This document shows positions 1 to 64,000 of a DNA stretch of 64,000 bases, piece by piece. The translations under genes and the position numbers were made by a program. A model generated the notes under the pieces. The model saw nothing but the letters and a program-made list of their open reading frames with translations. It had not been told where the DNA came from and made no database searches. This DNA comes from Eledone cirrhosa (lineage: Eukaryota). The stretch lies in the NCBI GenBank assembly GCA_964016885.1, contig OZ024740.1, forward strand, positions 86,986,001 to 87,050,000. Reading direction: 5' to 3'. Every line of letters starts with the position of its first letter. Position 1 is the stretch's first letter.

Positions 1-1240
1 ACCCCATATTTTTCTCCAAAAGGAATCTATGTCTTTCTGGTATGGGCCTCAGTGACACTTATTATTTTGCCCTTCATATCTCTATAGACTGATGTTTGGT
101 TTCGTCTGAATCTTTTATTAAGCACTTTTCTCTCATCTACCTTCTTCAGGTATCAACGTTTTTCGCTAACAGCTCTCAATTCTTGTTTGAGGGTGATCAG
201 CTTATATTGGAGAGTTCTGGTTCTACTGTTACCAAACATCATCTCTATTTTATTTTTCACTCTTTGTTGGTGAGGAGTGAGGTTTTTTTGTGTTTGTTTG
301 CATGTAAGGAGCATTGTCACATATCCTATGTTTTTTCGTTGGTCAGCACTCTATTTTTTCTATTTTAGTTATATATGATGGTATTTTTGGTGGAGTTCTG
401 TTCTTGTTAATATCTCTGCTATCACCAAGATAATGCTTCACTGTCGTTGCTAAGGCATATAAACAGGCGTTGATTTGCCAAAATGTTGGGGTTTTTATCC
501 GTTGTAAATATTCAACCTCTATTTCGTCAATAACACGTAGTATTTCATTATTTTGTTTTTTATTCACCATTGTCATTTTAACACGTTCAGCAAGAGAGAT
601 ATTTATACATGAGTTAATTTCTCTCTGGAAGATTTCGTTGAGGGAAATTTTCAATTGTTTATACTTTTGATTATCATTATTGATAGTATTTTCCACAACA
701 GTCGAGGTAGACTCAGATGGTACACGTGGTGTCACATTTATTTGATTATTATTATTATCGATAGTGTTTTCCTCAGCATTCGAGGTAGACTTAGATGGTA
801 GAGGCGGTGTCAAGTTTCTTACAGGCATAGTTGTTTCAAGGCGCTGTTCGACCTGGCTGCTAGGAAGTCTAGTAGCAAGGCGACCTGTAGCACGTGTTGT
901 TCATAACATGTTTGTTGTTGGGTTTCTTACAATTAATAATATTTATCTTATTTTTACGTTCAACAAACGTCGCTTGTTGGCGTAATTGTTTCGCTGTGAA
1001 ATAATTTAGCTCTGGGTGCATTTCGTCTGAGTGTAGCTTCATTCTATTTTTTTTGCCATTTTATAACAATTAAATAAATCATTACTAAGTTCGCAACTCC
1101 AAGAGAAATGCGATTTATAATTTCGGTTTCTTCTGTAGCTACAAATGAATAAAGTTTGATTACCTTCCTTGTTATTTGTCTCCGATACTTCCTTAATTTT
1201 GTTGTTGATGTTGTGTTCAGCCATGCTGTTTGTAGCAAAT
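1..1240 (-). mobile_element. Decayed R4/Dong-clade non-LTR retrotransposon, N-terminal part of the ORF (runs off the left edge)
   Basis: Stitched minus-strand frames give WSCELSNDLFNCYKMAK..HPELNYFTAKQLRQQA, then WQINACLYALA, LKQELRAVSEKR*Y..LNKRF..N..VYRDM and DSFWRKIW. This is the motif order that precedes the RT in R4/Dong ORFs. Stops and frameshifts are present. The 5' UTR may extend to the (TATG)n tract at ~1445. Confidence 0.7.
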
Positions 1241-1483
1241 CCTTGTAAAATGAATTATGTATTTAGTTGGATATCTCTACGAATTCGAATAAAAGGTGTC
1301 TTCAGAAGGGATAGTTAGAAGAATAACCAGTTATTCAACCTGACTGTAGTTGTGGCATTACTGTCGGAGATAGTATTCATCTTAAATTTACTAAATAGTC
1401 TCCCACGCCAAAATATGCGACTGATCGCATTGACTGTCTTTGTTTGTATGTATGTATGTATGTATGTATGTATGTATATACAA

Positions 1484-1517
<34 letters not shown>

Positions 1518-1518
1518 T

Positions 1519-1860
1519 GAGGCACATGGCTTAGTGGTTAGAGCATTGGCCTTGCAATCGAAAGGTTGTGAGTTCAATTCTCAGACCGGGTGATGTGTTG
1601 TTTCCTTGAGCAAGACACTTTATTTCACATTGCTCCAGTTTACTCAGCTGTAGAAATGAGATGATAGGGACTGGGGTCCCTATCATTCCACTGCAAAGTG
1701 GTCGTGGGGGTGCCATGGCAAAAAAACACCCAGCACTCACTGTAAATGAGGTTGGTGTTAGGAAGGGCATCCAGCTGTAGAAATCAAGCCAGAATCAGTT
1801 CCCGTCCCACCCTTGCAAGCAGGGAAAAAGCGGACGTAAAATGATGATGATGATGATGAT
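1519..1860 (+). mobile_element. tRNA-derived CORE-type SINE (family A) with RTE-like 3' tail
   Basis: A box TGGCTTAGTGG, B box GAGTTCAATTC, CORE-like CCTTGAGCAAGACACTT..CTCCAGTTTACTCAGCTG, tail GGACGTAAAA(TGA)n. Near-identical copies at 29222-29567 and 48537-48879. Confidence 0.85.
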
Positions 1861-2275
1861 ATATATATATTAATTGGAGGCCATTTATACAGGCTGTTGA
1901 GCATTTCTTTTTATCTGCTTCACAACCGACAGACCATACCATGGTGTGATCAGCACATCCCTGTTCTGTTATCCCCTTACTATATATATATATATATATA
2001 TACTCACACATATATATATATATATATAGATTTCTTTTCTTATAGATATGACTTCTACAAGATTAAGCTGTTTTATATGTAAGAGACCATAGATTATTTC
2101 TTACAAATGAAACAGTTCTAGTCATGCAAAAGTCATTTCTATAATAAAATAAATATGTCTATAATCTACTAACATATAGGGTACCTTCTTTAATTATGGT
2201 CACCTCTCAATATACATCAGGAATCCACCCTCCTCTCTCTATATATATATATGTACACACACACATATATATATC

Positions 2276-2594
2276 AGTGAAAAAATAACTGAAGTTAGAT
2301 TTGTAGTTTGTGTAAAAACTTTATTTGCATATTACAATTGTTTCAATATCACTCAGCTCCGGTGTGATCAAGGCAATCGGAGCCAGACTCTTCTTCAGCA
2401 TTTCTGCAAATATGTGAGTTTACATGCTTAATCCATATTTAAACTGGATCACACATGTAAACTCACATAACTGAGGAGATGTCAAAGAAGAGACTGGCTC
2501 TGATCGCCTTGGTCACACCCGAACTGATTGATATTGAAACAATAGTAATGAAATTTCTACACAAGCTGCAAATCTGATTTCAATTATTTTCACT
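2276..2594. repeat. Imperfect foldback (~155-bp inverted arms, very short loop)
   Basis: AGTGAAAAAATAACTGAAG...ATGTGAGTTTACATG is matched in reverse complement by CATGTAAACTCACAT...TTCAATTATTTTCACT. Flanked by (TA)n. Confidence 0.85.
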
Positions 2595-3191
2595 ATATCT
2601 ACACTCTGTAACATACAGCTGCCTTAAACATGGAGTACAACCCAATGAGAAACAGACCTCATAACGACATTGAGTGCTCCGAGCAGCACATTGCAATTAA
2701 TCATAAGTTATTCACCTAAATAACCTATATATATATAATAAGAAAAACTAAGTTTCATTTACAAGTCTTATTACACACATTTCTAGTGAATTGGCTCAAG
2801 GTCACACATGGAAGTTATGGATCGGACTCCAGTATCAATCTGCTCATCAGACTGGTGATTCAAATGTGTGTAACAGGTTGATACACAATAAAAACAATAC
2901 ATATAAACAAAACTTCATCATTTTTCTCATTACATACATTCTGCCTGTGCATCTAATGCTCACTTTGGTACCACCACCAGTAATCCACTGAATAACACAC
3001 ACAGACATATATATACATACATATAACTATATATATATACATACATATATCTATAAATATATATATATATATGTATATATATGCATACATACATTTATAT
3101 ACATATATACATACATTTATATATACATATATATATACATACACACACTCACACACACACATATATATATATATATATACATACACACACT

Positions 3192-3232
<41 letters not shown>

Positions 3233-5189
3233 GAAGGTATGAAGACAAAGCAAAAGTAAACATAGAACAAAACATTAACTCATAGGACTAAAATAACATA
3301 TAGGAGCCATTGATCTGCAACTGAAAATAACATTTTATAATCATTGTTTGAGAGAAAATTGTTCTGTTCTTTCACTGTTTATAAGAAATAAAATCGAAAA
3401 ATAAAAAAAACTCTCACATACAAAAACAAAGAAGAAAAAACAAAAAGAATGATGCAGAAACCAAAAACAAAAAAAGAAAAGAAAGAAAAACAAGCAGTTT
3501 ATACATTTATATTCAAAAATCTAAATTCTCAATTGATAATAAGGTAAAAAGAATTTTAGGTAATATTAAGCCAATTTGGTTGATGTTAACAGTTCCAATA
3601 CAATATGATAAAGAATATGTAATAAAAATCTAATATTCTTAAAATGGTAATTTTGCTAGCTAAATCTCATGTGTTATTTGCAATAATACCTAGTTGTGCA
3701 TCTAAATGAGCATGGACTCGTTTCAGTCAGAAAATCAGATTTATCTAGAATTTAAACATTTTATAGCACTTTGCTGTTTGTAAATTTTTCATGACTTAAC
3801 TAACTTATATGACGCTATAGTGTAAGAAGATTAATGTAACTGCTCTTTGGGGAGTTAGGCTATTATTGCTTGAATACAGATAGGCAAACAGTAATAGATC
3901 TAAAAAAATCTTTGTGAAAAATCAAAAGATTTAATTTTCAATAAACTGAAACATTGTTCAATATTAATCTTTATTTTAATAGTCATAAATCTTTATTCCT
4001 TACAGGATAAACAATTAAAAATTTAGTGTGCATGTGCATGTGAGTATGTGTTTGTGTGTGTTTGTGTGTTAGCAGCATTTGCGCACATCTCCTAAAGTCA
4101 TAAAGGACATGAGGGGAATAGCCTATATTTTAAGATTCATTATAGCTTGATTTATTCTATACTTAAAATAGTGAAAAGATGACAGTTAAGCAGGGGTTAT
4201 ATTCCAGGGAATAACAATAAAACAAATGATTGTAGTTGATCATATTAATACTAAGAGACAGAGTAAGCTAATAAACTACATCTGTGCTAGTTTTTTGAAG
4301 TAATAGGTGTCAAATCATTAAAGCAAATGAAGGAGAAATCAGGTGATTTGACCAGAAAGGCAGGTTGGAAGCAAAGAATGGAAAGTCATGAGAGAATACT
4401 GAATAATAGTGTGTTTGAGTATAGATTAAATGGCAAAACTTTAAATGAAAATAAAAATGTTATTGATATTAAAGTCAAATATTCCTAAAAATAAACATAT
4501 AAACAAGGCATGCAAAACATAAAACACCTCAAGATACAAGATAGATATATGAAAGGTTTTAGAATTATGATTGATAAGTAGGCCTTTGCAAAGGTGTATA
4601 ATGTAGGCCGCCTCCTCATGTTAGTAATAGTCCTGTGAAATGTGGGCTCCTTTTCAAACTACACATTAAGTGTTTTAGTAATAAGTGCTAAATACATATT
4701 ATTTATGTATGGGTTATGGGTATATATATGTACATACAGTGTATATGTATTTAAAAGTACCAGAACAAAATAAAACAACTAAATCTTGAGGCAAGTAGGC
4801 ATTCTCCTATAACTAAAACCCCAATTTCATCTGATTTTACTAATATCTAAAATACATACATGCAGATGTTCATGTGTTCCCTTTCGAAAATTTATTCAAC
4901 AAATTTCAATTAAATTATATAATATTTGCAATAAAGAAAGAAAAAAAAAAGAATTAAATAACAAAAGTAATGGAAGGGGGTAGACCCTACCTTATAAACT
5001 TAGCATGCAACTTATAAATATATTTTTAAAAGTATAATTTTATTTGGAATGTTATTTAAATCAACTGTGTCATTTTAAATCTTATTTTTGCTTTTATATT
5101 TTTCTTTTACTTTTTAGGCTTTTATTAAGCTCATTTTTTTTGTAATTTGAACATTTACATACACTTTCTACTGTTAATTTCTCAATTGT

Positions 5190-5340
5190 GGCTCATGCCA
5201 ATTACAGTTGAGACCTTTGATGTCCTTCGTCCCTGCACTGTAAATTCCCTCTGCAAAATTGGAAAGACAGCAATCCACCTTGTGGCTATTGCAGTTGACC
5301 ATTGTCCATGGCAATGCTTTCACCATCCTGTCTGTGGGGC
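5190..5340 (+). mobile_element. Degenerate fragment of an RLE-type (CRE/R2-like) non-LTR retrotransposon C-terminus
   Basis: PITVETFDVLRP..LCKIGK followed by WLLQLTIVHGNAFTIL resembles the P.A.ETLG..GP ... QRLS.A..RGNA..IL pattern of restriction-like endonuclease C-termini. Confidence 0.4.
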
Positions 5341-6825
5341 ATGACCAAATCAACACTTAGACTGAGGTGTAGAATCTGTCCCTCCCTCTCTCCCTTTCCT
5401 TTGAAGAAGAACCTGCTGCCAGTTCTGAAACTTGAAGCAAAGTGATATGCTTTGCCCAGGAACATATCTATAGCTGAAGTAATATTTCAATTTGCAACCA
5501 TGTGATAAGTAATTGTAGTCATTGTGCCACTTATTGATAAATACCAAAGATAACTAAATCTAAAATATTTATGGAATTGTTTTTCCAAATCATCTACTTT
5601 AAAACTTTCCAAGCATCAATATTAAAGTGATTAAAAACAGCTACCAGTAATAAAGTAAATTTTATATACAGATAACTATAGTCTTTTGGGGTTTTTTTTA
5701 ATAGAAACTTTCACTGTTAAATGAATGAAGTGTAAACACTTTCGACTAATCCTCTGTACAAAGAAAAATATATGATCACTTTTAATCATTTCAGAGACAT
5801 ATACAGTGTTGCTGTAGTAAACTTCCTCTGTACACATAGCCATAAAAGTAGCCATTGTACAATGAGTAGATAAACATTTCTAAAATACATAAAAGAGAAC
5901 TCTTATATCTTTCTATGTACAGAGCAATAGTAAAAAATGTTTATACTTTCTTCTTTTAGCAGTGAAGGTTTTTATAAAACAAAACTAGTTATATCTCCAA
6001 TGAATTTACCTTAAATCTTTGAATGTACACTGCGTTCTAGCATGAATATTTATTGAGATAATTTACATTGCCAAATGTATGCATATCATGAAAATCAGAC
6101 CAACTTTTACTAAAGCAATACTATATGTATAATATAGCTATTTTCTACATATAGTATTGCTTTAGAAAAAGTTCTCTATACACTGAATCATAAAGGTAGT
6201 TAATTTTTGATGACGAGACAAGAATCTCTGTAATGCACAAAGGTAATTTTGTTGTTTCTCTGTGAACAGAAATAGTTGAAAGTATTTACACTTCATTAAT
6301 TCCATAGGAAAGGCTCCTAATTAAAAAAAAGACTGTAGTTATGTCTCTATGAAATTTAGCTTTAATCGTCTATGTGCTATGGTATAGGATAAATATTTTT
6401 TTGTTTTAAACAAACATTAAGCTACTTTAACTATTGAATGATTTAAATAACATTAGATGCAAATATCTAAATGTTGACATAGTTCAAAATTCTCAAGACA
6501 GACAGAAAGAAAATGAGAATGAATAAGTGACACCAACATTGTTTTCAAATTTTCTACTGCAGCTTAATTGGCTAATAAATTATGAAATAGTATTTTCATG
6601 GCTAAGGTGAAAAAAATCTATCAAGATGTTTTGTAACCTCATTACATATTCCAAAAGACAGTGTAAGAAAAAAATTATAGTTACTGAATATAAACTATGT
6701 TTTAAGAAAATATTTATAGAATACATTGAACATATTTTCTAATTCTAGAACTTTTAAACGTGACAAACTTTCAAGATAGTCATAAAAAGGTGACTTAGAT
6801 GAAAGAAAATAAGAAGGCAACTTAC

Positions 6826-6987
6826 TTTCTAGACGTTTCCTTTTCCTGCGGATAAAAAACATGATGAGACCAATGTTAAGGGCTAAAAGAAAGATGCCAA
6901 CAATGCAAACAACGAGAATAATTATAAGTGGCATGTCATCAGAATCTTGAGGAGCTGCTGCATCGTGCTCTTCAGGAGGGTTTAAAT
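6826..6987 (-). CDS. Nephrin/SYG-2-like gene: juxtamembrane and transmembrane exon (NLNPPEEH..MPLIIILVVCIVGIFLLALNIGLIMFFIRRKRKRLE)
   Basis: Acceptor tttttag, donor gtaagt, 162 nt, phase 1-1. Hydrophobic helix followed by a basic stop-transfer sequence. Confidence 0.92.
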
Positions 6988-8600
6988 CTAAAAAAGAGGA
7001 AAAGAAAAGAAAAGAAATTAATGACAAAGAAATATATAGTTTTTATTTAAATCTATGCAAACTGATCATAAGAAATATTTAAATAAAAAAAATAAAGTTT
7101 AATAGTTGCTTTCTCTGAATTATTAAAACTTTCAATTTTAACCAATGACTATAAAAAAAATGTGACTTCTTTTATTATATTATTGTTTAGTCAGGGATAG
7201 AAAGGCACTGCCCATTAACTTTATCCTTAAACCAAAGACCTGGTCCCAAACTTGCAACAGAGTAGGCTCCATTAAAATCACTTATGAGCCCATTTCTGAT
7301 GGTAAACTAGGCAATACATTAATTCTACCATCAAGTAGGTCATAACAAAATTTAAACCTGAATTTAAAGTATCAAAACAAACACTGCAAAGTATCCCATC
7401 TAATACTTTCACAATTCCATTAGCCCACCACACTAGACTAATACTTTTTTTGTCAACCATGAAAAAGTGTACGGTAAAGTTGATCTCACCAATATTTGAA
7501 CTCAAAATGAAAACAGCTGAAACAAATAACACAAGGTATTTGGCTTGATACCCTAACACTTACTGTCAATTCCCTGCCATATACAATCATAATACCATTG
7601 AGACACAACATACAATTGTATTCTTCCCTCAAAGAGGAATGAATAAACTTCAACTGTTTGGAACCTGATCATTTTCTCCCATATTTTAAAATTCTGTAGC
7701 TCCAAGACTGAGTAAAATCGATTTGAAATGAATTCATCTGCTTAACTGTCATCTTTGTATTATTCTTAACTCCAGTGTATCGCTTTTCAAAGCTATCTAA
7801 TCAAAGAGGCAACATCTATTTGGTCATTAAATATTCAAGAAATAACAACCAAAACAAAGAGCAGAATGGGTAATATAGCTCTATATATTTAAGTATAAGC
7901 TTTGTTGGAAACATTTAATAAATGTGAAAAGCATTCTCTTATTTTCTTTGTACACAATGAGTCGTATAAATTGTAGTTATACAAATATTAAATTTATCGT
8001 CAATTTTCTAATATATGCTATTATGCATTAAGTTAACTATGTTGCCAATAATTGCACACTATGCAAATTAGACTGGTCGTTTCAGTAAAGTTTGAGTAGT
8101 GTTTTATATGTACAGCATTTGTCTAGAGCACCCTCTGCAGACATAAGAAAGATGTCTACTGGTGAATAGCTGATTAGCTGTGAAACATGTATGTCTCTCA
8201 GTAAGTCTTTTGCATTTGTTCAGATTTTCACAAGGCTTACTAATTGTTGTTATACCTACATTGAATGTATAATATATTTTCTAATACTTTTTGTGTTGAG
8301 CATAAATATATATATATATATACATATATATGTTCATTTCTATAATCCTCGTTGCTTGAACTAATTAATCAATGAACTGTGGTATAATCAAGCATAAGTA
8401 CCCTAACCACATGCCACAGGTAATATGCATATGGTATTTGATAGATTATTTTTATTAAGTAAGAAGAAGAGATGGATTTACATTTTATACCTCATTTTAT
8501 AGTCTTACATAACATCTATTATGCACATTTCAAATGCATTAAATTACCATTGTGTAATAATTAATGCATTATCATCAGACTGGTACTGAAAATTTAAATA

Positions 8601-8644
<44 letters not shown>

Positions 8645-9721
8645 TAGCTTGGAAAAGTTGAAATGGTATTGCCAATCAACAATAATCTTACATCATATAT
8701 TGGACTATATGATCCTTATACACTGTGGCCAAAAATAAAAAAAAAAGGCTCTGCTGAATCAAACTTCACCTGGTGCTGAACTACTACTATTACCTGTTTT
8801 ACCCACCTTGTCAGTACCTCTTCACCTACCAGTACAATATTGCTATCAAAATGCCAAGTCAAATATTGTATTTCAACAATACATATTAATCACACCACTA
8901 TTTCTCCTCAGACATGCAGATAGAGAAATAAATCATGTAAACATTATTTATTCAATCTGTGTTAAACAAGTTAATGTTTATCTACCTATATATAAATTAT
9001 AAAGTATGCAATAATAAAGAACTGAGATAAATGTTATCAAATTTCAAACTTTCAATAAAGAGTAAAAAAATTAATTTGAAATGGTGAGGGAACTAAAACT
9101 GAAAAGAAACCCTTGATGGGCCAACCTTAACCATAAAAAATATTTATTGAATATATCAATTTCCTTCTTTCAAAAAAATAAATAAAACAATAATAAATAA
9201 ATAAAATAATAATAAATTTAAATTAATAGGGAATCAGCTTAACCACTCAACATAAGAAAGAAATATCACCCCAAAGTGTTCATAAAACGTAAATTGAAAG
9301 AAAATAAAAATAGATAGAAGCTAAAAAAAACAGAACTGAACATTATACACACACACATATATATATATTTATATACATATATATATATATATTTATATAC
9401 ATATATATATGTATATTTATATACATATATATATATGTATGTGTGTGGGTGGGTGGAGAGAGAGAATTTTATTTCATTCTTTTACTGTATACATATGTAC
9501 ATGTATATTTATATATTGGAAATTATTTATAGCCACAAAAGGAAGACAAGTATCATTTGAAGTGTGCATGAAAGCTATACTCACTCCCATTTTCACACAT
9601 ATACTTGTATGCATACAATCATATATAAATATATATATATATGAATGCACACTTGTACATGTACATATACATGTATGTATGTATGTATGTATGTATGTAT
9701 GTATGTATGTATGTATGTATG

Positions 9722-9788
<67 letters not shown>

Positions 9789-11258
9789 GTGTATTTATAC
9801 ACAAACACATATGCATGCATGATATTTATATATAAATTGGCATCAGTGTGCCACAACCAATTGCCTCATCATCCAATAACTTCAGGGACTGGTAGATATC
9901 TGAGACGAAATCTTCTTGTGGATGTCATGATCGATAGACAAGGTTACTGAACAGCCTCTTTGTTATATCACCAACTGGCTTTCCTTTATAAGATATAGCA
10001 TTAGATTTAAGCAAGATTTCCAAACATTAGATGACCCTCATTGTCGGAGACTTGGTGATATCAATTTTTCTCTCTTTACATCTACCATTTATTGATTTCT
10101 CCACCACTAGAATTTTGATTTGTTTATTGCTAAATATTTTTACCATTTTTGTCCTCCTCAAGCGGCAGCACATTCTTGTTTCCCCTTCCTATAATTAATC
10201 TTCAGAGCCAGCATAGGCCATTACTTGTCAAGTCAAGCTTTCCAAGATATATCTTTATCAAACAAATATTATTTAGAAGTGACTTTCAACTTTGGGACCT
10301 CATTTCATCTATATTCATTTCTTCTCTATAATTTTTGCCAAATACCTATGAACTTTCAATAGATTTTGAACTTAAACAAAGAATAGAAACCACAAAAATA
10401 AACTAAATTCATAAATAAAATAGGTACATAAATAAGATAAATAAATACATATTAAAACTTTTCTATATTTGTTGTTTCCAAGTGAAATACACCAAAATAA
10501 ATTGATAAATAACTCTTGGGCTTTTAGGCTATATTTCTTCAAGGAAACTTTAATATTATTTGCATGGTTTGTGAGAAGAAGAGCAGTGGAACCAGAAATA
10601 TAATGTGAAATTGATTTATTTCAAATAGATTGGAAATATTAATGCTCTGAGATTTAGAATGAAACTAAAACTGTACATGTTTCACATGAGCCTGATGATA
10701 TCCATAAAATCTAATGTTCATAGCCCAAGATTAAAATGTTTTGAAATAATGTAAGAATAAACAAGTTACATTTTTCTCAGTTGGTTTCAAAGTTTTCATG
10801 ATATAACATGATTCTCGACTGTGAAATCTAGGTCTACCAGCAGAAAGACTATTTCTTTTAACAAGAAAGATTTTGAATAATGATACAGTAAACATTCTTT
10901 TTCCATTGAATAAAAATACCTTTTCATGAACTTTGCCACACAGCTATTTTCCATTCTTTCTAGAAAAAGACAAACATTTCTGATTCAAATTACATTTGTG
11001 AAATGTCTGAGAAAGAACCTAAAGTTATTGTGAACATAAAATAATTACCATTTCCACATTAGAGTACCTTAAGTTATACATGAAAATCTTGCAGCCGATC
11101 AGCAAATGTATGATTAAAGAAACGTTTAAAATAGAACATGTTACATAGTAAATACTATGTTTTGTGACCACTAGCTGTAAAAATACATGCTCCAACAGTT
11201 TATGAAAATGCATAAATTTACAAGAAGCATTCAACCCATGTAAGCCTACAGTAAGTGT

Positions 11259-11295
<37 letters not shown>

Positions 11296-12144
11296 AAAGG
11301 GAAATGTTAATTACATCCAAAAGAGCACATAATACAAACCTATAAATACAGAACATTAGGCCACCTATATTTATCTTGTTCATGAATGACCAACTGTACA
11401 GTAATTTTTAGCCAGATGTATAATATAAGAATTAATTTACATCCTTTATACATCTACACCCATTAAGCATTATGATATGAGAATAGTAGTTGAAACTAAC
11501 ATCGCTGTGCTTTCTTCTCTTTTACAACCTACATTTCAAGAGTGTTATTAATTATACTTATGTAGATAAATCACAAAGAGTAGAACTTAAACCTATGAAT
11601 GAAATATTTTTCACATGATTCAGATAGCACAGCATTGAATAATCATCCTATATAGCCTTGTCATCAGAAAAGTCAGAAAAAAGACTATTTTTCTATCTTT
11701 ATAGAACTTCATATTGATCAAAATCAATATATGTTCATTATATTTTATATTTCTCACAACATCTACATCATCATCATCATCAGTTTTATGTATGTTTTTT
11801 TCCCTCATGCTGATATAGGTTTGATGAGACTTTTTCAAGCAATACTTTTAAGCTGGATGCCCTTCCTGATACCAACCCTTATTTGTATTTCTTTAAGTAA
11901 GATACTGATCTTTCCAAGTTGAGTTGTGACATTTCCTTATGCAGGACAAATGTGATGCAAATAAAGAGACAAACACAGAAATGTGTAAACACAAAGTTTT
12001 CTTAGTTTCATGGATGGGAATGAAAATAAAATATATATATATAAATGTCTCAAAGTATTAGACATTAGTCCCTCATCATGAAAGAGCAAAATTCAGAGAA
12101 ACAGGATGTTTGAAGTTTGGAGGAAAAGAAAAAGAAAAACTTTT

Positions 12145-12347
12145 TTAACACTTTACCATTTACATTATATTTACTATTGTATTTTCCTAATTATCTTACA
12201 TAATACCGAATCTACGAGATTTTGATATTATTTATTTTGAGAATAATACCTTAATATCAGTATGGGCGGCCAATTATGGCTGGTTTGAACAGAAAGAAGT
12301 GAGAGAATTCTGGCCGGATACAGCTGGTTTAAATGCTAAAGGGTTAA
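12145..12347. mobile_element. piggyBac-type MITE
   Basis: TTAA|CACTTTACCATTTA...TAAATGCTAAAGGG|TTAA. Related copies in the opposite orientation at 29025-29591 and 52172-52576. Confidence 0.75.
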
Positions 12348-12529
12348 GATGGGTGAGGAGGGTAGGCAATTAGTCCTGCATGCATGGGTGGGGGCCAAGG
12401 TGAAGAGTCCAGGTATATTATTAGTGCTGCTAGATGTGTGCAGATGGGGTGAAATTTGTGTGTGTGTCTATCACTGATGATATTTCTCCTTTGGGTGTGC
12501 ATGTTTTGTGAACTGTTGATGGAAGTGTG

Positions 12530-12822
12530 TATGTCTAAAATCTATGGCAAACTCCCACGAGCCTCTATCTTCTAAAATCCCGGAGAGCTCAATTTGCTGG
12601 CCACTCTCACCGTGCCAGCAATGAAATCATATCTGCTCTCTTGCTCTGGAACCCTGACTCCAGCCTGACTAGGAGTAGGAAGCTGTCATTCCCTGACGTT
12701 ATCTCTAGGGATACGGGAATCAGTAGACAGGACCTGGGGGCAGTGATGGGGGACAGGGAATTCTGGGGCATGAGAGTGAGATCCATCATCTCGACAGTAG
12801 TCGACGAATGATGATGATGATG
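12530..12822 (+). mobile_element. 3' end of an RTE LINE (5'-truncated) with (ATG)n tail
   Basis: IYGKLP..RRAQFAGHSHRASNEIISALLLW..LSFPDVISRDTG..MGDREFW, then stops and (TGA)n. A related remnant lies at 43300-43725. Confidence 0.75.
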
Positions 12823-13166
12823 TGTGTACTAAACAAGAACAGAGATATAGTATTCAGAACTGTGATACACACACACACACACATTTATACATACATATGC
12901 AATATTATATATATATATTCACACACATGTACATACATACACATATACAAATGTGAAACAAAAACATAAATATATATATATATATATACACACATATGGT
13001 AAGCTCCGTATACATTCCATCTACCAATCTTACTCACAAGGCCTGGATCAAATTGAGGGTATAATAAAAATAACAAAAAAATAAAATAAAATAACTCATG
13101 TCAACATACAGTGTGAGCTAACCAATAATTCCAAAACCATTTTGACAATACATTGTAAATACTTAC

Positions 13167-13265
13167 TAGAAGTTTTTGCTCTGAATTCTTTCCTTTGATA
13201 TTCACTTTCACCAAGTTTATTGAATGCAAGCATAGTTATTTCATATTCACGCCCTCTCTGTAAAC
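13167..13265 (-). CDS. Nephrin-like gene: second half of the FN3 domain (GLQRGREYEITMLAFNKLGESEYQRKEFRAKTS)
   Basis: Not in the ORF track. Acceptor ttctaatag, donor gtaagt, 99 nt, phase 1-1. FN3 pattern GL....Y...A.N..G.S. Confidence 0.9.
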
Positions 13266-14241
13266 CTATTAGAAGAAAATTTACTCATTTTATACAACAA
13301 AACTACTTACTGTAAAAGTGTTAAAAAAATAAATAAAACTTACAAAATTTACAAAATATTTAAGTTTTGACAAATCCTACAAGAAAAAAGTTAAAAAAAA
13401 AGAAAAAGAAAAAACTAGAAAATAAATAAAGTATTTTTGTTTCAAAACTAAAAATGGAATTACTAAATTTTACTTTGCAAAAGTTTCCATAAACTTATGA
13501 AAATTTTGCATTTTTTTCCATTTAACATTATGGAAAAATTTAGCTACAGAAAGGAAATATCTTCTTGAACAATTTGCTGATATTTATATTTCAAAGGTTA
13601 GTACCAAACTGTTGATATTAATAATCGAAGATGACTACATAATCAGGTCTTCAGTAGCCTGTCTTTTATTTGATTGCCTTTGAAAAGGGAAGTAACTCTG
13701 ATTACATTGAAATAAACTGCAAATAACTTCCACTAATGTTCTAAGCCATTATCTAATATAATGTGGCAAGAATTCAATTATATTGGGGTACACTGACAAT
13801 TTCCATTGAATGCTAATGACATAGATATCAATAATGAAAACTATAACAATTAACACAGATAGCAGTTTTAATTGTGTATTAAGATCTGGTAATAAAATAT
13901 GGCAATTATAATTTGTACAGTTTACACTAGCTGAAGGTGTCAAGAAGTGAGAACCATACGAGTTTTGAATAGATTATAATGTTAAACACTTTTGATGGAA
14001 TTCATCCAAATGTTCTCATTATTGTTTATGACATTTTGGAGCCTTTTAGATTTGTCTATCTTTAGAAGTTAAAGATGGCAGTAGCTCTTGATGCTAGTTT
14101 GTTAGACGAACATCAATTATTGATCAATTCACTAATATGATACAGCCATCAGTTTGGTTTAACTTTCTGTCATTTGTATTTCTTGGTTGAAAACAGACCC
14201 ACAAATATCAAAAGTAAAAACAAAATAGATATAGGAAAATT

Positions 14242-14288
<47 letters not shown>

Positions 14289-16221
14289 GTGTGTCCCAAG
14301 TTCAATCGGGGGTAACCACAGTAAGTAAGGTACTCAATGATTTCCTTCAAATGAAACAGTTCTAGTCCTGTAAAAGCCATTTCTATATATATATATATAT
14401 ATAAGAAAATTGTCAGGTAATTTCAGAAATCATAACAGGACAATCATTACAGATCTTAGTAGAAGAGAAATATGTTAAATTTATTTGTGAACTATCATAA
14501 TATTGGAAACAGAAGATTAGTTAAAAGGTAGTGGACTTTCGTAAAAATAACTTCAATAGATTCAAATAAACAATGATTTTTAAAGAAATATATCTAACAA
14601 TACCCATATGCTTGATATATTCTGAATTTTCTAACCCAGAGCTATCCAAATGTATTACAAAGGTGACACACATTTTTGAAATAAAATGTATTATGACAGT
14701 TCAATTAAGTTTGGTTAGCAACACAACAATCAATGAAATTAATTACAATTAAGCATCATATCATTTGTCACTAGCCATGTGTTTGCCTGTTCACAAATCT
14801 TCTAGATTTCAAATATATTTCATAACCAGAAACTTGTATCATATCAGTATCAACAGTCATGTGTCTAATTGTATGCAGAGTAGCTACACCTAAAATATAC
14901 TTCACTGTAAGATATTTGAAAACAATGATTAGATTTGACTTAATTTTATGACAAACTCACAAATTATCAGTGTCACTACAGTGTCATAGTACAAATTGGA
15001 AATCTCTGTTGTAGCTCAACTTTAAATGATTCTGATATCAAAAAGATTTCAGTCTACAATGTACAATATTATACTCTTCTTTTCTACACTTATTTTTAAT
15101 GGGTCGTGAGTGTAGAGTCCTTAGCTATGCCTTCCAAAGGATCTTATCAGAAGCAACCATATCAAAATGATCTGGCTCAATACCCAACAACACCAACCAA
15201 ACTTATGGCTGTACTTCTGGGCCTTCTGCCAGTTGGCTTTGCCTGTAAAATCTATCGTGCAATTCTGTCCTTAGACATTCTATACACATCTGTAGTACTG
15301 GAGCTATGATCTCTTGATGTGGAGAAGTAGCAACTCTACATGGAGCAACTCCCTGATCACCAACCTACACATCCTAATCACTCCAAAGATTCTCTGAAGG
15401 AATCTCTATCCTATGGTCATAAATCTTGGGTAATGACAAAGAATATGATCACAAATAAAAGCAGCTGCAATTTTATGCTCAAATGTATTACTTATCAAGT
15501 AATGTGTTGATAGGTTCAATTAATTTTATAAATTATAAAATACTAATCAAATTGCAAATGGCACAAAGGTTGGTTAGGTCATCATCAAATATGTCTGTTA
15601 ATTAAACAGCATATTAACATAGTTGTTAGTTAACCCAAACCTTATTCATGAAAGTGGGTAGAATGAAACTGTTTGGAAGTTTATTGCATGATCTGTACTT
15701 GTAATTCAAAGGGCTGGCATTGTCACAGTGAATCTACCTAAGAATTACATGTGTATGTAGATTACTCAGCCAATTACAATGTTAATTTGACAAGCAGACC
15801 ATTGACTGAACCACTGGATGCTCATCATCAAAACTGTGGAAGGTCCATTTAATTTTTATCCTAAAGTTTGAAAAACATTATATATCAGGAACTATAAGGA
15901 AAACTTTAAGAAATGTAAGACAGAAAAAATATTAGAATGAAAATTATAGAGAGACTACATGATAAATGTCAGTGTTGTTTTTACTTATTTTAATGGCATT
16001 TATTGGTAAGTAGGTAAAAAAAATATGATTGAGTACTTCATCTCATGGTCAGGTGACTTTGGAATAGATTTAAAGGAAATATATCTTGTAGCTAACTGGA
16101 AAAAAATTGGCATGAGAAAAAATTTGAATATAAAAGTTTGAACTTACCTAATTCACATTATATGTAAAACTTTTTTTAAAAATAGATTTTAAAATTATGA
16201 TACTATAAAGACTCAACTTAC

Positions 16222-16407
16222 CAGTAAGCAAATAGACATTTGATCCAGGGCCAACATCAACATATTTATAGTTAGTTGTACCTGTTGGCCGATAACGAAC
16301 TCGAAATGATTGCCTCATGCCTCCATTAAAACCTGGTTGCCAAGTAAGAGTCAAGCTATTGTGTGTTGCATTGACAAACTTAATGTTGTATGGTGGATCA
16401 GGTTTAC
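16222..16407 (-). CDS. Nephrin-like gene: first half of the FN3 domain (SKPDPPYNIKFVNATHNSLTLTWQPGFNGGMRQSFRVRYR..)
   Basis: Acceptor cactag, donor gtaagt, 186 nt, phase 1-1. PDPP..L.W.PGF.GG..Q.F.V.Y is typical of nephrin/Sns-type FN3 domains. Confidence 0.93.
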
Positions 16408-17192
16408 CTAGTGGTTAATATAGAAATAAATACGCAATTTGAAAATTGTTGCAATATAACAAGATTATTTTACTCCTATTTAATATATTAACAAAATGAA
16501 ATCATATTAGTTAAACATGTATGTTAATTTATTATTATTACTATTATTATTTTTAATAAATTAACACAAAAAGTTGAGAGAGAAATCAATTATTCTCTAA
16601 TGGAAAGACTGTACTGAATTATTGATTAAAATCTTGGCTAGCAGCAACAACATTTTTAGCAGATTATCAAATAATATCAATACAGTAATGTTATTTTAGA
16701 TAAGGCAATTGACTATAAATATTAATATTGCTGTTCAGTAGATGCAGTTTTAGTGGCATCTAGCCACCTTAAATTAATGTATATTTATATTGATTATATT
16801 GAAGAACCTCCATGGTAAAATTTGCAAATATAGAATACACTTATGTGCATAGATAGATATTAGTAAGGGAAGCAAAAGTGAAAAAAAATGAAATAAAATA
16901 TATATAAATAAATAAATAAATAAATAAGTAAGTAAAACAGGAACAAAATCACACAAGTGGTTATTAAATTTTGATTTAATTAACAAAACAATTTTTTTTT
17001 AAATTTAAACAATAAAAACATTACTAAACTGTGCTATTACTATTTCTAAAGGAAATAAAATTTACTAAAGTTAATTTGTTTCGCTACCAACAAGATGAGA
17101 TAAATAAAAATTGCAAAAGCCAAATGGTCCGTTATTTTTGCTGGGAGTGGAAGCACACATCAACAGTGGCAAAAGCAGGCAGTATAACTCAC

Positions 17193-17373
17193 TTGTACCA
17201 TCCAATAATATCTCTGATTCAGCTGATCCTTCAACATTTTTAGCCTTACACAAATATTTGCCGTAGTCTTCTTTTGTAACATTGGAAACATCAAGTAAAC
17301 TTGTATAATACACATCACCATCTTTTGTGCTTTTTATGTTGTATTTGTCTGAATTTTCAATTGTAGTACTTCC
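17193..17373 (-). CDS. Nephrin-like gene: C-terminal half of the last Ig domain (GSTTIENSDKY..SLLDVSNVTKEDYGKYLCKAKNVEG..LDGT)
   Basis: Acceptor aaaacag, donor gtgagt, 181 nt, phase 0-1. Contains the D.G.Y.C.A.N..G Ig motif. Confidence 0.93.
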
Positions 17374-17412
17374 CTGTTTTAATAAATAAACAAACAAATA
17401 AATATACGATTA

Positions 17413-18068
17413 CTAGCAGTGGTACCCGGCATCGCACAGGATAAGGTATTTTGGAACGCAGGCCACCAACTGACCTAATCGTGGAAAAAACTGCATGCTT
17501 GGACAATATGTAAAGAAAATAAACCGAATAGTCTGATGGCTGGATAATCTTTATGATTTTCTTCGATGAAGCAGGAAAAATGCAGGTTCTCACCTAATGC
17601 AGGCCATAGGGAATCAAGAAAATGAATTTTTTTTATGTGCATAATATACCTTGAAATTTCGGGAAAATCGGCTAGTCGTAACGCCTCAAAAAAGCCCTTT
17701 TTAGGGCTTTTTTGAGGCGTTAAGTTTTTCACCTAATGTGGGCCCTAGGCCATAAAAAAGTTGGATTTTCTTTGCTCACAGTATGAAGAAGCGACTGACT
17801 AATACATAGTTACAATTTCAAGGAAATCGGTCTGACGTAATGCCTCAAAAAACCCTTAAAAAGCTGAAAAAAAACAGTTTTTCACCTAATGCAGGCCCTA
17901 GGGGATCAAAAAGTTGAATTTGTTGTGCATAACACACCCTGAAATATAAGTAATACAAATGTAAAGTTTGAAAAAAATAAGTTGGGTACTTCTCAAGTTT
18001 TAGGGATTCAAACTCACAGACAGACACACACACACACAGACAGACATCCTCAGTTTTATATATATAGA
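17413..18068 (-). mobile_element. Non-autonomous Helitron-like element with internal ~150-bp repeats
   Basis: Minus-strand 5' end TCTATATATATAAAAC..GTCTGTCTG. 3' end has a GC-rich hairpin (CCTGTGCGATGCCGGG) followed by CTAG|T. The CACCTAATG..GGCC..AGG motif recurs at ~17591, ~17730 and ~17883. Confidence 0.7.
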
Positions 18069-18614
18069 CTAGCAGAAAACCACCCGTGGCGGTTTTCTGC
18101 TAGTCTATATATCTAAAACAGAGAATGTCTGTCTGTCTGTCAGCTCACTAAAACTTGAGAACCATCCAACCGATTGTTTTCAAACTTTAGACATGTAATA
18201 CTTATGGTCCTGTGAGTGTTTTGAGTAAAAATTATTTCAAATTTTCAATGCCCTAGGGACCGCATTAGGCGATTTAGCGTTCTCTCTATATAATTCTTAG
18301 TCTTTCTTTTTAGATAGATACTTAGATATAACGTTGCACCCTTATAATATCTGTCTATGTCTGGCTGTCTGCATTACGTCATTATGACGCGCTCAGCGCG
18401 ATTCCCTCGGCCTCAGTGACCAAAGTCAGTGGAGAGGGGAAGGTAATGTTTCTGTAGCACGTGTTTTAGCGTCTATTCACTCTCTCTCTCTCTCCCTCCC
18501 GCTATCCTCCTCTCGTAGTCTGTCTCTTTCTTTCACTCTCACTCTCTCTCTACGCACGTGTTTCCACTGTCGGACAGACAGACAGAGAAATTGCTGGTTA
18601 TATATCTAAGTAGA
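18069..18614. mobile_element. Helitron-like composite: palindromic double 3' end, a plus-strand 5' end at 18104 and a minus-strand 5' end at 18614
   Basis: CTAG|TC junctions on both strands. 18104-18270 is a diverged inverted relative of 17880-18068. The minus strand reads A|TCTACTTAGATATATAA..TGTCTGTCTG from 18614. Confidence 0.55.
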
Positions 18615-20258
18615 TTATTATTATTATTACATTTTACACAAGGCCAGCAATTTGGAGAAAGGATACAGTCAATTATATCGACCTAAGTACTAAACAGCTA
18701 AAGCTGTTAAATGCTGCAGGCAAAAGAGGCTTGGTGTGGCGCCGGATGGCAGCAGAACCCCTTGGTTCGATAAAGAGGTCAAAGATGTCATCTGAGCAAA
18801 GGCTTACAAAGCTTGGCTTGGAAATAAGCCCTCATTCTTGAACATGCAGTACAAGCAGGCACAAAGAATTGCAACAGAGACAATAATGGCATCCAAAATG
18901 AAAACATGGGAAGATGTTGGGGTTAAGTTGACATGTGACTTCAAATCAGCAAATCAGCAAATAAAGTGTTATACCAATCTCAGTACTTTAGTGATACTTT
19001 ATTTCAGCGACTCAGGAAGGATGGAGGACAAAGTTGACCTCAGTGGGATTTGAACACAGAATGTAAAGGACTAGAATAAATGCCATTTTGTCCAATGCTT
19101 TGACAATTTTGCCAATCTACAGCACCTAATAATAATTGTTTCTAATTTAGGTACAAAGCTTGTAAATTTATTTTGGGGTATAGAGAGAGAAAATCAATTA
19201 TATAAACCCAGTACTTGTCTGTATTTTATTTTATAGACTTCAATGGGGTTTGACCTCAGAATTTATAAAGAGATGGAACATATATATACAGCATTTTGTT
19301 CAATGAATTGTAGATTCTGCCAAACAACCATCCTTAATAATAATAATAATGATGAAAAGAAGGAGGAGGCAAAAACAATAATAAAAACAACAACAAAAAT
19401 AAATAATAAATAAATAAAAAGATACAATGGTAACCAGGTTTAAAAATTAAATCTACTGGTCCAATTTAAGGTCTAAAGAAAATAAATCTTCCCTAGAGGT
19501 GTGGAATTCAAGGAATGTTCTGCAAGTTCCAAGGAAAAATACCATTTTTGTTGGAACAAATAAATACATATACATTTATTATTGTACAATTAAAATAATT
19601 CTATATCATATCTTTCTAAACTATAATTACAAAATGTACAACAAAAATATAATCATCTTTATAGATATATTTCAACATTTTTTTTAAAAAGCATCTTTTG
19701 GTTGCATTGCTATCAACATATCCCAAGAAGATTGTGGACGCTTTGGACACAGGGATAAGTGATTCTTAAATGGTTCTTCAATGGTCATATTTCTATATTT
19801 ACTAGTGATTTGTATGTAACCCTATATCACTGTGAAAACAGTGGTTTTATATAATGTTATGGTAGAAATGTAAAATTATCACTGCATGGAAGAATCATTT
19901 TAGTCATTTAAAAACACTCAAAACTGTTTACTTTATATATATATAATTTATTACCTGCCAAACAAATAATACTCCATTACTGCGAAATTATGAATAAACC
20001 CATCTTAATATACTGTATATATATATATATCGATATAGATATCTATGTATATAACCCATGCTAGCATAGAAAGTGGACGTTAAATGATGACATATACGTA
20101 GATTCTTGAGTTGTGTCAGGGGATAACTAGTTAAAAAAAGTACTCAGGACATTGGTAGAGGATAGACATCTTTATTATATATACATATATATATATATAT
20201 AAATGACTTCTACAAGGCTAGAACTATTCCATTCATATGGAATCATCAGGAATACACT

Positions 20259-20290
<32 letters not shown>

Positions 20291-20472
20291 GTCTTTATTT
20301 AAATGATCAATTAATTCAAGTGTAAGCTGGATTTAAGCACTCAACATTAGTTGTGCAATTCCTACAATTATATGGGTACACATAAGCTGAGACACAATCA
20401 AGCATTGGTATATAAAATGTATATAAACAAAACACTACTTTTTCAGATTTTTATGCCCCAATGTTACCAATA

Positions 20473-20608
20473 TTACGTCCCTTTACGATCTGAGTTCAAA
20501 TCCCACCGAGGTTGACTTTGCCTTTCATCCTTACGGGGTCGATAAAATAAAGTACCAGTAATGCACTGGGTAATTGCTGGCCTTGTGCATAAAGTAGAAA
20601 CAATTATG
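20473..20608 (+). mobile_element. SINE family B, 5'-truncated
   Basis: GAGTTCAAATCCCACCGAGGTTGACTTTGCCTTTCATCC..GTAGAAACAATTAT. Confidence 0.8.
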
Positions 20609-22729
20609 AAATTCTTTTATTTTTCTTTAGCAACCCATCTGACAAAGGCATCTCTGCCTGACTCACATTACATAATGGCCTACACATATCTGGAAATGCA
20701 CATAACAGCAGCTTATTCAATAAAATATGTGAAAAGTCACATCTTTTTATATTCATATATATATATATATATATATGAAAATAATAGGCTGCCCGTTGCA
20801 AATGGTGGGGCATGTGAAAAAGTAGGTCCTTCATCAGTGACCCTCCAACCGTCCCAGGCATTTCATCGCTTTAAGGGCCATATGCCTCAGGTTGGTGCGA
20901 ACAACGGCTAAAAAAAGTCGTTGGGACACGTAAACAAAGGGGACGCCAGGGTAACAAACAAAAAAGTTTAAGCAACGGAAAGTGAGAAGAAATAGACAAG
21001 TCCCAGATCTCTATGAATATAAACTCGGTGAAATCGTGAACAAGAGACAAAAGACCATCAAACCTGGCTGAAATGTGAGCAAGGAAAGAATTTCGCCCAA
21101 GTTTGACGGGGGGGGGAAAAAAGAGAGAAGAAGAAGAAGAAGAAGAAGAAGAAGATAAAGGGGTCTGGTCTACGAATTCGGTAAACATAAGTTTTGTGAA
21201 GTCGCAGACGAAAGAGAGAGAGAAAAAAATTTCCATACCAGCTTGGTCAAGACCGCGCGAGAAAAGAATTACACACAGGTCAAACTTGAAGGAGGAGGAG
21301 GAAAGAGGAGGAGGAAAGAGGAGGAGGAGAGGTATATGAAGAGAGAGAGAGGGGGAAAAGAGAAAGGGGAAATGGGAAAGAGGGACAGAAATGAGAAAGA
21401 GAGAGAGGGAAAGAGGGAGAGTTGTATGACTATGCAGTCAACAGCAGGCAGTGATGAAGACAAGAAGATCTTCAACTAGAGTCAGAGTACCCTCTTCACT
21501 CTTCATGTCCTGTAATGGTTGAAAAGAAATTATTTGATAAAGATTGAATTCATTCCTTGGTTCATGCTTGAAATTAATTTTTAATTAGTTGTTTTTCTTA
21601 ACACAAATTAATCGTCATCATTTTATGTGTACTTCTCTATGAGGCAGTGTTTTATGCATGGATACCCTTTCTGATGCCATGATTACTTCATGACACTCCA
21701 GGCTATAGTCTACCTATTCTAAAAACAGAACATGCACATATTTATGTGTGTGAGAAAGAGAGAGAGAGACAAAAAGAGGTAGCACTGCTGCCATAACAAA
21801 AAGTATCCAATCCACACCTTAAGGTCGTTGTGTTGATGCCATAACAAAAGTACCCAGTCCACTTTGTAAAGTGGTTGTCCTGGTGACACAAAATTATAAA
21901 ACAAACAAAAAAAAACTGCTCCTAATCCACCCTTGTATTTTAAGATTAGAACATGCCTCTTTAATGTATTACACAAAATTATCAAATTCTAGAGCAACTG
22001 AGAGAATATAGATTTTCACTGATTTGGCAATTTAAACATGATAATTTCTATCAAGTTGGCCAAAAGACTTCTTTCAATATATAAGTGTATTGTGCACGAA
22101 ACACACACACAGATAGATTACTGAAACCCATCAAATTTTTAAAGTATCACTGAAAAATTTCATCTCGTATGAAAGGATACCCTAGACAAGCATGACCATA
22201 TTCTAAAGGAAAAGATATAAGGGCTGATATTTTTATGAGTTATAGAATTGAAAAGAAATAGCTAACCAAAATCTGGAAGTAGATTGCAATCTTTACTTTA
22301 TAAAGTGCTTGCTTATTCTTAGTGTTATTTGTCCCCTCTTTATAAATTGAAACCAGGAAGTTTCCAAACTAATTTCCAATGACATAATATAATATACCAA
22401 ATCTATCAAGAACAATACACCATTTAGTTACTAGCAAATGTTACTAAATTATTCAATAACAAAATCAAGTAAATCTATATAACTATTTAATAACAATATA
22501 CGAATGTGTAGGTAGTGAAACTGAATGTAAAACAATAAGAAACTCAATATTTAAACTGTGAATAAACTCGACTGCAAGCAAAAGATAAAGTAAAATAAGA
22601 CTGACAAGAGAATAACATTATACACTTCTTAAATTAACATCAACTTCTCTCCACAGCTTGGTAAATTTTATATATTACAAGACTAGACTATGCTTATATA
22701 ACATCATAATCATTATTTTACATTATATC

Positions 22730-22918
22730 GGGGCGGTGGATTGGCAGTATTGGTAGAGGGTCGGACGCCATGCTTTGACGCATAGAGTTACGGTCCTTGC
22801 CATTCTGAGTTCAAATCCCGCCGAGGTTAACTTTGCCTTTAATCCTTACGGGGGTCGATAAAATAAAGTACCAGTAATGCACTGGGTAATTGCTGGCCTT
22901 GTGCCAAAAGTAGAAACA
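22730..22918 (+). mobile_element. tRNA-derived SINE family B (Meta-domain-like body) with 18-bp TSD
   Basis: A box TGGCAGTATTGG, B box GAGTTCAAATCC, body GCCTTT(C/A)ATCC..GGGGTCGATAAAATAAAGTACC. TSD ATTATTTTACATTATATC at 22712 and 22919. Confidence 0.88.
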
Positions 22919-23399
22919 ATTATTTTACATTATATCTACAATCATGAATCATTACAGTCTGTCCATACACTAAATGTGTGCTCTCTTAGACAGGCCCATG
23001 TCTTGCTTGTGCATTACATTTTTGGGTGCCCAGCTTCTGCAATTGAGTATCCTTTCTATTGCCACCTCATTTACAGTGAATACTGGATGCATTTTATGTG
23101 GCACTATATTACTTCGTCCCTATTAAGACTAAAGATTTCTCACTACTCTACATTGTCTTCATTCTGAGAATATATTTCATTGTCTTTTGAAAATCTCAGG
23201 TTTTCCATATTGTTGTGGAGTAATTCTTGCCAGTTGCTGATCAAATGAAACATTCAATTGGTGTGTTTAGCTATGGCCACCCCACTTTATTGATAGCAGG
23301 TTACATTAAGCCTTATAGTTACACTAAACTACAACTTACAAATAGTTTCAGTGTTGCTAGAACACACACACATATATATATATATATACACATACATAC

Positions 23400-23435
<36 letters not shown>

Positions 23436-26400
23436 CAGACAAATACAGAAATATCTCAATGGGAATATATTTATTCAATCAAGACTGAGTCTGATTCTAA
23501 TGTGTTTAATACAATGGCAAACAATCTTTGGAAATTAATTTCAATAGTTTAGAAATATTTCGGAAGTAAACCAAATCTATGTGTGATATTTCCTTTTGTC
23601 TTAATTATTACAAATTCTTTACATGGATTTCCTATATTCAGACTACATTTTAAAGTGAAGGAGAAGTTTAGTATATACTTTTATAAGACATTCACATCTA
23701 CAAACATTATCAAACAATGATACTATTAATGACCACCTTAATGATCAAATTAAACAATGATACTGTTAATGATCAAATTAAACTCACATTAAACACAGAA
23801 ATAACACAATAAACTGTTAGTTTTTCTATTGTCGTGTCATGCAAGCATGACATTATAAGTGAAGACATGAAGTTTTACTTTGTTCAGAAGATACTTTGTT
23901 TAATGTAGCTAAACAAACATTAGATAATTATTATAAGTAAAGCACCACCAATAAAATGTTGATATACAAGTGTGTATTGTTCTTAACTCAATATATAATC
24001 ATCTATGTAAGGATTCATCAAGTAGGTCTTCACTGGAGTAGTATATTCAAACAAACAGACATAACATTAAGATTACTAACTAAGACTACCAGAAATGTAA
24101 AACTTCATATAACTGTGATATCAATTATTTTAAAGGATTTTATTGCAGTTATTGTTAAGTGGTTAGTTAGGGAGGAAATCAAAACCTTTTTCCTTGGCTT
24201 TTGAGACTGGTGGAAAGGAGGAAGAATATACTCAATCTAGAAATCTAACAAGTGTTTACAACAGCGTGGGCTCTGTTAAAGGCATCTATAGACCAGGTGG
24301 TGGTGTTATACTGGGTGATGGATTAAGTCTCCCAACCAAGAATTAATTCTACTACCCAAGAATTAAGTTTGCCATCAGTGATTTAATTTTACAACCTAAG
24401 ATTAGATTGGTTGCCTTATGCATGGCAAGTGTAACAAGTTAATTAGAGAATTAAAATCTGAACCTAAGAAATATTGCTTAAAAATATAAAATGAAATAGT
24501 TTTGTAAACAGATGATAAATGTTCCAAAAGTGGGAAAGTTATTTTACGATGTTTGCACAGCCAAATTTCATAAAACAAACAATAACATTATTTGTTTCTA
24601 ATTTATTACTCTAATAAATATAATTTATGAGAAGTTTTACCCAACTGTTCATGAGTATTATAATTGAACTAAAAAAATATCATTGTAAACACCAATATCT
24701 AAATAAATCTTTACTACATTTTTGTGTATTAATTATGTACTCTAGAATTATATAATGATACAAATAGTACTCTGAGTAAATTAAAGTGAAAATTCAAATA
24801 TCTATTCATTTTAATATAAACTAAACGTTCAGAAATAAAATGAAAACTGCGTTAATTTTATCATAATTAAAGGTGTTCAAACTCTTTATTTAAAATGAAT
24901 AAAAATGTAGCTCCTTATTAAAATTAAAACTCTGGATATTCTTATCAAAATTTCCAAGTAAACTACTATACAACCACTACAAATACTGCTCAGATAAAAA
25001 CAAAAAGCATGCTATGTATGGAGTTGTGGTAGATAAATCTGGTTATAGTGATGGATAGCAATGATGGTGGTGAAATCATATTTTGGGGCTGAGAGTGGGG
25101 ATACTTGTCTGTTAGTTCTGTGGTTGCTAATGTATGTACTTATATAGGTTATCTACTTGTAAGGATAAAAAATCCAGATATTTTTTATATCCTCTACTTA
25201 AAGTTTTCAGCCAGTTAGTGTTATCAAAAATATTTCATCTTCAAAGTGATTACAATAATGGACTTCCACTGTGAAATATATATAGTTTTCAAAATATCTA
25301 ATTTTTGCAAAACAGAATATTAGAGAGGATTTTCTTTTTATCTATACTTTGAACTGTTAACCCCTGATGAAAAATTAATCTTTAGTATAGAAAAGGATTT
25401 GAAAACCATACACATCTTGAAACTCTGTAGACTGTCTTGTAACTCTTTATTTAAATGTTGACTTTGAGAAGGCAATCTCAGCTATCTTTCAAACTGAAAA
25501 GTTTATTGCTGAGTCAACTGATCTACTCCACTGATACTTTTCAAGAAGCAGCCATCTGATTTATTATGCAATGAATTCTTAAATTTCTAATTAGAGTAAA
25601 AAGTAAATCTAGCCTGATTTGGGAGTCCTCCAACCCATTTCTAGAAGCAGCAATGAAATCTATGCAACCTCTCCTTAAATTTAAAATCAAGGTTAAAATT
25701 AGATCTAAAATGAATTAGCACCACTACATTGATCTATTTCTAGAAACAACAACCCAATTAATGCGAGAACTTCCTTTGAACTTTTGATATGAAATTGACA
25801 TGTCTGCCACAAAACCAATTGCCTCTCGCTTTACATTTTTGTTACCTTTTCTGTTAGATCCAGTCTGAGATCTTACTACACTTCCCATGTGTTTCTTTGC
25901 TTTGGACATCTTCCACTGACAAAACATTATTCTTACCCAATATTCATTAGTTGCCACCTATGTCCACATGAATGCAGTTGCCTCACCTGAATATATTATC
26001 AAAAACCTTTATTGTCAATCTACTCTCTTACTTATCCTCTATCTTTCATGCAAGCTAACATTACATATCAAATAAATGGATTACATTCACCTCTCCCTAG
26101 CCTCCACAAATCTGACACACAATGCCCAAGTCCCACTGCCTTGCAGAAACACAAATAGATTATTGCATCTGTTTGCTATGATAGCTTTTATGCTTTCATT
26201 AAAACCAGCTCCAACTCTAATTAGATCACCCAGACAAGGAATATTAACAATAGAAACTACCAACACCAGTTGGTAGTTTCTATTGTCTAATCAGTTTATA
26301 GGCATTAATTCATGGGTTTTCTAACTTTCTTGTTATTCTCATTTATTCTTCAACTTCTCTGCTTTATGAATTTTGCACTACTGATCTTCCTTTGCTAATT

Positions 26401-26663
26401 TCTCTGCACACACTAAGCTTTTCCACTACTTTCTCTACTTCATGACTTTTACCACATTTACCTCTTCTCAACCTACTCTGCCTTGAAGCTTCTTCAACAC
26501 TGAGCTTTCCCCCAAATTTTCTGCCCCATGGCCACTACAACACTGACATTTTCTTCTATTTCTCTGCCCTGTGGCCTTTGCAGCACCGATTGTACTAAGT
26601 TTCTCTCACTCTTGACTTCTGCAGCACTAATCTTCCCATGACTTCTCCGCCACTAAACTGTGC

Positions 26664-26985
26664 CTAGTCTATCTGTCTTAAGGCTTCTCCAACACAGAGC
26701 CTTCCCTAGTCTATCTGTTTCAAGGCTGCTGCCCAGAGCATTCCCTAGTCTATCTGTCTCAAGGCATCTTCAACACACAGCTTTCCCTAGTCTATCTGTC
26801 TCAAGGCATCTTCAACACACAGCTTTCCCTAGTCTATCTGTCTCAAGGATTCTCCAACACAGAGCTTTCCCTAGTCTATCTGTTTCAAGGCTTCTCCTAT
26901 ACAGAGCTTTCTCTAATCTATCTGTCTCAAAGCTTCTCCAGTATAGAGCTTTCCCTAATCTGTCTATCTGTTTCAAAGCTTTTTC
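26664..26985. repeat. 42-bp minisatellite, ~8 copies, with decayed units on both flanks
   Basis: Unit TTCCCTAGTCTATCTGTCTCAAGGCATCTTCAACACACAGCT. It accounts for the repetitive ORF at 26660-27061. Confidence 0.9.
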
Positions 26986-29024
26986 AGCACTAAGCTTTTA
27001 TCAGTTTCTCTACCTCTTGACTCCTGCTTTACTGAGCTCTTCTAATGTGGTGTCTATTTGATCAAATTTAAGTGAAGCATATCAGAAATGTTCAAACGTA
27101 CATAAAATTAGATATTCATTTATTTGATTTAATGAAAGAAGAAAAATTAAACCAATTTAATTAAGAAGAGAATAGCAAAGTTAGTGCATAATATTAAAGT
27201 AATTTCAGGGGCATAGTTCTAACACAGTGTGAAAACTTTCACTTCTTTATATTGTACACATTCCCTCCATTAAAGGAAAGAAAAAGAGAAATGAAAGTAA
27301 AGATCTCTCTATATATGAAAATTACAAGACCCTCACCTACTTTAAACTAAAGGATTTTCAGTACAAGTTGTATTCAGTTACCAGGGGAGGTTGTCAAATT
27401 GAAGATGATAAAACCAATTAACAAATAGAGTTTGTAATTCTTTTTTTTAACAAATTAAATTTGACATGCCTTTTATAATATGATAAAAAGACTAATTTAG
27501 AAACAAATTAGTATTTACAGATTTTTATACTCAATAATAAAAACTACAAGGTAAAAATTTCCATTAACATAATACTGAACAAGATATGGAAAATATATAG
27601 TTATTTAGAGTAATCAATTTCTGCTAATAGTGAAAATGATTATCATCATCATTGATTTTACATCTAGTTTTCCTTTTTTTCTTCTTTATGCTAACATTGG
27701 TTGAATGAAGCCATTATTTTTCTTTTTTGAGACAGTATCATAGGGCCTATATTCACTTCTTGAGGCCAACACCATCATTTCTTTAAAGGAAGATACATTA
27801 AACTGCCAATTTGTAGGGCTTTGTTTATGCAAGATAAATTTCACTACTAGCTGTATCTAAGGCAAAGCAAAGAAACATGACAGCATGGAAAATGGACATT
27901 AATTGATGATGATGATGAGGATGATGATGATGATGATTATGGCTTCAATGCCAACGACGAACATGTATAAATTAAAGTGCACATTAACTTTCTAATACTT
28001 TCATTTATAAATATATTCCGGCATTGACTGAATGGAAATTTTCCAACAATAATATCTTTGTACTTTGGAAATTATTTGATAATTTTAATTTCTTTCTTTA
28101 AGTAATAAGGATTCTTTGAAATTAAAATTAAATAAAAAAAACATTAATATGTACATAATGCCACTTAAATTCAGCAACCAAACTTCACTTCTTCAAAAGC
28201 TGTCCAAAAATCAAAAGAACTAAATTGAATAAAATATCTTGAGAGATAAAATAAAAGGAAAACAATAATAGAGAAGTAGTTTGTCTGAAGAGATTTCTGG
28301 CTGGCAAACTTCCTAATGAAAAGCAGAAATGTTTTCTCATTGTTTCTTTTAAGTTGTTCTGTCAAGGTAAACGAATGGTTTATAAATCATGTGTCTAGGT
28401 AATACACAAAACATTGCCGTGTGCCTTTGGGCAAATACATTACACATGTCAACAATGTTATTACATGGAAACCTGTTCATAATATGGAGACAGAAAATGG
28501 CATGTTTGTAATAATGTGGCTCCAAATTGTAAAGTAACATGTCAGAGTGTGAAAACCTACCAAACTTATATCAATATGGTGAAAAAACAAAACAAAAAAA
28601 ATCAAAAGGAAAATTAAAACAATCTAACAGCAGTGACTTATTGCTTACTGATAATTGTTGATTAGAGTGCAATAAAACAAAGTCTCATGTCCAATGGAGA
28701 GAATTTCACCCAATATTCTCTCATGAGTTTTGTAATAAGAAATGATTTTTGAGGAAAAACAAAATGAAAATTGAAGATTATAATTTCTTAACCCTTTCTT
28801 TACAACATTTCTAAAGAAAGACACAGCCCATGATTTTCAAAATAATCAAGAATCTACAGGGATTTAATAACGTAACTAACTTTCTCATTATTAAGTTGAT
28901 GTTTGGAACATAACTTAAGTTCCTTCCATAAAATTATGACTGAATGTTTTTAGATGAATATAAAATTTTGTATAATAGAACCAGGGCCAGTTTTACATGT
29001 TTTAATATAAAAATAGTTAAACAC

Positions 29025-29591
29025 ACTCTTTAGCATTTAAACTAGCCGTATCCGGCAGACTTCTCTCACCTCTTTCTGTTTAAACCGGCCATAACTGGCT
29101 GCTCATACTTATGGCATTGTTCTCAAAATAAATAATATAAGATTCTCATAGATTTGATATTATGTGAGATATTTATGTGAAATAAAGTTTGCAATGAAAA
29201 TACAATAGTAAATATAGAGTAATCATCATTCATCATCATTTCATTTTACGTTCGCTTTTTCCCTGCTTGCAAGGGTGGGATGGGAACTGATGCTGGCTTG
29301 ATTTCTACAGCTGGATGCCCTTCCTAACACCAACCTCATTTACAGTGAGTGCTGGGTGCTTTTTTGCCGTGGCACCTCCACGACCACTTTGCAGTGGAAT
29401 GATAGGGACCCCAGTCCCTATCATCTCATTTCTACAGCTGAGTAAATTGGAGCAATGTGAAATAAAATGTCTTGCTCAAGGAAACAACACAACACCCGGT
29501 CTGAGAATTGAACTCACAACCTTTCGATTGCAAGGCCAATGCTCTAACCACTAAGCCATATGCCTCCATAATGTAGATGGTAAAGGGTTAA
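29025..29591. mobile_element. piggyBac-type MITE interrupted by a family A SINE (29222-29567, minus strand)
   Basis: Body matches 12145-12347 in reverse complement and ends AAAGGG|TTAA. The SINE follows GTAAATATAGAGTAAT. Confidence 0.75.
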
Positions 29592-32500
29592 GGTGCTTGC
29601 TTCACAATAACAAGGCTATTGTTTCAGTCCTACTGAAAGTGATACCTTTTACTATTGCCTCGATGTGACCATATTGTACATATATATGTGCGTGTGTGTA
29701 TGTGTGTGTGCATATTTTTAAGTTTGTGTTTAAGTTTATGTCCTATAACTTGATGGTGAGACAAAAAATAAGTACTGGGATCGATATGATCAACTAAACC
29801 AAGCTGATACCCCAGCATGACCAGTCTAATGACTGAAATTAATAAAAATTAATCAAGGGACATGAACAATGAAATTCTACTCTAAAAAATGTACTGTCAG
29901 CAATAATAACAAATAATTTAAACCCTTTTCATACTAAACTGTTTGAAACCACCAATGTTTTTATCATAACTGTTTATATATAAATTTACACCTTCCATTA
30001 TAATGTTTCCTGAGAAACTGATGTTGTAAATAACAACTTAATAATGAGGAAGTTAGTTATATTACTATATCCCTCCACATATTTTTTATTATTTTAAAAA
30101 CAAGAAATATCGGTAATGACTGAACATCTATGATTGCAAATACTAGGGACAAAATATAATTCCTCCACAATGCGGTCTTGGAGTGATGTTATTCAATATG
30201 GTATGTAGCTTGGAAATCAGGAAGTCACTAAAGTTAGAGTTACTGCTTTTCTGAATCAAGAGATCATAACTCCGATACTATGGACATGTTATTAGAATAT
30301 CTAAGGAAAGAATTGCTGGACATCTTTTATGGACAAAGCTAACAGATAGGAAACATAGAGGCACACCATGAGAAAGATGGTTGGATAACATCTATATAGT
30401 CAATTGGAGTTGCTTGGGGATCCAGCTGGATCATTTTGAGATGGACACTTCTGGAAGGGGCATCTAAGTACTCTGACTCCACAGCCCTCCCAGCAGCAGG
30501 AGAAGAAGAAGAGTAACAAAAGGGTTAGATAAAGTAAAAGTCCTGATGAAAGCTTATTCTCAAAGCCTTCAAATTATTGCCCTTATTGATGAAACATTAT
30601 TTAAGCAGAAATTTACAAGACAAGTGTCATATAGATGTTTAAATAATGGCAATCTGTTTTAGATTTATCTTTTTACATATAAGATACAGTAGATTACTAG
30701 ATTACCACTGTCACAAAACACTGCATCTGTGAGCTACAGCAACAGCTCTACTAGATACATAGATGTCTGAGATAGTTGGAACACATTCTAATTAAATAAT
30801 ATATAACACCCACAACATATCTAAAGATATTGAAAATATATATTGGTTTCAGAGAGAACACATTGAGAAGTAGATAAACATTGCATACACACTCTTTACA
30901 AACTAAATATGTGGAACTTGAAGGTGAGTGGAATTGATAATATATTAACTGGTTTGTAATTGAAACTGCCATTACTTATTTGAATGGATCACCAATAGGC
31001 ATTCCCAAAGAATATATTCCTGCTATGGACAGTTCTTTCCCAGGCAAACAACAATATTATATAATTATTACTAGTAGTGGTAATAAGTATTATTTATATT
31101 GTATCATTACAAATAATAATTTAACAGACCAATGGCTTCAATGTAGGAAAGTGTAACTTCCGCATCCTTGAGAATTACCTCTCCATTTACTTTATCAATA
31201 TCATACGATATTGGAAATTCAGAATAATGATAGATGGTAGTTTTACTTTCAAATACATTTATAAATGAAATCTATTTAGTGACAACTCTTTTCATCTTTG
31301 CTAGAGTAATGAGATAGAAACCAGTGTGGGAACACAGAGAATTGATGTAGCATAACACTGAATCCTTTGTGGCATTTGTTATGGCTCTCTGCATTCTAAG
31401 TTCAAATCTCACTAAAGTCAACTTTGCCATCTATACATTCAAGGGAGATAACTGTAGTACAAATCTTTGTTGGTGTATTAGCAGAATTGTTAGAGCGACA
31501 CATTGTAGGCCATGTTGAATCTGTTCTGGCTCTATGTACTCATTTCAAATCCTGCCTCCTTTAACAAGAAAAATGATAACATAGGTGGGCTATGAATCCT
31601 CTCATTAAAACACCCAAGAAGTCTGCTATGAGAGGAAACCATATAGGAAGCTAGCTAAACCTATGCAAGTGTGTGCTGTGACAACAACAGCGATAATGAC
31701 AACAATAATGATGACAACATCAACAGGTATGTGTGTGTGTGTGTATGTTGTATAAACCTCTTAGCATGTAAGATAATGAGGTACTCAATATTTTCCTTTC
31801 CACTGTGTACATATTACCAAAAACCTCTATAATAATCTCAGAACTGAATCTCTCAACGTATTATTTCTTTCTGCTTCTTCTTCAATTTTCTCTCGGTACC
31901 TTTATTTAAGAAGACAGTATAGGGACTAGAAAGTTACTCTTAGACTATCTACCATATATATTTGCACACAGTGCACACCATTTCTCTTGATGTGAAAAAC
32001 CAGCATGCAACTCATTAATAAAATCGCTATTCAAAATATATAGTACAATATAAATGCATGTAAAATAGAGGTGTGATGTATCTATTGATGTGGCTTATAC
32101 ATGAGTAAATAAAGCAAGTCTGATTTTACCAGGATTCTATCTGCATTTGATTTGTTTGGGGAAGATAGAATAAGCAGCAGTAATATAATGAAATTAATTC
32201 CAATAACAAGAAACGATCTTCTCTATATATGGTTTCATTGCTAGTATAAGACAGTGCTCTGGTTTATCATAACAATAGCAACATAAAGAGCACTTTCAAT
32301 ATATCTAAATATGAAAGGGTTAAAACTGTTTCTAACTGCAGTTCCTCTGGCACTTTAAGATAAATTTATTTGCTCTTCATTCTTGATTAAGGAAAACAAG
32401 AAAAGAAGAGAAAACAAAAAAGAAAAAAGAAAAAAAGACAAAAGCAATCAGCCAACTTACAAAATTGAACTTCTATACACTGTTGGATTAAGGTTATTGA

Positions 32501-33760
32501 GATGATTATAGTGCTTAAAGTCCCCTAAGGCTACATTTATCATTCATTGCTATGCTATCAGATCATTTGTCATTTAAATTGCTGTAGCTAAATATCCCAA
32601 AACTACATGTAGGAATGCTTATTGGAATTGTTTTTCTCATTACATTATTATTATTAGTGTCATTTATTTGTTTTTCTTTTAATTTTAAGTATTTATAATT
32701 TGTAGAAGAGTTTTTCTTTTGTTTGTTCCTGATGTTAAATATCTTCTATGCACTTGGCTTCAAAAGACCTATGCCACAGAGGTAAACAAGTCAACATTTA
32801 GTATCAACAAAGGCTTTTTCTTGCACGAATGAACAGAAAGTATAGATATTTTGTGGAGTTAATGCTTTCTAGAAATGTTTATATGTGTTTCTGAGAAAAC
32901 CCAAATGGGTGTTGTCATGAAGAAGGAAGATAAGGTTGAATCATTAATATAGAATTTATGGAAATATAGCAGAAATGTAGGAAAGCTGATTGACAGATGC
33001 TGTAAGCAATGTTTTCAGGACTAAGCAGTTTAGAAAAGAGCATAGCAAAGATCAATCATCAGATTAAGGATGGGGTAAAGCGATATAGTAGTTTAACCCC
33101 AGATCAGCGTTCATCAATCAGGCCTATATTCAAAGATATTTCAGTAATAATTTTTGGTTACTATTTCTAACAAGTTCAACAACTACTAAGAGGCTCCCTT
33201 GTTAACTCAGAGTGGAGAGAGTTGTTAATGAATGTAAATTTATTAATTAATGAGATAGTTTTCTTCACAAAACATGTAGCAAAAAATAAAACAAAAAAGG
33301 GACCTTTTTCAGATTGCATAAATTTTCGGTAAACTTTCATTAGGAAAGGGTAGTATCTCGGAAATTTCACTGTAAGCAATTATTCTTAGTATTCTCATAG
33401 TCTAACATACATAATTTATATTTATGTTTGTTTGTTTATTGTTGAATGAGAAACACGTGAAAATGTGAGAGTGATCTTTTAAATAAATCAGATATCCGAA
33501 TAAACTATACCTAATTATCTTAATAATCAGAAGGTAAATAACTGCAGGTGTAAGTAAATGAGTTAACAGAGAAGTTCAAAAATAAGTAGTGTGAAATGAT
33601 AAACACAAAAAGGCAAAAATGAGAAGAAAAACAATAACATTCCATACAAAGTATCTGATATATTCATTATTTTAAATATTTTCAGACTAAAAGAAGTTTT
33701 TGAAAATAATTTGTATGCTGCTCTTTAAACATTTGAAATGAAAAATGGTTTAAATATTAC

Positions 33761-33879
33761 CTTTGACCATGAAAATGTTATTAGAGGGGCTCCATCTGCT
33801 TTGCAGATTAATGTTGCTGTTCCTCCTTTCTCACTGGCTGCTTTTGCATACTGCCGAGATTGGTCTATTTGTGGTGGAT
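33761..33879 (-). CDS. Nephrin-like gene: N-terminal half of the last Ig domain (YPPQIDQSRQYAKAASEKGGTATLICKADGAPLITFSWSK)
   Basis: Not in the ORF track. Acceptor aaacag, donor gtaata, 119 nt, phase 1-0. Joins exon 17193-17373 in frame. Confidence 0.92.
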
Positions 33880-36800
33880 CTGTTTAACAGAGACAGAACT
33901 TGGCAATAAATACTACAAAGGATCAAGATGTTCTAGTTAATTAGATTGACTTAAACAGGAGCAACGTACCAAATAATATAATGAAATGCTTTGAATAAAT
34001 CTAGTACAAACCTAAATTCTTGCATAAGAGGTATCAAGCAGATCCTGTCATGACCAGCTGATTGTTTTCCTAGATATATAGTGTGTCTAGAAACAAATTA
34101 TCCCTTTTAAAATGGTAGTGCGTGATTTAAGGAAAAGTGGGGTGCTATTTTTAGCAGGTTGAATAACTGCATAGAGATTTTTTCCTCAGCTCATTAAATG
34201 TTGAAAGAACTACTAGTTTACAAAACTAGTGTTCAAACACTGAGCTATGTAAATAACTGTTATGTTCTTATCTTATTTTCAGGTATAGATATAAGATAGT
34301 ATATATAAAATATCAACTTAAATATTGTTGTTGTCTCATTCCCAGATAAGCCAAACCAATCATTCCAAATGTAATGATTCCATTCACTTATTTTATTTTT
34401 TTGTATATCCTAGGTCTACATTATTCAATGTGCATTTATTTTTTTTATTACAGTAAGTTGTTATATGAGATATATTTTGGCTGCTATTTCTAGTATGTTA
34501 AGTGACCATGTAGGGGCTTTTTTTGGAGCCTGTTGTTTCATATCTTAAAGCTTTTTGTTGGTGTAAATTATAACTAACCATGATTATTTTCAACCTCCAA
34601 AATTTATTAAAATAAACATTTAATATTTTAAGCCTCAATACAATGCAGATTTCAATGAAGTTTCCATATATACAAAACTGTATGGTTTCCATTCTTCTGA
34701 ATTCATGTAGAATTTCAAAAGAAATGGAAATAAAATACCAACAAAACAATACAATGTTCATAAAAACATAAGGTATATTATAGAATTAGGTTATAACAAA
34801 CAAATTATATTTGATATCAACAGTAATATAACTATTATGGATAATACACATTTTATTTATTATTTTACAAATTTTGCTCTCAAGTTTCGGATTCTTAATA
34901 TCAAAGATTTATGAAAGGATATTGTTTTTCTTTTCAATGCTAAAATAACTGCATTCAGCCCTATATGACAAGCATCTCTTTAAAATATAAATTAATATCC
35001 TCAGTATGAAATACCATATGTAATAGGTGTCTTTGTTTGTGATGAATTATAAACTACAGTAGGATGTAGTGATGACGTTATCAGTACCATCTTTTGTATT
35101 AATATCTATACATAGTTTTCCAGTAATATATTCTACATTGTTTTATACTAGTCACTTCTGAACTACTTCCCCTATACTCAACAATTGTCTTTTTATAGAT
35201 GCATTTCTCAACAATGATATTTTAATATCTGACATTCAGTAATAATCTCAGAAACTTTACTCAGCAATATTCTTTAATTTTTATTTACTAAACCTACTTA
35301 TACCAATAGGATCTGTTAAAAGATCATTTTTTCCCACTTATTCCTGAGAAGGTTTTGGCAAACTCCTCAAGCATGCATTCCAACTGGTCCTGTCAGAAGT
35401 TACCATCTCCATTTGACCTGACTGGATCCCCAACTGAGACCAGCCAAGCTCATGGACGTTAACCATTCATTTTGCTTGGGGTCTATCTACCCCTGGGTCT
35501 CTTGCAGATTAGTTTTGCCCATAAAAATCTGTGCAGTGATTCTTTCCTGAAACATTCTAATCACATGTCAAATAAGATTGGAGCTGTGATCTCCCAATTT
35601 GGATTGATCAGAAGGTTAATTCATGAAAACAATTCATGCCAACTGTTAAGTAATTCAGCAGTATCACATCTAATAACTAATTTGAGGATATCCTAAGTGT
35701 GGCCAAAGGAGTGAAATCAATTTACCCTCTGTAGTTTGAATAAATGGTTTAGTTCAAAATTCTGAGAAGATTAACTAAGGCACTTGAAGAAGGTCAGAGG
35801 GTAATATTGCTGAAACATTGTGTTATAACAACTAACTAAGATCAGTAACTCATATGAATATAGTAGTTTATATAATATTCAACCATACCTTATCTTCTAT
35901 CAAACCATTACCTCAAGCCTGGATTTAGGCATAGCTAAGTTATTAAGAAGTTTGCTTCTTTTTTCATAGCCTCAGATTAACTCAAGCTTGTAAATGAAAT
36001 ATGGTAGACAGAAACTGTGTAAAAATCCATTAGATCAATTGAACCTATTATATTTGAGTTGAGTTCAAATCCTCCTGTGGCCTACTTGAACGGTAGGCTT
36101 AATCATTTCCCCAAATTAACAGCACCATCTAGTGTTTGGGCACTTTCAGTGGCAGTAGAGCCCATTGTTGCAAGCACTTGGGCCAGGTCTCTTGTTTGAG
36201 GATATTTATCTCCTTACTACTAGTTGAAATTAATTTAATAAGTACGATGTTCAATTAATTGACCAACTGAATATTAATTGTGAAAATTGACAGAGGATCC
36301 ATTCTTTTATTACCATATAGTATGTAGACATAAATATAGTAGTAGCATTAGTAGTACAATGTAAACCAAATTCATTTGGTAGATCGAGATAAAGCATTTA
36401 AAATGTAAGTCAACTTGTGAGTAGTTTATTGAATGGAAAGTGTATGAGTGTTCTTTTGACAATGATGGATATATTTTCAGTTAATAATTAAGCACCTTTT
36501 TTCTGTGGTATTAATATTAGATAAGGTATTATTTATTTGATACAGATAAATTATGTCATCAACACTACATGGAAGTACATTGGGATGAAAGTTTAAAACA
36601 GAATATTATTGTTTTATTTATTTATCTAAGATTTTCTAAAACAGGAAAAATCTGTTGTCTAGCAATCACCATAAAGAAAATGGATATTATTGCTGAACAT
36701 CTACACGAATTACTGGCTCAATGGTGTGCTTATTTTTACAATCCTTTTCCTTCATAACACTACTGATATAAAACTTAATGAAATTCCAATTTGATATTAA

Positions 36801-37320
36801 GAAAGAGTAAACTTCCTTTTATTTTCCTAAGATGCAAGACATATCTCTGAACACAGCATAACTTAGTTTTGATACTGTTTTCCTCTACTCTCAGGAAGGG
36901 AAAGGACAATGCCTTATCATCTAGTAGCAGGGCGATAAATATCCTCAAACTAGAGACCTGGCCCAAATGCTTGCAACAGTGGACTCTACTGCCACCGAAA
37001 GTGCCCAAGCACTAGATGGTGTTGTTAAATTAGAGAAATGATTAAACCTACCACTCAAATGGGCCAGAGGAGGATTTGAACTCAGCACAAAGAGTCAGCA
37101 AAAATACTACAAAGCATTTTGGGAGACATTGATCATTCTGCTAGTTCAGCACTCTGGACTGGTACTTTGTTTTATTGACCTTGAAAGGATGAAAAGCTAA
37201 GTCAATCTTGTTGAAATTTAAACTTAGAGTAGAGAGACCCATAAGATATTTTGTTCAATTCTCTAACAACTACAAATTTGCTGCCTAGCAAAGATGCAAA
37301 TATGAATTGACAATACTTAC

Positions 37321-37599
37321 ACTTAACTATGAGTTGAGCAATTCGAGTGACTACTTTGCCATAACCATTATATGCTGAACATGTGAAAGTCCCAGCATCT
37401 GTTCGTGACAATTCATAGACAGTTAGAGAGGAGCTGCCTTTATCATAAGTTTGTCGAGTCCTTGTCATATCATAGCTATCTCTTGTCCATGCAACCATGT
37501 TGTCAGTCATTGGATTTGCTTCTGCTATACACTCCAAGTAGGCTATACCTCCTTCATCTTCAATGACAGGAGTTGAAATATGTGTAATGTTGGCAGCAT
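37321..37599 (-). CDS. Nephrin-like gene: Ig domain exon (YAANITHIS..LECIAEANPMTDNMVAW..DAGTFTCSAYNGYG..LIVK)
   Basis: Acceptor ttacag, donor gtaagt, 279 nt, phase 1-1. Canonical Ig C..W..C. Confidence 0.94.
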
Positions 37600-40500
37600 C
37601 TGTAATAAAAAGCAGACAAAAAAGATATAATAAAAAGTAAGAAACAGCACAAAATATTTTTTAGTAAACTGTAGATAAAAGACATTACAAACTGTCAATG
37701 CTTATTGGTTTGAGTATGAAATATGTATGTGTGTCTGTGTGTATGTGTATATATATATAGACATATAGATATTCGATTTTCAAATCATTGGTATTGGGAA
37801 TGTTCCCATTGATGTTATTGGCTAATGAGTTCAAATACTTTACACATAAGTAGATAAGACATGAATGGCATATTGCCCAGACAGAAATAGAGGAATCAAA
37901 TGTATCATGATTATTACTGATGAAAAACGTATGGAAACTGTGAATCAGATCAAACAATTTTATGGCTTGGATTGTTTTAGAAATTAAACCAATAGTGATA
38001 AACTAGTTGATGGATAAAGAAATATCTGGTTTCATTTTTTCCTTTTTGTATACTATGTAGTAAAACCATCAGAACTAAATGAAATTACTGTTATTATTCA
38101 AGAACAATGCTACAATAATTATGTAACATTATTTGTACCAGTAATGCACTGGGTAATTGCTGGCCTTGTGCCTAAAGTAGAAACAATTATTTCCTTGTGC
38201 CTAACGTAGAAACAATTATTTCCTAAAGACTAGTTCTAAGTTGTTATAAAAATGTCATTCATCATAAGTTGTATACAAACAGCAACTAAGTACTTTTTAA
38301 AATGTAACAATTCACCTGCAACAATTGTTTGTGTCAAGTGAAAGAAAAACAGGGATGATATTGATAATATTTTCTGAAATGTTTACATTAGCCAAGACTT
38401 GAAACAATGTAACAAACCATTTTAAAATATCTCTCCCTATGGAGTAATTTTCAAAGATTTCCAGAAGTTTGTGAAAGCTACAGATATCAGAAGACTAGAT
38501 TTCAAATCACTGATAACAACAAAGCATCAACAAGCACACAGATGAAATAAATAGATAACTACAATCACAGATGTTAAGCTTTGACAATATTAAAGAAAAA
38601 TCTACAATCTTGAATCTTGATGATCACAGAAACAATAAAGTATGAGAAACAACAATCACTACAATGCCATAACTTGAGCTTTACAGTTTGAGTCATAGTT
38701 ATGATATTACAATAAGACTGACTGCCAAAATAAGCACAATAACATCAACAACAGTTTTCTTTTGTACATGATATATAATGTTTATGAGTGGATGTAAGGG
38801 TGCTTGTCTGTTCCAGTGCACCAAACTTGCTATCACCTGCAGTAAAGCCATGAGTGATTAAGGGAGCTCCCAAAATATCTAGATGGCAATACCAACACTC
38901 CTTGTTGTGGTGTGTAATTTCATTTTCTTTCAAACTCATTTTTATTGATTATTTTTCTCATAAATTAACATCTTTGTCATGTTTCCAAACCACATTGGAA
39001 TAAAACAATTTATAATGAGATTTAAAACAATTTATTATGTTAAATTTTGAAAAGTATAAGCAGTCCAATTCCTATTTCTCTCTCAAAAATGTGAGTCGGA
39101 AAATTTTATAAGTTTAAAATCAAAATTAAAACTTATGTCTCAGAAAAAATGGATAGAATTGTGTGTAATCTTGAGAAAGACAGAGAATAATGGATAGAGA
39201 CAGGAAGTGAGCCACAGAGAAAGAAAGAGAAGACAATAATTATATGTACTTATTAAACCTTACCGTATATACTCGCACTTTTTTAACGATAAATAAGTAT
39301 AATTTTTGGGGGTGCGACCTATCCGATCGACTGACCAATGATTTTTCATAGACTTAATCAACGATGTATTTATAAAAATAACTTTGTAAATATTTTTTAT
39401 TATTTAACATAATAATTTCATATATCTACCTTCTTATACATATATTTCTTGATTTTAAATTTTTTACTAAAACTTCCTAGTGTTTACGTTTTTTTCTATC
39501 TGACCGAACCATCCGTCATTAAAATCCATAGAAATGCATAACCGGGATTTAAAATGTGATTTCATTGTCTTAGCGTTGCTATGAACACGTATTCTGACGT
39601 ATTTACTTTAACAGGAAACAGATTATTGCATGTGGTGAATTAATTAAAATAGCAGATATAATCAGTACAAGGTTTTAGTCTTTCTCTACATTCCAGGCAA
39701 ATATTTTCATTGAAAAAAATGTATAAAACCTTGGCATACGTCAAGACGGGCGGTCTCAAAAGTGAAACTAATTTTTGACAGTTACGATTGTGAATTTGTT
39801 TGTTTTTTTATAACAGGTCTCAATATTGAAAGTATAATGCAGACACACGCAATTGTATGGATTTCTTAATATATATATATGTGTGGGTGTGTATATGTGT
39901 GTATATATATGTGTGTTTGTATATATATATGTGTTTGTGTCATCATCATCGTTTAACTTCTATCTTCCACGCAAGCATGGGTTTAGACGTATATATATGT
40001 TTGTGTGTATATATGTTAATATATATATATATATATATTATACAAAAGCTACATGTATATATTTATATATATATATTTAGCAGTATTGGTTATAGAGTAG
40101 TCGCCACTTTAACAGGGTAGATGATTGAAGGTCGTTAGTTGCCAGTGTGGTAAGCGATAGTATCCTCGTTGGATTATCTTGTTGACATAGACGTGAGGGA
40201 AGGTCCCTCGATCTATTTACCATCTATTTACAATATTCCTTTCGTCAGGTCGCCAATTCCAGCAGCATGGATTATAGATGTTATTGAGACACGAGTAACA
40301 CAATAATGATTTCAACAGCAGTAATTAGAGATGAAATGTTTGTTTATTTTTGATGTAGTACAAAGAATGTTTGTTAACTTATATGGTTGAAGTTACAGAT
40401 AAAAAGAGGTTACAAAAGGGAATGTGCCATTGCGCCGTTAAGCCGGCGAGGCTAGGGTGCAAATCTCACCGTTACATTATGCGTGTTGCTGGCTTGAAGT

Positions 40501-40648
40501 TTCCGGTACAAGAGAGAGATTCTTCAAATCTTCGCGGGGAATTTCTTCCTCAGGGCGCGTAGGGATACATCCTCTTCTACTGGCGCCGATTGGCTGAACT
40601 GAGCCAAATCACGCACAGAGAATGTATGTGAGCCCGCAGAATGTAGGT

Positions 40649-40688
<40 letters not shown>

Positions 40689-40693
<5 letters not shown>

Positions 40694-41210
40694 ACGTTAA
40701 GACGGGCGTTCCGGAAAGTGAAAGTAAATTTTTTGACAACAATGTGAATTTTTTTATTTTTTTTTTACAGTGAAAATTACGATACACACGCAATTGTATG
40801 GATTTCTTAATATATATATATGTGTGGGTGTGTATATGTGTGTATATATGTGTGTACACTGTGAATTTGTTTGTTTATTTACAACAGGTCTCTATAGTGA
40901 TATGGTGTTAATTAGTATTGCGTATTGTTTATTTACAACAGGTCTCTATAGTGATATGGTGTTAATTAGTATTGCGTGTGTGATTATTTTTTCTTTAGAT
41001 AGACGTTAAACGATGATGATGACACAAACACACATATATATATACAAACACACATATATATATACATACAGACACACATATATATATATATTAAGAAATC
41101 CATACAATTGCGTGTGTATTGTAACTTTCATTGTAAAAAAAAAATAAATAAAATTCACATTGTTGTTAAAAAATTTACTTTCACTTTCCGGAACGCCCGT
41201 CTTAACGTAT

Positions 41211-41213
<3 letters not shown>
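40689..41213. mobile_element. Related Mutator-like MITE (~160-bp TIRs) inserted into a (TA)n tract inside the larger element
   Basis: GGCATACGTTAAGACGGGCG ... CGCCCGTCTTAACGTATGAC, flanked by TA runs. Internal tandem duplication of ~55 bp at 40871-40978. Confidence 0.8.
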
Positions 41214-41300
<87 letters not shown>

Positions 41301-41306
<6 letters not shown>

Positions 41307-41669
41307 CTATTTACACAATACACATATAAATAAAGTGGATATATCGAAATGGTTTAAAGCTTGACCGTAACGCTCACATGTTTTTAAATAATATATATAA
41401 TCAAGAAAGAGAGAGAATGAGAAGAGTGTATACGTGAATAGATAGATAGATAGATAGATATATGTATATATACAGACGAAGCCGACTAAGGCGAAACTTC
41501 GAAGTCACAGTCAATCGTTTTGTCTTTGTAAAATTCACGTATACTCTTCTCATTCTCTCTCTTTCTTGATTATATATATTATTTAAAAACATGTGATCCT
41601 TACGGTCAAGCTTTAAACCATTTCGATATATCCACTTTATTTATATGTGTATTGTGTAAATAGTAATAT
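41301..41669. repeat. Hairpin with ~135-bp arms and a loop containing a degenerate hammerhead motif
   Basis: 41301-41439 is the reverse complement of 41533-41669. The loop contains CAGACGA-A-GCC-GACTAA-GGC-GAAAC-TTCGAA-GTC. Confidence 0.75.
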
Positions 41670-42896
41670 ATATATATATATATATAAATATATACATGTA
41701 GCTTTTGTATAATATATATATATATATTAACTTATATACACACAAACATATATATACGTCTAAACCCATGCTTGCGTGGAAGATAGACGTTAAACGATGA
41801 TGATGACACAAACACATATATATATACAAACACACATATATATATAAACATATATATACACACATATACACACCCACACATATATATATATTAAGAAATC
41901 CATACAATTGCGTGTGTCTGCATTATACTTTCAATATTGAGACTTGTAAAAAAAAAAAAAAAATTCACAATCGTGTCAAAAATTAGTTTCACTTTTGAGA
42001 CCGCCCGTCTTGACGTATGTCTAAAACCTTTTCACCAGTCAAAATAATATTTGCAATGTACTCTTACACAATGTACGATGTATATTTACGTAACAGAATG
42101 TTCCCAATATATAAGTTCATTAACAGGTGTGAACATGTATTGGTGTTGTATCTTTCAACCACGTTGCTGTAATATTTTCAATGGTGTCTGTCAGATTTTC
42201 ACTTTCAAAGTAACTATCATCGTCAGAAATAAATACGCCTGACTCATTTGAAGATAAATCACTAATATTATCTTGTGTTTCTTTTTCATTTCGAATGTCG
42301 TCGCATGTAAAACCTTCAAAGTCGGTATTCGCTACTTTGGGAAGCAATGTTGATACACAAAAATCTGTTATACTTTCACCATTAAAAAACACGTGTTATT
42401 TCAAGTTGTTTCACTATATTAAGAGTTAATTTATTTTATAAATAAAACATGATTTGGAGTGTATATCGCAACGGCGAAGTAATGGAAAGCTAACAGATTA
42501 TTAGTTTCAATTATCATAAAAAATAGTAGTTTGACGGCCCAAATTTCAGTGCGACCTATCTGCGTGTCAATGGCAAATAGCCTATTTGTTAAATGAAAAG
42601 TGGGTATGCGACCTATCTGCCGGGGCGACCTATACGCGAGTATATACGGTAGTTACGTTTGAATCAAAGCTAAGTTGATATTCAAGATAAGAAGCACCAA
42701 TAATTAACAAACAAAACATTATATGCAAATGAGGATGAAAATGGGGTATGGTTCTGTGATTAAGAAGTTAACTTCACTATCATGTTGCTCTGAGTTTAGT
42801 CTTTCAGTATGTCCCCATGAGTATGTGCCTTCAACTGTGGATTTGCGTCAACATAAATCTTCTGGAGGGGAGACAGACATAGCCACATTATTAAGA

Positions 42897-43079
42897 TTGT
42901 GGATTAGCAGTACTGACAGAGGGTCAGACACCATACTTTGAAGTATGGAGTTACGGCCCTTTACGGTCTGAGTTCAATCCCGTCGAGTTTAACTTTGCCT
43001 TCATCCTTACGGGGTTGATAAAATAAAGTACCAGTAATGAACTCGGGTAATTGCTGGCCTTGTGCCAAAATTAGAAACA
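42897..43079 (+). mobile_element. SINE family B with 10-bp TSD ATTATTAAGA
   Basis: TSD at 42887 and 43080. Body matches the copy at 22730. Confidence 0.82.
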
Positions 43080-43920
43080 ATTATTAAGAAAATTGCCTTT
43101 ATAATTTCATGGTCCATGGTTTGATCCCACTGAGTAAGTCTCTGCTACCATGGAAGACACTTGGATCAACCCAAGTAATGCGAATGAATTTAGATACATA
43201 GAAACTACAGGAGAGCCAATCAGACTGTACCTATTCTGAAGTGGTAGACATAATTTCTCATCCAATTTAACTCCACTACCTAGCTTTGAATGCTTTTAAT
43301 TGAGACCATACTGTTACAAGCATTTGCTCCAAGTTTGAGGGTATCTTGATTCAGTTCATTCTATTACAACAACCCATATCCAAGGAAATCAAATCTCTTA
43401 CCCTCTTTAAAAATTTCAACCTTTCAAACATTAATTGATCCAATTCTATATGGCTTAGAAATCTGGACACATCACCACTCAGAAAAAAATGGTTAGATGG
43501 TACATACACCAAGTGTGAAGAATTGCAGCTGGTTGTCACATCCAACCAAACAAACAATCTATGAAAGTCTGTGTCCAACATCATTTAGACGTAAACAGAA
43601 AAGGCTCCAGTTCACAGGCCATTGTTTTAGGGCAAATAGGGAAGTAATTTTATTGCTTCTCCAATGGAAGCTCCTTGGAAGTGTACATTGTGAAAAATTG
43701 ACTTCTCCAGAGTCTATCTCATAAGATAACTGTGTGCAAACAAAAAAAAGCATGCATGAATTAACAGTTTCAAACCTTCACAAATATCTTCACAGTTCTT
43801 AAGTTTGAATCAGTTTGTATTCCACTTGGAGACATGAATTCTGATGCTTTGAGCAAAATCTTTCTTTAAAGTGTTTCAATAGAATTGAGTAAATAGAATT
43901 TAAATCTACTTGCATATGCA

Positions 43921-43969
<49 letters not shown>

Positions 43970-44082
43970 TTAAAGTTAATGACCTAATAAATTTAGTAGC
44001 CTGTATATAGAGTTCATATTTATGAAAATAAATGACCATTATTTCATTAAAGGGCATAAATCAAACTGTATATAATACTTAC

Positions 44083-44367
44083 AGAGTACATCAACTGTGA
44101 AGTTTAAAAAAGTGGCACCTTCTTTATTTACCACTTTCATTTGATAATCACTACTATCTTTCTGCTTCACCTTGGTTAAATTGAGGACACCATCACTATC
44201 AAGGCGAAAATTTTTTGCCATCATAGGCAATTTCAAAGAACGACCATCTCGCCATAAGCTGTATTTCACTTTCTCTGGATTAGCTCTTACACTGAAGTTT
44301 ACAGCTTTCCATTCATCTTCTAAGATGCTGATTTTACGTGGTATTAGTGGATTGAAGACTGGTTTAA
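44083..44367 (-). CDS. Nephrin-like gene: degenerate 'spacer' Ig domain exon (FKPVFNP..NFSVRANPEKVKYSLW..LNLTKVKQKDSSDYQMKVVNKEG..VDVL)
   Basis: Acceptor ttttag, donor gtaagt, 285 nt, phase 1-1. Ig strand pattern is retained but neither cysteine is present. Confidence 0.92.
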
Positions 44368-46716
44368 CTAAAACACAAATCCAAATATAGAGTAATTAAT
44401 AAACACTGCAGTATTGATAATTAAACAATGTAAAATTTTGACAATTTAAAATGAAAAAGTTTCTGTTTATCTATTTCCATATTAATAGAACATTATACAT
44501 AGATATCTATGATAAAATCAATTTATAATTCTTCCTTAGCTAACAAGAGATTTGGGTTAAAACAAAATACTAAAACTTAAAAGGAAGCATATATTTATTA
44601 TAAAGCAATACAAAATAATTTTGTGTCTTGAAGTTATAACCCAGCCACCTCCACACACATACACACCCATGTAACTAATATTAAAATTAATATGTGAAAC
44701 ACCATTACATCAATATAGATAATTCTAGCTCATGCCAGCATGGAAAGAGGACTTAAAATGATAATGAGGGGTAATTTTTATAATAGATTAGTCAATGGAA
44801 GGGACTGTATTACTTGTTTATACAATCCCTTCAGTATCAGTGAGACTGAGGCAGTTGATGCTCTACTTGAACATCTGCAAGTTGAGAGCTAAAGGAAAAA
44901 ATATGAGAATTCCAGAAAAGGGAAAACAACATGAGTGAAGAGAAGAGGAGATCCAAGTAAATTGGGAGGACCTGAGATAGCATGATATTAATCAAATCAG
45001 AGGTTCGGAAATAGAAGACACGTGTAAGCCAGCAGTTAAAGTGAGCAACTTCATGAGAATCAGTCAGCTGCCCTTTCTTTGTGTGATCTAAGATGCCTGT
45101 ATGTTTATAAGTAGCACCATCTGAGAGTTGGAATCATTATTCTATTGTGGGCCACACTTGAGCTTTTTATAAAGGGTTAGTAATTGTTGGAAGATGAAGT
45201 ATTTTCTGGCTCTGAAGGGGAGACCTAACCTCTGTCATATAGTCTTTCCTATGATGAGAATGTAAAATCAGCAAGAGAGATGATAAGGGCTTGTATTTGT
45301 ACTTGTCATAAATCATCTAGCTAAATATTATTCATGTTAATGGTAGAGTAGAGTATTAGATTGTTATATGGTAATACAATTGCAATCTTTCAGACTAATA
45401 TCTGCTAAATAAAGGAAAATTGATGCTTACACTTTAATAAAGTGTACATTATAGCACATATATTTTTATAATTTATAACATTTTAAAAATTCTAGCAGAT
45501 GTTAAATAGTCATTTTAAATTTAAACATATGTGTATAGTTAGACCAATTGTATTTATCTAGCTGAATGTCACGTCTATCTTACTGCTCATTTATAAAGTA
45601 AAGGTGGAAGTGCTTTGCGAGGCATAAAAACAGCCATACTGAATTTAACAATAACACATCAGCTATAAAAGACACCTTGTGACACTTTGTTGCTTTAATT
45701 TGATTTTCATATTTCTATTCTTTCAACAATTCATTGAAAAGATCTAAGGAAGAATACCACCAAAATTTAAACTCCATAAAGAATAGTTGAATTACAAAGA
45801 CCACAAACACAGCTTCTTCCTCCAGAGCAAGCCCACAAAAACATAACACGAAAATTGTAAAATATAAACCCAGTGTCATGGAACACTGCATTCCCTACTC
45901 TATTGTAGATGAGCCTTTTCCTTCCAATCATAACCAAGTCGAGTCTCCTCACTCTTGTCATACACCCATAACATACATTCTCGCTCCTATTTGATGTACA
46001 CCCACAATAATTCTTCTTACCTTCCCAATCCCATTCCCTGTCTGGTAGAATGGGCTTTTCTGCTAATCACTTACATCACTAGTTCTTATAATAAAACACA
46101 CCCAGAACACACTGTAACTGGTTGGGTGAAGAAACTATGCCAAAATTGAGTGAGAGGACCCTTTAGCCATGACACAAAAATCTCTCTAGTGCTGGTGACA
46201 TGACAAAATGCACCCAGTGCACTCTGTAAAGTTATTGGTAAGAGGAATGGCATCCTGTTGTAGGAAACTTATCAAACTTAAAGTCAAGCAGACTCTTCAA
46301 TTGCGTCAAAGAGATGACAACCTCTCTCGGGCTAGTGTCATGATAAAGTGCATCAAAAAATGTATGTAAGCAAGATATTGCTCTCAGGCTTAACTCAGTG
46401 ATCAGTAACACTGACTATGTACTGATTTACACTGTGACAACTTTCCTAACCCTTGCTATCAGGGAAAACAGATGTTTAATAGTGATGGTGATAATGAATA
46501 CAAACACAATTTCATAAAAGAATTCTACCAAACAGACTGAGACCACCCTAACTATTGTATTTAACCATCTATCTTAATGAATTTATATCTAAATTTAAAT
46601 CTACCAAAGAAAAATTCTTTTACTTTGTTATACTAAATCCCTTGAAATTCATGGTTTATTGAAACAAATGAATAATATATTTTGTGAGAGATATGATTAG
46701 AAATGAGATAACTTAC

Positions 46717-47019
46717 ATAAAACATCCAGTGTGATTCCATCATTAATAATTTTATCCACTGCTCGATTATTAGCTCGGCATCCATAAACTACCTTATGGT
46801 CATCTGGTGTAGGAATAATCTCCAGAATATTTATAGTGATTTTTCCACCATTGCTCCCATTAATGAGAGCAACATTGTTGCCTTGTAATCTTTCACTATC
46901 ATGTAACCAAATAATTTCAGCTTCAGGATTACTGGAAGAGCATTCACATCGAAGGGTGTACTTTTGTCCAGCTCTTGCTTGGCTTGGTCTGGTTGTAATG
47001 TTCACTGACGTTGGTGGAA
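46717..47019 (-). CDS. Nephrin-like gene: Ig domain exon (FPPTSVNIT..RAGQKYTLRCECSSSNPEAEIIW..DDHKVVYGCRANN..LDVL)
   Basis: Acceptor ttctcaag, donor gtaagt, 303 nt, phase 1-1. The FPP..C...SSNP.A.I.W pattern is typical of nephrin/Sns Ig domains. Confidence 0.94.
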
Positions 47020-47218
47020 CTTGAGAAAAACAAAAATTTAAATGACATGAACACAATAAGAAGATGATTTTATAGTTGTGGTTTTTTGTTTTTTATTATA
47101 CCATTAATAGTAGATATTTGAATTATCTTTCTCGGTAGAGATTTGAAAAAAAGTGAGAAAATTTAACGCTTATGAAATATTTAAAGAAATATGTTGTGCT
47201 TGTAAGTAATCTACTTAC

Positions 47219-47383
47219 AGAAGACCTTTAGTCGTATTTGTGTCTGTAGTGGTCTGGCAGTAGCATTATTAGTAGCTTTGCAAACATAGATGGCGCCATT
47301 ATCTTCAGGCTTAATAATTATATTCAAGTCAGCAGAAGCAATGTTACCAATTATCTTGTAATCAGAATCTAAACGGCGGCGAT
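47219..47383 (-). CDS. Nephrin-like gene: C-terminal half of an Ig domain (RRRLDSDYKIIGNIASADLNIIIKPEDNGAIYVCKATNNATARPLQTQIRLKVF)
   Basis: Not in the ORF track. Acceptor ttttag, donor gtaagt, 165 nt, phase 1-1. Contains the DNGA.Y.C.A.N motif. Confidence 0.92.
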
Positions 47384-48536
47384 CTAAAAATGAAAAAAAA
47401 AAATGAAATAAAATACAAAAAATATATATATATAAAAGAGTGCCATGGTAAAAGAAAGAAACAAATAAACATAGTTGGTGTATGTATATTGAGAATTCTA
47501 ATTAAATACTAATATTTGAATTACATCATCTAAAAACACTCATTTGAATGAATAAAATGATTCATAACAATATTAAAAAACATTAATACAACAATAAAGT
47601 GCAATAAATCTGATGCAAGGCCATTCACATTGGTGCTTAATTTCAACGTTCACCGATGTTCTGCAGCATAAGAAATGCAGCCGACTAGCACAGATTTTTT
47701 CTCTCTTTTTTTTTTCATTTAATAGTGCCAGCTTGAAGTCAAATTAAGTTAATCTATATAGAATATTCCTCTATAGGATTAAAACTGGTAAATGGAAATG
47801 TCGAAATTTTTTTTTATATTTCTTGAAAATATATATTTAAAGGACCAAACATATTTATTTCTTAATGCCAACATAGAAATATCTTAATGCCAACATAGAA
47901 ATATCTTAAAGATTAGAATGTTCTGACATTTTTGAAGGTTAGACTGATTGTCAGCTCAGCTTAGTCAAGTCTTCAAAAATGTCTTCTAAATGTTAGTGGA
48001 AGAAACTACAGGTTTAAAAGCAACTATGTATTAGAAGTTCCTAACTGAACAAATTTACAAGCAGAAATATTCATACCACAAACTGGTAAATAAATTTTTT
48101 TAAATGGATTACACTTTTAAAGCATTAGATTAGAAACGTTATAACATTTGTTCTAGCTCGTTGCATTCCAAGTTCAAATCCCACTGTGGCTGAGAGAGGT
48201 ACTCTAACACCTGATTTAACACCACCATCTGCCTCCTGGAAGACTTTAGCAGAGGCCAGTCTGTTTCAAGCCCCCAGACTAGGCTTCCCATTTCCCACCC
48301 TCCCACTCGTCTAATAGGCCCTGAAAGAGGCATGGGCACTAATTTCCCTCCTGGACTTAACAGTAAAAAAAAAAATAGAATTACAAGGTCATTATTAAAC
48401 TGAACTAATCTCCATAATAAAGCAGATGATCACATGACATCCACATTGTGATAGTCTGAGAAATGGTAAACTGTGCAGTGGAGAATGCAATCATTAAATG
48501 TTACTTTTTGCCATCAACATTATATATATATATATA

Positions 48537-48876
48537 TCATCATCATTTCATCATTTCATTTTACGTCCACTTTTCCCTGCTTGCAAGGGTGGGGCGGGAA
48601 CTGATTCTGGCTTGATTTCTACAGCTGGATGCCCTTTCTAACACCAACCTCATTTACAGTGAGTGGTGGGTGCTTTTTTGATGTGGCACCTCCACGACCA
48701 CTTTGCAGTGGAATGATATGGCCCATGTCCCTATCATCTCATTTCTACAGCTGAGTAAACTGGAGCAATGTGAAATAAAGTGTCTTGCTCAAGGAAACAA
48801 CACATCACCCGGTCTGAGAATTGAACTCAGAACCTTTCGATTGTAAGGCCAATACTCTAACCACTAAGCCATGTGC

Positions 48877-48879
<3 letters not shown>
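48537..48879 (-). mobile_element. SINE family A (full length)
   Basis: Reverse complement of 1519-1860. A plus-strand 3' fragment with the same tail follows at 48973-49127. Confidence 0.85.
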
Positions 48880-48974
<95 letters not shown>

Positions 48975-49687
48975 TTGGTGTTAGGAAGGGCATCCAGCTG
49001 TAGAAAACCCGCCAGATAGTCCTATGCGAGCAAGATAATCAATCTTGCCTCAAGTGGGAAAACCCCCGTCCAAACCCATGCAAGCGTGGAACACGGACGT
49101 TAAACGTTGATGATGATGATGATGATGATATATATATATATATAAAAGGTATAGAAGCAAGAAGCCAACAGTATTCCATAATATATATATATATAAATGG
49201 AAAAAATGAAACAAAATTTCATTTCTCACTCTTAGTACGGCTGTTACTTAAATATAAGTATGTATGTATACGTACATGCATATATGTAAACAGACGTACA
49301 GTAGTATGTATATATATATATACATACATACATGCACACATATATATATGTACGTATATACTTTCCTTATGCATATTAACGGCTGATTTGCATATCGAGT
49401 GAGTTAATCGGCTAGACGCACCAAAAACGATAAATGGAAAAAATGAAACGAAATTTCATTTTTCACTCTTAGTACAGCTGTTACTTAAATATAAGTATGT
49501 ATACGTACATACATATATGTATACAGACGTACAGTAGTATATATATATATATACATACATGCACACATATATATATGTACGTATGAATTTACCGAACATT
49601 TATTATAATGCTCGGTTTGTTTGTAAACAAACATCCCGAATTAAGGTGTACAGTGTTTAGCAACCATTGTTGCCCTTTTGTTCAACA

Positions 49688-49756
49688 CTGACAAAGGAAC
49701 AATGTACTAGTTTCAAGCTTATTAGCTATCTTCAGCACTGTATACCTTCCTGCCAG
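49688..49756 (-). ncRNA. Type I hammerhead ribozyme motif, sense to the host pre-mRNA
   Basis: Minus strand reads CTGGCAGGAAGGTATACAGTG-CTGAAGA-T-AGC-TAATAA-GCT-T-GAAAC-TA-GTA^CATTGTTCCTTTGTCAG. Complete core; stem I ACAGTG/CATTGT with a distal extension; palindromic stem III ACTAGT. Confidence 0.75.
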
Positions 49757-49910
49757 ATGATTGAACATCTGAAAGTATATACTTTCAGTTTCATTTTTTC
49801 CATTTATCGTTTTCAGTGCGCCCGGCCGATTAACTCACTCGATATGCAAATTAGGCTGCTCAGCCGTTAATATACATAAGGAAAGTATAAACTTTCAGAC
49901 GTTCAATCCT

Positions 49911-49979
49911 CTGGCAGGAAGGTATACGGTGCTGACGATAGCTAATAAGCTTGAAACTAGTACATCGTTCCTTTGTCAG
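49911..49979 (+). ncRNA. Type I hammerhead ribozyme motif (inverted second copy)
   Basis: CTGGCAGGAAGGTATACGGTG-CTGACGA(49932-49938)-T-AGC-TAATAA-GCT-T-GAAAC-TA-GTA^CATCGTTCCTTTGTCAG. Predicted cleavage after 49962. Confidence 0.75.
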
Positions 49980-50508
49980 TGTTGAACAAATGAGCAACGA
50001 TTGTTGCTAGACACTGTACGGCTTAATTCGGGATGTTTGTTTACAAACAAACCGAGCATTATAATAAATGTTCGGTAAATCCATACGTACATATATATAT
50101 GTGTGCATGTACTGTATGTATATATATACATACTACTGTACATCTGTATACATATATGTATGTATGTATAAATACTTATATATATATATTATAATAGTAA
50201 TAAAAAGGGCGATTTGTTGTCTTCATTACGTTTATGGAGTAGTGACGCGTATTCCGCTATTGATCAGCTCAAGGTTTCATTTGTATCGATCTAGCCTAAC
50301 TCTGAAATTAAAAGCTCGTCGGGCTTCAGTAACTGGATGCTACAATCCCTATATATATATAATAATGAAATACACACACATATTCATATGTATGTGTGTG
50401 TGTGTGTGGTGTCCGCCTTAACAAGTTTTGCTCGATCACCGAAATAGCCAAAATAATTAAAACAATTAAATTAACTCCATAATCAGAGCTATTTATCAAA
50501 TTAATAAT

Positions 50509-50687
50509 TGTTTCTACTTTTGGCCAGCAATTATCCCAGTGTATTACTGGTACTTTATTTTATCGACCTCGTAAGGATGAAAGGCAAAGTTAACCTCGGC
50601 GGGATTTGAACTCAGATCATAAAGGGACGTAACTATGCTGGAAAGCATGGCGTCCGACCCTCTACCGATACTGCCAATCCGCCACCC
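50509..50687 (-). mobile_element. SINE family B with 16-bp TSD TTATCAAATTAATAAT
   Basis: TSD at 50493 and 50688. Confidence 0.88.
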
Positions 50688-50782
50688 TTATCAAATTAAT
50701 AATATGAGGAAATAATAGACAAAAATATACCTATTTCTTCTTCAAAGTCCAGACTGCAGTTTCACTCACACACACACATATA

Positions 50783-50968
50783 GTGAATTGGGAGTATTGG
50801 TCGAGGGTCGGATGCCATGCTTTGCAGTACAGAGTTACGGCCTTTTACATTCTGAGTTCAAATCTCGCCAAGGTTAACTTTGCCTTTCATCCTTAAGGGG
50901 TCGATAAAATAAAGTACCAGTAATGCATTGGATAATTGCTGGCCTTGTGCCAAAAGTAGAAACAATTA
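50783..50968 (+). mobile_element. SINE family B, inverted relative to the copy ~95 bp away
   Basis: A and B boxes present; tail GTAGAAACAATTATT. Confidence 0.85.
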
Positions 50969-52171
50969 TTATATTGTCCCAAACTCCCCTATGGTCGAGT
51001 TAACCAGGAGTGTATTAACTGCTTTTTCTAGCAAATACGTTATTCACTCACTGTCCACCTTACTACCCTTCTGTGACCACTGTATCACGTGTTTATATCT
51101 CTCGCCGCCTCTCGAGAAATTATCACTTGCTACGAAAGAAAAAGACCTTTTTTTTTTACCACTGTATCACATGTTAATCCCTCTCTCCGCCTTTCACACT
51201 TTTTCACTTGCTATTAACACGCAAGAAACAGTCCTTTTTTTCTGAGGGGTCTCTTGATAAGCTGTATCAACCTCGCAGCGATGATGCACTTTTATAGAGC
51301 AGATATCGTTGCACACGAATCGGCGAAACTGCAGTCGGGACTTTGAAGAAAAAATGGGTATATTTTTGTCTATTATTTCCTCATATTTTGTAATTTGATA
51401 TATATATATATATACATACACACACACAAACTTTGTTTTTGTATTTGTTTTGCAAGATTCATGATGTGAAATCATGTGCTGAAACAGATATTATAGTTTG
51501 GAAGGGTCATATTATCAATAAAAGCACATGCACCAGAAGTGGGTCACTCCAGTTTTATTGTTAGTTATTAGTAGCAAATCCTTTCCTTAGCAAGGTTATC
51601 ATATTTAGTTGTCAAAGCTTTTCCAACATATTCTGTGATCATCAAAATGATCATTCTTGCTCCTTTGTATCTCCTCTTTGTTTTGATCTCATTCTATTTA
51701 CAGCATAGGATCTTTCTGACAAAAGTGCTTTGACAATTACATATGATAACTAAATAACTAACCAAAGAATGGATTAGTTACCTAACTCATAATAAAACTG
51801 ATGTGAAATACAACTGGTGTGTGGGTTCTTATTGGCAGCATAAGTTGTCCAAAATATAAGAATACACAGACACACACACATATATATATATGTGTATAAC
51901 CCATGCTAGCATGGAAAAATTGACGTAAAATGGTGATAATGATGATGATGATGATACACATGCATACACATGTGTGCATGTGTCCAAGCAAAGAGAGGAA
52001 GGAAGATGAAAAATTAAAGAAGATGACAGTCCCTCTCTCTAACTTTCCTTTTCCTTCTTTTATACACCCCCCTCCCTCACAGACAGTGTTGCCAAGACAT
52101 TTACATACAGATTATGATATGAAACAATGCGTATGTGTATGTGCAGCTTTGGATGTGCCTGGGTCTTTGCT

Positions 52172-52576
52172 TTAACCCTGCCAGCCAGAATTCTCTCACC
52201 TCTATCTGTTCAAACTATCTGTAACTTGCTACTCATACTGATGTTAAGGTATTGTTCTCAAAATAGATAACATCAAAATCCCATAGATTTGATATTATAT
52301 GAGATATTATGTGAGATAAAGCCTTTACTGCAAAAATACAATAGTAAATATAGAATAATTGTTTCTACTTTTAGACACAAGGCCACCAATTACCCAGTAC
52401 ATTACTGGTACTTTATTTTATCGACCCCGTAAGGATGAAAGGCAAAGTTAACCTCGGCGGGATTTGAACTCAGACTGTAAAGGGACGTAACTATGCTAGA
52501 AAGCATGGTGTCCAACCCTCTACCGATACTGCCAATTCACCGTAAATATAGAATAATGTAAATGCTAAAGGGTTAA
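52172..52576. mobile_element. piggyBac-type MITE interrupted by a family B SINE (52360-52541, minus strand; TSD GTAAATATAGAATAAT)
   Basis: TTAA|CCCT...AGGG|TTAA. TSD copies at 52344 and 52542. Confidence 0.8.
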
Positions 52577-52609
52577 ACAACAAAATCAAGAACTCCCTAG
52601 ATTGACAGT

Positions 52610-52976
52610 TGTGTAGCGGTTGTCTCCCTTGTTTGGATTAACATCTAGACGGGAAGTAGAACCCTTTCTGTAACTTCCAGTCAGAACCCTATAAAACTAA
52701 TAACTTTAAGTTCTCACTCTCTCATTGCCCTTTCGGCACCAGGTCAAGAGCCTCTCATTTGGCCAACAGGCGCCTGGCCTTAGCCAGGCGTCCTCTGCCA
52801 GCCGCGTTTGCCTGGCAATCAAAACGGTAACGACTAACTTTGTTTCATTCTATCATCTATTTCTTTGACATGTTAACTATACTATCTACCATTGTTAATT
52901 AAATATTATACACACAAACCAATGTATTCCTTGTTACATTCATACAACCCAGTACTCTCGCTATAGTTGTATCACA
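52610..52976 (+). mobile_element. Probable solo LTR (367 bp)
   Basis: TGTG...CACA ends; flanks ACAGT/ACAGC (4 of 5 match as a TSD); TATAAAA at ~52690; ATTAAA at ~52898. Confidence 0.6.
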
Positions 52977-54295
52977 ACAGCTATCTACCTATTTGTCTAA
53001 CTCCCTTTCTTTGGACAATAAAAATAATAAACTCTATCTACCCAACTATCGATTTAACTGTTGATCCATTTAACTACCTATCTGCCTGTATGTTTATCTA
53101 TCAATACATCTATATTTAATCTATCTACCTTTGTAAGTATATATGTATGTACATATGTACGTATGTATGTACATATGTATGTATGTATATATGTACGTAT
53201 GTATGTATATATATATATATATATATATATCTGTATGAGGGAGCTTATAGATAGGACAACACACGCTGTCTTTTCGTGGGGTAAGTTTTTAATTAATTTT
53301 TGTATTCTGAAACATCAAAATACAACAATTTGTTGGTCACTCGACTCGGGAATGTCACGACAGAAGTTTGTGGAAGTTACACAAATATTTTAGTATATTT
53401 TAGCAGAGCAATCCTTATTTATATTTTACATTTTACATTTACTTACATCTCAATATAACATGGCTAAAATTCAAATTTTGCAAAGAGAAGAAAACGGTCA
53501 ATTGAACTAGATACATCTCACAGTCCCCCGCCACCACAATAACGTCTACACTCTCTCCCCACCATCACATGTCATTACCATACCATACCCTATCTAGACT
53601 AAAGTCATCGACTTGTTGTCAAACTCTCTACTCTCTGTTGAATGTGTATATATATATATGTGTGTGTGTATGTATATGTGTGTATATACATCACTCAGTC
53701 AAACGACCAGATTTCAACCCCAACATCTACAACAACAACAACACTGGCACTAATGTTTACAAATGAACTGAAATTAACATTTACAACAACAACAGCGGTA
53801 TCAAAACATTAAAAAAAAAACAAAAAAAACCTCAAAATAACAAAACACACACACAACAACAACATCAACTGCCACCGCTGCCGCCATCACCATCACCAGC
53901 GACCGGGCCTTGAGAAAACAACTTTAATAATAATTTTTCTGCTTTTGGCACGGATCCAGCGACTGGCCAGCGCATCACTGGTACTCACTTTTGTTGACTC
54001 CGTGGGGATGAAGGGCAAGGTTGATCTCGGCGGGATTTGAGCTCAGAGCGTGGAGAGCCATAACTCTATGCTGTAAAGCAATTATAATAATACTGGACTG
54101 TAGCACGATCGGCTTCAACTATACAAACTCTTGAAAGTCAACAGTTGACATAATCTTGTAATCTTGTATGTATATATGTAGGTAGACTGTATGTAAGTAT
54201 GTGTATATGTATGTATATTTGTACGTATGTATGTATGTATATATGTACGTATGCATGTATGTAAGTATGTATGTACGTATGTATGTAAGTATGTT

Positions 54296-54509
54296 TCTAG
54301 GAGAAGGCATCTCAGGAAACTGGGTTAACTCCGATATAAAACCTGCGGCTCAGTAGTTACCGATGATGTTGATCTTTTCTTCTTTTCGGGTTATAGCTAC
54401 TGTCGCTCAGCGAGTGGGATTGGCTCAGTGTAGTCTTTCCTCACTTTAAAAATATTCGTCATGCACAGGCATTGCACGAGTGCATTAATAATTATTAATA
54501 GTGTACTAC

Positions 54510-54545
<36 letters not shown>

Positions 54546-57500
54546 TTTTTTTTCTTTTTTTTTTTTTTTCCAATTCAATGATGTTCCAGAACAATGTAAA
54601 GGAGATAATTGGCAATTTAGGTTCTGGAACAAAAAAGATCATTGGCAATAAGGGCAGGGGCCCCAAGTTATCACAGCCTGGGCCCGCTCGTCATCGTGCC
54701 ATTGTAATAGAGCCAAACAAGGCATTTAGTCTTGGCTGCTGGAACGTACGGACGCTGCTTGACAGGGATTCTTTGGAGCGTCCTGAACGAAGGACCGCTC
54801 TTGTTGCAAAGGAGCTTCGACGTTACGATCTTGACATCGTGGCTTTATCTGAGACGAGGTTAGCTGGAGATGGTCATCTTACGGAATTTTGTGGAGAAGA
54901 TACATTCTTCTGGAAAGGAAGAGATGAAGGAACCAGAAGAGAGGCCGGGGTGGGATTTGCTGTTAAGACTGTACTTGTGAATAAATTAGAAGAATTCCCA
55001 GTAGGGATTAGTGAGCGTCTTATGTCCATGAGAGTTCCGCTGGACAAGGGAAGATATGCTACCCTGGTGAGTGTGTATGCTCCAACTATGAATTCTGTCG
55101 ATGAAGAAAAACTGTCCTTTTACCATGCCTTGAAAGGTGTTCTAAGAAATATCCCTCAGGCAGACAAAGTCATCGTGCTTGGTGACTTTAATGCTAGAGT
55201 GGGTAGGGATTTTAACACATGGAATGTAATCGGAAGGCATGGGGTGGGAAAGTGTAACAGCAATGGTATGCTCCTGCTGCAGATGTGTGAGGAGCTGGAT
55301 CTGTGTGTTACCAACACCATGTTCCAACAAAAGAACAAATTGAAGACCACATGGATGCATCCTGCATCTAAGGAATGGCATCTTTTGGACTACGTCCTAG
55401 TCAGGATGCGTGACAGACAGGATGTGCAGTGTGTTCGTGTTCTTCGTGGAGCTGAGTGCTGGACGGACCACCGCCTGGTACACGCAAAAGTGAAACTAAT
55501 CACCAAACGTAAAATCCGGGCTCCTGGTGTTACCCTGCCCAAAAGATTGAATGCTGCTCGTCTTAAGGATAAAAATGTGAAGAGGACATTGGAAGAAGAG
55601 ATGCAGGCTGCAGATCTTGGTGAGGATTGGCCGACCCTTAAAAAGTCGGTTTATGATGTAGGCAGGCGTGTTCTGGGATTGGTGCAGAGAAAACATCAGG
55701 ACTGGTTTAATGAGAATGATGTACATATAGAAGACTTGTTGGCTGATAAGAGGCGTGCTCTGTCACGCTACTTGACGGCAAAACTACAGGAGAGGAATAC
55801 GTTGTATGAGGAGCTCAGGGATGTAAAATCACGTGTTAGGCGGAGTCTTTCTCAGATGAAGGATCAGTGGTGGAGTGAGAAGGCTGGTGAGATACAAACC
55901 GCGTCTGATTCCAATAACACAAAGCTGTTGTACAGTCTCTTGCGTGAGGTTTATGGACCGTCTTCTCTGGTGACACCGCTTCGCAGCAAGGATGGCAAAG
56001 AACTTCTTCGTGACTCACAGGGAATTCTACGAAGGTGGCGAGAGCAGTTTGATGATCTTTTGAATCAGCCGTCTGTCGTCAGTGAAGATTTCCTCAATCT
56101 CATTCCAGAAAGTCCTGTGAAAGTAGCTCTCGCAGAACCTCCGACGCTTGTGGAGGTTGCAGTGGCTATTTCGAAGCTGAACAGTGGAAGATCTCCAGGT
56201 ATGGATGGCATACATGCTGAGCTCCTACAATATGGTGGTGAGAGACTCCTGCAACATCTGCACTCTTTGTTTGGAAGGATATGGGCTAATGAATCCGTAC
56301 CTGAGGACTGGAGAGATGCAGTAATGGTGGTCTTGTACAAGGGAAAGGGTAACAGGAATGATTGTGGGAACTACAGAGGTATATCATTGCTTTCTGTCGT
56401 AGGGAAAGTTTTATGTAGGGTGCTTCTGGACCGTCTGCTGACACACATTGCAGATTGTGTTCTTCCTGAAAGTCAATCTGGTTTTCGTGCTGGACGCGAC
56501 ACTACTGATATGATCTTCTCAGCCAGACAGCTCCAGGAGAAGTGCATTGAACAAGGCTTGGATCTGTATCAGGTTTTTGTCGATCTGACAAAGGCTTTCG
56601 ATACTGTCAACAGAGATGCATTATGGAAGGTTCTTCAGAAACTTGGTTGCCCTGATAAGTTCCTTGCTTTAGTTAGGTCTTTCCATGACGACATGAAGGC
56701 TTGGGTTAATGTCGGAGCCTATCTCAGTAAAAAATGGAGTGAAACAGGGGGATATTCCAGCACCGACCCTGTTTGCCATATACTTTGCAATGGTTTTCTG
56801 TATTGCATTCAGGAATTGCGAGCATGGTGTTTTCATCCGATATCGAACCTCAGGCAGCATATTTAACATCAGGCGCTTTGCTGCGAAGACAAAAGTATTT
56901 ACATCAATCATAAGAGACCTCTTGTATGCAGATGATTGCGATCTTGTAGCGCACACAGAGAGTGATATGCAGCACATTTTGAATGCATTTTCTGACGCTT
57001 GCACTGCCCTGGGTTTGACTGTCAGTCTCAAGAAAACTGTCGTCATGTACCAACCTGCCCCTAGTAAGCAGTATACTGAACCAAACATCTATGTGTATGG
57101 CAAACGACTTGGAGTGGTTGATCAGTTTGTCTACCTGGGAAGCACTGTCAATCGATACGGCAACCTTGACAGTGAAATCTCACTTAGGATTAGGAAAGCA
57201 AGTGATGCTTTCGGAAAGCTAGAAAGGCAACTCTGGGGTCGGCGAGACATATGCAGGAGGACAAAGGTAAAGGTGTACAGGGCATGTGTACTCTCTTGTC
57301 TTCTTTATGCCTGCGAGACCTGGGTCACATATCAACACCACCTTAAGCAATTGGAGCGTTTCTATCAGATGTGTCTCAGACGGATCCACGGCGTTCACTG
57401 GAGGGACCACATCAGTGATGTCGAGATTTTGGAAAGCTCTATGTGTGACAGTATAGAAGCTCTTGTGCTTAAGCAACGACTCCGTTGGAGTGGTCACCTT

Positions 57501-58455
57501 GCCAGGATGAAGGATTCTAGAATACCAAAACAACTCTTTTGTGGAGAGTTAGTTAAAGGAAAACGACCGCCACATAAACCAAAAAAGAGGTATAAGGATT
57601 CCTTGAAGGCCTCTCTGAAAGACGCTAACATCTCTGCTGATACATGGGAAAATATTGCTGCTGATCGTAATAAATGGAGAAAGACTATATATGAGGGAAA
57701 AGTTGCCTTTGAGGCATCTCGAATCGCACACGAGAAAGTAAAGCGGGATGTGAGGAAGGGCATTGCTGTTGCACTTCCAGACGGCGAGGGTCCTCCTATG
57801 GTGCTGACATGCAGCGTCTGTGCGAGACTCTGCCTAAGCAAAGCTGGACTCGAAAGTCATCTTCGCAGTCATAAAGTAAGACCAGCGGTTGACTACCAGG
57901 CTGCTGTTGGAGATGCTACTCATCATGCTTGCCAAACATGTGGTAGAGAATGTAAATCAGCAGGAGGGCTCAAGCGACATTCAAAAGTACAGAAACTCCA
58001 ACCACAGCCGACTATTCCCAGTGAATGTTTTGGTTGCCGACTCTGTGCAAGACATTTTAGATCATTGGCTGGGCTAAAAAGCCACATTCGATCGCAGCAC
58101 TGTTAGTTGCTATCGTGTGTGTGTGTGTGTGTAGATATGCTTATGTGCGTGCGTGTGTGTGTATATATATATGAATATGTATATTATTATTGTTGTTGTC
58201 GTTATTATTATTATTGCTATTATTATTATTATTATTATTATTATTGTTATTAATGTATGTGTGTGTGTATATGTGTGTGTATGTGTATGTATGTGTGTAT
58301 GTATATATGTATGTATATATATATATATATTTCTTTTTTTTTTATTATTTATTTATTATTATTATTATTTTATTTTATTTTATTTTATTTTATTTTTTTG
58401 TTTTTCTTCTCGTGCAATGGCCATACTCGATAACGAGGGGGCAGCCATCATATAT
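54296..58455 (+). mobile_element. Near full-length RTE (BovB-like) LINE, antisense to the host gene
   Basis: 5' UTR-like CTAGGAGAAGG..AACTCCGA..AAACC, a single APE-RT reading frame, and a 3' UTR ending GGCCATACTCGATAACGAGGGGGCAGCCATC. The boundaries are approximate and no TSD was resolved. Confidence 0.9.
54578..58106 (+). pseudogene. RTE ORF: APE endonuclease, reverse transcriptase and three C2H2 fingers, with one frameshift at ~56710-56717
   Basis: WNVRTL, ALSETR, GDFNARVG, LDY, TDH (APE); YRGISLL, QSGFR, FVDLTKAFD, GVKQG, LLYADD, YLGS (RT); CxxC..H motifs at 57810, 57930 and 58035. The poly-L N-terminus in the ORF track is an (ATT)n artefact. Confidence 0.93.
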
Positions 58456-61178
58456 ATATCTATTCTATCCACATGTTTATGAGGTTGTCTGATTGTCTAC
58501 CTATAATTATCGATATGTGTATTCCTTCAGACAAGAAAAACAACAAATCACAAATCCCAATAGTAGTCTGAACATAGGTAAACCAGAATCAGTGTATTTT
58601 AGTGGATATATGTTTGATAATTATTACAGAGAATATGAAAGAATATTACTGTAACTGATTTAAATAAATGTAAAATAAAATATGGCAATAGCCAGAATGA
58701 CAAGAAGGTCAAGGAAATCTCGAAGATTCAAGTACCTTTACGTAGAATGTTGTAATCAAGGAATTATTGAATTAAATATCTTGTATTATCATTTACAAAT
58801 ACTCAAAACAATCTAATATTCTAAAACTAATCAGCATATATCTTCTATTAATTTTAAATAGAAATGACATTAGTTATCAGCGATGACCAGTTAATAAGAA
58901 TATAATTTTTCAATCAGCCTGCAGCCTCCCACCTCATAGCCATCTGCCACATCTGCTCATATGGCTATCCTCCTTATCCTACCAAATAATTCTTCGAGGG
59001 TCTTACTCTCATTTGTTGCAGCAGCAGCAGGCTGGACAAGGCCCCACGACAAGCTCCACATCAGATGGCTGGACTGTAATGAGCTAGCACAGGACCACCA
59101 GTGATGGAAGGCACTTGTGTACCTGGTTGGATCTATGCACAATGACACCTCTGGTACCACTGACCAGAATGACCCAAGATCCATCAATAAAAAACAATAG
59201 ATAGGTAAATAGACAATGTTTCAGTAGATTTGTATTTTGATTGTCATTGAATGTCCTATTCCTGAATATATTCTTATAAGCCGTCTGGTTTTAAACTAAA
59301 AGAAATTATTTCCAAACTGAGAGCAATGATTAATGCCCTTATTATAAAGTCACCGATACATATAAATGATGACTGAAGATCTGAAACAGTGTTGATTTAA
59401 ATATTTAATAAATTATATCTCTAAAGATGAAGTTAGTCTGAAAAATTATACTCTGAAAAATTACATTGATGACAAAAAATATTTGACATTCATCATACAT
59501 ATTGTACTTTGAATAAAAGACATCAATGTTTTATAATAGCAGATATAATGTGTAAGAAATCTTAAATTTCGTCCTGAAACTAATATGTTTGCTAATATTG
59601 GCATTCCAATAAGAAAACAGTTTCCCCCAGTGAAATATAAAAATATAGTATACCGTATGATATTTCAGAGAAGAAATTACAGCAAATATTTTCTTCTTTA
59701 ATAACAGAGTATTAATGAAAAGAAAAATATCAAGAATATAATATCTTCCCTCTCAGCAGGTAATTAATATGAGTTACTTGTGCCTAAGAGAAACAGCTTC
59801 TACAGCATTCTCATCTGCTTAGAATCTGCAAGATTATCACAACAGTAACCTGATAAAAGCCAGATTTCACCTAAGATGAATAATTTTTGTTCTGTTGGTT
59901 GTCATAGAAATTAATCTTTCAGAAAGAAAACAAAAACATTATAAAAGAACGTAACATCAAGGGAATATTGATATCCTTCAAACTGGTCTAGTTACATGTA
60001 TTTATTTACAGTAAAGCAGTTTTGAATGAAAAAAGATCTAGACAATAAGTATATGTTTTCTAGTAATAAAACAAGAATGATAAAGACAGACATCATTTGG
60101 ACTTGATGGTAGATAATTATAATTCACCTACTGCAGCAGATATGAAAACTTATTGATTCAATTACACATAGTATCCAATGAATTGGTATATGCTGTTTTT
60201 CCTCATCTCTCTTTCACATACACATATATGTAATTTACAAGAGAAAGTTTGACAATGACTTCAAAGTTCCACCTATGATCAGATTTGCGAGACAGCCTGA
60301 CACTTTGAAGGCACTGTCACCTTTTCTTTGTAGAAATTCTATACTATATTTATATGTATTCAGTGCTTTTATAGTTAATATTTGACTGTGCTTATGTATA
60401 ATTATACATAACATACACACACACATTGTAGCAGTAACACCCAGAGGTGCCAAGGTTTATTAATGCATAAAATAAATATAATCATATAGATTCATTATAT
60501 TTTGGATAAGTTACTTCAAAAAGATGCTAACAAATTTCATTTGGACTGAGAATGTTAATTCATTCAAAATAGTTACATCCAGGCAATTCCTATTTTAGAA
60601 AGAACCTGAAAATGTCACTTTTGCTTTGGAAAGATGTGCCTTGATACAACATTTCAGTTACCTAAAAGTTAAACTGTAGTTTACAAGTTCTAACATACAA
60701 ACATTAAGAACTGGTATGACATAAAACTAGTATTTGATGAGGTATTGGCATTTCAGTAAATATGAAGAGATGGTTCTACATTCTCAATACTTTAGTTTAT
60801 TAAATAATGTCTGTTATGTACATTTCAGCATATGCTGACTGAATTTCAGACAATCAACATCTCATATCCAGTAGATGGCATATCATATACATTATCATTA
60901 ATTCTGTCTGATGATGACATGGTAGACTTATGTAATCTATGTTTAACACCTCTGAAATGTACATAACAGATTGGCTCTGTGTGTTCTTTTTGCAGGAGTT
61001 TCGACCAGCAATGGAAACATAATTAATGGTAACATAGTTTCCTAGGTCCCATCTGATGATTGGCCCCCTTTCCCTTTTCTAGTTTCAACTAGTGATATTT
61101 TTTAAGCAGAACTAATTAATAAGGATGGAAGTGGTTAGTAATGGTGGTGGGGTAGAACTAATGTATTAGAAAAATAAT

Positions 61179-61367
61179 TGTTTCTACTTTTGGCACAATG
61201 CCAGTAATTACCCAGTACATTACTGGTACTTTATTTTATCGACCCTGTAAGGATGAAAGGCAAAGTTAACCTCGGCGGGAATTGAACTCAGAATGGCAAG
61301 GGCCGTAACTCTATGCCTCAAAGCATGGCGTCCAACGCCTCTACCGATACTGCCAATCCACCACCCT
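61179..61367 (-). mobile_element. SINE family B with 17-bp TSD TGTATTAGAAAAATAAT
   Basis: TSD at 61162 and 61368. Confidence 0.88.
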
Positions 61368-62209
61368 TGTATTAGAAAAATAATGAAGAACCAAAAGAAT
61401 TGATTAACAGAAATAATGTTATATATGATCAATAGGAGATGAGAGAAGTGTTTGAAAATGTAATGAAAAGTGGGTCTAGAGTTATTTGTGGGAACAGGTT
61501 TAATACATAAGTATTTGAAAAGTATTAATCTAAGGGTTATAAATTATAAAACAAGGTATTCATATTTTAAGATAAAAGGTTGGGATTGTAACAAATAGTG
61601 TTAAATATAAATAAAAAGACATTATTGTTAATATAAAATTCTAGCTGGTTTTATAAACTTTTTGGTGAATTGCATTTTTCAAACATTAATATTCAAGATA
61701 TTTAGATGAGTGGGTTGAGCAACTGACAATAGCGTTTTTGTCAATATAAATATCATCTAAAATATATGGTAATGTCATGAGAGCTTTGGGTTACCCACAA
61801 AGTCTATAAAGTAGAAAGCCAGTATCATTCTTGTAGTGTGTAATTGAGGTAGTGTACATACTTTTAATTTTTTACAAGATTTTCAAAAGTGTATTGACAA
61901 AATAAATACTTATTTAAAAATGAATTAGCTATAGTCATTTATATTCATAGTCTTTATAAAGTATATTATTAATCACCTAATGCTAAGGAAATAAAAGCAA
62001 ACTTCCTTATTTTGTGCTAAGTGAATGAACGAGTGAATAACAGAAGCAATAATTTCATGTAAGAAAGCCAAAGTTATGTTTAATGGGATTTAAATGAGAA
62101 ATGATATTTGCAATAGCATAAATAACTAAACTTACATGATAGATATTGTGATAATTTTCATTGTCAGTGGATTTCAAAATATTGTAAGATAATAAAGATA
62201 GTGATAATA

Positions 62210-62860
62210 TGTAAAGTGGTTGTGATGGTGACACAACAAAATGCACCCAGCCTACACTGTAAAGTGGTGTAACAATAAAAAGTACCAGTCCACACTGTCA
62301 AGTGATTGTGCAGGTATCACAACAAAAAGTACCCAGTACTCACTGTAAAGTGGTCGTGTTGGTGTCACAACAAAAGCCACCCAGTATTCACTGTAAATGA
62401 GGTTGGTGTTAGGAAGAGCATCTATCTGTAGAAACCCAGCCAAAATCAGTTCTGTATGAGCAAGACATAGTCACCTAACCTGGCATTGTTCACAACAGGA
62501 TAACTCGTCTAACCCATGCTAGCATGGAAAAACGGATGTTAAATGGTTGTGATGATGATGATAATATGTATGTGGGTATGTATGTGTTGATAAAAAAGTT
62601 GAAATGAAATAGATGTGATAAAAATGTCAAACATATTTTAGGTTATTAATGTTTAAATCATATATTGAATTAGAATAGATAAAAAGCACCCAGTACACAC
62701 TACAAATGTGGTTGGTGTTGGAAGGGAATCCAGCTATAGAAACCAAGCCAAAAACCAGTTCTGTATGAGCGAGACATGATCAGCTGACTTGTTTCACAAT
62801 GAGACAACTCATCTAACACATGCTAGCATGGAAAATAGATGTCAAACGATGATGATGAAT
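62210..62860 (+). mobile_element. Two SINE family A-related 3' segments, the first with tandem ~45-bp modules
   Basis: Repeated GTAAAGTGGT..ACAAAAA..CCCAGT..CACT modules, then GTTGGTGTT(A/G)G(G)AAG and the tail CATGCTAGCATGGAAAA..(TGA)n, twice. Confidence 0.7.
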
Positions 62861-62899
62861 GAATGCAAAACATTTAAAAAAAATAAATATGTGGAATTA

Positions 62900-64000
62900 T
62901 ATAAGGCTACTAAATGAGGAGAATAAATGGGAGAAAGACAGTCTCCCCCATATCGACCCGATAGAGGGACCAGCAGTGTTAGTCGAGGGGAGTATAATAA
63001 GTAAGGCAATCAAGGATATGAAGACTGGTAAGGCGGCTGGGCCTTCGGAAATAGTTGCTGAGATGCTGAAGGCATCTGGCACGGTGGGACACACCATGGT
63101 CACCCGCATAGTTAACCAAGTCGTACAGAATGGGGTTGTTCCGAAGGACTGGCATAGCAGCATCATCGTTAACTGTTATAAGGGTAAAGGAGACGCCCTA
63201 GATAGGAGTAACTATAGAGGCATTAAATTAATCGACCAGGTCATGAAGGTCACGGAAAAAGTAATAGCGCAACTAATCAGAGAGAGAATTGATCTAGATG
63301 AAATGCAGTTCGGGTTTGTGTCAGGCAAAAGCACCACAGACGCTCTTTTCATAGTACGACAACTACAGGAGAAGTACCTAGCTAAAGGTAAACCCCTCTA
63401 CTTAGCTTTTGTCGACCTGGAGAAAGCCTTCGACAGAGTCCCCCGCTCCATTATCTGGTGGGCTCTTAGAAAACTAGGCGTTGACGAATGGCTTGTGAGG
63501 GCTATACAAGCCATGTATAAAGAAACAGTCAGCAAGGTTAGAATTAACAACGAATATAGTGAAGAGTTTAGCGTAAAAGTTGGCGTCCATCAGGGCTCTG
63601 TTCTCAGCCCCCTACTATTTATTATTGCCCTTCAGGCTATAACAGAGGAGTTCAAGACAGGCTGCCCATGGGAACTCCTATACGCAGACGACCTGACACT
63701 CATAGCGGAATCAATGGCCGAGCTAGAGAAGAAATTCCAAACATGGAAGCACGGCCTAGAGTCAAAAGTACTTAAAATTAACCTGGCTAAGACCAAAGTT
63801 CTAGTTTGTAGGAAAGAAAACAAGGCGGCAGTCCCTTCTGGGAAATGGTCGTGCTCGGTATGTAGGAAATGCGTAGGTAGAAACTCCATCTTATGTCCTA
63901 AATGCAAAGTATGGGTGCATAAAAGATGTAGTGGGATCACAGGTAAGCTAACTAAGAACATAGACTTTACATGTGGCCGGTGTTCTGGTGCAATAAGTAG
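62900..64000 (+). mobile_element. 5'-truncated RTE-like LINE: open RT frame with a PHD-type finger, running off the right edge
   Basis: Absent from the ORF track because there is no stop before the edge. RLLNEEN..KAAGPS..YKGKGD..NYRGIKL..MQFGF..FVDLEKAFDRV..GVHQGSVLSP..LLYADD(63681)..CSVC..CPKCKVWVHKRC..CGRC. Confidence 0.92.

Follow-up and report, generated by a model that had tools for sequence, protein, structure and literature searches.

An aged two-armed insertion of an abundant hammerhead retrozyme family in Eledone cirrhosa, with a Penelope-type insertion footprint

Results

The locus

The window (the whole stretch of 64,000 nucleotides of Eledone cirrhosa DNA analysed here) contains part of a minus-strand gene coding for Ig domains; its best relatives, from Octopus sinensis and Argonauta, bear the name nephrin-like. 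The Octopus sinensis nephrin-like protein is 84% identical to one host exon. The initial annotation had placed a pair of inverted hammerhead ribozymes in a nephrin-like intron, and the placement holds: minus-strand exons lie on both sides of the element, in an intron of ~28 kb. One of these exons is within the window; the one on the other side, ~11.5 kb past the window end, corresponds to aa 402-467 of the homologue. The features discussed below are as follows (unit positions are counted from the cleavage site, and sites A and B are recurrent 3' ends of the repeat family).

47220..47378, minus strand: next downstream host exon, nephrin-like, aa 470-522 of the Octopus sinensis homologue
49193..~50184: whole two-armed insertion of the putative retrozyme family, arms divergent (5' to 5'), with limits taken from a BLAST comparison with one of the family's natural tandem arrays
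49193..49786, minus strand: left arm, 594 nt; starts at unit ~349, crosses the cleavage site and runs one unit to ~360
49193..49253, minus strand: Penelope-type "tail", ~56 nt between sites A and B, at the left arm end only
49181..49195: (TA)n at the left end, overlapping the last bases of the element
49783..50184, plus strand: right arm, 402 nt; runs from unit ~253 through the cleavage site to its end at site A (unit ~220)
50178..50189: (TA)n at the right end, overlapping the last bases of the element
49783..49786: arm junction, a 4-nt overlap adjoining an internal palindrome of the unit
49911..49979, plus strand: type I hammerhead motif whose stem I is extended and bulged, predicted to cleave after 49962; agrees with a family haplotype (G.U subtype)
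49688..49756, minus strand: type I hammerhead motif, predicted to cleave between 49705 and 49704, with three private changes that all fall on CpG sites

The insertion is ~1 kb long, and the segment originally singled out (49688..49979) is only its middle. Its inverted arms comprise 231 nt that are 94% complementary. After reaching unit ~360 the left arm jumps to ~122, which deletes a second hammerhead, and then runs to its 3' end at site B (unit 276); the end pair of the insertion is B+A. There is nothing special about the pair of motifs: each belongs to one of the divergent arms of a single aged insertion, and the repeat inserted is abundant. The inverted orientation is a trace of insertion, present at about half of all loci, and not an arrangement for cleavage as a dimer; the motifs are on opposite strands.

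Other repeats are present in the surroundings. The same intron holds a LINE-type element (54434-58106, plus strand), antisense to the host gene, with endonuclease/RT-like frames of 810 and 469 codons which overlap in different frames; it ends in zinc-finger-like motifs (domains were named by eye). A tRNA-like Rfam match of 34.1 bits (48814-48871, minus strand), located beside microsatellites, is probably the head of a tRNA-derived SINE. Another dispersed repeat is represented by three copies, 83-90% alike, in direct and inverted orientation (50535-50728, 50830-50955 and 52370-52586).

The two hammerhead motifs

Both motifs can be read directly in the sequence at the places assigned to them (49911-49979, plus strand; 49756-49688, minus strand), and a 31-nt core pattern has exactly two sites in the window versus none in 100 shuffles. 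Each contains the full core, CUGANGA, GAAA and UH in this order. The helices around it consist of an open stem I of 5 bp plus an extension, a stem II of 3-4 bp and a stem III of 1 bp with a palindromic loop. The GUA triplets end at 49962 (plus) and 49705 (minus) as annotated, and both copies were confirmed to have the paired stem I, a U.U (10.1/11.1) at the foot of stem II and a stem III that is palindromic. The copies differ at 3 of 69 positions: N7 and both partners of one stem I pair. The description of stem II was not reproduced: 3 bp and a 6-nt loop were claimed, RNAfold gives 4 bp and a 4-nt loop. Rfam, named earlier as a means of recognising the motifs, returned zero matches to a hammerhead model, either with the gathering score as cut-off or with E allowed up to 10; weak miRNA matches in the Rfam scans stem from the fold-back and microsatellites and were discarded.

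The hammerhead fold of the monomer is predicted to lie 8-9 kcal/mol above the minimum-energy fold, an alternative helix being favoured, and cofolding of two copies did not recover the stem III dimer. Self-cleavage of the window motifs after GUA is a prediction, and the positions listed above are predicted sites only. In their palindromic stem III region, the dimer model and the low monomer activity to be expected, the motifs agree with the described minimal hammerheads; they differ from this kind by the long bulged stem I and by lacking the highly conserved G10.1-C11.1 pair. Single peculiarities have precedents in axolotl, according to the available text of Cervera and de la Pena (PMC7229834): HHR_Amex1 has a one-pair stem III with a palindromic tetraloop, and HHR_Amex2 has U.U at the base of stem II.

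Conservation and covariation

The exchange of G-C for A-U in stem I had been presented as covariation, with the caveat that CpG transitions could produce it by chance. Both changes are indeed CpG transitions private to the minus window copy, as is N7=A (1 of 242 family copies). Across 229 copies the stem I CpGs are unchanged in 194 and doubly changed in one, the minus window copy itself. Unpaired single changes are represented by six G>A and nine C>T, so ~0.3 doubles would be expected by chance; with one seen, the caveat is upheld.

The view that structure was kept in the source lineages fares better: subfamily switches are found at the adjacent stem I pair and elsewhere in the unit. The commonest types of this adjacent pair among 141 full copies are U.G (59), G.U (37) and A-U (20). 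When a 90-pair structure was laid on 14 natural monomers, 96.8% of cells were paired, and 6 of the 90 pairs were changed on both sides, compared to 0-4 in slid controls. Cell count and score beat all 500 shuffles, whereas the pair count does not (53 of 500); the monomers were hand-picked, the microsatellite region was omitted and the structure was derived from the same sequences. These comparisons appear to lend the unit structure moderate covariation support. Core columns vary in at most 2.5% of ~240 copies, with the exception of N7, and from core C3 to the triplet just N7 and one loop II base are polymorphic. As the sample was partly anchored on the core, this evidence of conservation is moderate.

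An abundant family of non-coding tandem units

The exact 34-nt core is present in 9,371 genome copies and a looser core pattern in 25,979, with no copy of either reversed control. Units, measured from one cleavage site to the next, are ~430 nt long (406-538 nt across 50 listed monomers from 29 loci), are arranged head to tail in arrays, have a GC content of 0.36-0.38 and carry an internal (TA)n hairpin. Their coding capacity is confined to short low-complexity stop-to-stop frames, with no frame combining RT and GIY-YIG and no Penelope protein match inside the units. Monomer circles are predicted to be highly self-paired (z -5.6 to -9.5; three natural monomers, 40 shuffles each). Contigs of three sequencing runs, out of five available, also contain family variants: those of one deep run, and a few low-depth contigs in two others. 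Judged from its sequence, the repeat is a family of non-LTR retrozymes, that is, non-coding tandem units with one type I hammerhead motif each. The initial reading of the motifs as type I, dimer-type and related to retrozymes and Penelope thus stands as regards family and architecture; the argument drawn from covariation does not.

Some subfamilies contain near-identical arrays of up to seven units, ending at A or B (L147, L148, L150, L153), and for this reason look young. An exact ABAB array is found at L105 (1885-3722, minus strand), with alternate units differing at 0 of 312 positions and neighbours at 15 of 312. Such a pattern may come from recent duplication of a two-unit block, from an artefact of assembly or from a dimer circle used as template; the last of these, in the form of rolling-circle copying, was set aside, since the 5' partial unit of the array is an exact match to neither type. 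The genome further harbours at least five unrelated hammerhead-like families (L053, L057, L064, L070, L073, L074, L149), of which some sit in the 3' ends of Penelope elements and others lack a visible frame.

Metazoan non-LTR retrozymes of coral, mussel and axolotl (Cervera and de la Pena 2020, PMC7229834), as far as the available text describes them, are likewise short low-GC tandem units in thousands of copies, with one type I hammerhead per unit, no frame and a self-paired predicted circle. The octopus family has units of 406-538 nt with an internal (TA)n hairpin and is described here from DNA. Fixed paired 3' ends and inverted arms, which distinguish it, are absent from that text ("inverted" occurs 0 times), and neither octopus nor cephalopods appear in its main text. 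Searches of the literature by title or abstract found no description of an octopus or cephalopod hammerhead family; supplements may list such motifs.

Insertion footprint

The footprint was defined on the first 60 distinct, consecutive loci of the exact-core list, all on one contig. At these 60 loci the 5' ends of arms are scattered. Their 102 3' ends are distributed among site A (43), site B (42) and other positions (17). Site A is located ~220 nt and site B ~276 nt after the cleavage site, 56 nt apart, and (TA)n abuts 75 of the 85 A/B ends. A divergent inverted arm is present at 29 of the 60 loci (31 pairs), while one pair is convergent. Single arms end at A (17), B (17) or elsewhere (6).

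Divergent pairs consist almost always of one arm of each kind. All 20 classifiable pairs at the 60 loci were A+B (p about 1e-6), 11 further pairs having an unclassifiable end. In a second set A+B was found in 11 of 14 pairs, along with one A+A and two B+B, and three pairs were set aside. A third set gave 5 of 5, three of them from one apparently locally duplicated locus, with six set aside, mostly for alignment breaks in a diverged subfamily; a fourth gave 12 of 12 with three set aside. Altogether, A+B accounts for 48 of 51 classifiable pairs, out of 74 pairs overall. Lengths of A and B arms neither differ nor correlate (21 pairs). At L117, L118 and L110 each arm has sequence that its partner lacks, which means that neither is a fold-back copy. 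Literature searches by title or abstract revealed no description of such paired tail ends, which supplements may list. In the same genome, the autonomous Penelope-like insertions L066 and L073 have a tail on one arm only, ~45 and ~65 nt by eye.

Insertion ends show a bias to (TA)n or AT-rich sequence. Among 31 single-armed insertions, (TA)n stands at the 5' side in seven and a clear non-simple target duplication in one, so that (TA)n is not proven as a pre-existing target. The sole clear duplication, 9 bp, belongs to L103; (TA)n obscures the other cases.

Template of the two arms

Within an insertion, the arms disagree at 62 of the 1,083 polymorphic positions compared (5.7%; 54 pairs), as against 4.2% for tandem neighbours and 42% for random pairs, and shared rare variants are ~24 times commoner within insertions. 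This fits arms that were copied from a single template molecule or from the same source array; gene conversion from arm to arm could also account for it. In the window insertion the arms disagree at 7 of 26 such positions, the largest number among the 54 pairs, which suggests, as far as sequence can tell, two unit variants or a mosaic.

Clean junctions at the cleavage site are rare, 32 of 27,341 copies versus 15 of 25,828 at a control 8 nt upstream; the template would therefore be continuous across the site, as a circle or as a multimer left uncut. A search for a pile-up of 5' ends gave no strong signal that linear monomers, already cut, had been copied; the junctions, at ~2x control, include some small deletions. 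Matches extend across the cleavage site in 23,524 of 27,341 copies (0.860) and beside it in 23,302 of 25,828 (0.902). Exact matches become 14% fewer across the 8 nt upstream of the site and 10% fewer across the next 8 nt, and clean junctions account for little of this 4-point gap in extension.

Resident Penelope-like elements

The genome is rich in Penelope-like elements, with 10,596 GIY-YIG candidates and 54,367 candidates of a further family. The 82 loci sampled (30 GIY-YIG, 14 with long frames, 30 of the further family and eight longer stretches), a small share of all candidates, contained neither an autonomous element with this hammerhead or unit, neighbouring retrozyme insertions apart, nor terminal-repeat (pLTR) homology to the unit. 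The GIY-YIG loci comprise several Penelope families, some with unrelated hammerheads. The very abundant further family (L197, L191-L228) has a C-terminal endonuclease and, in the sampled ends, no canonical hammerhead of its own; judging by its motifs, it may resemble the Hydra clade.

Comparison of five Penelope proteins with 110 loci found no unit running in sense into a Penelope frame. Penelope fragments beside units (L103, L106, L129, L149) are separate or nested insertions. An apparent retrozyme-Penelope chimera at L103 was dismissed: the retrozyme part (5385-6266) is a single-armed B-end insertion into a Penelope-like frame, nested with its 9-bp target duplication and without (TA)n, and the Penelope family concerned shares nothing with the unit. 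Part of this segment is locally duplicated in inverted form.

Discussion

We consider it well founded, if short of certain, that the locus holds one aged insertion of a 430-nt hammerhead retrozyme, likely pasted in trans by a Penelope-like RT-endonuclease and predicted to be inert at its present place. Source arrays would be transcribed as multimers, whose adjacent hammerheads would pair through their palindromic stem III and cleave in dimeric form; ligation may turn monomers into circles. A Penelope-like helper would cut both strands of an AT-rich target. It would start one cDNA from site A and a second from site B, using a template uninterrupted at the cleavage site, and the two cDNAs, both truncated, would be joined head to head. 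Tentatively, we propose a more specific course, which is possible and no firmer than that: a dimeric Penelope enzyme could work on one circular RNA with two RT heads, starting at fixed sites 56 nt apart, one per cut strand, each rolling past the ribozyme site. In the available text of Frangieh et al. (PMC11167929) RNA that has not been processed is the main substrate in vitro, so caution is due over a circle as template.

Insertions of endonuclease-bearing Penelope elements, as described in the available text of Craig et al. 2021 (PMC8557442) and Frangieh et al. 2024 (PMC11167929), show the same set of traits: 5' truncation, partial tandems, an inverted 5' copy, a tail often at one end only and a (TA)n bias. 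Two internal RT start sites bound the tail there as well, both target strands are primed and uncut RNA is usable as template. The octopus family differs by having no protein frame, by a tail of ~56 nt instead of 30-40 nt and by its strict use of one start site of each kind, whereas the consulted part of PMC11167929 reports no difference in start sites between strands in vitro. For vertebrate retrozymes, Li, Clavereau and Pollet (2026, 10.64898/2026.07.22.740005) likewise proposed dependence on Penelope, and monomers, dimers and multimers are spread across the genome, introns included, as they are here. Their case, in the portion available, is based on co-occurrence and on homology to pLTRs across 35 species, none of them a mollusc; ours comes from the insertion footprint, with no pLTR parent found. 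The same portion reports that eight of nine Xenopus retrozyme dimers stayed uncleaved in vitro.

That every footprint is of Penelope type could also mean that the copies are solo pLTR stumps of an autonomous Penelope-like element, tandems arising by local duplication. Xenopus retrozymes are homologous to pLTRs (10.64898/2026.07.22.740005, available part), the ABAB array at L105 is explicable by local duplication, and the search for a parent covered a small part of the Penelope candidates. We nevertheless regard this origin as unlikely, given that none of the 110 loci has a unit leading in sense into a Penelope frame, that nearby Penelope fragments are separate insertions, that arms pass seamlessly from the tail into the next unit, and that young arrays of up to seven near-identical units end at A or B. 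The paired ends bear on another possibility, according to which one priming event would suffice and the inverted arm would be the first arm folded back at the DNA level, either in the course of insertion or later. Arms within an insertion are far more alike than random copies, short overlaps occur at some junctions, and of 31 pairs two form almost perfect palindromes or begin at a common point, all of which such a fold-back would accommodate; yet it predicts equal ends, A+A or B+B, against the 48 of 51 pairs that are A+B, and it is largely refuted by the arms of L117, L118 and L110, which do not contain each other. We hold it to be very improbable.

The left arm is in sense to the gene and the right arm antisense; the motifs being on opposite strands, one transcript carries only one hammerhead in sense, and with one per strand at the locus no monomer is excisable. 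Transcription of the host gene would read the antisense arm first, which would zip the sense hammerhead into a long hairpin: in the predicted fold of the host pre-mRNA, 68 of 70 bases around this hammerhead are paired at long range. So buried, the copy is likely inert as a ribozyme, silenced by base-pairing within the host transcript according to the model. Coleoid cephalopods edit RNA heavily from A to I, and the hairpin could be a substrate for such editing. Co-option, in which the intronic hammerhead would cut the nephrin-like pre-mRNA or the hairpin would serve as a regulated editing substrate, could draw on this background, on the minus copy being in sense with all core bases kept and on the duplex of at least 231 bp which the arms would form. 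With its CpG changes, its internal deletion and 94% agreement between the arms, however, the divergence has the look of normal decay, the predicted fold sequesters the hammerhead fully, and thousands of similar loci exist; we give co-option hardly any credence. Insertion of a retrozyme by Penelope-like machinery is the reading that we retain.

As a locus the insertion is unremarkable, one among many thousands and probably silent, and the weight of our results lies on the footprint of the family. The family matters modestly, for the question of the retrozyme helper and for that of inverted copies in Penelope elements. The earlier case for the enzyme that mobilises animal retrozymes consisted of co-occurrence and pLTR homology; the footprint described here points to Penelope machinery. 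Inverted copies with a one-ended tail are unexplained in Penelope elements, and PMC8557442, in the part available, calls for work on them. The rule of one end of each kind (48 of 51), together with arms that share a subfamily and cross the cleavage site, places a sharp constraint on Penelope insertion. If two RT heads did act on one circle, the Penelope tail, the inverted 5' copy and the retrozyme tandems would be explained in one step, and the family offers thousands of natural products that bear on this proposal.
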